Source: a virus
Taxonomy: Duplodnaviria; Caudoviricetes
Direction: 5' to 3' (one strand)
Length of the DNA: 45,777 nt
Virus record (IMG/VR): IMGVR_UViG_3300037755_000534
Coordinates: 1-45,777 of that record
In this document: positions 1 to 45,777 of the stretch, in pieces
How the letters are laid out: each line of letters opens with the position of its first letter
Numbering within the stretch: the stretch's first letter is position 1
The notes under the pieces: model-generated
Databases searched by the model: none
What the model was told of the DNA's origin: nothing
What the model saw: only the letters and a program-made list of their open reading frames with translations
Translations under genes and position numbers: made by a program

Positions 1-35
1 CCGTGTCCATCATGTACGGATCGCTGACCCTCTAA
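1..35 (+). CDS. 3' end (partial) of a second HK97-type major capsid gene
   Basis: Frame 3 reads ..VSIMYGSLTL*, matching the C-terminus of the capsid at 27013-28278 (..ASTRYGSLTL*); only about 10 codons visible. Confidence 0.6.
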   Translation, partial: VSIMYGSLTL

Positions 36-49
36 GCCTCGGCGTGCGG

Positions 50-115
50 GGCGTTCCTCACCTGGCGTTCCTCACCTGGCGCCGCCGCTCGTTTTCACCT
101 AGCGGGCGGCGGCGC
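50..115 (+). terminator. 14-bp tandem repeat followed by GC-rich terminator-like hairpin
   Basis: GGCGTTCCTCACCT at 50-63 and 64-77; stem gcgccgccgctcg (79-91)/cgggcggcggcgc (103-115), then a weak T run. Confidence 0.5.
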
Positions 116-135
116 TGCTTCAACGGAGAAAATGC

Positions 136-363
136 ATGAGAGTCGCTGTACTCGACACGGACGGCCGGCTTGTGGGAGCCCGCAACGGCGTGCCCGAACC
201 CGGCGACATTGACGCCGGCGACCTTCCCGCGGACGGCCGGTACAGGTGGGAGGGCAAGAGCTTCGTTCCGGTCGCGGCCGGACCCGCGCTGCGCGTGGCC
301 ATGCTGCGCGCCCGCGTCACGGCAATTTTTATCGAAAGGGCACTCAGAAATGGCGCAGCATGA
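136..363 (+). CDS. hypothetical protein, paralog of 44394-44675
   Basis: Shares MRVAxLD..DIDAGDLPADGRYRWxGKxF with 44394-44675; GGAGA RBS. Confidence 0.7.
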   Translation: MRVAVLDTDGRLVGARNGVPEPGDIDAGDLPADGRYRWEGKSFVPVAAGPALRVAMLRARVTAIFIERALRNGAA

Positions 364-1057
364 TTACAATATTGCCAACAGCGACGGCGCGACGGTCCGG
401 GCGGACATCAACGCGGCGCTCGAGGCGGTCGCCTCGCTCAACAGCGGCGCCACGGCGCCGAGCACGACCTTCGCACATATGCGATGGGCGGACACCGCGA
501 CCGGGCTGCTCAAGCAGCGCAACGCGGCAAACAACGCCTGGATCGTCAAGGGCACGCTTACCGACGTGATCACCGCGCTCGCATCGCAAGCGGAAGCGGA
601 AGCCGGCACGGCGACAGACCGGCTTATGACACCGGAGCGTACGGCGCAGGCGATTGCGGCGCTTACTACATCGGTTTCACAAGCCACCCAATCCGCCATC
701 GAGGCCGAGACTGACGAGAATACCTATGTCCCTCCCGATCTCGTCAGGCACAGCCCCGGCGTGGCCAAGGCGCACGGCTTCGTGGACCGGGATGGGGGAA
801 CGCCGTCGCTGGTCGGGACGAGCTACAACATTTCGGGCGTTACCGACGACGGCGCGGCTCAGACCATTGTCACTCTCGACACGGATATGTCGGGCGCGAT
901 CTATGCGGCCGGCGCGCAGGCCATCGGTACGAACGCGCGGTTCGCGAACGTCCATACCCTCGCCACCGGCTCGTTCAAGGTCAAAACCGTCAATGAGTCC
1001 ATCGGTGATCAGGACACGCAGGACTTCGCCTGTTGGGCATTCGGAGATCAGGCATGA
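350..1057 (+). CDS. tail fibre/receptor-binding protein, allele A (235 aa)
   Basis: MAQHDYNIAN.. start; ASQAEAEAGT..LMTP fibre repeat; paralog of 44675-45382, which follows the tail tip gene. Confidence 0.75.
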   Translation: MAQHDYNIANSDGATVRADINAALEAVASLNSGATAPSTTFAHMRWADTATGLLKQRNAANNAWIVKGTLTDVITALASQAEAEAGTATDRLMTPERTAQAIAALTTSVSQATQSAIEAETDENTYVPPDLVRHSPGVAKAHGFVDRDGGTPSLVGTSYNISGVTDDGAAQTIVTLDTDMSGAIYAAGAQAIGTNARFANVHTLATGSFKVKTVNESIGDQDTQDFACWAFGDQA

Positions 1058-1458
1058 GGCACTTTCTGATTACAAAGAACGGCGTCGCGCGCGTGATGAC
1101 CTGCCGGGACGACACGGACGGGGCCGCCGAGGTCGCGAAATGGCACCCGGACGATCAGGCGCAGGTGACGGCAATCCGCGAGATTTCGGAGGCTGATATT
1201 CCTGCCGAGGCCGACCACTACCTGCGGGATGGGTGGGAGGACGACGGCGGGAAGATCGTCGTCAACATGATCAAGGCCCGCGCGAGCTTCAACAAGGCCG
1301 TTCGGACTGCGAAACTCGCCAAGGCGCGCGAGCTTCAGCTTCGCGAGGACATCGGCGAGGACGTGACGGCGGAGCGGGCGGCGCTGACTGTGACCCCGGA
1401 CCTGGCCGGCGCGGACACGCCCGCCAAGTTAAAGGCGCTGTGGCCGTCAGCCCGCTAG
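1054..1458 (+). CDS. probable tail fibre assembly/chaperone protein, allele A
   Basis: ATGA-coupled to the fibre; ..LRDGWE..IVVNMxKAR..LKALWP C-terminus typical of fibre-associated proteins. Confidence 0.6.
   Translation: MRHFLITKNGVARVMTCRDDTDGAAEVAKWHPDDQAQVTAIREISEADIPAEADHYLRDGWEDDGGKIVVNMIKARASFNKAVRTAKLAKARELQLREDIGEDVTAERAALTVTPDLAGADTPAKLKALWPSAR
1282..1389 (+). repeat. 108-bp exact match to the window end (45670-45777)
   Basis: gcgagcttcaac...gcggcgctgact identical at both places; first mismatch at 1281 c / 45669 t. Confidence 0.9.
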
Positions 1459-1641
1459 GAAAGCGTCGAAGCCTTGTAGATCAAACCCAGCCAAGTAGCC
1501 CCGAAGGCACTGGTTGAACGTCGCCGCCGCATCGCCGTTTGGAGCGATTGGTTGAGTAAACCCGCGACCGTCCGACGTGGCGACCTTGATCTGCCCGGCC
1601 CCGTCTTCGGTGTCGATTTGAATCGTGATCTGATAAAGCAT
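1447..1641 (-). CDS. small hypothetical protein (64 aa)
   Basis: GGGAGG RBS and two upstream TATAAT hexamers (1670-1682). Confidence 0.6.
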   Translation of the reverse strand: MLYQITIQIDTEDGAGQIKVATSDGRGFTQPIAPNGDAAATFNQCLRGYLAGFDLQGFDAFLAG

Positions 1642-1765
1642 AGCCCATCCTCCCCAATGTCACACCGTGATTATACATTATAACCACGCCGGGCTAAACT
1701 AAGTTTTTGACAGTTCGCATCGTTCGTGTGTATCGTGCCGTACGTATCGCACACGGGATGATCGC

Positions 1766-1861
1766 ATGTCGTTTGTTCAAGCCATCACCACCTTCACCAT
1801 CGGCGAGGCCGCGATCGTTATCCTGATCTGCGTCCTGCTGGTGAAGGTGGGGCGTAAATGA
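1766..1861 (+). CDS. small single-TM protein (31 aa), lysis cassette
   Basis: MSFVQAITTFTIGEAAIVILICVLLVKVGRK, ATGA-coupled to next gene; TTGACA-18-TATCGT upstream (1707-1736). Confidence 0.5.
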   Translation: MSFVQAITTFTIGEAAIVILICVLLVKVGRK

Positions 1862-2133
1862 AGTCGGACATTGATTGGGATCGTCTTTGCAACGCGCCGG
1901 GAATCATCTTCTTTCAACGGTGGTTTATCGGGGTCGGCACCGTCGTCTCCGCGGCCGCCCTTCTCGCGACTTGCACCGTGTTTATCGACATGCGCGACGC
2001 AACGAAAGACCTGACCAAGGCGTCGGCGCGCATCGAGGCGAGCATAGGCGACCACGAAAGCCGGCTGCGATCATTGGAGGGCAGTCGGGATACATATCGG
2101 GACACAACCCGCGCGCCGGAGCTTAAGAAATGA
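1858..2133 (+). CDS. membrane protein with TM helix and coiled coil, lysis-associated
   Basis: Hydrophobic FIGVGTVVSAAALLATCTVFI, then heptads (DHESRLRSLE); precedes the endolysin. Confidence 0.6.
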   Translation: MKSDIDWDRLCNAPGIIFFQRWFIGVGTVVSAAALLATCTVFIDMRDATKDLTKASARIEASIGDHESRLRSLEGSRDTYRDTTRAPELKK

Positions 2134-2438
2134 TCAGTTTCAAGCCGGGCGTCGACGTCGCCGGGATCCGCCCGGAGATCATGCTGGCGCTGTTGGTCGC
2201 GCAGGGCGCCTACGCTCCGTATGACGTTATCGTGACCAGCGTGCGCGACGGCAAGCACAGCCTCACCTCCCTGCACTACGCGGGTCAGGCGGTCGACCTA
2301 CGGACCCGGCACGTTCCCGACGATCAGCACCAGGCGATCCGCGACCGTCTCGGCGATGCGCTGACGATCGATTACGACGTGCTGCTCGAGGCGGATCATA
2401 TCCACGTCGAGTACCAGCCGCGGCGGCGCACCCCGTGA
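2130..2438 (+). CDS. endolysin, peptidase M15-type Zn peptidase
   Basis: SLHYAGQAVD (H-x6-D) and HIHVE motifs. Confidence 0.8.
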   Translation: MISFKPGVDVAGIRPEIMLALLVAQGAYAPYDVIVTSVRDGKHSLTSLHYAGQAVDLRTRHVPDDQHQAIRDRLGDALTIDYDVLLEADHIHVEYQPRRRTP

Positions 2439-2617
2439 CCGTCAGGCTGCGCGCAATTCGCAAGCTGGTGGTGGCGCTCGTCGGCGTCGGGGCGATCCTG
2501 GCGCACCGGTATCTCGACGTCGACCTTACGGGGCTGGAGCCCGCCATCGTCGACGCGGTTCTCGCCGGGCTCACCGTGGCCGGCGTCTACGGCATTCCCA
2601 ACAACCCCGAGGTTTGA
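2435..2617 (+). CDS. putative holin (2 TM, 60 aa)
   Basis: Two hydrophobic segments; GVYGIPN ending; adjacent to the endolysin. Confidence 0.6.
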   Translation: MTVRLRAIRKLVVALVGVGAILAHRYLDVDLTGLEPAIVDAVLAGLTVAGVYGIPNNPEV

Positions 2618-2973
2618 CCATGTTCCGCAACGCAATCGCCGCCGTCCTGCTGCTGATCGTCTCGTCGTGCGCCAGCTTCGAAGCGGAGACGCCCGGTCAG
2701 AAAATCTACGCGATTCAGGGCGAGTTCAACACTTACATGGTCGCGGCGCTCAAGTACACGACGCTCCCCACCTGTCTCGGATCGACGGTCGTCGGCTGTT
2801 ACGACCCGAAGGTCAAGGACAGTATCGTGCGGCTGGCGCGCGACACGCGCGGGGCGATTGCCACGGCGCGCATGTATCTCGACGCACCGACGGCCGGCTC
2901 GTACGTCGCGCTCGCGGGGACGGCGCTTAACAAGCTCGCCGTCTACATGGCGAGTAAGGAGATACGACCATGA
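2614..2973 (+). CDS. lipoprotein, possible spanin component
   Basis: Signal peptide with lipobox LLLIVSSC; located in the lysis cassette. Confidence 0.55.
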   Translation: MTMFRNAIAAVLLLIVSSCASFEAETPGQKIYAIQGEFNTYMVAALKYTTLPTCLGSTVVGCYDPKVKDSIVRLARDTRGAIATARMYLDAPTAGSYVALAGTALNKLAVYMASKEIRP

Positions 2974-3176
2974 GCCCGAGTAGCGCGCTGCTGATCATTC
3001 GGTTGATCGATCTCCTCGCGCTCGGGATGACTGTCGCCCCGGAGATCATGGCGCGATACAGCGCGCTGCGTGACAAGGTGCGCCAGATGGTCGAGGAGGG
3101 CCGCGACCCGACGCCCGAGGAGTGGGCTGCGATGGACGCGGAGACGTCGGACCTGCTCGGCAAGCTGGCGGGCTAG
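2970..3176 (+). CDS. hypothetical protein (68 aa), lysis cassette
   Basis: AGGAGA RBS; overlaps previous stop; hydrophobic N-terminus. Confidence 0.6.
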   Translation: MSPSSALLIIRLIDLLALGMTVAPEIMARYSALRDKVRQMVEEGRDPTPEEWAAMDAETSDLLGKLAG

Positions 3177-3382
3177 ACCGCCCCCATTGGTGTCCGCATA
3201 GCGCGCGGCGATCCCGCCGTACCCCAAGACATGAAATCCGCCCGGCAGTCCTGATCGCAGGCTGCGCGCCTTACTTTTGGGACGGCTTGCAACGCGTCGT
3301 CGTGCGTCGGGTACGGGCCGGCGATCAGGAACTTTTTAGTCCCATCGATCGCGGAGACGTAGAAGTGAGCGGCGGGGCTCAT
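3173..3382 (-). CDS. hypothetical protein (69 aa), promoter-driven cassette 1
   Basis: MSPAAHFYVSAIDG.., ATGA-coupled to 3379-3579. Confidence 0.6.
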   Translation of the reverse strand: MSPAAHFYVSAIDGTKKFLIAGPYPTHDDALQAVPKVRRAACDQDCRADFMSWGTAGSPRAMRTPMGAV

Positions 3383-3579
3383 TGGATATCTCGCCACTCG
3401 GTGATGCCGCGCGCCTCGTGGCCGTGCCGCTTGCAACCGTCGCAAAAGGCTGTCCAGTACATGCCGCGATGATCGGCCATATCGGCAAATTTTGCAGGCT
3501 TACCGCCAAGCCATTTTGCAGGCTTGCCGCATTCGTGGTTGAACGTTCCTGCCTCAGCATTAGTGCATTTACGTGCCAT
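3379..3579 (-). CDS. small Cys-rich, Zn-finger-like protein (66 aa)
   Basis: C..C..CxxC pattern; AGGAGA RBS; just downstream of the promoter. Confidence 0.65.
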   Translation of the reverse strand: MARKCTNAEAGTFNHECGKPAKWLGGKPAKFADMADHRGMYWTAFCDGCKRHGHEARGITEWRDIQ

Positions 3580-3621
3580 CGTTCCGTCTCCTGTGTGCGC
3601 GTTGCGTCCGTCGTTGATCCG

Positions 3622-3656
3622 AATATACGCATTGCGCCCTAGGGCGTCAAGCCCTA
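3622..3656 (-). promoter_or_regulatory. repeated sigma70 promoter/operator, copy 1
   Basis: TAGGGC-TTGACG-17 nt-TATATT on minus strand. Confidence 0.8.
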
Positions 3657-5603
3657 ATCCAATAATTTTGTTGCCTCCGATATATACCAAGAGTAGTTAA
3701 CATTTTCCCAACGAAAATCAGACGCGCGGTTGCAAACCGTGACCGTCCATCCGGCGCATATCTGCATCCGGCGTTCGGCATGCGTGCTTTTGTTTTTCGT
3801 GTGAACGTCGGGATTCCAAACGGTGTTGTCGGTCGCCCTGTACAACGCGTCCGACACGCTCGCGCCTTTCTTGTAGTGACCAACCGTGCAGCCGGCCGGC
3901 GGCGGGCTCACCTTGACCAGCGGCGCGCCGTCCGTGCTCACGTAATAGCGGGTGGTCGCCTGCACCTGGCGATCGCCGTGCATGAGGTGCGAGCCGCGCG
4001 GCGCCTTGGCGCGCAGCATGAAGTCGAACGGATCGTCGGCCCGCTCCATCATATACACCTCGACGCCGGGCACAGCGCCCGTCAGGACCGCCTCCGCTGC
4101 CTTGGGCACCACGAGCGCGCTTGTGTCCTGGTGCCAGCCGAGCGGGTTGCGGTCGCCCGGGAGCGCCGTCTCGTATGCGCCCTTGCGCTTCACCTTGCCC
4201 GCCTCGCTGACGGCGAGATAGTTGTTCACGTCGCGGATATACATATGGGCATAGCGGGACTCCTCGAGCGCCATGCCGGTTACGCCCTGCCACCAGTCGC
4301 CGGCGTCCTTCACGAGCCACTCGAAACGCCGCGGGACGCGCACGGTGAGCCCGTCCGTATTGATCTGGATCATTTGCAGCCCGGGCACCGTGGCCATGAG
4401 CCGCTCGGCCAGCATGCAGAGGAGAAGCTGCCCGTTGACGGTAATCGCCATCGTGTATTGGGAGTCGTAGAACGGGCTATAGGGATTGTTGCTATCGCCA
4501 TAGACGCCGTTCAACGCGAGCTTGAGCATGGCGTTTTCGGGCGTCCCCTTCGGATAGCCACGCCGCTGATTCATGACGTCGGTATAAATATCGCAAAAGA
4601 GCTCGCCCAGGTGCGCCGGGTACAGGCGGTTGGCGATGGCGATCGACGGGTAATAGCTGGTGACGTCGAGATCGATGATCGCGTGCTCGTCGTCGGCGCG
4701 TACGTGCTGGCGCGCAACGGACCCGTGGATCCCGCCGGTCCCGAAGTCGAACCGGAAGCCATCCACCTCGCACGAAACGTCCGTAATTGCGCCCTTCGTC
4801 GTCGTGATCACCTGCTCGCGGAACCACGACCATATGCGAATGAACTCGGGATGGGCGAAGCGGATCGTCGGCAGGATGATGTCGGCGAGCCTGATCTCGC
4901 CGCGGTACGTCTGCACGGGGCGCCGCGGCTGGCCCGCGTAGCAGCTTCCCGGGCGCGCCTCCTCGAGCCGCATGACGAAATAATCCTTGCCGATCTTCGT
5001 ATCGTTGTGGTTCAGGAAGTCGCGCCCGTACCTGGCGGACAGGGCGCGCCGAAATTCGATCTGCTCGCGGCTGTGATTGTAAAACGCCTTCGTCTCGGTG
5101 ACGTCGTGCATGTTGTAGGCGCGCAGCGTCTCGACCTGCTCGCGCGTCAGCCACTTGCCCGGTTCGAACGGCAAGTCCTCTACGGACGGCGAGCGCATGT
5201 TGAACTGCAGCGCCTTCAAGCTGGTGGCGCGCGCCACGTTATTGAAGTGATGAATCAGGAAAAGGTCGATCTGCGGGATCCACCTGTCCGACTCCCATAT
5301 CGTATGGGCGAACCGGTCGCCGTCCCCGCTTATGATCGCCATCGCCTTTTCGTACAGCGTGTAAGGCGTCGCCGCGGCGGGGTTGCTCAACAGCAGATGG
5401 ACGACGGGATAATCGAAACCGATATTGTTGAAACCGATCATCTCGACGCGGTTCTGCGCCAGGTGGTGAAGCCACGCGAGCAGCGCCGGCCGGTCGTCCC
5501 GGTACTCGGAAAATTCCCAGCACGCGGCGACGTCGGTATCGCAGCCGACGGCGCTCAACGTAAAGACGTTGGGGTACGTCTCGATATCGTAGATGATGGG
5601 CAT
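3654..5603 (-). CDS. DNA polymerase family B with 3'-5' exonuclease (649 aa)
   Basis: YDIET (ExoI), FNNIGFD (ExoII), YNMHD (ExoIII), DVTSYYPS, KLALNGVYG and NTDG motifs. Confidence 0.9.
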   Translation of the reverse strand: MPIIYDIETYPNVFTLSAVGCDTDVAACWEFSEYRDDRPALLAWLHHLAQNRVEMIGFNNIGFDYPVVHLLLSNPAAATPYTLYEKAMAIISGDGDRFAHTIWESDRWIPQIDLFLIHHFNNVARATSLKALQFNMRSPSVEDLPFEPGKWLTREQVETLRAYNMHDVTETKAFYNHSREQIEFRRALSARYGRDFLNHNDTKIGKDYFVMRLEEARPGSCYAGQPRRPVQTYRGEIRLADIILPTIRFAHPEFIRIWSWFREQVITTTKGAITDVSCEVDGFRFDFGTGGIHGSVARQHVRADDEHAIIDLDVTSYYPSIAIANRLYPAHLGELFCDIYTDVMNQRRGYPKGTPENAMLKLALNGVYGDSNNPYSPFYDSQYTMAITVNGQLLLCMLAERLMATVPGLQMIQINTDGLTVRVPRRFEWLVKDAGDWWQGVTGMALEESRYAHMYIRDVNNYLAVSEAGKVKRKGAYETALPGDRNPLGWHQDTSALVVPKAAEAVLTGAVPGVEVYMMERADDPFDFMLRAKAPRGSHLMHGDRQVQATTRYYVSTDGAPLVKVSPPPAGCTVGHYKKGASVSDALYRATDNTVWNPDVHTKNKSTHAERRMQICAGWTVTVCNRASDFRWENVNYSWYISEATKLLD

Positions 5604-5605
5604 AG

Positions 5606-5800
5606 GGTGTGGCAGTCGCTAACGGAACGTCGCGGAAAGCCGCGGAGTCCGAAATTGCCACACCGGGCGGTAAGTGCTTGAAGTTACGGGAAAATTGTAC
5701 CCCGCCCCTGGGCACCACCCTATCACCAGCAGCGTTGATTTCATTGCGTTATTTCCGCTCATTTGCCACACCTTCGCGCACCGGGGCGTCGGGTGTGGCA
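5606..5800. other. attP: core CCGCCCCTGGGCACCA (5702-5717) plus four arm-type repeats
   Basis: Core resembles the 3' end of alphaproteobacterial tRNA-Phe(GAA); GGTGTGGCA at 5606 and 5792, inverted at 5656 and 5764; downstream of integrase. Confidence 0.8.
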
Positions 5801-6033
5801 GTTTCGTTCGGGGTTTGTCTCAGAAGATAGAGGTATCGAGTCTCCAGTAAGGCGACGCGCCGCTCGATCGCCTCTAGACGATCCTCGCGGAATGTTCTTT
5901 CGATCCGATTCAAAATCTCGACGTTCATCGACACGCCGTGCCCCTTCGCGGCTTTTTCGATTTGCGCGCGCACCGACTCGGGCATCCGCAAAGGAAGTTG
6001 AGCGCGACCTGATTTCGTCCTTCGGGTTGGCAT
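5749..6033 (-). CDS. Arc-like ribbon-helix-helix DNA-binding protein
   Basis: QLPLRMPESVRAQIEKAAKGHGVSMNVEILNRI Arc signature. Confidence 0.8.
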   Translation of the reverse strand: MPTRRTKSGRAQLPLRMPESVRAQIEKAAKGHGVSMNVEILNRIERTFREDRLEAIERRVALLETRYLYLLRQTPNETATPDAPVREGVANERK

Positions 6034-6034
6034 C

Positions 6035-7129
6035 TTATCCCGTCCTCTCCGTATCCGTGGTGCCCGCCAGGAACCGCACACCCTCCGCGGTCATGCGGTC
6101 GCGGTTGGCTTTCTTCGCGTAGTGCGCTGCCATCTTGGCCGACGTCCAGCCGAACAGCGCCATCATCTGATATTCGGTCGCGCCGCGCTCGGCGCAGCGG
6201 TTGGCGCCGGCCTTGCGCAGCCCGTGCGCCGAGCACTGCGGCAAGCGCGCCTGATCGCACCACTTGCGCATCCTGTTGCCTAGCCCCGCCACGGTGAACG
6301 GCTTGCCGAACGTCGTCACAAGGTAGGCAAGGTGCCCGCTCGGCGTCGCGTCGATCGAGCGGCGCAGGTCGGGCAGGATCGGGATGCGGCGATGCTTGGG
6401 CGCGCGGTTGCGCCCCTTGTGCTCGGTGAACACGAGCGCGCCGTTCCGTTCCATCTGCGGCCCGAGACGGTGCGCATCGGAGCGCCGGACGCCAGTGTAC
6501 AGGAACAGGTCGAGCGCCAGGCGCGCCATCGTGCCGACCGGGTGACGCTCCTCGTACTGCTGTATTTCCGCTTCCGACCATTCGTGAAAGCCGTCGGGAT
6601 TGTTGCCGCTCAGATAGGACACCTTGAGCGCCGGGTTGTCTTCGACGAGCTCCTGCTCCAGCGCCCATTTGTAAAGCTGCCTGATCGCCTTGATCATCCC
6701 GTTCGCCGCCTCGGGCGTATCGGCCCGGTCGTCGCGCAGCTTGCGGACGTGGCGCGGCAGCAGCGCCTTGTATGCGCCCGTCCCGATGCGCGCGCACACG
6801 CGATCGAGGATGGCGCGGCGCACGGTGCGCGTCGATTTGTCGAGCCGGGTAAAGGCGGGCGCCTGATAGTATTGCTGACACAAGCCGGTCAGGGAGTCCG
6901 CGGCGGCGCGTGGTGCGCGGGGCACGGCGGCAACCGTGGCCATCACCTCGCCTGCCAGGATGCGCCGGTGCTCCTCGACAAATTCACGGGTGCCCGGTTC
7001 CGCGGTGAGCCGGCCGATACGCTGCCCGGCGACGCGCACGTAATAGCGCACGCCGCCATGACGTGTACGATTGCGCTCAACGTACTTTAGGTTGACGCTG
7101 CCCGTGCCGTCGGTGAGATCAAAGCGCAT
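6035..7129 (-). CDS. int: tyrosine recombinase/integrase
   Basis: TGVRRSD, HGLRK and GW..MAAHY catalytic motifs; next to attP. Confidence 0.92.
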   Translation of the reverse strand: MRFDLTDGTGSVNLKYVERNRTRHGGVRYYVRVAGQRIGRLTAEPGTREFVEEHRRILAGEVMATVAAVPRAPRAAADSLTGLCQQYYQAPAFTRLDKSTRTVRRAILDRVCARIGTGAYKALLPRHVRKLRDDRADTPEAANGMIKAIRQLYKWALEQELVEDNPALKVSYLSGNNPDGFHEWSEAEIQQYEERHPVGTMARLALDLFLYTGVRRSDAHRLGPQMERNGALVFTEHKGRNRAPKHRRIPILPDLRRSIDATPSGHLAYLVTTFGKPFTVAGLGNRMRKWCDQARLPQCSAHGLRKAGANRCAERGATEYQMMALFGWTSAKMAAHYAKKANRDRMTAEGVRFLAGTTDTERTG

Positions 7130-7140
7130 GGGGTGTGTCG

Positions 7141-8073
7141 CTACTCCGTGAGTGCGAACCGTTGAGGGGAGTCGGGCATACGACCGCAGGCCTTGTCGGC
7201 AACATGGCCATGGCCCTCACTCCCCTCAACGATCTTGTCGTACGTCGCCTGCATGTCGGCGTCGAACGCATCCAATATATCGGCGGGCACACGTGGCCTA
7301 GTCCTATCGGACATCTCTTGAACGGCCCGCCGCCACGCAACCCAAAGGTCGCGCAGAAACTGTTTTTCCATGTATCGCTGCGCCCGCCTGTGGATATGAC
7401 CGTCCGACATGAACTCAGCGGCGCGCGCCTTGGGTATCTTCGCGGACGGCGCGACAGTGAGCCCCGCCGCTTCGGCCTGCTGGCGCTCGTAATCCTTGCG
7501 CGCCAGGTAAATTTCACGATACGGCCCTTGCGCCTTGAGCATGGAGTCGCCAATCGTCCACATGCGGGATCGGCGCTGGCGGTTATACCCGTGCTCGATC
7601 CACGCAGCGGCAGGTGCGTTCTTTGACAGTCCGCCTTGCCGCACGTCGCCGACGACGGCCACGCCCATGCGCTTCCACAGGTGGCCTTTCTTCGGGTAGT
7701 TGCTCAGGTCTCCAGCCTCACCGACGATCACGGCGAGCGACCGCGCGCCGCAACCCCTCGTATCCTTGGCCCAAGCGTCCCACACGGGAAGCTGCTTAGC
7801 GAGCCGTTCCATTTCCTTCGCGGCGGCTTTCTCGACCGCATCGAACGGGGCGCGAGCGGCAAGCGACGCGGCGATCACGGGCGCCCATTCGTCCGTCGGG
7901 TTCGTGACCAGCGCCTTTGCCTCCTCTGCAATGCGCTTGCGCTCGGCGTCGGGGAGTGACCGCGACCAACCGAGTTGTATCCGCAGGAAGGACAGCAGGG
8001 ACAAGTCTGCGCGCTTGCGCTGTTCCATCGCATAGTTGCGGGTGCGATGGTGGTAACGGATTTCTTCGATCAT
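7141..8073 (-). CDS. IS110/Nop-domain RNA-binding protein without RuvC/HNH (TasA-like)
   Basis: GCGARSLAVIVGEAGDLSNYPKKGHLWKRMG resembles the IS110/Nop GxG..AEIGD..F..L..G segment; N-terminal coiled coil; HIHRRAQRYMEKQFLRDLW helix; no DEDD domain; AGGAGA RBS. Confidence 0.8.
   Translation of the reverse strand: MIEEIRYHHRTRNYAMEQRKRADLSLLSFLRIQLGWSRSLPDAERKRIAEEAKALVTNPTDEWAPVIAASLAARAPFDAVEKAAAKEMERLAKQLPVWDAWAKDTRGCGARSLAVIVGEAGDLSNYPKKGHLWKRMGVAVVGDVRQGGLSKNAPAAAWIEHGYNRQRRSRMWTIGDSMLKAQGPYREIYLARKDYERQQAEAAGLTVAPSAKIPKARAAEFMSDGHIHRRAQRYMEKQFLRDLWVAWRRAVQEMSDRTRPRVPADILDAFDADMQATYDKIVEGSEGHGHVADKACGRMPDSPQRFALTE
7160..7231 (-). ncRNA. TIGR-like guide unit 5 (spacers tggccatgt / gcggtcgta)
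   Basis: CCA-N9-TGCCGACAAGG-CCT-N9-TG inside a perfect 13-bp stem (7160-7172/7219-7231). Confidence 0.75.
7281..7332 (-). ncRNA. TIGR-like guide unit 4 (spacers ttcaagaga / ggccacgtg), more degenerate
   Basis: CCG-N9-TGTCCGATAGGA-CTA-N9-TG inside 8-bp stem cggcgggc/gcccgccg; compensatory loop hairpin. Confidence 0.65.
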
Positions 8074-8093
8074 CGGTCAGTCTCCTAAAGGGC

Positions 8094-8138
8094 GGGGCAT
8101 CAAGATCATGGCCTTATCGGCAGTAAACCACTGGCCCC
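8094..8138 (-). ncRNA. TIGR-like guide unit 3 (spacers gtggtttac / tgatcttga), intergenic
   Basis: CCA-N9-TGCCGATAAGG-CCA-N9-TG inside a ggggc/gcccc stem. Confidence 0.75.
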
Positions 8139-8141
8139 TAA

Positions 8142-8774
8142 TTACATGCTGCTCGTATACGTTCCGGGCGCGGCGCGAAGCGGCTTGTCGTAACCGATCG
8201 GGCTCGCCTCCGAACTCGCCGAGTCGATCATTTGATTCGCAAGGTCCGGGCGGATAACGTCGCGCACCTTGGCGTCTTTCGGAATGTGCGCCTGCTTGTC
8301 CACATGGGATTTGATCGTGTGCAACAGATGATGTTGCCGCGACGTTATCCACGCGGTGCGCCCCGTGGTCGCGATCAACCGGGGAAGCGCGTCGACCGGA
8401 ATATCGCCCAAAACAAGCCCGGCGCCGCCTGCGATGCTGATCTTGAACGTATCGAGCACCGACTGCGCCGCCGCCGCGCGCGCCGTGCGCGCAGCGTTAC
8501 GGGCGGCAACGGACGGTTCGCGAGGGGCGGGCAGGCGTCCACTGGCCTTGGCGGCACTGGCGCTTTGGTCCGCCTCCTCGCGATAGGGTTGCCGGGTGAG
8601 GGGCAGTGAGCAGCAGGCCTTATCAGCAACGTTCAACCGGTCCTTCTCACCCGACAATTCGATTAACTCATATGCGCGCTGTACCGTTCCGCCGTTGGCG
8701 AGGTACTTCGCAAGCGCAATAAGAAACTCGTTTTCCAGCGGGCTCACACCCGCGCGTATAAATGCGTCACGCAT
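8142..8774 (-). CDS. hypothetical protein (210 aa) hosting two guide units
   Basis: GAGGAG RBS; directly downstream of promoter 8799-8833. Confidence 0.7.
   Translation of the reverse strand: MRDAFIRAGVSPLENEFLIALAKYLANGGTVQRAYELIELSGEKDRLNVADKACCSLPLTRQPYREEADQSASAAKASGRLPAPREPSVAARNAARTARAAAAQSVLDTFKISIAGGAGLVLGDIPVDALPRLIATTGRTAWITSRQHHLLHTIKSHVDKQAHIPKDAKVRDVIRPDLANQMIDSASSEASPIGYDKPLRAAPGTYTSSM
8518..8583 (-). ncRNA. TIGR-like guide unit 2 (spacers aagcgccag / gtggacgcc)
   Basis: CCA-N9-TGCCGCCAAGG-CCA-N9-TG inside stem tcgcgagg(a)ggcgg/ccgcc-cctcgcga. Confidence 0.75.
8589..8657 (-). ncRNA. TIGR-like guide unit 1 (spacers gttgaacgt / gctgctcac)
   Basis: CCG-N9-TGCTGATAAGG-CCT-N9-TG inside 12-bp stem ttgtcgggtgag/ctcacccggcaa (one G:U on minus strand). 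Confidence 0.75.
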
Positions 8775-8798
8775 TGCTCATCTCCTCTGTACCCGCCT

Positions 8799-8833
8799 TA
8801 TATACACCGTTCGTCCTAGGGCGTCAAGCCCTA
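8799..8833 (-). promoter_or_regulatory. repeated promoter/operator, copy 2 (heads the Tas-like cassette)
   Basis: TAGGGC-TTGACG-17 nt-TATATA. Confidence 0.8.
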
Positions 8834-9076
8834 ACCGAGCATGGCGTCTATTTGGTCCGCGCCCGTGTCGCCGCCCCGTTGCGGCAGGTTGTCGAACGCC
8901 ATGTCGAGCGCCTGACGATCCCATATCGTGCGCCGCCCTACAATGCGCGGCTCGGGCATCCGACCGTCCGTCACCATCGCATCGAAAACCGTCGTGCCGA
9001 CGCCGACATAGTGCGCCGCCTGCTCGCGCGTCAGCCCGCGCGGTTCGATGGGATGATGGTGACGGACGGTCGTCAT
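8831..9076 (-). CDS. excisionase/AlpA-like winged-HTH protein
   Basis: RGLTREQAAHYVGVGTTVFDAMVTDGRMPEPR..RRTIWD; upstream of integrase. Confidence 0.8.
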   Translation of the reverse strand: MTTVRHHHPIEPRGLTREQAAHYVGVGTTVFDAMVTDGRMPEPRIVGRRTIWDRQALDMAFDNLPQRGGDTGADQIDAMLG

Positions 9077-9084
9077 GGCGCTGC

Positions 9085-9939
9085 CTACTGCGTCGGGCCG
9101 GGGCCGTTCAGGATCTGCGGGTACGGCGCCGGCATCGGGGCCGCTGTAGCGCCCGGCTGACCGTTACCAGGATATGCAGTCGGTTGCGCCTGATATCCCG
9201 CAGGCGCCCCGGGCGTCGGGGCCGGGGCAGTCGCGGCGGGTGCAACTGGCGGCTGGTAGGGCGGTGGCATACCGGGCGCGGTAGCGGCGGGATAGCCGGG
9301 CTGACCACCCGCCGGCTGCATAGGGGACGCCGGCATGGGACCGGACGCGACGGGCGTCGGGCTCGCGCCGGGCGGAAGGGCGGCGGGCTGGCCGAACGCC
9401 TGCTCGGGACTCGGCCCCGTGCTGATCGCCTCGCCGTAGCCGACGACCTGCACCATTTCGTGCGAGACGTAGACGCCGGGCTTCTGCAGATCATCGTTCC
9501 CGCGGACGTTGATGAACGCGCGGATATAGTCGCCGCGCTTGATCTGCGAGGCATCCGTGATCTGCTGGTTTTGCGCGTTGAAGATGCGCGGCGCGAAGCC
9601 CGACGACATGCGGATGATGTAGTGGCCCTTGCAGTAGTCCGGGTACGGCTTGCCTTCCTGATTTGTGCCGTCCCCGTCGACGACCTTCCACGCGAAATTG
9701 GGCTGCTGCCACTGCCCGGCGGGAAAGTCACGCTGGCCGACGGCGACGATCTGTCCCCATATTTCGTTCCATGCCGGATCGTTCTTGGGGATCGCCAGTC
9801 CGACGAACCATGTCGTCTTGGGCTTGCCGGCCTTGTCGAATTTCGGCCGGCCCTGCGCGTCCTTGTCGGACCCGTTGAACGCGTCGCCCATGACGAAGCG
9901 CCCGACGGGCGTTGTTACCTTGATTGCTTCCTGTGCCAT
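9085..9939 (-). CDS. ssDNA-binding protein (DUF2815/T7 gp2.5-like) with Pro-rich tail
   Basis: TTPVGR..DGD..I.RG.YIRA..GVY..VQVV..GE pattern; next to the exonuclease. Confidence 0.7.
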   Translation of the reverse strand: MAQEAIKVTTPVGRFVMGDAFNGSDKDAQGRPKFDKAGKPKTTWFVGLAIPKNDPAWNEIWGQIVAVGQRDFPAGQWQQPNFAWKVVDGDGTNQEGKPYPDYCKGHYIIRMSSGFAPRIFNAQNQQITDASQIKRGDYIRAFINVRGNDDLQKPGVYVSHEMVQVVGYGEAISTGPSPEQAFGQPAALPPGASPTPVASGPMPASPMQPAGGQPGYPAATAPGMPPPYQPPVAPAATAPAPTPGAPAGYQAQPTAYPGNGQPGATAAPMPAPYPQILNGPGPTQ

Positions 9940-9960
9940 TTTACACCTGTGGTTAGTGGG

Positions 9961-11043
9961 TTAGGCGGGAGTGCCAAACACCTCTGCTGCCTTGGCCGAC
10001 GCGTCGCGCTCGACCAGTTTGCGACCCGTCTCCGGAGTCGTGGTGAACATCTTGACGATGGTTTTGTCCGCGCCGAGTTTCTCCGCGGCGGCGGGCGTGA
10101 CGGGCGCGAGCGTGCGAAGCGTCAACCCGGTGAGCGCCTCGAGCGCGGCGACATCATCCGGGTTCGCCCATCTGCGCCGCCCCATCGCGCGCTCGAGCGA
10201 CCAGCCGGGCACGACCTGCCCGCCGTCGATAAGCGACGTCGCGTACGCCTCGGTCGCGTCGAGGCGCAGCTTGATCGCGTCGGCCGCGCGACGGAGCGTA
10301 CGGAGTTCGCCCGCCGTATCCACCGGGCTCAACGCCTGCGGCATCGCCTTGTACGCGACGTCGACGCCGTTGAGCGCCGCACGCCGCGCCGCCTCGCATA
10401 CGGCCAGGGCGCGGCAATACTGGCAGTGCGGGCCGCTGGCGACCTGCGCCGCCGGGTTCTGCGTCTCGGCGGCGGCGTCCTGCAGGCGCTGCGATAGCGT
10501 CCACGCGGAGTCCCGGTCGATCGTCCACGAGCGCGCGCGCCCGTCGGGATGGAAGGGACGCGGCTGCACGATCGTCACGGTCACGTCGTGCAGTTGCCAC
10601 TCGTGCTTTATGAACAGCCCGATCGCGTAGCAGGCGACCTGCCAGTTGCCGAGCACCTCGACGATCCCATAGCCGTACTTGAAGTCCCAAACAAACCCGT
10701 GGCCATCCGGCGACACGTATCGCGCGTCCGGCGTGCCCGGTTCGATGGACGGGAGAACCGACAACATCTGCTCGATCACGGGGGCGGGCGTGACCTGGCG
10801 AACCGTGTCGATATACATCTGCGTATGCTCGACCATTTCGCCGGTGACGATCACGCCGTTGGGCGCCTTGCGATCGGTAAGTTCCTCGATCGCGCAGTGT
10901 CCGCCGAGCACTTGGGCGGCTACCCAATGCGCGGCGGTTCCTTCCTTGGCGTCCTCACTCTCATCGTCGGGAAAGGGCGCTTCCATCCGTGGGGAGGCGG
11001 AACACGGTATCCACCTCCCCGCATTGCTCGGGCGCGGCAGCAT
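9961..11043 (-). CDS. PD-(D/E)XK exonuclease (DUF2800/Cas4-like)
   Basis: PS..RW..C, EGTAAH, GTPD, DFKYG, Q..YA, GPHCQYC motifs. Confidence 0.8.
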   Translation of the reverse strand: MLPRPSNAGRWIPCSASPRMEAPFPDDESEDAKEGTAAHWVAAQVLGGHCAIEELTDRKAPNGVIVTGEMVEHTQMYIDTVRQVTPAPVIEQMLSVLPSIEPGTPDARYVSPDGHGFVWDFKYGYGIVEVLGNWQVACYAIGLFIKHEWQLHDVTVTIVQPRPFHPDGRARSWTIDRDSAWTLSQRLQDAAAETQNPAAQVASGPHCQYCRALAVCEAARRAALNGVDVAYKAMPQALSPVDTAGELRTLRRAADAIKLRLDATEAYATSLIDGGQVVPGWSLERAMGRRRWANPDDVAALEALTGLTLRTLAPVTPAAAEKLGADKTIVKMFTTTPETGRKLVERDASAKAAEVFGTPA

Positions 11044-11681
11044 TACAGCAGCGCGAGCTTGGCGTACGCGGCGTCAATCGCGTTCTGATCGACTCTCAGT
11101 TCCTCGACGTTCGCGACGCCGCACTCCTGAAAGAACGTCGGGATATGCAGCGGCGTCAGGGCTCCCGCCTTCAGCTTGTCGGTCATCATCCCGACGATTG
11201 TTTCGTACGTGATGATCGTCGGGGCGGACGCCGGCGGCGCACCGTTCGGAACGGCTACCGGCGGGTTGACGAACGTGCCGTCGGGGTTGCGCTGTGCGAA
11301 CGCCGGGATCGCGAGCGGATCGTCGCCGGCGTCGCTGGTCGGAACGGCGGGCATCGCCGGGGCGCTCGGCTGCGGCTTGATTTCCGCCTCGACCGCCTTG
11401 ATCTGGTCTTCCGGCGTGTTGCGCTTGTAGCGCCACGTTCCGTTGGCGTTCTTGGCGCGACTGCCCGCATGGATACGGCCATCCCAAGGATAGCCGCGCG
11501 AGTCGAGATCGCCGACCGGCTGCTGCGCCATCGGCTGCGGGGCGTTGTCGTTCGCCTGGACGGACTGCTGCGGAGCGGGCGCCGGCATGGCCAGCGTGAC
11601 CGTCTCACCGTCGAGAATGTTGTTCAGGTATGCGGCGATTTCGGCCGGATCGTCCGTCGCAACCGTGAGCGTATATTTCAT
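11043..11681 (-). CDS. hypothetical replication-module protein
   Basis: DSRGYPWDGRIHA..KNANGTWR; AAGGG RBS; coupled to the exonuclease. Confidence 0.7.
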   Translation of the reverse strand: MKYTLTVATDDPAEIAAYLNNILDGETVTLAMPAPAPQQSVQANDNAPQPMAQQPVGDLDSRGYPWDGRIHAGSRAKNANGTWRYKRNTPEDQIKAVEAEIKPQPSAPAMPAVPTSDAGDDPLAIPAFAQRNPDGTFVNPPVAVPNGAPPASAPTIITYETIVGMMTDKLKAGALTPLHIPTFFQECGVANVEELRVDQNAIDAAYAKLALL

Positions 11682-11709
11682 GTGTGTTCCCCTTGTTCGG
11701 TAAAATCGA

Positions 11710-11779
11710 AGGGGACAACACGTCCCCTGTTGACAAGGGACGTTCTTAACGCTTATTGTTTACCTTGTCAACAGGGGAC
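11710..11779. promoter_or_regulatory. 17-bp inverted repeat containing TTGACA on both strands
   Basis: gtcccctgttgacaagg (11722-11738)/ccttgtcaacaggggac (11763-11779); extra aggggac at 11710. Confidence 0.65.
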
Positions 11780-11810
11780 AATCATGTATGTACGACGCGC
11801 ACAACACGTA

Positions 11811-12137
11811 CTAAGCGACTCGAAAAATCCGCACCGCCTTGATCTTTCTTTTTTTTACGGTGCGTTCACGCCCGGTTTTTTTGTCGTGAACCGTCACCGT
11901 TTTCCAGTCGCCAAATATTTTTTCGGCCTTGAACTGCGCCCCGTGAGTGCGGGCGTAGCCGCGCATACGAATGAGCGCAAGGTTCGCCTCCCGTTCGCCT
12001 TCGATCTCCAGAACGTCGCTTTGCGCGCCCGGCTTCGCGGGGCGCATGTCGCCGAACGGGTATTTGGTGCGGCCGCGCTGCGTGTCGGCGTCGATATCCT
12101 TCGGCATGGTCGCTTTGCTGATTTCGTAAAAAGGCAT
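11811..12137 (-). CDS. small basic, probable DNA-binding protein
   Basis: RTKYPFGDM..VRIFRV pattern; AGGAGA RBS. Confidence 0.65.
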   Translation of the reverse strand: MPFYEISKATMPKDIDADTQRGRTKYPFGDMRPAKPGAQSDVLEIEGEREANLALIRMRGYARTHGAQFKAEKIFGDWKTVTVHDKKTGRERTVKKRKIKAVRIFRVA

Positions 12138-12211
12138 CGTGTTATCTCCTATAGCCGTTATTGGCGATACGGAAATTAGCAACGTCCGCAACCGTTTGCA
12201 AGGATTATACC

Positions 12212-12379
12212 GTGACCAAAATATGTCAAAAATACGAACTGCAAGCGGTCGTTAACTATCGTAAACGACCCGCAACAGTTGTCGGCCGCTGTTATGTGTC
12301 GAACGAATGGCTATACGACTTGCGCCTTCCGAGCGGCAAGATCGTGCAGTACGTGCCCGAGCGCATGGTGACGGCGTGA
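12212..12379 (+). CDS. small hypothetical protein (55 aa)
   Basis: AAGGA RBS, GTG start, GTGA-coupled to the methyltransferase. Confidence 0.5.
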   Translation: MTKICQKYELQAVVNYRKRPATVVGRCYVSNEWLYDLRLPSGKIVQYVPERMVTA

Positions 12380-13731
12380 GCACCATCGCCACCAAGGTCG
12401 GGGAGACGACCGTATTCAACGGGGATTGCCTCGACGTCATGGCCACGCTGGCGGCGCTCGGGACGCGCGTCGACTCGATCGTGACGGACCCGCCGTACCA
12501 CCTGAGCACGGTCAAGCGGTACGGCTCCACAAACATGACGCAGCCGGCCGACAAGGATTTATCGAAGGTCAACGCAGGGCAATACAAGCGACTGGCCAAG
12601 GGCTTCATGGGGAAGGAATGGGACGGCGGCGACATCGCGTTCCAGGTTGAGACGTGGCGCCGGTGCTGGTCGCTGCTCAAACCGGGCGGCTACCTGCTCG
12701 CGTTCAGCGGGAGCAGGACGTATCACCGCATGGCATGCGCGATCGAGGACGCCGGGTTTGAAATCCGCGACCAACTCATGTGGCTGTACGGGACGGGGTT
12801 CCCCAAGAGCCACGACGTGAGCAAGGCGATCGACAAGGCGGCGGGTGCGGAGCGGGAGGTTGTGGGTACGTATCAGTCGCCGGAAGGGACGTCGGGGAAA
12901 AGCAACCATCAACCGCGCATCGGGACGTCGACTCGCATCGGTGGGCTACCTGAGCTCACCGCCCCCGCCACGGGCGCCGCGCGTCAATGGGACGGATGGG
13001 GCACCGCGCTAAAGCCCGCGCACGAGCCGATCGTCATGGCGCGCAAGCCGCTCGACGGCACGGTCGCGGCGAACGTGCTGCAGCATGGCGTCGGCGCGAT
13101 CAATATCGACGCGTGTCGGGTGGGGACGGACAGCATCGTCACTACGGGGCGTAGTGACGAGAAACACGTCAAGTCGAACAGTCTCGGCGCATCGTGGTCC
13201 GGCGTTGTTGATGCGACGCCTAGAGTCGGCCGTTTCCCCGCGAACGTCATGCACGACGGGAGCGCGGAGGTGCTCGAGGCGTTCGCGGCGTACGCTACGC
13301 CACGTAAAAAGGCCCGTGTGCTCATTGAACATGATGACGGGCGAACCGAATGGAAGGTTGCGGACGAGGTTGAAAAACTCGTCGAGAAAATGGCTCCATC
13401 CGACGGCCTGCAAAATACCGCCGCACGCTTCTTCTACAGCGCCAAGGCGTCCGCCAAGGACCGCGCCGGCTCCAAGCATCCCACCGTAAAGCCCGTCTCG
13501 CTGATCGAATACTACGCAACGATGGTGACGCCGCCCGGCGGGCTGGTGCTCGACCCGTTCGCCGGGAGCGGGACGCTCGGCACGGCCTGGCCGCACTCGA
13601 TCCTGATCGAGCGTGAACCGGAATACTACGCGGACATATTGAACCGCCTGAGCGGCAATCCCGCCCCGCCCCGCCCCGCGGGACGAAAGATTTACGGCGT
13701 CTTTGCGGACGAAAAGCAGCCTAGGGAGTGA
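12376..13731 (+). CDS. DNA N6-adenine/N4-cytosine methyltransferase (beta class)
   Basis: GDC, TDPPY, HPTVKP, DPFAGSGT motifs. Confidence 0.9.
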   Translation: MSTIATKVGETTVFNGDCLDVMATLAALGTRVDSIVTDPPYHLSTVKRYGSTNMTQPADKDLSKVNAGQYKRLAKGFMGKEWDGGDIAFQVETWRRCWSLLKPGGYLLAFSGSRTYHRMACAIEDAGFEIRDQLMWLYGTGFPKSHDVSKAIDKAAGAEREVVGTYQSPEGTSGKSNHQPRIGTSTRIGGLPELTAPATGAARQWDGWGTALKPAHEPIVMARKPLDGTVAANVLQHGVGAINIDACRVGTDSIVTTGRSDEKHVKSNSLGASWSGVVDATPRVGRFPANVMHDGSAEVLEAFAAYATPRKKARVLIEHDDGRTEWKVADEVEKLVEKMAPSDGLQNTAARFFYSAKASAKDRAGSKHPTVKPVSLIEYYATMVTPPGGLVLDPFAGSGTLGTAWPHSILIEREPEYYADILNRLSGNPAPPRPAGRKIYGVFADEKQPRE

Positions 13732-13907
13732 TGGACATGCCTAAACGCATCCTTGCGACGCGCGACGAGCGCCATTTGCAGGCGGACACCGAGTCCGAGA
13801 TCGACGAGGCGATCGAGCACTACCGGGCGCAGGGCTGGCGCGTGCTGACGCGCGGTCGGCAACCCGGCGGGGAGTACACCGCGACGCTGGAGGCGAGCCA
13901 TGCGTAA
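13731..13907 (+). CDS. hypothetical protein (58 aa)
   Basis: MDMPKRILATRDERHLQAD.. fills the gap between coupled genes. Confidence 0.55.
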   Translation: MDMPKRILATRDERHLQADTESEIDEAIEHYRAQGWRVLTRGRQPGGEYTATLEASHA

Positions 13908-14307
13908 ACCCGACCTGATCATCGGCGACAACTATCTGCGGCGCTGGCACCTCATACCGCGCAACAAGTGGTTCAACGTCTATCTGCACAACATACGCAA
14001 GAGCGACGACGACCGGGCGATGCACGATCATCCGTACTGGAACGTCTCGATCATCCTGCGCGGCTGGTATATCGAGCACGTCCCGGGCGCCAGGCACGTA
14101 TGCAAGGCGGGCAGCATCATCGTTCGCCCGGCGACCGCATTGCATCGGCTCGAGGTGCCGCTCAACGGTTCCGCCTGGTCGCTGTTCATCACCGGCCGGC
14201 GCGTGCGGACGTGGGGCTTTCAGTGCCCGCAGGGCTGGCGCCCGTACTTCAAGTTCGTGGATCCGAACAACCCGGGACAGCCGGGCGCGGGGTGCGGCGA
14301 GCCGTGA
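13900..14307 (+). CDS. cupin-like phage protein
   Basis: MHDHPY..SIILRGWYIE..HRL..WSLFITG..WGF. Confidence 0.7.
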   Translation: MRKPDLIIGDNYLRRWHLIPRNKWFNVYLHNIRKSDDDRAMHDHPYWNVSIILRGWYIEHVPGARHVCKAGSIIVRPATALHRLEVPLNGSAWSLFITGRRVRTWGFQCPQGWRPYFKFVDPNNPGQPGAGCGEP

Positions 14308-15938
14308 CGCTGCGTCCCTATCAGGTTCAAGCCTCCGTCGACATTGACGCCGCATGGGCAGCGGGCGCGCGCGACGTGCTGCTCGTCATGCCGACGGGCG
14401 CCGGAAAGACGGTGAGCTTCGCCGACAAGCTGCGCAACCACGTCGGCGCGGGCGTGGCCATCGCGCATCGGCAGGAGCTCGTCGGGCAGATAAGCCTCGC
14501 ACTCGCGCGAACGGGGATGCGTCACCGGATCATCGGCCCGCGCAACGTGATCAAGCTGATCCTCGAGCAGCAGCGCGACGAGTTGCGCACCACCTTTTAC
14601 GACCCGAACGCTGCTATCGCCGTGGCCGGCGTCGACACGATGATACGCCGCGCCGACGCGCTGGAGTCGTGGCGACGCCAGGTAACGCTATGGGTGCAGG
14701 ACGAGGCGCACCACGTACTGCGCGCCAACAAATGGGGCGCGTCGCGGCGCATGTTCCCCAACGCCAGGGGACTCGGCGTGACGGCCACGCCGGAACGGGC
14801 CGACGGGCGCGGGCTCGGGCGCGACGCCGAGGGTGTCTTTGATGCCATCGTGTGTGGCCCGTCCATGCGCGACCTGATAACGGAGGGATACCTTGCGGAA
14901 TATCGAATCTTTGCGCCGCCGAGCGATCTCGACCTTACGCCGGTGCGGACAAGTGCTGACGGCGATTTTAACCGCGACGATCTGCGCGGCGCTGTTCGGC
15001 GTTCTCATATTGTTGGTGACGTTGTTAGCCACTATCTGCGGATCGCGCCCGGCAAACTTGGTATCACATTCACCACGGACGTTGAGACGGCCGGCGAGAT
15101 AGCCGCGCAATACAACGCGGCGGGCGTGCCGGCGGCAATGGTCTCGGCCAAGACGCCGGACGCCGAGCGCAACCGCACGATCGCGGCGTTCCGTGCGCGC
15201 GGGCTGCTGCAACTGGTCAACGTCGATCTGTTCGGTGAGGGGTTCGACGTGCCGGGCGTCGAGGTGGTCAGCATGGCGCGCCCGACGCAATCCTTCGCCG
15301 TCTATGCGCAGCAGTTCGGCCGCGCGCTCCGTCCGCTCCCCGGCAAGTCGGCCGGCATCATTATCGATCACGTCGGCAACGTGCAGCGCCATCGTCTCCC
15401 CGACGCGCCGCGTACATGGAGTCTTATGAGTCGTGAGCGTTCTATACGCGCACGTATAGACCCTGACGCCGTGCCTGTAACAACGTGTACGAATTGTTTT
15501 CGCGTTTACGAAGCGTTAACCAACACCTGTCCATTCTGCGGGTGCCGTCCTGAACCGGTGGGCCGACAGAAGCCCGAACAGGTCGACGGCGATCTGCATG
15601 AATTAGATCCCGATGCGCTCGCCGCGCTACGGGGCGCAATCGACCGTATAGACGGTCCTGTACGGGTGCCCGAGCACCTGGCGGGGCCGGCTGCGAAGAC
15701 GCTTGCCAATCATTGGCGCGAGCGTCAGGAGGCACAGCACGCCCTGCGGCAGACCATCGCACAATGGGCGGGATATCGGCGAGCGGAGGGAATGAGCGAC
15801 TCCGAAATAATGCGACGTTTTTACTGGCGGTTCGGCACGGACATCATGTCCGCGCAGGCGCTCGGTCGCGCCGACGCCGAGACTCTTACGGCTCAAGTGT
15901 ACGATCACATAGCGAGTGGGGCAGGCAATGAACACTGA
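14304..15938 (+). CDS. SF2 (DEAD/DEAH-like) helicase with C-terminal Zn ribbon
   Basis: LRPYQ, PTGAGKT, DEAHH, TATP, QQFGRALR, CxxC..CxxC. Confidence 0.9.
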   Translation: MTLRPYQVQASVDIDAAWAAGARDVLLVMPTGAGKTVSFADKLRNHVGAGVAIAHRQELVGQISLALARTGMRHRIIGPRNVIKLILEQQRDELRTTFYDPNAAIAVAGVDTMIRRADALESWRRQVTLWVQDEAHHVLRANKWGASRRMFPNARGLGVTATPERADGRGLGRDAEGVFDAIVCGPSMRDLITEGYLAEYRIFAPPSDLDLTPVRTSADGDFNRDDLRGAVRRSHIVGDVVSHYLRIAPGKLGITFTTDVETAGEIAAQYNAAGVPAAMVSAKTPDAERNRTIAAFRARGLLQLVNVDLFGEGFDVPGVEVVSMARPTQSFAVYAQQFGRALRPLPGKSAGIIIDHVGNVQRHRLPDAPRTWSLMSRERSIRARIDPDAVPVTTCTNCFRVYEALTNTCPFCGCRPEPVGRQKPEQVDGDLHELDPDALAALRGAIDRIDGPVRVPEHLAGPAAKTLANHWRERQEAQHALRQTIAQWAGYRRAEGMSDSEIMRRFYWRFGTDIMSAQALGRADAETLTAQVYDHIASGAGNEH

Positions 15939-16062
15939 AACACAGGCATACGAGAAGCTCAAGCAACTGGCCGCTCTTTCCGGCTGGAAATCGGCGCTCG
16001 AGGCGCTCGAGACGATCATAAAGGTCGACGTGCATCTGGCGAGCGGAGGCAAACGCCAGTGA
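15928..16062 (+). CDS. hypothetical protein (44 aa)
   Basis: MNTETQAYEKLKQLAAL.. overlaps the helicase stop. Confidence 0.45.
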   Translation: MNTETQAYEKLKQLAALSGWKSALEALETIIKVDVHLASGGKRQ

Positions 16063-16094
16063 CTCAAACGTCAGATAAAGAAAGGAACCGACCA

Positions 16095-16283
16095 ATGAGC
16101 GTAACTATAGAAACGATGGAAAACGAGTTGGGCAGGCGGCGGCAAAGACTCGCCATGTCACAAGAGGCTTATAACCACACGAACGAACAGTTAAATCAGT
16201 ACGCTGCCAATATTAAGGAACATCACTCCGCTATCCGCGAACTCGAAAATGCAATGCGTTATTTAAAAATGAACAATCTATGA
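16095..16283 (+). CDS. small coiled-coil protein
   Basis: AAGGA RBS; heptad pattern. Confidence 0.55.
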   Translation: MSVTIETMENELGRRRQRLAMSQEAYNHTNEQLNQYAANIKEHHSAIRELENAMRYLKMNNL

Positions 16284-16585
16284 CGATCATCTACAAGCCG
16301 CTCGCCAGGATCAACACGCTTCGGAGCGCGGCCCGCGACGCGTTCCAACTGACCGACCGGGAGTTCGTCAACAGCACCCGACCGGCGGCAGTCATGGCGC
16401 GCGCTGCGTTCGTGTGGACCGCAAAAAACGGGTTGAAGCGTGACCATTCCTATCTGTCGCGGGAGCTACAACTCGACCGCAAGACGATCATCACGGCGTC
16501 GCGTCGTGGCGCCGGGCTACGTCTGACCGACCCGGATTTTGCAGCCGTGACAGACGAACTGTTGAGGCTGTGCGATGCCGGGTGA
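16280..16585 (+). CDS. DnaA C-terminal-like HTH protein
   Basis: R..AVMARAAFVW..SYLSREL..DRKTII resembles DnaA domain IV. Confidence 0.55.
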   Translation: MTIIYKPLARINTLRSAARDAFQLTDREFVNSTRPAAVMARAAFVWTAKNGLKRDHSYLSRELQLDRKTIITASRRGAGLRLTDPDFAAVTDELLRLCDAG

Positions 16586-16928
16586 GTCCACGCTGCAAAG
16601 CGCCGTACGTGCCGAAGCGGCGCGGCTCGGCGTCTACCTGTGGCGCAATAACTCAGGCGTGCTGCCCGACAAGCGGGGCGTGCCGGTGCGGTTCGGGCTC
16701 GGCAACGATAGCCAGCGCATCAATGCCGTGCTCAAGAGCTCCGACCTGATCGGCATCACGCCGGGCGGACGGTTCGTGGCGATCGAGTGCAAGGCGCCGG
16801 GATGGATCGGTGTGCGCACCGACAGAGAGAGGGCGCAAGAGGCGTTTATAGACCTCGTACGCGCGCAGGGCGGTATCGCAGGGTTTGTAACCAGCTTGGA
16901 GGATTTACGATGTCTTTTGCAATCATAG
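16575..16928 (+). CDS. VRR-NUC domain nuclease
   Basis: ES.LQ, WRNNSG, SSDLIG, AIECK, Q..F..GG.AG. Confidence 0.85.
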   Translation: MPGESTLQSAVRAEAARLGVYLWRNNSGVLPDKRGVPVRFGLGNDSQRINAVLKSSDLIGITPGGRFVAIECKAPGWIGVRTDRERAQEAFIDLVRAQGGIAGFVTSLEDLRCLLQS

Positions 16929-17191
16929 GGGACGTTATCGAATTTGACGGCCACGCGGTCGCCGATTTTCGACGCGACGTCTTTCCGACGGTGCGTGCGA
17001 CCGTAGTGAACGTGATCACGGATATAATCGATCCGGACGATGACTCGCTGCATGAAAATTGCGACGGGGAGATCGCGGAACTCAAAAAGCAGATCGACGA
17101 CCTCGAGGAGGATCGCGCTCGACTCGAAACCAAGTTGGACGAGGCTCTTACACAGCGCGACGCGTACGCCGCGCTGCTGGGGGTGAAGTGA
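16910..17191 (+). CDS. hypothetical coiled-coil protein
   Basis: GGAGG RBS; acidic coiled-coil C-terminus. Confidence 0.6.
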   Translation: MSFAIIGDVIEFDGHAVADFRRDVFPTVRATVVNVITDIIDPDDDSLHENCDGEIAELKKQIDDLEEDRARLETKLDEALTQRDAYAALLGVK

Positions 17192-17490
17192 TGCGCCTGA
17201 CAGCGGAGCAGCGCCATGCGCAGATCGTCGCCGCGGCGCACGGCCTGTCCGCAGAGGGCGGGTTGTACGAGTGGACGCTCGACGACGTGGCGACGATGGT
17301 AGGGTGCTCGCGCAGCGCGGTGCGCCATTATTTTACCAGTGCCAAGGCGCTCCGCGACCGCGTGATTACCGACGCGATCGAACGGCGCGACCTGGACATC
17401 TGCGTACAGGCGCTCGCCAAGTACGACCCGCTCAGGGAGAACATGACGCCGCACCTCAAGCGGGCGGCAGCGGCGCACCTGGCGACATGA
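17191..17490 (+). CDS. TetR-type HTH protein
   Basis: TLDDVATMVGCSRSAVRHYFTS. Confidence 0.75.
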   Translation: MRLTAEQRHAQIVAAAHGLSAEGGLYEWTLDDVATMVGCSRSAVRHYFTSAKALRDRVITDAIERRDLDICVQALAKYDPLRENMTPHLKRAAAAHLAT

Positions 17491-17780
17491 GACGCAGCAA
17501 GCGCAGAGCACGCCGGGTGCGATCGTGCTTCTGGTGCGAGCGCCATCTTGAGGGGTCGGAAAGCGGATCGAGCGTCGCGTTCACCCGCGATCACGTCGTA
17601 CCGCGGTCACAGGGGGGCACGAGCACCGTCCCATGCTGCAGGGCGTGCAACAACCTCAAGGGCGACATGCTGCCCGACGAGTGGCGCGCCTATATGCGAG
17701 CCAACCCGGAGTGGTGGAAGCTCTACAAGAGGCGCCTGCGCTCGCCGGCGGAACTGCGTAACGGGGTGCCCAAGCTGTGA
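17487..17780 (+). CDS. HNH endonuclease
   Basis: CFWC..TRDHVVPRSQGG..CRACNNLKG. Confidence 0.85.
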   Translation: MRRSKRRARRVRSCFWCERHLEGSESGSSVAFTRDHVVPRSQGGTSTVPCCRACNNLKGDMLPDEWRAYMRANPEWWKLYKRRLRSPAELRNGVPKL

Positions 17781-18088
17781 GCCGACCGCACGCCTGGGTT
17801 TATCACACGGCGGCGTGGTTGAAGATGCGGGCCGAACAGTTGCGCAAGGAACCGCTGTGTCGGTACTGCGGCGCGATGGGGTGGACCGTACCGGCGACGA
17901 CCGTCGATCACGTTACGCCTCATAAGGGCGACAGGAATCTAGCGTTCGATGCGGACAACCTGCAATCTTTGTGCAAGGATTGTCACGATCGACACGCGCA
18001 GGCGAAGGACAAGGGGCAACCGGTGGCAGGGTGCGACGCGGACGGATACCCGCTGGATCCGGGGCATAAGTGGAGCAGCGATGCGTAA
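17777..18088 (+). CDS. HNH endonuclease, HK97 gp74-like (terminase-associated type)
   Basis: W...R..QL.KEPLCRYC..ATTVDH..H.GD..NLQSLCKDCH..GCDADGYP. Confidence 0.8.
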   Translation: MSRPHAWVYHTAAWLKMRAEQLRKEPLCRYCGAMGWTVPATTVDHVTPHKGDRNLAFDADNLQSLCKDCHDRHAQAKDKGQPVAGCDADGYPLDPGHKWSSDA

Positions 18089-18968
18089 AGTTCCTCGCAT
18101 TTGGTACAACGAAAACGACCCGAACGCCGCGAACTGGCTGCGCGTGCTGATCGCGTGCGGGCACATAGCGCCGGGCGTCGTGGATGAACGGAGCATTGAA
18201 GATGTACGACCAAGCGACCTTGCCGGATTTATCCAATGCCATTTCTTCGCCGGGATCGGAGGATGGCCCCTCTCCCTGCGGCTCGCCGGATGGCCCGACG
18301 ACAAGCCCGTATGGACGGGGAGTTGTCCGTGTCAACCTTTCAGCGGCGCAGGCGCTCGCCGTGGGACTGATGACGCGCGGCACCTATGGCCACACTGGCG
18401 ATGGCTCGTCTCGCAGTGCGACCCTCCAGTCGTCTTTGGAGAGCAGGTTGCGAGCGCGGATGGGCGCAAATGGCTCGCCGGAGTACGTGCTGACCTGGAA
18501 GCACTGGGATATGGAGTCGGGGCCGCCGATCTGTGCGCTGCGGGCGCGGGCGCCCCGCATATCAGACAGCGCCTATGGTGGGTGGCCGACTCCATGCGGA
18601 CAGGACGGGCCGAAGGGCGGACCGGGACAAGGGACGGATCGCCTTCCGGGCTGTGCCCAACTCGCCGGCTGGCCGACCGCATCGGCGCGCGACTGGAAAG
18701 ACACCCCGGGCATGGCCACAACTGGCGTGAACCCGGACGGCTCGATCCGCAACAGGTCGGACCAGCTTCCACGGCAGGCGGCGCTTGCTATTGGGGAGAA
18801 TACGACATTATCCCCTGCACCGACGACCGGTCGCGGCGCGTTGAACCCGGCACATTCCCGCTGGCTCATGGGGTACCCGGAAGAATGGGACGATTGCGCG
18901 GTTACGGCAATGCTATTGTTCCCGAAGTCGCGGCGGCGTTCATAGAGGCGTTTACATGCGCGCCCTAG
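18081..18968 (+). CDS. C5-cytosine DNA methyltransferase, alpha chain
   Basis: FFAGIGG (I), SCPCQPFS (IV), EQV (VI), HIRQR (VIII), YGNAIV (X). Confidence 0.85.
   Translation: MRKVPRIWYNENDPNAANWLRVLIACGHIAPGVVDERSIEDVRPSDLAGFIQCHFFAGIGGWPLSLRLAGWPDDKPVWTGSCPCQPFSGAGARRGTDDARHLWPHWRWLVSQCDPPVVFGEQVASADGRKWLAGVRADLEALGYGVGAADLCAAGAGAPHIRQRLWWVADSMRTGRAEGRTGTRDGSPSGLCPTRRLADRIGARLERHPGHGHNWREPGRLDPQQVGPASTAGGACYWGEYDIIPCTDDRSRRVEPGTFPLAHGVPGRMGRLRGYGNAIVPEVAAAFIEAFTCAP
18202..18945 (+). CDS. alternative-frame beta chain of the C5 methyltransferase (start uncertain)
   Basis: Nested +1-frame ORF with WPTP/WPTASARDWK repeats and LNPAHSRWLMGYPEEW (motif IX-like). Confidence 0.65.
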   Translation: MYDQATLPDLSNAISSPGSEDGPSPCGSPDGPTTSPYGRGVVRVNLSAAQALAVGLMTRGTYGHTGDGSSRSATLQSSLESRLRARMGANGSPEYVLTWKHWDMESGPPICALRARAPRISDSAYGGWPTPCGQDGPKGGPGQGTDRLPGCAQLAGWPTASARDWKDTPGMATTGVNPDGSIRNRSDQLPRQAALAIGENTTLSPAPTTGRGALNPAHSRWLMGYPEEWDDCAVTAMLLFPKSRRRS

Positions 18969-19140
18969 CGTACTCGCGCGCCTCGTCGGTCAGGCGTCCG
19001 AACTTCACCATGAGCCGCGCCATGTGGCGATCCGCATCGGTTTTCGCCGCCTCGTCGAGATCGGCCTTTACCTGCTCGAGCGTGCGAACCGGAATGGCGA
19101 GCCGCTCGGCGTGCTTGGTCAGTTCCTTGTGGGTGAGCAT
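18952..19140 (-). CDS. hypothetical protein (62 aa), cassette 3
   Basis: GGAG RBS; follows 19142-19309. Confidence 0.6.
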   Translation of the reverse strand: MLTHKELTKHAERLAIPVRTLEQVKADLDEAAKTDADRHMARLMVKFGRLTDEAREYARARM

Positions 19141-19141
19141 G

Positions 19142-19309
19142 TCAGTTACTCCCGCCCGCAAGCTGGTAAGCCTGCTGAATTTCGTTCATCGAAGCGCCGG
19201 GATGATCCTTGCGGTAACGCACCGCAAAGGCGCGAAGCGCGATCAGTGCGGGACTCGGCGCGAGCATCGCGGCGCGCTGTTCCGGGGTGAGTTGATCAAG
19301 GTAGCTCAT
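19142..19309 (-). CDS. hypothetical protein (55 aa), cassette 3
   Basis: MSYLDQLTPEQRAAML..; GGAGA RBS just after the promoter. Confidence 0.6.
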   Translation of the reverse strand: MSYLDQLTPEQRAAMLAPSPALIALRAFAVRYRKDHPGASMNEIQQAYQLAGGSN

Positions 19310-19336
19310 TGGTCGATCTCCGTTGCTGTTGGTATC

Positions 19337-19371
19337 AATATACGCATTGCGCCCTAGGACGTCAAGCCCTA
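19337..19371 (-). promoter_or_regulatory. repeated promoter/operator, copy 3
   Basis: TAGGGC-TTGACG-17 nt-TATATT; one mismatch to copy 1. Confidence 0.8.
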
Positions 19372-19372
19372 A

Positions 19373-21646
19373 ATGAGACAAATAAATCAGTGGATCAACT
19401 GGCAAGAAGTGCAGCGCCCCGGCGAGCCGAAGCCCGCCAAGGTGCCTTGCGTCCCGGTCAACGCCCCTGAGCGGTGGGCGCCGTACGACGTGGCAGCGGC
19501 GATCGACCCGGTGCATGTGGGCTTTGTGCTCACCGACCGCGACCCGTATTTTTGTATCGACCTGGATCACGCTTGGGACGGGGCGAACTGGAGCCCGCAG
19601 GCGCTCGATACGCTGGCGCGCTTTGCCGGCGCATATGTCGAGGTGAGTTACAGCGGCGACGGGCTGCATATCATAGGCCGCGGCGCGCCGCCGGATGGCT
19701 ACACCACGCGGGGGCCGGGCGTCGAGTTTTATACGCAGGGCCGTTTTATCGCCATCACCTGGCGCCACGCGCAGGGCGACCCGGATACGGACTGCACGGC
19801 GGCGCTCGCCGCGTGGTGCCCGCTCTATCTGCGCCCGGCGTCCATGCCGGGCGAGGTGCAGGGCTGGACGGACGGCCCGTGCGAGGGCGCTACGCCCATA
19901 GCGGACGATGATGCTCTTATTGCCAAGATGCTCGGCGCGCGCCCGTCGGCCGGCGTGGCCTTTGGCGGCAAGGCGAGCGCGGCGGACTTGTGGAACGCCG
20001 ACGCGCAGGCGCTTGCGGACGCGTGGCCGTCGCCTACCGACGCATGGGACCGGTCGGCGGCGGATGCTGCGCTTGCGGCGCACCTGGCGTTCTGGACGGG
20101 TAAGGATTGCGAGCGGATAGCACGCCTTATGCGGTGCTCGGCGCTGGTGCGGGAGAAGTGGGACCGGCGCGGCGACGATTATCTCGCGCGGACGATCACG
20201 GGGGCGTGCGGACGCGTGAACAAGGTGTACACCGTGCAACCCGTGGGTGGGGCCCTGCCGGGTGCCGAGCGTGCGCCAGGATGGAATTATCTGACAGTCG
20301 AGCAGCAGCACGAGCATTTTGCCGGATGCGTCTATGTCGTGGGGCTACACCGGGTGCTTATGCCAAACGGCGAATTGCTCAAGCCCGAACAGTTCAACGG
20401 CAAGATGGGCGGGCACGATTTTGAGATTGCATATGGCGGGCGCCCTGAAAAAAAGGCGTTCAATGCGTTCACCGAGTCCCGCCTTACCAGATTTCCAAAG
20501 GCGGACAAGATGTGTTTCCGTCCGGAGGCGACGCCGGGCGCCATCATCAATGAGGACGGGCTTACGCTGGTCAACACGTACGTTCCCGCGCAGGTGCCTC
20601 TGTCGTTTGGCGACGTAACGCTGTTTCTCGATCATCTGGGGCACATGCTGCCCGACAAGCGCGACCAAACGATCCTGATCTCCTACCTCGCCGCGCTGCG
20701 TCAATATCCAGGCGTCAAGTTTCGCTGGTGCCCGCTTGTACAGGGCGTGCAGGGCAACGGGAAAAGCTCGATCATGAACACTGCGGAATATATATGCGGC
20801 AAGCGGTACACGCACAAACCGAGCGCGGCGAACCTGAGTGACTCGGGGCTGCGATTCAACGGGTGGATGGCTCAAAAACTCCTGGTGCTGATCGAAGAGG
20901 TGTACGTGACCGATCGGCGCGAACTGCTCGACGCGCTGAAACCGTTGATCACCGATGATCGGGTGGAATTCCAGCCGAAGGGCGTCGACCAGGTGACGGC
21001 CGAGAACAGGGCGAATTTCATCCTGACGAGCAACCACAAGGACGCCATCCTGAAAACCGACGACGATCGCCGCTATGCGATTTTCTACACCGCGCAGCAG
21101 GCATATGGCGACCTGGCGCGGGACGGGCTGACGGAGTCGTATTTCACGACGTTCTGGCAATGGATGAATAGCGGCGGATATGCGAACGTCGCGGGCTACC
21201 TGCAGCGGTATGCGATACCCGACGCATTGAATCCGGCGACCTATTGTAACAGGGCGCCGCATACGTCGAGCACGGACGCCGCCATACAGGAAAGCCGCGG
21301 CGTGGTGGAGCAGGAGATAATTGCCGCTGTGGAGGAAGGGCGTCCAGGCTTCTGCGGCGGGTGGATATCGAGCGTGCGGCTGACGCAACTGCTGACCGAA
21401 CTGCGCCGCAACGTGGCGCCTCGCAAGCGCCGCGCGCTCATGGAGTCGATCGGATACGTGCCGCACCCTGCCTTGCCAAACGGACAGGTGAACACGCCCA
21501 TCATGCAAGAGGAAATGAAGCGTCCTGTTCTGTACGTGCGTCGCGACTCCATACCAGCGCTCAACATTACTGAGGGTGGCGAGGCCGTCTATAATTATAT
21601 GAACGCGCAGGGATACGGCGCTATAAAATTACACAGCGTTCCATAA
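19373..21646 (+). CDS. NrS-1-like primase-polymerase/helicase
   Basis: CIDLD, EVSYSGDGLH, EFY..GRF; helix-bundle D.S..D..LAFWTG..REKWD; Walker A GVQGNGKS. Confidence 0.85.
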   Translation: MRQINQWINWQEVQRPGEPKPAKVPCVPVNAPERWAPYDVAAAIDPVHVGFVLTDRDPYFCIDLDHAWDGANWSPQALDTLARFAGAYVEVSYSGDGLHIIGRGAPPDGYTTRGPGVEFYTQGRFIAITWRHAQGDPDTDCTAALAAWCPLYLRPASMPGEVQGWTDGPCEGATPIADDDALIAKMLGARPSAGVAFGGKASAADLWNADAQALADAWPSPTDAWDRSAADAALAAHLAFWTGKDCERIARLMRCSALVREKWDRRGDDYLARTITGACGRVNKVYTVQPVGGALPGAERAPGWNYLTVEQQHEHFAGCVYVVGLHRVLMPNGELLKPEQFNGKMGGHDFEIAYGGRPEKKAFNAFTESRLTRFPKADKMCFRPEATPGAIINEDGLTLVNTYVPAQVPLSFGDVTLFLDHLGHMLPDKRDQTILISYLAALRQYPGVKFRWCPLVQGVQGNGKSSIMNTAEYICGKRYTHKPSAANLSDSGLRFNGWMAQKLLVLIEEVYVTDRRELLDALKPLITDDRVEFQPKGVDQVTAENRANFILTSNHKDAILKTDDDRRYAIFYTAQQAYGDLARDGLTESYFTTFWQWMNSGGYANVAGYLQRYAIPDALNPATYCNRAPHTSSTDAAIQESRGVVEQEIIAAVEEGRPGFCGGWISSVRLTQLLTELRRNVAPRKRRALMESIGYVPHPALPNGQVNTPIMQEEMKRPVLYVRRDSIPALNITEGGEAVYNYMNAQGYGAIKLHSVP

Positions 21647-21870
21647 ATTATGGGGAATTACACAAATTATACAAATTATAACCCTATGCAAAAACCCTTT
21701 AGAATCAATGGCCCCTATGTTACTACGCAAAAGCGACTCCCCTTCCCCTCCTATTTCTCTACTCCAACCCCTCTTTTACATAGGGAACATAGGGAACATA
21801 GGGAATGGCGGAAAACGGGGAGTTATAATTTCGTTGCGTAGGGGTTTGCATAGGGAACCTAGGGAACTTG
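21645..21870. repeat. AT-rich region with iteron-like repeats, putative origin
   Basis: AATTAYACA-like x3; CATAGGGAA x3 in tandem (21779-21805) plus two more copies (21849-21866); directly after the primase. Confidence 0.55.
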
Positions 21871-22134
21871 ACGGACGTTGAAATTATAGCGTACGTTGCG
21901 TTTGTTCCTCACTCGGAACGCCTCCCTGTAGACTCGCCCCGTGGCCATAAACCGCGGGGCGTTCTTTTTGTGCGTTGCGAACGACAAGCGACCGACCGCG
22001 AGCGTTGCGAACGACGCGTGCGAAATGTGTTGACGGGGGGTGGGTTCGAAAGTCAAAATCATGGACGGACAGGACCGGCGTGGGGACTACAAATTTTCAC
22101 GCTGCATATTTTGGGCTGATTATGGGAAATAGCG

Positions 22135-22380
22135 ATGCACTACAAAAACGGACGCGAAGCGAAGAACGGCGACAAGGTTGTGCTGATGGATCCGTACGGC
22201 GGAACAACCGTTGGCATTCTGTACGACGCGACGGCCGGCAACGACTACTGCAATGGGAAGCTGGCCGTCACTCGCCCCAACGACCCGTGCCCGAACCTGA
22301 AGGACTGCCTGCACCTGGACGACGTGCTGGCGGCGGTTGAAGCCGACGACGCGTGTAAGTCGCCGGACGTCGCGGCGTAG
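22135..22380 (+). CDS. small hypothetical protein (81 aa)
   Basis: MHYKNGREAKNGDKVV..; typical phage codon use; abuts terS. Confidence 0.7.
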   Translation: MHYKNGREAKNGDKVVLMDPYGGTTVGILYDATAGNDYCNGKLAVTRPNDPCPNLKDCLHLDDVLAAVEADDACKSPDVAA

Positions 22381-22382
22381 CG

Positions 22383-22853
22383 ATGGGGAAGCGGGGACCG
22401 AAGGGGAAGCCGGCCGACGTCAAGCGGCTCGAGGGCAACCCGGGTTGTCGACCGCTGCCCGAGAATGTCGTCGAGCCTGGCGGCGACGTGCATTGCCCAC
22501 CGCACCTGACGGGCTACGCGCTCACGGTGTGGAACGAGATCGTCGCGTCCATGCCCGCCGGCGTCTACAAGGCGACCGATAGCGCGCTGCTCGCGGCGTA
22601 TTGCACCGCGGCCGACGATCTCCAGACGGCGACGTTCCATCTCATGATCGAGGGGCACGTGATCCCCGGCGTGAACGGGCCGCGGCGCAACCCGTGGACC
22701 GTGATTTCCAGTCAGGCGCGACAGCAGCTTGCGACGATCGGAACGCGGCTCGGGCTGGATCCGATGGCGCGCGAGAATATCAAGGCGCCGCAAAGCAAAC
22801 CGCCCGCGTCAAAATTCACGGGGCTGGTGGGGATCAATGGCGGGAAGGCGTAG
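22383..22853 (+). CDS. terS: terminase small subunit (P27 type)
   Basis: MGKRGPK..GNPG.R, W..I, D..LLAAYC, NP, LGLDP.AR. Confidence 0.9.
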   Translation: MGKRGPKGKPADVKRLEGNPGCRPLPENVVEPGGDVHCPPHLTGYALTVWNEIVASMPAGVYKATDSALLAAYCTAADDLQTATFHLMIEGHVIPGVNGPRRNPWTVISSQARQQLATIGTRLGLDPMARENIKAPQSKPPASKFTGLVGINGGKA

Positions 22854-22860
22854 CGCCCCG

Positions 22861-23166
22861 CTATGTGCGGGGCGCTCTGTTCGTTCCGCGCGCCTTGGCG
22901 AGGGCGGCGCGTGCCTGCGCCGCTTCCTTGGGCCACAAGTCGCTGGCGCCGTCCCGGTCGTCATGCTTGGTGAGCATCGCCTCCAGCGCCGCGAGCATGT
23001 CGTCATGGACGTTGACGGCGCGGACGATGCGGCGGGCGTTTCCCGACTCGTTCGGTCCGCCTGTCGAAGCGACAATCTCAGCGCCGCCGAGCGCGGGGTC
23101 ACCGTCCCATATGTAACCGTCGCCACCATCAAACCAAGGCCCGGGCGTGTGCGTTGCGTCGGTCAT
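22861..23166 (-). CDS. hypothetical protein, cassette 4, inserted between terS and terL
   Basis: HTPGPW..NARRIV.AVN..MLAALE; AGGAGA RBS; hairpin gcgccccgc/gcggggcgc at its end (22854-22876). Confidence 0.75.
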   Translation of the reverse strand: MTDATHTPGPWFDGGDGYIWDGDPALGGAEIVASTGGPNESGNARRIVRAVNVHDDMLAALEAMLTKHDDRDGASDLWPKEAAQARAALAKARGTNRAPRT

Positions 23167-23215
23167 CGTCTCGTCTCCTGTGTTCGGCGGGCGCCATCGC
23201 CCTGTCCATGTCCTG

Positions 23216-23250
23216 AATATAAGCGATGCGCCCTAGGGCGTCAAGCCCTA
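23216..23250 (-). promoter_or_regulatory. repeated promoter/operator, copy 4
   Basis: TAGGGC-TTGACG-17 nt-TATATT. Confidence 0.8.
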
Positions 23251-23252
23251 AT

Positions 23253-24908
23253 ATGAAAAAAAGCGTCACCGTCTGCCAGGGGCAATATACCGACGCCATA
23301 ACGTACGATCCGGACGCGGGGTACTGGCGCAACCCGGCGCGCGCCGAGCGCGTCATAGCGTTTATCGAGTGCCTCACGATCCCGAGCGGCGTCGGGGCGG
23401 GCACGCCGTTCAAGCTGCGCCCGTGGCAGCGTGACTATATCCGCGACATTTACGAGCGGTGCGACGAGGCCGGCCGGCGTATCGTGCGCCAGGGCGTGCT
23501 CAGTATGGCGCGCAAGAACGGCAAGACGGCGATCATCGCCGCGATGGTGCTGGTGCATCTGGTGGGACCGGAGGCGATCCTCAACGGCGAGATATACAGC
23601 GCGGCGAACGACAAGGAACAGGCGGCGATCATCTACAAGTTCGCCGCGCAGTTCGTGCGCGCGGATCCGGAGATCGACGCTGCGGAGGGCGGACTGCTGA
23701 GTTGCGTCGACTCGACGAAGCGCATCGTCTGCCGATCGAACGGATCGTATTACCGCGCCTTGTCGCGAGAGATGAAAACCAAACACGGGCTCAACCCATC
23801 GTTCGCGATTTACGACGAGCTCGCGCAGGCGATCGACCGCGACCTGTTCGACACGCTGAACACCGCGGACAGTGCGAGGGATGAATTCCTGTTCGCCGTG
23901 ATCAGCACACAGTCGCGCGATCCGCAGCATATCCTTAGCGAGCTAATCGATCGCGGGTTGTCGCACACGGACCCGACGGTTGTCTGCCACCTGTACGCGG
24001 TGGACGAGGAAGCCGACCCGTTCGACGAGTCCCTGTGGCCGTTGGCGAACCCGGCGCTCGGCGACTTCAAGTTGCTCGAGCGGATGCGCGAGAAGGCGCG
24101 CGACGCGAAGGCCATGCCATCGTTCATGCCGTCGTTTCTGAACCTGGAGCTAAACCAGCGCGTCGACTCCGTGCCGTCGCTGATCAACGTCGCCGACTGG
24201 AAAGCCTGCCACGATCCGGACGCGGAGTTACGGGAGGGCGAGGATATTTACCTGGGGCTCGACCTGTCCGCGACGACGGACCTGTGCGCGCTGGCGGCCG
24301 TGTCCGCTGAGGATGGTAACCGGCTCGACGCGTGGTTTTGGAAGCCGCGCGACCTGATCCACCTGCACGAGAAGCGCGACCGCGCGCCGTACGAGCGTTG
24401 GATGACCGAGGGGTATCTGATCGCGGCGCCTGGGCGCGACGTCGATTACGACCTGATCGCAATCAAGATCGCCGAGTTGGCGCAGACGTATCGTATATTG
24501 GGCATCGCCTATGATCGCTGGCGAATGGCCGTGCTTATGAAATGTTTTGAACGCTTGGAAATTAACGCGTATTATGAACAGGATGCAGACGACACGGACG
24601 GGATTCGTTTCGTCGAGTGGGGGCAAGGCTACAAGGACATGGCGCCTGCGGTCGACGCATTGGACAAGGCAGTCGCGGCGCGCACGCTTGCACACCGCGG
24701 ACACCCTGTTCTGACGTGGTGCTTTTCGAACGCGGTCGCGACGGTGGATCCTGCGGGCAATCGGAAACTGGACAAGTCAAAGGCGCGATTCCGAATCGAC
24801 GGGGCCGTTGCGGCGACAATGGCGCTCGGGCTCAAGGCGCGCGACGCACTCGAGGATGACGGCGATTTCGACGGCTTTCTCAACAATCCGATTTCGGTAA
24901 GCGCCTAA
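23253..24908 (+). CDS. terL: terminase large subunit
   Basis: LRPWQ, ARKNGKT, IYDE, GLDLS, YDRW, RIDGAVA. Confidence 0.95.
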   Translation: MKKSVTVCQGQYTDAITYDPDAGYWRNPARAERVIAFIECLTIPSGVGAGTPFKLRPWQRDYIRDIYERCDEAGRRIVRQGVLSMARKNGKTAIIAAMVLVHLVGPEAILNGEIYSAANDKEQAAIIYKFAAQFVRADPEIDAAEGGLLSCVDSTKRIVCRSNGSYYRALSREMKTKHGLNPSFAIYDELAQAIDRDLFDTLNTADSARDEFLFAVISTQSRDPQHILSELIDRGLSHTDPTVVCHLYAVDEEADPFDESLWPLANPALGDFKLLERMREKARDAKAMPSFMPSFLNLELNQRVDSVPSLINVADWKACHDPDAELREGEDIYLGLDLSATTDLCALAAVSAEDGNRLDAWFWKPRDLIHLHEKRDRAPYERWMTEGYLIAAPGRDVDYDLIAIKIAELAQTYRILGIAYDRWRMAVLMKCFERLEINAYYEQDADDTDGIRFVEWGQGYKDMAPAVDALDKAVAARTLAHRGHPVLTWCFSNAVATVDPAGNRKLDKSKARFRIDGAVAATMALGLKARDALEDDGDFDGFLNNPISVSA

Positions 24909-26170
24909 TGGCAACGTGGACTCCGACCGACGGGTATTTCGGCACGCTGCTATCCGCGCTGTTGGGCCGCGCCGCGCGCCGCGTATCCGGCGAACGCCAG
25001 GACTCGGGCACCGGCGGGGGCGGCGCGACGGCAGTCACGCCCGACACGGCGCTCAAACTGTCGGCGGTATGGGCGTGCGTCAAGCTGATCAGCGAGGCCG
25101 TCGGCGCCATGCCCATTCGCGTCTGGCAGATCGGCCGCGACGGCACGCGCACGCTGACAACCGAGCATTGGATTCACAAGCTGCTCAACCACAGCCCCAA
25201 CCGCTATCAGACGCGCAACGAGTTTTTTGAAACCGTCGTGTTCAGCCTGGAAATGTTCGGCAACGCCTATGTGCGTCCGGTGCGTCGCAAGGACGGTAGC
25301 GTTGTGTCGCTTATGCCGATGATGGCGCCGCAGATGGAAGTCACTCTCGCGCTCAACGGCGACCGGCTTTACAAGTACACCGACGGCCGCAACGTCGCCG
25401 CATTCGCGCAGGATAATATCTGGCACATGATGCTCATGCCGAGCAACTCGATCGTCGGGTTGTCGCCGCTGCATTACGGCGCGCGCACGATGGGTATTGC
25501 GATGGCCGCGGAGGATCGAGTCGAGACGCTCGCCGCCAACGGCTTCAAGCCTACCGGCGTGCTCATGATCGACAAATCGCTCAAGCCGGAACAGCGCGAG
25601 CAGATTCGTAATCAGTTCGCCGACCTGCAGGAAGGGAAGGGCGACCCGCTCAAGGTGCTCGAGGCGGGCATGAAGTACCAGGCGATCACGATGTCGCCGA
25701 AGGACGTCCAGCTTCTCGAGTCGCGCCGGTTTCAGATCGAGGATATCTGTCGCTTCTACGGAACGCCGTCGGTCCTTGTGAACGATACGAGCGCAACGAC
25801 CGTGTGGGGATCGGGCATCGGCGAAATCAAGGAAGGATACTATACGCTCAAGGTGCAACCGCTTCTCGAGCGTATCGAGTCCAGCATAAGCAAATGGTTG
25901 CTTGCGCCCGAAGAACGCGATAAAATCGCCATTGAATTTGATTTCGCTGCGTTTCTACGCGGGAACGAAAAGAGTCGGGTGGAGATGGCAACCCAAGCGA
26001 TCGCCGGAAATCTTATGATGATCGACGAGGCGCGCCATCGGTTCGACGGGTTGCCCCCGCTGCCGGATGGTAAGGGGCAGGTGATGTACGCGCAGTCGCA
26101 AATGATCCCGATCGGTTCAAGCGCCCCGGAGGGCAAGGACGATGACGACCCGCAGCCTCCCGAAAATTGA
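24908..26170 (+). CDS. portal protein (HK97 family)
   Basis: AVWACV.LIS, PN.YQT..EF, GLSP, ICRFYG motifs; follows terL. Confidence 0.92.
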   Translation: MATWTPTDGYFGTLLSALLGRAARRVSGERQDSGTGGGGATAVTPDTALKLSAVWACVKLISEAVGAMPIRVWQIGRDGTRTLTTEHWIHKLLNHSPNRYQTRNEFFETVVFSLEMFGNAYVRPVRRKDGSVVSLMPMMAPQMEVTLALNGDRLYKYTDGRNVAAFAQDNIWHMMLMPSNSIVGLSPLHYGARTMGIAMAAEDRVETLAANGFKPTGVLMIDKSLKPEQREQIRNQFADLQEGKGDPLKVLEAGMKYQAITMSPKDVQLLESRRFQIEDICRFYGTPSVLVNDTSATTVWGSGIGEIKEGYYTLKVQPLLERIESSISKWLLAPEERDKIAIEFDFAAFLRGNEKSRVEMATQAIAGNLMMIDEARHRFDGLPPLPDGKGQVMYAQSQMIPIGSSAPEGKDDDDPQPPEN

Positions 26171-27011
26171 GGCGTTCCACTCCCCGGTGGATATCGATTG
26201 GGATATCCCGGTCAAGGCGCGCGAACTGTGGACGCCGGTCAAGGCGGCGCACGACGACGAGCGCACGTTGGCGATTGCCGACGAGATCGGCGACCGCGGC
26301 GACGGGCGCGGCGTGACCACGGGGTACGTGCGCGGCTTCCTGCGCCGCGTCGGCAAGGGCGACGTGACGGTCAACATCAACTCCGGTGGTGGCGATTTTT
26401 TCACCGGGCTCGCGATCTATAACATGCTGCGCGAGCATGACGGCGCGGTGCATACCAACGTGCTCGGGCTCGCCGCGTCCGCCGCGTCGCTGATCGCGAT
26501 GGCGTCGGACGAACTGCGCGTCGCGAAGGCCGGTTTCATCATGATTCACAACGCATGGGCGATCGCGCTCGGCAACCGCCACGACATGCGCGCCGTAGCC
26601 GACATGCTCGAGCAATTCGACGGCGCGATGGCCGGCGTCTACACGGATCGTTCGGGAGTCGCGCTCGGTTCCGTCAAGAGCTACATGGACGCCGAGACGT
26701 TCTTCAACGGCGAGAACGCCGTCGATATCGGGCTGGCCGATGCGCTGCTCGAGGCGGATGAAGTCGAGCCGGACGAGGAGCCTTCCACCGAAGCCGCGCT
26801 GCGCCGCATCGACTTGGAGCTTGCGCGCGCCGGTATGCCGCGCAGTCAGCGGCGCGACCTGATCAACAGAATGCCAGGGGGTACGCCGGGCGCTACCTCC
26901 CGTCACAGCGGTACGCCGGGCGCTACCGCGAACGCCACGCCGGGCGCTGGCGATGAACTGCTCGCGACGTTGCGGGCAAACCTTTCAATCGCTCAAGCCT
27001 CAGAGGTGTAA
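26142..27011 (+). CDS. ClpP-type head maturation protease
   Basis: INSGGG, AASAAS, MIHNAW, ETF..A...GLAD; C-terminal TPGA repeats. Confidence 0.9.
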   Translation: MTTRSLPKIEAFHSPVDIDWDIPVKARELWTPVKAAHDDERTLAIADEIGDRGDGRGVTTGYVRGFLRRVGKGDVTVNINSGGGDFFTGLAIYNMLREHDGAVHTNVLGLAASAASLIAMASDELRVAKAGFIMIHNAWAIALGNRHDMRAVADMLEQFDGAMAGVYTDRSGVALGSVKSYMDAETFFNGENAVDIGLADALLEADEVEPDEEPSTEAALRRIDLELARAGMPRSQRRDLINRMPGGTPGATSRHSGTPGATANATPGAGDELLATLRANLSIAQASEV

Positions 27012-27012
27012 A

Positions 27013-28278
27013 ATGAGCAAGCATCTTTCCTGTTCCGCAATGGCGGCTGTGATCGCCGTGCGGGCCGACACCGGCGACGTCAATGCGCAGATCGCCAAGG
27101 CGCTCGCCGACTGGTCGACCGAGTTCACCGTGTTCAAGAAGTCGACCGCGGAAGCGTCCGAGAAGATCAAGGCCAGCATGGAAGCGCAGGGCGCCGACGT
27201 GGCCAAGGCGATCGCCGAAGCGAACACGGCCATCGAGAAGGTCAACGGCATCGCCGCGAACCTGATCGAACTCGAGCAGAAGATCGCCGACTCGGCGCTG
27301 CGCAACAACGACGTGCCGTTCGCTTCGATCGGCGCGATCGTGGTCGCGTCCGAAGAGTACAAGGCGCTCGCGCTCAAGCCTGGCGCCACGCCGCAAAACG
27401 GCTTCAAGCTGCGCGTCGAGGCGAACACCCTTTCCGGTCAGACCGGTTCGCCGCCCGAGAACACCGACACGCTGGTTCCGGTCGACCGGCGCGGTGGCAT
27501 CATCCCGGGCGCGTTCCGGACGCTGCGTATCCGCGACCTGATCCCGACGGTTCCGACCACTTCCAACGCATGGCAGTTCGTGCGTGAGCTCCTGTTCACG
27601 AACGCGGCGGCGGAAACGGCGGAAGGCGCGGGCAAGCCCGAGGCGACGCTGACCTTCGAAGACGTGACGGTCAACATTCGGACGATCGCGCACTTCATCA
27701 AGGCGTCGAACCAGATCCTCGCCGATGCGCCGGCGCTGCGGTCCTATATCGACACCCGTCTGCGGTACGGCGTGGAACTGCGCGAAGAGCAGCAGATCAT
27801 TGCCGGCAACGGGACCGGGCAGAACATTTCGGGCATGACGGACACGGGCAATTTCACCGCGTTCACCCCGACGTCCGGCGACAACGCGATCGACTCGATC
27901 AACCGGGCGAAGTACGCGATCATGGGCGCCGACTGGAACCCGACGGGCGTCCTGCTGAACCCGGCGGATTGGGGCGCGATCGAGCGGCTCAAGGACGGCG
28001 TGAACGGCGGGTATCTCGTCGGCAACCCGTTCGGCTCGATCACGCCGGTCATGTGGGGCCTGCCGGTGGTGGCGTCCAACAACATGACCAGCGGCAAGAT
28101 GCTGGTGGCCGACTTCGCCACGTCGTACGAGTACGTCGAGCGGCAGTCGACGGTGATCGACGTCGGGTACGTCAACGAGGATTTCACGAAGAACCTCGTG
28201 ACCATCCGCGCCGAGAAGCGCGGCGCCCTGGCGACCATCCGGCCGGCGTCGACCCGGTATGGCTCCCTGACGCTGTAA
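27013..28278 (+). CDS. major capsid protein (HK97 fold, N-terminal delta domain)
   Basis: Coiled-coil N-terminus, AEGAGKP, Q.L.D, GNG, LNPADW, WGLPVV, FTKNLVTIRAE. Confidence 0.93.
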   Translation: MSKHLSCSAMAAVIAVRADTGDVNAQIAKALADWSTEFTVFKKSTAEASEKIKASMEAQGADVAKAIAEANTAIEKVNGIAANLIELEQKIADSALRNNDVPFASIGAIVVASEEYKALALKPGATPQNGFKLRVEANTLSGQTGSPPENTDTLVPVDRRGGIIPGAFRTLRIRDLIPTVPTTSNAWQFVRELLFTNAAAETAEGAGKPEATLTFEDVTVNIRTIAHFIKASNQILADAPALRSYIDTRLRYGVELREEQQIIAGNGTGQNISGMTDTGNFTAFTPTSGDNAIDSINRAKYAIMGADWNPTGVLLNPADWGAIERLKDGVNGGYLVGNPFGSITPVMWGLPVVASNNMTSGKMLVADFATSYEYVERQSTVIDVGYVNEDFTKNLVTIRAEKRGALATIRPASTRYGSLTL

Positions 28279-28297
28279 GCGCCGGGCTGAGTGCAGC

Positions 28298-28330
28298 GGG
28301 GCGCGCCTATAACCGGGCGCGCCCCTTTTT
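28298..28330 (+). terminator. intrinsic terminator after the capsid gene
   Basis: ggggcgcgcc/ggcgcgcccc stem followed by TTTTT. Confidence 0.8.
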
Positions 28331-28344
28331 ACGGAGGAACACCA

Positions 28345-28698
28345 ATGACGCAGATCACCCGCAAGTCGCTCAAGTCGTTTTCGTCGCCCCTGTGGGGCAC
28401 CGTCGACGCGGGCGAGTTCTTCACGTTCGACGACGGGTACGAGCGCGACCTGATCGCGTGGGGTTATATCGCAGCGCCGACGTTCAGCGTCCCGGCCGCT
28501 AGTGTCGAGCCGGTGCCCGAGCCGGTGCCCGAGCCGGGACCGTCCGTCGAGGATACGATCGCGGAACTCGAACGGGCGCGCGAGCCGAACGGCACGTACA
28601 AGGGCGACGACCCGTCGACGCCGGACGTCAACGAGGCGTATGTGACGGCGCCGACCAAGCGCGGGCGTGGCCGTCCGCGTAGCACCCAGGAGGGTTGA
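28345..28698 (+). CDS. hypothetical head-associated protein with AT-hook-like tail
   Basis: GGAGG RBS; EPVP repeats; DDPSTPDVNEA; KRGRGRPR. Confidence 0.7.
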   Translation: MTQITRKSLKSFSSPLWGTVDAGEFFTFDDGYERDLIAWGYIAAPTFSVPAASVEPVPEPVPEPGPSVEDTIAELERAREPNGTYKGDDPSTPDVNEAYVTAPTKRGRGRPRSTQEG

Positions 28699-28700
28699 TC

Positions 28701-29066
28701 ATGCCGCTTATTGCCGACGCTGCTTTCGACGCCGCGCTCGATTACTGTCGTACGAACGGAACGAAAATCGACATTTGCAGTTCCGAGCCCGCCACGTTCG
28801 GCGCTATCGCTGCCGCGACGCTCGGTAACAAGACGGGGCTTACGCTCGGCGCTAACGCTGACGGCGACTCGAGCGGCCGCAAGGCGACCGTCCCCGCCAT
28901 CACCGACGGCACTGTGACAGCCACAGGGACCGCAACTCATTGGGCGTTGTCCGACGGCTCCGCGGTGCTGGTAGCTACCGGCGCGTTATCGGCGTCGCAG
29001 GGCGTGACCAACGGCAACACGTTTACGCTCGGCGTGATCGATATCACGATACCCGACGCGGTGTAA
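28701..29066 (+). CDS. virion structural protein
   Basis: Ala/Thr/Gly-rich beta protein (GTATHWAL..GNTFTL) in the structural operon. Confidence 0.65.
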   Translation: MPLIADAAFDAALDYCRTNGTKIDICSSEPATFGAIAAATLGNKTGLTLGANADGDSSGRKATVPAITDGTVTATGTATHWALSDGSAVLVATGALSASQGVTNGNTFTLGVIDITIPDAV

Positions 29067-29320
29067 TGAGGTGTGGGGTTGACGACGAACACTGTTGCCA
29101 TATCGGCGGCGGTGTTTGTCGTTACCTCGAGGAAGGCACTATACCGGGCCGGCGATGGGCGTGCGGGCTTTTGCGAAAACTGGAGTCGTGGGAATCGGTC
29201 GAGCGGGATCCGCGTTGGATTGACGACGTTAAACCACTGCTCTCCCGCGTTGGGTTGACGTCATGCCGATGGCCGCGCCCAGGTGAAACTTGCATAGCCT
29301 GCGGGGACTCCGGTGGCTGA
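29066..29320 (+). CDS. small Cys-rich protein
   Basis: HCC..C.YL..C..C..CxxC; overlaps both neighbours. Confidence 0.5.
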   Translation: MRCGVDDEHCCHIGGGVCRYLEEGTIPGRRWACGLLRKLESWESVERDPRWIDDVKPLLSRVGLTSCRWPRPGETCIACGDSGG

Positions 29321-30371
29321 TCTAGGTACGTTAACACCCGGCACACTTGACGCGGCGTTGTCGTCTGTTGACGTCACCGTTACCGGCACTCAACCGGTGC
29401 TTGAGGCGATCGCATCGGCCAACGATGCGACGTACGTTGCCAACGTTACAAACCAGACGGTTACGGCGTTGGCGGTGTTCGCGTTGGGCGACGTTCCGGC
29501 TGACCTGGGCAACGTCGATACGCTATCCGTGCAATTGCGGTACGGACTAAGCGCCGCGCTTTCCCTGAATACATGGGACAGTCTTACAGCCCAGGTAATG
29601 CAGTCGGACGGCGTGACGGCGCTGACCGACACCGTGACTGTCGCGAGCAGCATTACGGCGACGACGCCCGCTAACAGTAGCGTCGTCGCGTTTACGGGCG
29701 TCAACACGTCGGCCAATAAAGCGACGTGGGATGGCGCGCTTTTGTATGTCCGTTTTAACGTCACGCGAAACAAAGGCGGCGATGCGGCGGAGGAGCGGGT
29801 TTACGCCGGCGAGCTAACCGGTACCTATACCATAGCCTCGGTTCCGGACGCCCTGACGGCGAATGATATTGCCACAGGCGCGCCCACCGTCGGGGCGCCC
29901 GCGATCGGTCAAACGCATGCGTTTGACGGTGCGAACGTGGCCACCGGTGCGCCCACCGTTGGGGCGCCCGCGATCGGGACGGAGGGTACGGACGCCCTGA
30001 CGGCGAATGATATTGCCACAGGCGCGCCCACCGTCGGAACGCCCGCGATCGGGCAAACGCATGTGCTCGACGGCGCGAGCATGGCCACCGGTGCGCCGTC
30101 CGTCGGAACGCCCGCGATCGGGCAAACGCATGTGCTTGACGGCGCGAACGTTGCCACAGGCGCGCCCACCGTCGGGGCGCCCGCGATCGGGCAAACGCAT
30201 GTGCTCGACGCGCTTGGGATAGCTGCGGGCGTTCCAATATTTACGGCGCCGACTCTCGCTATTCCTAGCGCCGTCACACCTGGTATCGTATCGTTGTCGT
30301 CGCAGCGCGCGAACAGTGCTACAGTGTTCGCGCGAGTCGTAACGAACGTGACGTTGAGGGTGGATACATGA
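29313..30371 (+). CDS. structural protein with about six 20-21 aa tandem repeats
   Basis: ATGAPTVGAPAIG(QTH) repeats at about 29845-30260. Confidence 0.7.
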   Translation: MADLGTLTPGTLDAALSSVDVTVTGTQPVLEAIASANDATYVANVTNQTVTALAVFALGDVPADLGNVDTLSVQLRYGLSAALSLNTWDSLTAQVMQSDGVTALTDTVTVASSITATTPANSSVVAFTGVNTSANKATWDGALLYVRFNVTRNKGGDAAEERVYAGELTGTYTIASVPDALTANDIATGAPTVGAPAIGQTHAFDGANVATGAPTVGAPAIGTEGTDALTANDIATGAPTVGTPAIGQTHVLDGASMATGAPSVGTPAIGQTHVLDGANVATGAPTVGAPAIGQTHVLDALGIAAGVPIFTAPTLAIPSAVTPGIVSLSSQRANSATVFARVVTNVTLRVDT

Positions 30372-31201
30372 GCGACTTTTTCGACGTTGGCGACCTTGTA
30401 CGGTTCGAGGCAACTTTTACGGATATGGACGGCGATGCGGTGGATCCCACGACCGTTACGTTTCGGATGCTTGACGGCGCGGGAGTGGAAACCGTTTTTG
30501 TGTATGGCACGGACGCGGAAGTCGTTAAGTCCGCCGTCGGTACTTATCACGTCGATTGGCCCGTGGCCGTTCACGGCGTCCACCGCTGGCGTTTCGAGTC
30601 GACCGGGACGGGGCAGGCGGCGCAGGAAGGACAGTTTACAGGCACGGGCTATCAGGCGCTCACCGAGCCCCTGAGCGTCACGGCCGCGATGCGTCACCTG
30701 CGCGTCGAGTCGGACGATCCGTATCTCGACGACCTGCCGATCTATATCAAGGCGGCGCGCCAGCATGTCGAGCAGCACCTCAACGCGACGATCGTCAACC
30801 GCATGCGAACGCTGGTGCTCGATTGTTTTCCCAACACTATCACGCTGCCCGTCGGTCCCGTGCTCGGCGTCACTAGCATCGCCTATGTCGACACGGACGG
30901 AGCGACGCAGATGCTCACCGCGGCGAACGTGATTCGGAGCAAGGACAAGGTGACGCCGCTGTTCAGCGAGTCTTGGCCCGTCACGCGCCGGCAGCTTGGC
31001 GCCGTGACCGTCACGTACACGGCGGGCATGATGGCGGGATCGCCGCTGACGCTCGCCGACGACGACATTCTCGCCGCGATCAGGTTGACGCTCGGCGACC
31101 TGTGGAACACCCGAGAGTCGAACATCGTCGGCGCGCCGATCTCGATCAATCCGACGCTCGACCGGCTGCTCGCCACGCATCGCCGCGATCTCGGCGTTTA
31201 G
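30368..31201 (+). CDS. head-tail connector (gp6-like) fused to an N-terminal beta domain
   Basis: C-half EPLSV..HLRV..D..I.AAR..E..VTYTAG..AI..RE; N-half D.DG.AVDPT.V..G.Y. Confidence 0.75.
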   Translation: MSDFFDVGDLVRFEATFTDMDGDAVDPTTVTFRMLDGAGVETVFVYGTDAEVVKSAVGTYHVDWPVAVHGVHRWRFESTGTGQAAQEGQFTGTGYQALTEPLSVTAAMRHLRVESDDPYLDDLPIYIKAARQHVEQHLNATIVNRMRTLVLDCFPNTITLPVGPVLGVTSIAYVDTDGATQMLTAANVIRSKDKVTPLFSESWPVTRRQLGAVTVTYTAGMMAGSPLTLADDDILAAIRLTLGDLWNTRESNIVGAPISINPTLDRLLATHRRDLGV

Positions 31202-31234
31202 GGCTTGACACCCTAGGACGGGCGGCGTTAGGGT
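31199..31234 (+). promoter_or_regulatory. repeated promoter/operator, copy 5
   Basis: TAGGGC-TTGACA-CCCTAGGAC..; weaker -10 TAGGGT at 18 nt; TCGCACAGGAG duplicated before the next ATG. Confidence 0.7.
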
Positions 31235-31274
31235 GCGCTTATGACTCGCACAGGAGTCGCACAGGAGTCGCAAC

Positions 31275-31469
31275 ATGCAAATCAACCCCGGTGATATTGT
31301 TCGGCTGAGAAGCGGCGGGCCGCTAATGACGGTTCGTCATGCGGTGGACACGGCGGCATCGAATGCAACCGGCCTTGAGGCGGGTGTACATTGCGATTGG
31401 ATCGACGAACAGGGAAGGCCGCATAACGCGGTCTATTCTCAGGATCAGTTGGAATTTAATGAGCCCTGA
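31275..31469 (+). CDS. YodC/DUF2158-like small protein
   Basis: GDIVRLRSGGPLMTV..V.C.W. Confidence 0.8.
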   Translation: MQINPGDIVRLRSGGPLMTVRHAVDTAASNATGLEAGVHCDWIDEQGRPHNAVYSQDQLEFNEP

Positions 31470-31653
31470 CGAATTTAAAGCCGCACGCGCAACGCTCGGA
31501 TTGTCCGCACGGGAAATGGCGATCGCATTGGACATGGACGAGCGTTGGGGCGACCGCACCATCCGCAAATGGGAGTCGGGTAAGTCGCCCATATTCGGCC
31601 CGGTCGGCGTCGCCGTGCGCTACATGCTGAAATATGGAGTCGGTGAGGAATGA
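31459..31653 (+). CDS. XRE-type HTH regulator (64 aa)
   Basis: MSPDEFKAARATLGLS..MA..RTIRKWESG. Confidence 0.8.
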   Translation: MSPDEFKAARATLGLSAREMAIALDMDERWGDRTIRKWESGKSPIFGPVGVAVRYMLKYGVGEE

Positions 31654-31823
31654 CGTTAGCGGTAATATTTATACTATTTTTGGTGTTGTCGTGTGCTTAC
31701 GTTGCGTTTCATTATAGACGCCGAGCAAAAATATTGGCGTACGTGAAGGCAATGTCGGAAGAGATCGGCACCATGCCGATTCGCATGTGGCACCGCAACT
31801 GTGATGGGGCAGGCGAGGAATGA
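31650..31823 (+). CDS. small membrane protein (57 aa)
   Basis: MTLAVIFILFLVLSCAYVAFHYRRRAK..; ATGA-coupled at both ends; lower GC. Confidence 0.6.
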   Translation: MTLAVIFILFLVLSCAYVAFHYRRRAKILAYVKAMSEEIGTMPIRMWHRNCDGAGEE

Positions 31824-32413
31824 GCGGCGCCCTGATCGTCGCGACCGGACCGAGCCTGACGTGTGAGGACGTTGCCGCATGGTCGCCCGGGCGCATCGTG
31901 TACGGCGTCAACGACGCTTATCGGGTTTGCGCGCCGCATATCCTTTACGCCTGCGATCTGCAGTGGTGGGACGTTCATTATTCGTGCGCCCGTCACTTTG
32001 GGGAGCAGCGTTGGACGTGTAACGACGAGGCTGCGGCGAAATACGGGCTTCACCACGTCCCCGGGCGTCATGGGATCGACAAGGGCATCTATTTCGACGC
32101 GACCGGCGAGGGCATTATCTACGGCGGCAACTCGGGGTTTCAGGCGCTCAATCTGGCGTACATGCACGGGCACCGCGACGCCGTGCTGCTCGGGTTCGAC
32201 GTCGGCCGCGCGCCGGACCAGCCGACACATTTCTTCGGCGAGCATCCGCCCGCCTGCGCCAACCCGTCGCCCTTCAACGCATGGCTCAAGCACTGGCGAC
32301 GAGCCGCGCCGCAGATCGCCGCGGCCGGAATGACGGTGTGCAACGCGACGCGCGGCGGCGCGCTCGATTGCTTCCCGCGCGTGGCGCTGGAGGAACAGCT
32401 TGCACGTCTATAG
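31820..32413 (+). CDS. MAF/DUF115-like putative nucleotide-sugar transferase
   Basis: IVATGPSL, YGVND, NSGFQALNLA..G..VLLGFD. Confidence 0.6.
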   Translation: MSGALIVATGPSLTCEDVAAWSPGRIVYGVNDAYRVCAPHILYACDLQWWDVHYSCARHFGEQRWTCNDEAAAKYGLHHVPGRHGIDKGIYFDATGEGIIYGGNSGFQALNLAYMHGHRDAVLLGFDVGRAPDQPTHFFGEHPPACANPSPFNAWLKHWRRAAPQIAAAGMTVCNATRGGALDCFPRVALEEQLARL

Positions 32414-33128
32414 CGTTCCGCAGCAGGGCGGCACCAACCCCAAATTTGCCGAGGCGTTCGCGCGTGGCAGCGGCGCGCCCATCGTCACCGACCACGAGTA
32501 TCGCGGCGGTGCGTGGGTCGGCTTCGGTTCGCCCGTGTCGTGGCGTTCGCTGTCCGACGCGCGGTGCCAGGGTGCGACCTGGTACTATGGCGATCACGGC
32601 TATTTCAACCGCGGCGAATATTACCGGATCACGCGCAACGCCTTTCAGCATGACGGGTGCGGCGACGCTGCGCCGCTCGCCGGCGCGCAGCCGTGGCGAC
32701 GCGACGGGCGGCACGTGCTGGTTTGTCCGCCCGACGACAAGATCGCCGTGCTCATGGGGTTCGATGAACACGTGTGGCTGCAGGACGTGCTCGATCGCCT
32801 TCGCAACAATAGCGACCGGCCGGTAAAGATCAGGACGCGCGACCACGAGTACCAGCGCCCGCTCGAGCGCGATCTTGACGACGCTTGGGCGCTGGTGACG
32901 TGGGGCAGCAACGCCGCGGTCGAGGCGCTCATGTACGGCGTCCCGGTGTTCTGCACCGGGGATTGCGCGTCGTCGCGGATGGGCCGGTCGGATCCGATCA
33001 ACATCGAATATCCGTACTATCCCGACGACCGGGACGAATGGGCCGGCGTGCTGGCCGCGAATCAATGGACGCTCGACGAGATCGCGTCGGGCATAGCGTG
33101 GGAGAGGCTGCAAAATGAAACGCTTTGA
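32400..33128 (+). CDS. putative glycosyltransferase (KpsC/KpsS-like C-terminus)
   Basis: DHGYF; L.DAWALVTWGSNAAVEALMYGVPVF. Confidence 0.6.
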   Translation: MHVYSVPQQGGTNPKFAEAFARGSGAPIVTDHEYRGGAWVGFGSPVSWRSLSDARCQGATWYYGDHGYFNRGEYYRITRNAFQHDGCGDAAPLAGAQPWRRDGRHVLVCPPDDKIAVLMGFDEHVWLQDVLDRLRNNSDRPVKIRTRDHEYQRPLERDLDDAWALVTWGSNAAVEALMYGVPVFCTGDCASSRMGRSDPINIEYPYYPDDRDEWAGVLAANQWTLDEIASGIAWERLQNETL

Positions 33129-33777
33129 CGAGTGGTGGATGCCCGACCACGAGGAGCATCTGCAGGAGTGGATGAACACGGTTGGCGACCGTCGGCATGG
33201 GCGGCTCGCATATCAGGGACGCAAGTACGACGAGGCGATGAAGTACGTCACGCAGTGGCGCGTCGCGATCGACGTCGGCGCGCATGTCGGCCTGTGGTCG
33301 TTTCAGATGGGTCGGGATTTTGAGCACGTTGAGGCGTTCGAACCGATGCCGGATCATCGGGAGTGTTGGTACAAAAATATCGATGATCCGTGGGTAAACA
33401 TGCATCCGTTCGCGCTCGGCGCCGCCGCAGCCCCTGTGCATATCCGCACGCGCACGGCGAACAGCAGCGGTGACACGGGAGTCGATCCGGCCGGTGAGGG
33501 CGTCGAGGTCGAGCAGCGCACGCTCGACTCGTTCGGCTTTACCGACGTCGATTTCCTCAAGATCGACTGTGAGGGATACGAACTGTTTGTCTGCCAGGGC
33601 GCGCGCGAGACGCTGCTGCGCTGCAAACCCTGTGTCATCGTCGAGCAGAAACCGGAGACGGGCGGCGCGGCGCTCTACGGGATCGGCGTCACGGATGCCG
33701 TCGACTACCTCAAGTCGCTGGGCGCCGTGCTGCGCACCGGGATTCAGGGGGACTATATCCTGTCATGGGACCGCTGA
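33115..33777 (+). CDS. FkbM-family SAM methyltransferase
   Basis: IDVGAHVG, AFEP, LKIDCEGYE..GA..TL. Confidence 0.9.
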   Translation: MKRFDEWWMPDHEEHLQEWMNTVGDRRHGRLAYQGRKYDEAMKYVTQWRVAIDVGAHVGLWSFQMGRDFEHVEAFEPMPDHRECWYKNIDDPWVNMHPFALGAAAAPVHIRTRTANSSGDTGVDPAGEGVEVEQRTLDSFGFTDVDFLKIDCEGYELFVCQGARETLLRCKPCVIVEQKPETGGAALYGIGVTDAVDYLKSLGAVLRTGIQGDYILSWDR

Positions 33778-34406
33778 TACTCGTCACCGGGTTGCCGCGC
33801 TCGGGGACGTCGCTGGTCGCTGGCGTGATCCGCGCGTGCGGCGCGTGGACGGGTTTGACGACCGGGCCGTCCGAATGGAACCGGAAAGGCAACGTCGAAA
33901 ACGAGGCGATCCGCGAGCAACTGGTCAAGCCGTACCTGGCGCGCATTCCCGCTTGCCCGCTCGGCCTTCGGTCGTTGCCGGTCGTCGGCCTGCCACCTCA
34001 GTACAGCGCGGGGCAGTGGCGCGCCCGCGTCGGCGTGTTCCTGCGGCGGCAGGGATATCCGGGCGGACCGCTGGTCTACAAGGACGCCAAACTCGCGCTC
34101 ATGTGGCGGCAGTGGGCGCTCGCCTATCCCGACGCGAGATGGGTAATCGTTTGCCGCCACATGAGCGCGATTGTCGATAGCGTGATGCGCGCCGAGCCTA
34201 TGCGCAGGCAATTCGATGGTGACGAACAAGCCGTCTGGAACTGGGCACAGGTATATGAGGCACACGTCACCAGCATCGCCGCGGCCCGTCGAACCATGTG
34301 GCCCGGTGACGATTCGCGCCCGCTGATCGATTGGCTCGGGCTGGACTGGAATCAAGGTGCCGTCGACGAGTGGATCGATTGGGACATGTATCATGGGGAT
34401 CGGTGA
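33765..34406 (+). CDS. sulfotransferase-like protein
   Basis: PAPS-binding loop VTGLPRSGTS; KD; R..AIVDS. Confidence 0.75.
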   Translation: MGPLILVTGLPRSGTSLVAGVIRACGAWTGLTTGPSEWNRKGNVENEAIREQLVKPYLARIPACPLGLRSLPVVGLPPQYSAGQWRARVGVFLRRQGYPGGPLVYKDAKLALMWRQWALAYPDARWVIVCRHMSAIVDSVMRAEPMRRQFDGDEQAVWNWAQVYEAHVTSIAAARRTMWPGDDSRPLIDWLGLDWNQGAVDEWIDWDMYHGDR

Positions 34407-35169
34407 CGAGATCATGGTCGCCGGCCGCGCCGCTGCGCTCAGTGCGCAGCATGGCGGGCAACCCGTCGCCATCGTCGACGAGGCCGGACGTCCGCGCGTG
34501 CATCCCGTATGGGAGCGCAACCCGGCGATCGATCCCACTTCGACCCTGACCATTCGCGATCATGCGGGGCACCGCGGCTATATGCTGCGATGGGACGCCG
34601 GGCCGCGCGCCGTGTTCGATCCGTCGTATCGCAACCGTGACCACCCTGGGCGCATTTATCCGCCCGACGACGCGCGCGCGTGGGCGCGTGAGAACGTGCC
34701 GGAAGGCTGCATTATCGTCGAGCCGATCGTGCGCGCGCCGTCGAGCATGGGGAAGGATTGGGGCGCCGAGCGGTGGCGCGAGGTGGTCGAGGCGCTCGAC
34801 CTGTCCGCGCCGGTCGTTCAGCTAGGCGCGGACGGCGGGCGGACGATGGTCGCGCCGTGGATAAAGACGCCGACGATCTGGCACGCGGCGGCGGCTATCG
34901 AGCGCGCCGCCCTGGTGATGGGGCCGGAAGGCGGAACGCACCACATGGCGGGCGCGCTCGGCGTGCCGCACGTGACGATCTTCGGCGGCTTCACGCACCC
35001 GGATACGACAGGCTACGCCACGACATGGCCGATCTATGTGGGGATCGAGGATAGCCCCTGCGGCCGGTACGATACGTGTCCGCATTGTCGCGCCGCGCTC
35101 GACATCATAACCGTTGAGCACGTCGCGGACACGGCGTACAATGCGTATCATGCGAGCAGGCGAACTTGA
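34393..35169 (+). CDS. glycosyltransferase family 9-like
   Basis: GIGDEIM, KDW..RW, A.LV.G.EGG.HH.AGALGVP.V.IFG. Confidence 0.8.
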   Translation: MGIGDEIMVAGRAAALSAQHGGQPVAIVDEAGRPRVHPVWERNPAIDPTSTLTIRDHAGHRGYMLRWDAGPRAVFDPSYRNRDHPGRIYPPDDARAWARENVPEGCIIVEPIVRAPSSMGKDWGAERWREVVEALDLSAPVVQLGADGGRTMVAPWIKTPTIWHAAAAIERAALVMGPEGGTHHMAGALGVPHVTIFGGFTHPDTTGYATTWPIYVGIEDSPCGRYDTCPHCRAALDIITVEHVADTAYNAYHASRRT

Positions 35170-35479
35170 CCGACCGATTGTAATTCAAAGCAAGTCCGTA
35201 ACGCCGGACTCGTTCGGTACGCCTGTCGAGACATGGACTAAAATCCATACGTCCACCACGATCCCCGCGAAGGTATCGCCCGCGCGCGGGGGCGAGCGGT
35301 TCGCCGCCGATCAGGTAGTCGGCAAGGCGATGACCACGTTTCGCGTCCGCTATCGCGACGGCGTGACCGTCCTGCATCGCATCGTCTACGCCGGCCGCAA
35401 TTGGGATATTCACGACGTGCGCGAGCTCGGTCGCCGCGAGGGACTGGAGATCGACGCGAGCGCACGGAGCGAGTCGTGA
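35150..35479 (+). CDS. head closure/head-tail adaptor (SPP1 gp16-like)
   Basis: MRAGEL..IVIQ..D.FG..W..FRVRYR..RI. Confidence 0.85.
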   Translation: MRAGELDRPIVIQSKSVTPDSFGTPVETWTKIHTSTTIPAKVSPARGGERFAADQVVGKAMTTFRVRYRDGVTVLHRIVYAGRNWDIHDVRELGRREGLEIDASARSES

Positions 35480-35949
35480 CTGTCCGCAGCAAGATCGTCG
35501 GCGCGAAGCAACTCGAAAACGCGCTCAAGCAGCTTCCCAAGGCGACGTCCAAGAACGTCCTGCGCCGGGCGCTGATCAAGGCCGCTGCGCCGACGGAGGC
35601 GGCGGCGCGTGCGATGGCGCCGCGCGGGCCGACCGGCAACTTGCAGGCGTCTATCGACGTTGGAACGAAGCTCAAGCCGTCACAGCAGGGCGCCCGTCGG
35701 CCCGGCGTCGAGGTGTATGTCGGCGCGACCGCGCCGCCCGGCTTTCACGCGCATCTGATCGAGTTTGGTACGGCGAAGATGGCTGCGCGTCCGTTCATGC
35801 GCCCGGCGTGGGAGCAGACGAAAGACAAGGTGCTCGAGATACTGAGCGTCGAGGTGTGGACCGCGATCGCCAAGGCGGCGCGTACCCTGGCGCGCAAAGC
35901 CGAGCGGGGTAAGTTGAGCAAGACGGCACGGAGGATGCTCGGTGGCTGA
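35476..35949 (+). CDS. HK97 gp10-like tail component
   Basis: TGNL..SI, HLIEFGT.KM.ARPFMRPAW. Confidence 0.85.
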   Translation: MTVRSKIVGAKQLENALKQLPKATSKNVLRRALIKAAAPTEAAARAMAPRGPTGNLQASIDVGTKLKPSQQGARRPGVEVYVGATAPPGFHAHLIEFGTAKMAARPFMRPAWEQTKDKVLEILSVEVWTAIAKAARTLARKAERGKLSKTARRMLGG

Positions 35950-36340
35950 CCTGGCGGAAGGACTCCGTACGTTCCTGCTCGCCGACGCCACGGTCGCGGC
36001 GCTGGTGGGGACGCGCATGTCGCCGCAGCCGCTCCCGCAGGGCTCGGCGCTCCCGGCGCTGACATACACGCTGGTCAATTACGAGCAGCCGGTTTCGCAC
36101 AACGGCACCAGCGGACTCGAGCACCATACGATCCAGATCGATTGTTGGGGCGCTGACACGGGCGCAGCGGTCGCGTTGTTCACGGCCGTCCGCAAGAGAC
36201 TGCGGGGATATACCGGACTCGTCGGAACGGTTCGTGCGCAAGGGATATTTCTTGCGCAGGCGCGCGATTTGTACGATGATGAAACCAAGGCACATCGGCG
36301 TATTGCCGATTTTTCCGTATGGAATGAGGAGTCGGATTAA
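35942..36340 (+). CDS. tail terminator/completion protein (DUF3168-like)
   Basis: LVGTR..P.LTY..QIDCW; gene order. Confidence 0.8.
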   Translation: MADLAEGLRTFLLADATVAALVGTRMSPQPLPQGSALPALTYTLVNYEQPVSHNGTSGLEHHTIQIDCWGADTGAAVALFTAVRKRLRGYTGLVGTVRAQGIFLAQARDLYDDETKAHRRIADFSVWNEESD

Positions 36341-36783
36341 TGGCCGAAACCAACGCACTTATCGGTTATGGCGTCCATCTGGCGCGTGGCGACGGCGCGT
36401 CGCCCGAGGTGTACACGAACCTCGCCGAACTGATCGACCTGACCACGCCGAGCATGACGAAGGATCAGGTCGAGGCGACGCACACCGATTCGCCCGACGG
36501 GTTCCGCGAGTTCATTCCGGGGCTCAAGGACGGCGGCGAGTTCTCGGCGACGTGCAACTATGCGCCCGGCAACGCGACGCAGGGCAACGCATCGGGCGGC
36601 GCGCTCAACGACTTCATCAACGAAACCAGTTCGCGCAACTGGCGCATCACCTTCCCGGGCTCGCCGGCCACGACGTGGACGTTCAAGGCGACCATTATCG
36701 GGTACGAGATCGCGACGCCGATGGACGATCGGATCACGATCACGATCTCGTTCAAGGTCGCCGGGGCGCCGACCATTGCCTGA
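36340..36783 (+). CDS. major tail tube protein
   Basis: EATH.DSPDGFREFIPGLKDGGE..KVAG.P. Confidence 0.88.
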   Translation: MAETNALIGYGVHLARGDGASPEVYTNLAELIDLTTPSMTKDQVEATHTDSPDGFREFIPGLKDGGEFSATCNYAPGNATQGNASGGALNDFINETSSRNWRITFPGSPATTWTFKATIIGYEIATPMDDRITITISFKVAGAPTIA

Positions 36784-37422
36784 CAACGCGCATCGCGGCG
36801 AGGTGAACGTGCCCGGACTCGGCGTCCTGTCCTACGATTGGGACGCCGTTGCCCGGCTCGTCGCCGCGCTCGGATCCGACTTCGATACGAAGATCACGCA
36901 AGCGGCGCTCGAAACGGATATGGAGACGCTCGCTACCGCTGTGGCCATCGGGCTCGGCGAGTCGGTCGAATACGTCAAGGACATTTCGCCGCCGATCACG
37001 CTGACCGTCGCCGCCGTCATGGAGGCGCTCAATCTCGCATTCAACGGCCAGCGGGAGGCGTCGCCGGCGGACGGCTCGGAAAACCCTCCCGCGGCGATAT
37101 CGTCGCGGAAGCGCGGGAGCAAGCGTACCGCGCGGGCTTGAAGCCTGCCGAGTTCTGGAGCCTGACGCCTTACGAGTCGGCCATATGGTGCAGGCAGGCA
37201 ACGGAGCGCGAGGGGACGGCGTACAAGATCGCGGTGTTCGGCGCATGGCATTCGGCGGTATTCGCGCGGCAGAAGAAAGTCCCGAACCTCGAGAAGATCA
37301 TGCGCCGCTTTGATCGATCCGAACCGGTAAAGCCACAGTCCGCGGCGTCGCTGCTCGCCAAGGTGCGCGCGCTCAACGCGGCGTTCGGCGGGCGCGACCT
37401 GTCGGGGGGCAAGAATGGCTGA
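36776..37422 (+). CDS. tail assembly chaperones G (36776-37141) and G-T via -1 frameshift
   Basis: GGAAAAC at 37078-37084; -1 frame continues GLKPAEFWSLTPYE; lies between tube and tape measure; TTG start uncertain. Confidence 0.7.
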
Positions 37423-39457
37423 ACCGATTGGCGCACTCCGCGCGGACCTGAGCGCCAATGCCGCGCAGTTCGAAAAGGACATGGGGCGCGCCCGTAAAGC
37501 GGTGCGCAATTCATCCAAGTCCATGCAAGGCAGCCTCAATAAATTCGACAAGGCTGTCGCTGGCGCGATCAAGACCGTATTCAGTTGGAAAGCCGCGCTC
37601 GCCGCGGTCGCCGGTGCGGTCGGACTCGGGCTGCTGATCAAGCGCGCGATCGAGACGGCCGACAACATCGCCAAGACGGCGCGCGCGATCGGCGTCCATA
37701 CCGACACGCTGCAGGAGCTTCGCTACGCCGCGAACCTGGCGGGGATATCGACGGGCGCGCTCGACGGCGCGCTCACGGCGTTTTCCAAGCGTGTCGGCGA
37801 GGCGCGCGCCGGGACCGGAACCCTCGTGACTATCCTGAAAAAAATGAGCCCGACGCTGCTCGAGCAGGTGAAGGCCGCGGAAAATGTCGATCAGGCGTTC
37901 AACGTCGTGGTCGACGCCGCGGCGAAGATGGGCAACGAACTGGACCGGAACGCGCTGCTCGCCGCTGCGTTCGGCCGGACGGCCGGCGTGAAGATGGCGA
38001 ACATGATCGGTGAGGGGACGGCCGGCATCGAAAAGATGCGCCAGGAGGCGCGCGAACTCGGGCTTGTGCTCGACAGTCACATGCTCAAAAAAGCCGAGGA
38101 GGCAAGCGACCAACTCGACCGCATGTCGCAAATTCTCGGCGTCAACCTGACGCGCACGCTGATCAGCCTGTCGCCGCAGATCATCGCGCTGGGCGACGCG
38201 TTCATAAAGCATATCAAGCCGTTTACCGAGTGGCTGATATCGAAGTTGCCCGACGCGACCGCCAGCGCCTCCGAACTGGAGAAGCGGATCGCCGCACTGC
38301 AGGAGCGTATCGCGACGTTCAACCCCGGTATCGGGATCGCCAGCATCGCGGGCAACCGAAACCTCGCGAAGATGAAAGAGGAACTGTCGGAACTGAACCT
38401 GTTGCTCGTCGAGCGGCAGCGTAGGGAGGCGATGGTCACGGCGGCGATTGTCGGCGGGCTCGACGAGCAGTCTCAAAAAATACAGGGCATTCGCGCCGAA
38501 CTGGAATACGAGCGCGAGCAACTTGGGCGGACCGAAGTCGGGCAGCAGCTTTATAACCTGGCGAAGAAAGCCGGCATTGATGTCACGAACTCATACGTCG
38601 ATGCTATTCAACCGCTGATCGTCGCGCTCGAGGCGGAAAAGAAGGCGCAGAAGGACGCCGAGAAAGCGACGAAAGACGCGACCAAAAAGCGCGAGCAGCT
38701 TGAGTCCCGCGGCAAGTCCGTAACGGAGTCGGTGCGGACGGCGACGGAGGAATACGGCGCGAGCGTCACCGACTTGCGCGAACTGCTCGACTCCGGTGCG
38801 ATCAGTCAGGACACGTTTACGCGTTCCGTCACCGCCGCAAAAAAGAAGATGGACGAGGCGAGCGACTCGACGAAGCAGAACAAGGAACTCGCGAAAGACC
38901 TGGGGATGACGTTCACCAGCGCATTTGAGGATGCGGTTGTTTCCGGCGGCAAACTGTCGGACGTGCTGCAGGGCATCGAAAAGGATCTGATACGGCTCAT
39001 GCTGCGCCGGTTTGTGACGCAGCCGCTCGTGGGCGCGCTCGAAGGGGTTAACTTCGGAAGTCTGTTTGGCGATGGTGGTGGCAACGGGTTTGTGAATACC
39101 TCCGGGATTATGGATACGTCGGGATTCGCGCACGGCGGCATGCACAAGGGCGGTTTCCGCATCGTCGGCGAGCAGGGCCCGGAGCTTGAGGCGACCGGAC
39201 CGGCGCGGATCTACAGCGCGAGCAAGACGGCCGAAATGCTGGGCGGCGCGGCGCAGGGTGGCGACGTGATCGTGAACGTGTATGCGCCGCCGGGATCGAA
39301 GGTCGAACAGCGCGAATCGCAGGGACCGGGCGGGCGTTCGCTTGACGTCATTATCGACGAGGCTGTCGCGCAGAACATCGGCATGCCGGGCAGCAGGACG
39401 GGGCGTGCGATGCGCGCCAGTTTCGCCGGGCTCAATCCAACACTGCAGGGGCGTTAG
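37415..39457 (+). CDS. tape measure protein (680 aa)
   Basis: Ala-rich helical protein; FAHGG..VGEQGPE C-terminus. Confidence 0.9.
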   Translation: MAEPIGALRADLSANAAQFEKDMGRARKAVRNSSKSMQGSLNKFDKAVAGAIKTVFSWKAALAAVAGAVGLGLLIKRAIETADNIAKTARAIGVHTDTLQELRYAANLAGISTGALDGALTAFSKRVGEARAGTGTLVTILKKMSPTLLEQVKAAENVDQAFNVVVDAAAKMGNELDRNALLAAAFGRTAGVKMANMIGEGTAGIEKMRQEARELGLVLDSHMLKKAEEASDQLDRMSQILGVNLTRTLISLSPQIIALGDAFIKHIKPFTEWLISKLPDATASASELEKRIAALQERIATFNPGIGIASIAGNRNLAKMKEELSELNLLLVERQRREAMVTAAIVGGLDEQSQKIQGIRAELEYEREQLGRTEVGQQLYNLAKKAGIDVTNSYVDAIQPLIVALEAEKKAQKDAEKATKDATKKREQLESRGKSVTESVRTATEEYGASVTDLRELLDSGAISQDTFTRSVTAAKKKMDEASDSTKQNKELAKDLGMTFTSAFEDAVVSGGKLSDVLQGIEKDLIRLMLRRFVTQPLVGALEGVNFGSLFGDGGGNGFVNTSGIMDTSGFAHGGMHKGGFRIVGEQGPELEATGPARIYSASKTAEMLGGAAQGGDVIVNVYAPPGSKVEQRESQGPGGRSLDVIIDEAVAQNIGMPGSRTGRAMRASFAGLNPTLQGR

Positions 39458-39459
39458 AC

Positions 39460-39825
39460 ATGGCCACATGGCCCGCAAGCCTGCCGCAATCGCTACTCCT
39501 GGACCTGAAACGCAAGCGCCAGGGTGGCAAGATACGATCCGATATGGACACGGGGCCGGCGAAGCAGCGCGCGCGCTTCACGGCCGCTGTGCAGCAGTAC
39601 GAGGGCGCGTTGCTCCTGACCGGCGCGCAGCTTGCCACCTTCAAGACGTTTTATGAGAACACGCTGGGCCAGGGCGCCGCGTCGTTCACCTGGATCGATC
39701 CGATCACGGACGCGTCCGCATCCCTGCGTTTCATGGAGGAGCCCGAGGATACGCTCGTGCGGGCGCACGACGATCCTGACTTGCGCCTCTACCGCGTGAC
39801 CATGCCGCTCGAGAAGCTGCCGTGA
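39460..39825 (+). CDS. distal tail/minor tail protein
   Basis: WP.SLP..IRSDMDTGPAKQR.RFT..FY..L..G..FTW. Confidence 0.75.
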   Translation: MATWPASLPQSLLLDLKRKRQGGKIRSDMDTGPAKQRARFTAAVQQYEGALLLTGAQLATFKTFYENTLGQGAASFTWIDPITDASASLRFMEEPEDTLVRAHDDPDLRLYRVTMPLEKLP

Positions 39826-40283
39826 CGGACGCGCTGACAGCCAGTGCGTTCGCTGCCGACACGGACGAGGTGTGGCTTGTGCTCGTGACGATCGAGCACG
39901 CCGATATTTCACCGCCGATTCGCGTCGTTAACAATACGGAAAACATCACCAGCCGCAGCGAATTGTTCGTTGCCTTCCCGTTCAGTATCACGTTGCCGGA
40001 CAGCCGGGAGGATGCGCCGCCGCGGGCGCGGCTGACGATCGACAACGTGAGCCGGGAGATCGCCCAGGCGGTGCGTACCATCACGAGCGCGCCGGTCGTA
40101 ACGATCGAGGTGGTGCGCGCCGCGGACCCGGACACCGTTGAAATATCCTGGCCGTTCTTCACCTTGCGTAACATCAAGTGGGACGCGGGGAAGGTGAGCG
40201 GCGAACTGACGCTTGAGGACTTCACCTCCGAGCCGTATCCGGCGGGCATCTTCTCGCCGGCGAGCTTTCCGGGGCTGTTTTGA
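39822..40283 (+). CDS. minor tail protein (DUF1833-like)
   Basis: PF.ITLP..LTIDNV..EPYP..F.P..FPGLF. Confidence 0.75.
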   Translation: MTDALTASAFAADTDEVWLVLVTIEHADISPPIRVVNNTENITSRSELFVAFPFSITLPDSREDAPPRARLTIDNVSREIAQAVRTITSAPVVTIEVVRAADPDTVEISWPFFTLRNIKWDAGKVSGELTLEDFTSEPYPAGIFSPASFPGLF

Positions 40284-40337
40284 CTTGACGCCCCTTGGAG
40301 CGTCACCCATGCTGTACGGGTTCCCGGGAGGTTCGCC

Positions 40338-40559
40338 GTGCAATTCTGGTACGTTATATTATTTCATGGCGCTTTTTACGCGTCGTCGCCGGCACAGGTG
40401 GCCGATATGGCGACCTGTGAACGGCGCGCGCCCGTCATTTCCAAAATGGTATGGGAGCGCGTCTATCCGTTTCGACTCGACGTCCACCCCCAGGACGTCA
40501 CCGTAAAATGCGTCCGGTCGGCGGTCAAACCTTCGACGAGTGGCAGCTTAGCGCCATAG
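40338..40559 (+). CDS. small inserted gene with its own promoter
   Basis: TTGACG-17-CATGCT (40285-40313), GGAGG RBS, GTG start; overlaps the next gene. Confidence 0.45.
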   Translation: MQFWYVILFHGAFYASSPAQVADMATCERRAPVISKMVWERVYPFRLDVHPQDVTVKCVRSAVKPSTSGSLAP

Positions 40560-40927
40560 GCGTCCCTTTCGTCCCGTTCGGCCGTGACTATTACGGGTGG
40601 GATTGCTACGGACTCGTCGTCTGCGCCTATCGCGACGTCCTGGGCGTGACACTGCCCGACTTCGAATACAAATCGGTCAAGGATTACGACAATATCGCCG
40701 CGATCTTCACGTCGCAAATCGCCCCGGTGTGGCGCCCCGCCCGCGGGGACGTGATGGACGTTGCGTGCATCTGGCGTCGCGGGCGTCCAATTCATGCGGG
40801 ACTTGTGGTAGGCAAGCGGCGTATCATGCACGTCGAACATGGAATCGAGACGTGCGTCGAGCCCGTAACGAACATGAGAGTCGAGGGGTACTATGTACCG
40901 GCTAGTTGCAGCGCCTCACCCGTTTAA
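40508..40927 (+). CDS. NlpC/P60 tail peptidase
   Basis: GRD..GWDCYGLV..H.G..MH. Confidence 0.85.
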   Translation: MRPVGGQTFDEWQLSAIGVPFVPFGRDYYGWDCYGLVVCAYRDVLGVTLPDFEYKSVKDYDNIAAIFTSQIAPVWRPARGDVMDVACIWRRGRPIHAGLVVGKRRIMHVEHGIETCVEPVTNMRVEGYYVPASCSASPV

Positions 40928-43900
40928 GACCGAGACGATCGAGCGCACCGTTCCGGAAGGGCTGACGCTGCTTGAGATGCTTGAGCTATCGCAGGTCGAC
41001 CCGGTGCTGCGCGCACACGCGCACATATGGATCGGCGATCAGTACGTCCCGCGCGACCGTTGGCGCCTGGTGCGTCCGAAGGCGGGCGCCACGATCACGT
41101 TGCGTGTCGTGCCGCATGGCGGCGATGGTGGTGGTAAGAATATCCTGCGCACCGTGCTGATGATCGCCGTTATGGTGGTGGCGATATGGGTTACGGGCGG
41201 TGCCGCGGCCGGACTGTTGGGCGCCGCCTTTGCGGCCGGAACGACAGGCGCGGTGGTGTTGGGCGCCGCTGTGACGATTGCGGGTACCCTGCTCATAAAT
41301 GCGATTGCGCCTATCCGACCGCCGAGCATGGGCGACCTGTCGGGGACGAGCACGCGAGACTCGCCGACACTGTTTATCGAGGGTGCGCGCAACGCGGTTC
41401 GTCCGTTTGGTTCCGTGCCGTCCGTGCTCGGGGTGCATCGTCACGTTCCGCCGCTAGGGACACAGTCCTATAGCGAGGTGGTGGGCGACGATCATTACCT
41501 GCGGATGCTCGTCGTATGGGGTTACGGGCCGCTCAAGATCGAAGATATCAAGATCGGCGAGACGGCGATTACCGAGTTCGACGGCGTACAGATCGAGACG
41601 CGGGAGGGGCGCGCCGGCGACGCGCCGCTAACGCTCATTCCCGACACTGTAAGTGAGGATGCCTTTTCAATCCTGCTCACCCAGGCGGCGGATTGGCAGA
41701 CGCGCACCGCGCAACCGGACGCCGACGAACTGAGCGTCGACGTCACATTCCCGCAAGGGCTGGTGGCGTTCAACAGCGAGGGCGGTCGCGATATCAAGAA
41801 CGTCACGGCGCAGATTCAATATCGGGAGGTTGGTTCTGGCACATGGTTTACACCCGCGTTCACCGCATTCACGACGTCGACCGCGTGGATATCGGGCGAC
41901 ACCATCGTATTTAGCAGTAACCGCACCAGCGCCATTCGGCATGGGTTCCGCTGGGCCGTCCCGTCGCGCGGCGACTATGAAGTACGAATTCGCCGTACCG
42001 AGACGGATAGCACAAGCACTCAGATAATGGATCAACTTGTGTGGACCGCGCTGCGATCGATCAAGGACGAGGATCCGATCAACTTTGCGTTCCCCGTGGC
42101 CAAGACAGCACTCGTGATCAAAGCCACGGATCAACTTAACCGCGCGGTCGACGAACTGAACGCTACGGTGAGCAGTTACGTCACGAGCTACACCGGGGGT
42201 TCCCCGGCATGGACGGAAGCGGTGAGTAGCAACCCCGCCGATCTGTTCCGTCACGTGCTGCAGGGCAACGCGAACGCTCGCCGCCTGGCGGACGCCCGCG
42301 TGGATATCGATAAGCTCGAGGAGTGGCACACGTTCTGCGCCGCTAACGGATTCGAGTTCAACATGATACGGGACTTTCAGGTGTCCGTGTGGGACACGCT
42401 GGCCGATATCGCCGCGGTGGGACGGGCGTCGCCGGCGCAGGTGGACGGCAAGTGGTCCGTGGTGGTGGACGAGGAACAGACGGTTCCGGTGCAACATTTT
42501 ACGCCGCGTAATTCGTCGGGCTTCGAAGCGGAAAAGGGTTTCCCCGATCAGCCCGACGCGTTCCGGATGCGCTTCGCCAATCGCGAACAGGGGTGGCGCC
42601 AGGACGAGCGGATCGTCTATGCCGACGGCTTCACGTCGGCCAATGCGGAGGATTTCGACGGGCTCGACGCGCCGGGCATTACCGATCCGGAACACGTGTG
42701 GAAGTTCGCGCGGTTCCAGATCGCGCAGGCCAAGTTGCGTCCTGAGCGGTGGACGTTCAATGTCGATTTCGAGCATATCGTCGCGCGCCGCGGCGACCTG
42801 GTGCTCGTGACGCATGATGTCCTGCTCGTGGGGCTGGCGTCGGGGCGTATCAAACAGGTGCTTACGGGCGGCTCGCCTGAGATGATCACAGGGCTTGTCG
42901 TCGACGAGGTGTTGACGATGGAAGCCGGCACGGACTACGGGCTTTCCATCCGGACCGTCGCGAATGCTGAGGTGACAAAACAGATCGTCACCAGCGCCGG
43001 CGATCAAACCACGGTGACGTTCACCGCACCTTTCGCGCTCAGCACAGTCGGGGTGGGCGATCTGTTTGGCTTCGGTCAGTTGGGTAGCGAGACGATCGAG
43101 GGGCTGCTGCTGAGTATCGAGCCGTCGACCGACCTTGCGGCGCGCATCGTCTGCATCCCCGCATCGCCGGCCGTATACGACGCGGATACCGGCGTCATCC
43201 CCGCGTTCGATACGAAACTTACGCCGCAAGCGGGCGTACCGATCGCTAATATAACGAGCGTACGGTCGGACGAATCTGTATTGCACCTGGGCAGCGGCAA
43301 TACCCTGGTGCCGCATATCGCCGTGAGCGTCGTAGCGGTGAACGATCCCAATGTAAGTCTTGACGTACAGATCCGCGCGACCGGTACGGACGAACCGTAC
43401 TATGCGGCTGATGTCGTAAGCGTGCAGGGCAGCGACTATCTGATCGGTGGCGTCGAGCAGGGACGGTCATATGACCTGCGGGCTCGATGGCGCGATCCGG
43501 TACGTCTTCCGCCCGCGTGGACAATCGTTTTCAACCATCGCGTCGTCGGGCAGACGAATCCTCCGGCGGCGCTCGTCAACGCGACGATCAGCGTCTTCGG
43601 CGGCAGCGCGCTGATACGGTGGGATCGCCCCGCCGAGCTTGACGTTCGGTTCGGCGGGGAGGTCCGCTTTCGCCACACGCCCGAAACGGACGTGACCGCG
43701 GCCGCGTGGCAATCGTCAACCAGCATCGGCACGGCGGCAAAAGGCGACGCGCTGTTCGCATCCCTGCCGCTCAAGCCCGGAACGTATGTGGCGCGGGTGT
43801 TCGATAAGGGAGGGCGCCCGAGCGATCCGGTTGCGTTGAGTACCAAGCAAGCGTCGGTGCTCGCATTCGCCAATGTCGACAGCGTGACCGAGTCGCCTGC

Positions 43901-44390
43901 GTACAGCGGCGCGCACAGCGGGACCGTTGCTGATGCCGGCACGTTGAAACTGTCCGGAACCGGGTTGTTCGATGATATCGACGATTTCGATACGCTGGGC
44001 GACCTGGACGGTTTTGGTGGAATTGCAACGGAAGGAACATATTCCTTTGCCGGCGGGTTTGATCTTGGCGTTGTGACGCGGGTCAGATTGACCAGTAATG
44101 TCGACGCCAAGAGCGTGTTTACGCTCGATCGCGTAGACTTGCGCACGGCAAATATAGACTCGTGGGAAGACTTTGACGGTACTGAACAGTCGGCGGCGGA
44201 TTGTCGTGTACAAGTGCGACATACCGACGACGAACCGGCTGGATCACCGATTGCATGGTCCGTATGGAACGAGTTGGATTCCGCGGAGTTTGAGGCGCGT
44301 GGCTATCAATTTAGGGCGCAATTGACGACCGACGATCCTGCGTTTAATATACGCGTCGATACGCTCGCTGTGGTCGCGGAGGAAATATAG
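40893..44390 (+). CDS. tail tip/host-specificity protein (lambda I+J-like fusion, 1165 aa)
   Basis: N-terminal ubiquitin-like/TM-like part, SNPA, RGD.V.V.HD, FnIII-like C-terminus. Confidence 0.85.
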   Translation: MYRLVAAPHPFKTETIERTVPEGLTLLEMLELSQVDPVLRAHAHIWIGDQYVPRDRWRLVRPKAGATITLRVVPHGGDGGGKNILRTVLMIAVMVVAIWVTGGAAAGLLGAAFAAGTTGAVVLGAAVTIAGTLLINAIAPIRPPSMGDLSGTSTRDSPTLFIEGARNAVRPFGSVPSVLGVHRHVPPLGTQSYSEVVGDDHYLRMLVVWGYGPLKIEDIKIGETAITEFDGVQIETREGRAGDAPLTLIPDTVSEDAFSILLTQAADWQTRTAQPDADELSVDVTFPQGLVAFNSEGGRDIKNVTAQIQYREVGSGTWFTPAFTAFTTSTAWISGDTIVFSSNRTSAIRHGFRWAVPSRGDYEVRIRRTETDSTSTQIMDQLVWTALRSIKDEDPINFAFPVAKTALVIKATDQLNRAVDELNATVSSYVTSYTGGSPAWTEAVSSNPADLFRHVLQGNANARRLADARVDIDKLEEWHTFCAANGFEFNMIRDFQVSVWDTLADIAAVGRASPAQVDGKWSVVVDEEQTVPVQHFTPRNSSGFEAEKGFPDQPDAFRMRFANREQGWRQDERIVYADGFTSANAEDFDGLDAPGITDPEHVWKFARFQIAQAKLRPERWTFNVDFEHIVARRGDLVLVTHDVLLVGLASGRIKQVLTGGSPEMITGLVVDEVLTMEAGTDYGLSIRTVANAEVTKQIVTSAGDQTTVTFTAPFALSTVGVGDLFGFGQLGSETIEGLLLSIEPSTDLAARIVCIPASPAVYDADTGVIPAFDTKLTPQAGVPIANITSVRSDESVLHLGSGNTLVPHIAVSVVAVNDPNVSLDVQIRATGTDEPYYAADVVSVQGSDYLIGGVEQGRSYDLRARWRDPVRLPPAWTIVFNHRVVGQTNPPAALVNATISVFGGSALIRWDRPAELDVRFGGEVRFRHTPETDVTAAAWQSSTSIGTAAKGDALFASLPLKPGTYVARVFDKGGRPSDPVALSTKQASVLAFANVDSVTESPAYSGAHSGTVADAGTLKLSGTGLFDDIDDFDTLGDLDGFGGIATEGTYSFAGGFDLGVVTRVRLTSNVDAKSVFTLDRVDLRTANIDSWEDFDGTEQSAADCRVQVRHTDDEPAGSPIAWSVWNELDSAEFEARGYQFRAQLTTDDPAFNIRVDTLAVVAEEI

Positions 44391-44393
44391 GAT

Positions 44394-44675
44394 ATGAGAG
44401 TCGCCATACTCGATCCGGACAAGCGGCTTATAGGCGTCCGCACCGTCGACAAGGCAGGCAAGGCCGACATCGACGCGGGCGATCTTCCCGCGGACGGGCG
44501 GTACCGGTGGGACGGCAAGACGTTTATTCCGCAAGGATATGGCCACGGCAAGCCGGGGCGACCGGCCGTCGACCGCGACCGGGCGTTCTACCTGGCAATG
44601 ACGGCGCTGCTCGACGGTCGACCGATCCCGCAGGAGGTGCGCGCCTGGTGTACCTGGTATGAGAGGCACGGCTGA
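44394..44675 (+). CDS. hypothetical tail-associated protein
   Basis: Between tail tip and fibre; paralog at 136-363. Confidence 0.7.
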   Translation: MRVAILDPDKRLIGVRTVDKAGKADIDAGDLPADGRYRWDGKTFIPQGYGHGKPGRPAVDRDRAFYLAMTALLDGRPIPQEVRAWCTWYERHG

Positions 44676-45382
44676 TGGCGCAGCATGATTACAATATTGC
44701 CAACAGCGACGGCGCGACGGTCCGTGCGGACCTCAACGCGGTGCTCGAGGCGATCGCCTCGCTCAACAGCGGCGCCACGGCGCCGAGCACGACCTTCGCA
44801 CATATGCGATGGGCGGACACGTCGACCGGGCTGCTCAAGCAACGCAACGCGGCGAACAACGCATGGATCGTCAAGGGCACGCTCACCGACGTGATTACCG
44901 CGCTCGCTTCGCAGGCGGAAGCGGAGGCCGGCACCGCGACCGACCGGCTCATGACACCGGAGCGCGTGGCGCAGGCGATCGCGGCGCTCACTACATCGGT
45001 TTCACAAGCCACCCAATCCGCCATCGAGGCCGAGACCGACGAGGATACCTACGTCCCGCCCGATCTCGTCAGGCACAACCCCGGCGTGGCGAAGGTGTGG
45101 GCGTCCGTTGACCGCTCGGCCGGCACGCCGACGCTGAGAAGTCCATCATACAACGTCACGTCCGTTGGAGACGTTTCGGCCGGAGTGACATCCATAGTTA
45201 TCGGCGACGACTTCTCGACCGCCGTATACGTGCCTGTTGCGCAGGCCATAGAAGGCACCCCTCGTTTTACGGGAGTCACCATCATCGTGGTCGGAAGTTT
45301 TAGAGTGACGACGATCAACGAAGGCGCAGCGGCGCAGGACACGCAGGATTTCGTAGTCGCGGCCTTCGGAGACCAGGCATGA
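44675..45382 (+). CDS. tail fibre/receptor-binding protein, allele B (235 aa)
   Basis: Paralog of 350-1057; end of the tail operon. Confidence 0.75.
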   Translation: MAQHDYNIANSDGATVRADLNAVLEAIASLNSGATAPSTTFAHMRWADTSTGLLKQRNAANNAWIVKGTLTDVITALASQAEAEAGTATDRLMTPERVAQAIAALTTSVSQATQSAIEAETDEDTYVPPDLVRHNPGVAKVWASVDRSAGTPTLRSPSYNVTSVGDVSAGVTSIVIGDDFSTAVYVPVAQAIEGTPRFTGVTIIVVGSFRVTTINEGAAAQDTQDFVVAAFGDQA

Positions 45383-45777
45383 GGACTTTCATTGTGACGA
45401 TAGACGGCGTTGCGCGCGTACATCGGACCTACGCGTTGGGCAAGGGCGGCAGGGTCATTACGCCAGACATCGAAGGCAAGATCGAGGATGTCGTTCCGGC
45501 CCCGGACATGGCGGATGAGGTCGCGAAATGGCACCCGGACAATCAGGCACAGGTCACGTCCATCCGCGAAATCTCGGAAGCCGATATTCCGGTGGACCGC
45601 GACTACTACCTCCGCGACGCATGGGAGGACGACGGTGAGAAGATCGTCGTCAACATGACCAAGGCCCGTGCGAGCTTCAACAAGGCCGTTCGGACTGCGA
45701 AACTCGCCAAGGCGCGCGAGCTTCAGCTTCGCGAGGACATCGGCGAGGACGTGACGGCGGAGCGGGCGGCGCTGACT
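45379..45777 (+). CDS. probable fibre assembly protein, allele B (runs off the end)
   Basis: Open frame MRTFIVTIDGVARV..ERAALT; would be completed by 1390-1458 if circular. Confidence 0.65.
   Translation, partial: MRTFIVTIDGVARVHRTYALGKGGRVITPDIEGKIEDVVPAPDMADEVAKWHPDNQAQVTSIREISEADIPVDRDYYLRDAWEDDGEKIVVNMTKARASFNKAVRTAKLAKARELQLREDIGEDVTAERAALT

Follow-up and report, generated by a model that had tools for sequence, protein, structure and literature searches.

Can a phage gene carry, within its own reading frame, the guide RNAs used by the protein encoded next to it? The question is raised by a 45.8-kb virus record (the window, that is, the whole stretch of 45,777 nucleotides analysed here), in which five hairpin units lie in and around two adjacent minus-strand genes, orf210 and tasA. 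The record encodes a terminase, portal, capsid, tail, polymerase, and integrase, and by this gene content it is a temperate tailed phage. The host is likely an alphaproteobacterium, since close relatives of the gene under study occur in Mesorhizobium, Aminobacter, Hyphomicrobium, and Zhengella genomes. An assembly error was ruled out because the contigs of a separate sediment run, five overlapping pieces spanning 6622-9015, are letter-identical to the window (zero differing letters). The reading that I prefer, with a probability of about 0.68, is a two-gene cassette (partner gene, then tasA) whose transcript would comprise both messages and the precursor of five guides. The features are as follows, with the units given from box C to the last box D.

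8831-9076, minus strand: upstream excisionase-like/HTH gene (PHROG 25900, 597, 66)
8142-8774, minus strand: orf210, conserved partner gene of tasA, 210 aa
orf210, about residues 1-49, minus strand: helical N-domain
orf210, about residues 45-85, minus strand: linker with two tigRNA units
orf210, about residues 86-190, minus strand: C-domain, folded in the model
8640-8604, minus strand: unit 1, CCG-N9-TG, 9-nt loop, CCT-N9-TG, with a flanking stem; read in frame within orf210
8568-8532, minus strand: unit 2, CCA-N9-TG, 9-nt loop, CCA-N9-TG; lies 72 nt beyond unit 1 and is likewise in the frame of orf210
8134-8098, minus strand: unit 3, intergenic, short stem, directly 5′ of the tasA ribosome-binding site
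7141-8073, minus strand: tasA, 310 aa, Nop domain without an N-terminal nuclease, 63-residue tail with units 4 and 5
7325-7288, minus strand: unit 4, 10-nt loop; the W-R-R-A codons that close the Nop domain form the 5′ arm of its stem
7213-7177, minus strand: unit 5, with a long stem, read in frame within the tasA tail
6035-7129, minus strand: tyrosine integrase (PF00589), beginning 11 nt past the tasA stop

The cassette is thus flanked by the excisionase-like gene and the integrase gene, and AGGAG precedes the ATG of orf210. A GGAG overlaps the tasA stop just 5′ of the integrase start, and processing of unit 5 could influence integrase expression in this phage (6035-9076). The integrase was rejected as a general partner of the cassette; two of the 59 long loci contain a relative, counting the window. 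The neighbours of 80 picked ORFs have mixed phage functions. The phage also carries two DNA methyltransferase genes, at 12307-13731 and 17949-18968 (N6/N4 and C5 types).

Each of the five units consists of box C, 9 nt, box D (TG), a loop, and again box C, 9 nt, and TG, with complementary arms flanking the boxes. All five thus have two spacers, each lying between a CCA-like box C and a UG box D. Units 1 and 2 are codons 45-57 and 69-81 of orf210, while units 4 and 5 are codons 250-262 and 287-299 of tasA. These coordinates agree with the first-pass annotation of the window, which had placed two units mid-orf210, one between the genes, and two in the tasA tail; the peptides it had read from the four coding units (ADKACCSLP, AAKASGRLP, SDRTRPRVP, and ADKACGRMP) are present in the translations, uninterrupted by stops. 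Its statement that they share one register applies exactly to the 3′ halves of the four units, but the first box C of unit 4 is off by one base because of the 10-nt loop and a CTA box. It had also held that repeat finders would miss such units; this was partly right, since three of the five were grouped at 62-70% identity, in addition to a pair of units 3 and 5. An Rfam search gave zero matches for the units. A strict generic pattern matched four times in the 1.5-kb region and five times in the window, versus 1.58 expected per simulated window. With a family-trained profile, whose training set of 109 sites included the five window units themselves, these scored 27.7-37.6 and the best other listed site at the locus 5.8. 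Units 2 and 5 fold better than shuffled sequences (z of -5.15 and -6.44), while units 1 and 3 fold no better than shuffles (-0.85 and -0.97) and unit 4 is also weaker than units 2 and 5.

What kind of protein is encoded by tasA? Its product matched TaTasR (9MTY) with a phmmer E-value of 4e-7 and SpTasH with 0.041, and ranks 1-10 of a Foldseek search were TasR/TasH chains (E-values of 4e-6 to 6e-5). A Pfam search of the product found no domain. The predicted structure starts with a long helix from residue 2, without an N-terminal RuvC/HNH domain, and is confident to about residue 250; the tail has a pLDDT of 42-80 and is partly drawn as helix. The conserved core ends at Trp247. The tails vary among 703 homologs, and in the best 120 the core is constant, while the post-Trp tail ranges from 4 to 143 residues where the Trp can be located. 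Judged by sequence and model, the 310-aa protein is a nuclease-free TasA. As a side observation, 83 mycobacteriophage records have a distant Tas-like gene (about 26-31% identity among the matches listed), and some of these genes are annotated as 'transposase'.

Is orf210 a real gene? A word-based protein search with orf210 found a self-match alone, and relatives were therefore sought with tblastn and with profiles built from related loci. Of 123 dereplicated loci, 92 have a relative of orf210 directly upstream of tas; among the 87 loci having at least 1.2 kb of upstream sequence, the number is 78. In the reverse search, anchored on the partner, 23 of 23 viral loci have a tas gene within about 0.6 kb downstream; 13 of these 23 are contigs outside the earlier locus set (9 after the merging of twins). 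A C-domain profile matched 3,898 cluster representatives at an E-value of 0.001, as sequences alone without genomic context. pS exceeds pN in 13 of 13 C-domain pairs and 9 of 9 N-domain pairs, all hand-picked. When 887 ORF pieces were searched, matches to the N-domain profile shared an ORF with a C-domain in 23 of 23 cases, with linkers of 29-161 residues between the two domains in these loci. On the other hand, 69 of the 92 partners have no match to the window-type N-domain profile. The model of orf210 has a pLDDT of 89-97 in the N-domain, 47-64 in the linker, and 82-97 in the C-domain; the low-confidence stretch (residues 50-85) coincides with units 1 and 2, and the linker is predicted to be disordered. 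From this conservation, orf210 is a real gene tied to tasA, and its product probably serves the TasA system as a dedicated cofactor.

The partner resembles no family in the databases searched. For 67 partner proteins, Pfam, PHROGs, and NCBIfam gave no family beyond single weak matches, and none had a ParB match, so that a ParB-like companion was rejected. No relative was found among PDB sequences. A Foldseek search of the PDB and viral libraries gave no match to the partner at an E-value of 0.001, and all Atlas rows were below 0.9. The same partner-tasA pair was found in a cultured phage, Rhizobium phage RHph_X2_25 (E-value of 4e-14). There the pair (1232-3298 of locus L176, MW960032.1) is divergent from a repressor C gene, and four units have CG in place of TG as box D; two of them are intergenic, one lies in an N-terminal extension of tas, and one is downstream, while the partner is compact.

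Are the units conserved as RNA or as protein? A scan for the motif plus stem found 516 units in 396 kb near tas genes versus 49 in 1,595 kb of control sequence, a rate by which about 12 of the 516 are expected to be false. The 9+9 spacing dominates among the relatives; the class with a 4-nt loop counts 375 near tas versus 6 in the control. The 4-nt loop occurs in 349 of the 516 units, hairpin loops of 9-10 nt are found chiefly in the clade of the window, and some related loci mix the loop classes. In 37 of 112 loci, a unit starts exactly 7 bases past the codon of the conserved Trp, the position that unit 4 occupies in the window; the next most common offset tested accounts for 5 loci. No stem filter was applied in choosing these 37 units, yet each of the four stem pairs adjoining the boxes (pairs 1-4) is formed in all 37, where the shuffle means are 34.1, 35.0, 23.4, and 17.7, and pairs 3 and 4 swap among G-C, C-G, and A-U. 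The codon overlapping this stem encodes R, E, Q, A, G, W, S, or D. All 37 have loops of 4 or 10 nt, never 9. The spacer pairs are distinct in 516 of 516 units, with near-even base use. Thus, the units are conserved as RNA, because the stems covary, the amino acids change, and all spacer pairs differ. Hypervariable spacers had been predicted in the first-pass annotation, and the outcome that was to speak against it, conservation at the protein rather than the RNA level, did not appear; the structure is kept and the peptide is not. The CUU motif at the stem base, a processing mark according to Xu et al. (bioRxiv 10.64898/2026.09.09.750476), was not enriched, as no position exceeded 17 of 512 units; among the window units, a CUU is adjacent to the stem solely at unit 3.

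Within open frames, the units are biased in phase. The counts of box C in the three phases are 0/7/73 in partner linkers, 0/70/17 in tas tails, and 2/29/82 in open N-terminal extensions of tas, versus 30/32/33 downstream and 26/27/23 between genes, outside open frames. The distance between neighbouring units is a multiple of three in 43 of 49 cases in linkers, 27 of 35 in tails, and 13 of 51 downstream. These phase and spacing classes were defined on open frames, by which stop-bearing cases are removed, and the related loci share ancestry, so that the phase counts are not independent events. Of 157 non-coding units, 135 are free of stops in one phase and nearly as many, 126, in another, while linker units with a 4-nt loop use one phase in 39 of 39 cases; thus, the single linker register is not due to stop avoidance alone. 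I infer that in-frame duplication under selection for the frame yields this register. The 113 units in open frames 5′ of the tas core show the strong bias of 2/29/82, and many annotated N-terminal extensions of these TasA proteins are therefore translated guide arrays. With the frames under selection (pS above pN, and phase) and the units kept as RNA structure, neither of the two outcomes that were to refute the first-pass annotation appeared in the comparison, and the dual coding that it put forward is supported.

The number of units was expected to vary by in-frame indels, and this was found in related loci, where gain or loss inside genes occurs as whole codons. Partners have 0 to 6 units, and partners are longer by about 23 aa for each unit that they contain (rho 0.78, n = 69), although unit counts in partners are underestimates (one was scored for the window, for example). 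A length ladder among 141 of 150 listed partner relatives is weak (R of 0.20, best period 27.5 aa). No unit was scored in 39 of 69 partners, an undercounted set, and therefore embedding is not needed for the cassette. In a tree of 67 TasA cores, one clade has unit-free partners in 30 of 31 leaves, whereas 28 of 36 leaves in the clade of the window have partners with units. The tree is midpoint-rooted and the rooting does not give the direction of change; unit gain in one clade is the simpler reading of these sequences.

Targets were predicted in the geometry of spacer A followed by the reverse complement of spacer B (Faure et al. 2025, PMC12045711, Table S3). The best match of the window units in their own phage genome has 3 mismatches. 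Against 1.25 Mb of related loci, the 516 units gave no exact match and two one-mismatch sites in the right geometry, as in controls. Four units of a Zhengella prophage had none within 1 mismatch in 2.68 of about 4.3 Mb of the host genome. In a control run, unit 2 of the window (8568-8532) had one exact 18-bp match in an unrelated Zhengella host genome, at 1186-1203 of locus L259 (G003:C14:61186-61203). The site falls close to the 3′ terminus of a small gene that immediately precedes a threonyl-tRNA-synthetase-like gene, and a TTGACA follows some 30 bases later; from their protein sequences, I take the two genes to be yidD and thrS. In that genome, the 516 units have one exact match in the right geometry, one in the control geometry, and five in 10,320 shuffles. 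The target of unit 2 has no exact match in 400 other genomes, where one-mismatch sites number 21 versus 16 in the control, and none of 12 inspected is in the same gene. The exact match, noticed post hoc, within the family-wide rate, and not conserved, is probably due to chance.

How does the cassette relate to known systems? By the defining features that sequence and models could address, it belongs to the stem-loop TIGR-TasA family: a Tas-related Nop protein without RuvC/HNH, two spacers (8-12 nt in the family) each bounded by box C and box D, variable spacers, and a variable palindromic stem. It shares with TIGR-Tas, as the text of Faure et al. (PMC12045711) describes it, a Nop-only TasA, CCA and UG boxes, 9-nt spacers, a phage location, and an operonised companion gene. 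The TasA-TasParB systems in the same text have a ParB-like companion and dual-repeat arrays upstream, downstream, or between the genes; in contrast, the partner here has no match to ParB or another family, and stem-loop units lie inside its frame. There is also a close likeness to the BlTasA type in the text of Xu et al. (10.64898/2026.09.09.750476), with box C/N9/box D twice inside a stem and extended hairpin loops. Xu et al. reported intragenic stem-loop tigRNAs in the tas coding sequence, including the 3′ end, and their in-frame units occupy 5′, 3′, or internal places in disordered regions, as here; processing of an intragenic unit and repression by TasA were shown by them at other loci, and a possible link between maturation and translation was suggested. 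The CUU motif, not enriched here, is a trait of their clade rather than a definition of the family. Units in a non-tas partner gene set the present cassette apart, since the text of Xu et al. names neither such a gene nor such units. The first-pass annotation had considered the architecture not to be the described norm; for units inside tas this is superseded by Xu et al., while units in orf210 were not found in print. In the main texts covered, neither a partner gene nor units in any gene other than tas came up, and the covered portions of 10.64898/2026.08.11.744272 and PMC13421893 likewise mention neither. What was not found in print is thus a conserved non-ParB partner of tasA with guides in frame; units inside tas are known.

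Since four of the five units are in frame in orf210 or tasA, one transcript is likely both message and guide precursor. If this TasA behaves like those already characterised, each unit would yield a single guide RNA, a TasA dimer would bind it, and spacers A and B would pair with opposite strands of an 18-bp DNA site. TasA binding without cutting would then block transcription. A cut at units 1-2 or 4 would leave no full-length partner or TasA; because units 1 and 2 separate the two partner domains and the start of unit 4 is within the final helix of the Nop domain, a transcript cut there would lack a stop codon. If guide release depends on TasA, the intact message would dwindle as TasA rises, and the cassette would thereby contain its own negative feedback. 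Autoregulation by cleavage of the message, which the first-pass annotation had proposed, is plausible from the arrangement of the units. Eukaryotic box C/D snoRNAs are intronic and are released from host transcripts by splicing. They share with this cassette the release of a guide from a protein-coding transcript and a binder with a Nop domain, whereas here the guide is translated and the predicted target is DNA.

Would any such cutting matter to the phage? A possible alternative, which I do not favour, is that units simply duplicate where they are tolerated; selection would merely keep the frames open, and cutting of the message would have no regulatory weight. The units are confined to parts of low constraint (partner linkers, tasA ends, and gaps) at 0 to 6 per partner, and one register per site fits in-frame duplication. 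Against this, the fixed position and covarying stem at Trp+7 suggest more than random landing, and processing must cost message unless the guides are transcribed apart. The opposite proposal, that autoregulation is the selected purpose and that units are placed so that TasA excision or binding shuts its own operon, seems doubtful. A unit that overlaps the final helix of the Nop domain at a constant position (37 of 112 loci), unit 3 abutting the tasA ribosome-binding site, and the requirement of Tas for tigRNA accumulation in dual-repeat systems (text of Faure et al., PMC12045711) are in its favour, but compact partners with units elsewhere are found in 30 of 31 leaves of one clade and in RHph_X2_25, 171 of the 516 units lie outside open frames, and the stem-loop Tas described in the text of Xu et al. 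(10.64898/2026.09.09.750476) lacks the Y/H processing dyad. Moreover, the first tail unit of tas is read through in 46 of 50 cases, not clearly above the expected 86% or so, and selection against stops in the tas tail is weak.

It is improbable that the embedded guides come from internal promoters, with message and guides as separate transcripts of the same DNA. Xu et al. state in their text (10.64898/2026.09.09.750476) that their own data cannot exclude such promoters, but here they would have to sit inside two constrained genes, and no sigma-70-like site was found in 5600-9200 on both strands where 1.1 are expected, which is a weak test if the host is, as seems likely, an alphaproteobacterium. 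An IS110-type transposase with hairpins as bridge-RNA loops is hinted at by PHROG 4285 'transposase' (E-value of 2e-26) and by IS110 recombinases in the fold search (E-values of 0.09-0.24), yet it is very hard to believe given the TasR/TasH top ranks by sequence and fold, the helix from residue 2 that leaves no room for an N-terminal nuclease or recombinase domain, the absence of a Pfam match, and five separate units with ten different spacers; an IS110 bridge recombinase has an N-terminal DEDD RuvC-like domain and a single bridge RNA, and neither was found. A protein-repeat origin of the units, or orf210 as a chance ORF over a non-coding array, which the lone self-match in the word search and the lack of a Pfam, PHROG, or NCBIfam family might suggest, can be set aside, since profiles yield thousands of relatives with domains under purifying selection, stems covary as residues change, and units outside genes occur in all phases.

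The preferred reading, a partner-tasA cassette with one transcript for messages and guides, bears on questions left by the texts of Faure et al. 2025 and Xu et al. 2026, namely the job of the nuclease-free TasA, the maturation of stem-loop guides, and the origin of spacers. A partner tied to tasA in both search directions offers an immediate candidate for the factor still lacking in effector function, maturation, or acquisition, and this factor may be absent when TasA is tested by itself. Tests are practical, since the cassette is present in the isolates Mesorhizobium mediterraneum USDA 3392, Aminobacter anthyllidis LMG 26462, and Zhengella sp. ZM62, and the gene pair in a cultured phage. For annotation, upstream arrays can sit inside real genes, which concerns array finders and gene callers alike, and in-frame guide arrays are a codon-level record of unit gain and loss. 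A bolder proposal, which I regard as rather unlikely, is that this large phage branch of TasA works as an RNA-guided system that always needs two proteins, the second being a partner without a name or a known fold, which in the clade of the window would be a translated guide host gene, with feedback on both proteins. If this were true, each new guide would add whole codons to the partner and the reading frame would filter the choice of spacers, and the cassette would be the equivalent, in bacteria, of snoRNA host genes, with the difference that the guide doubles as codons.
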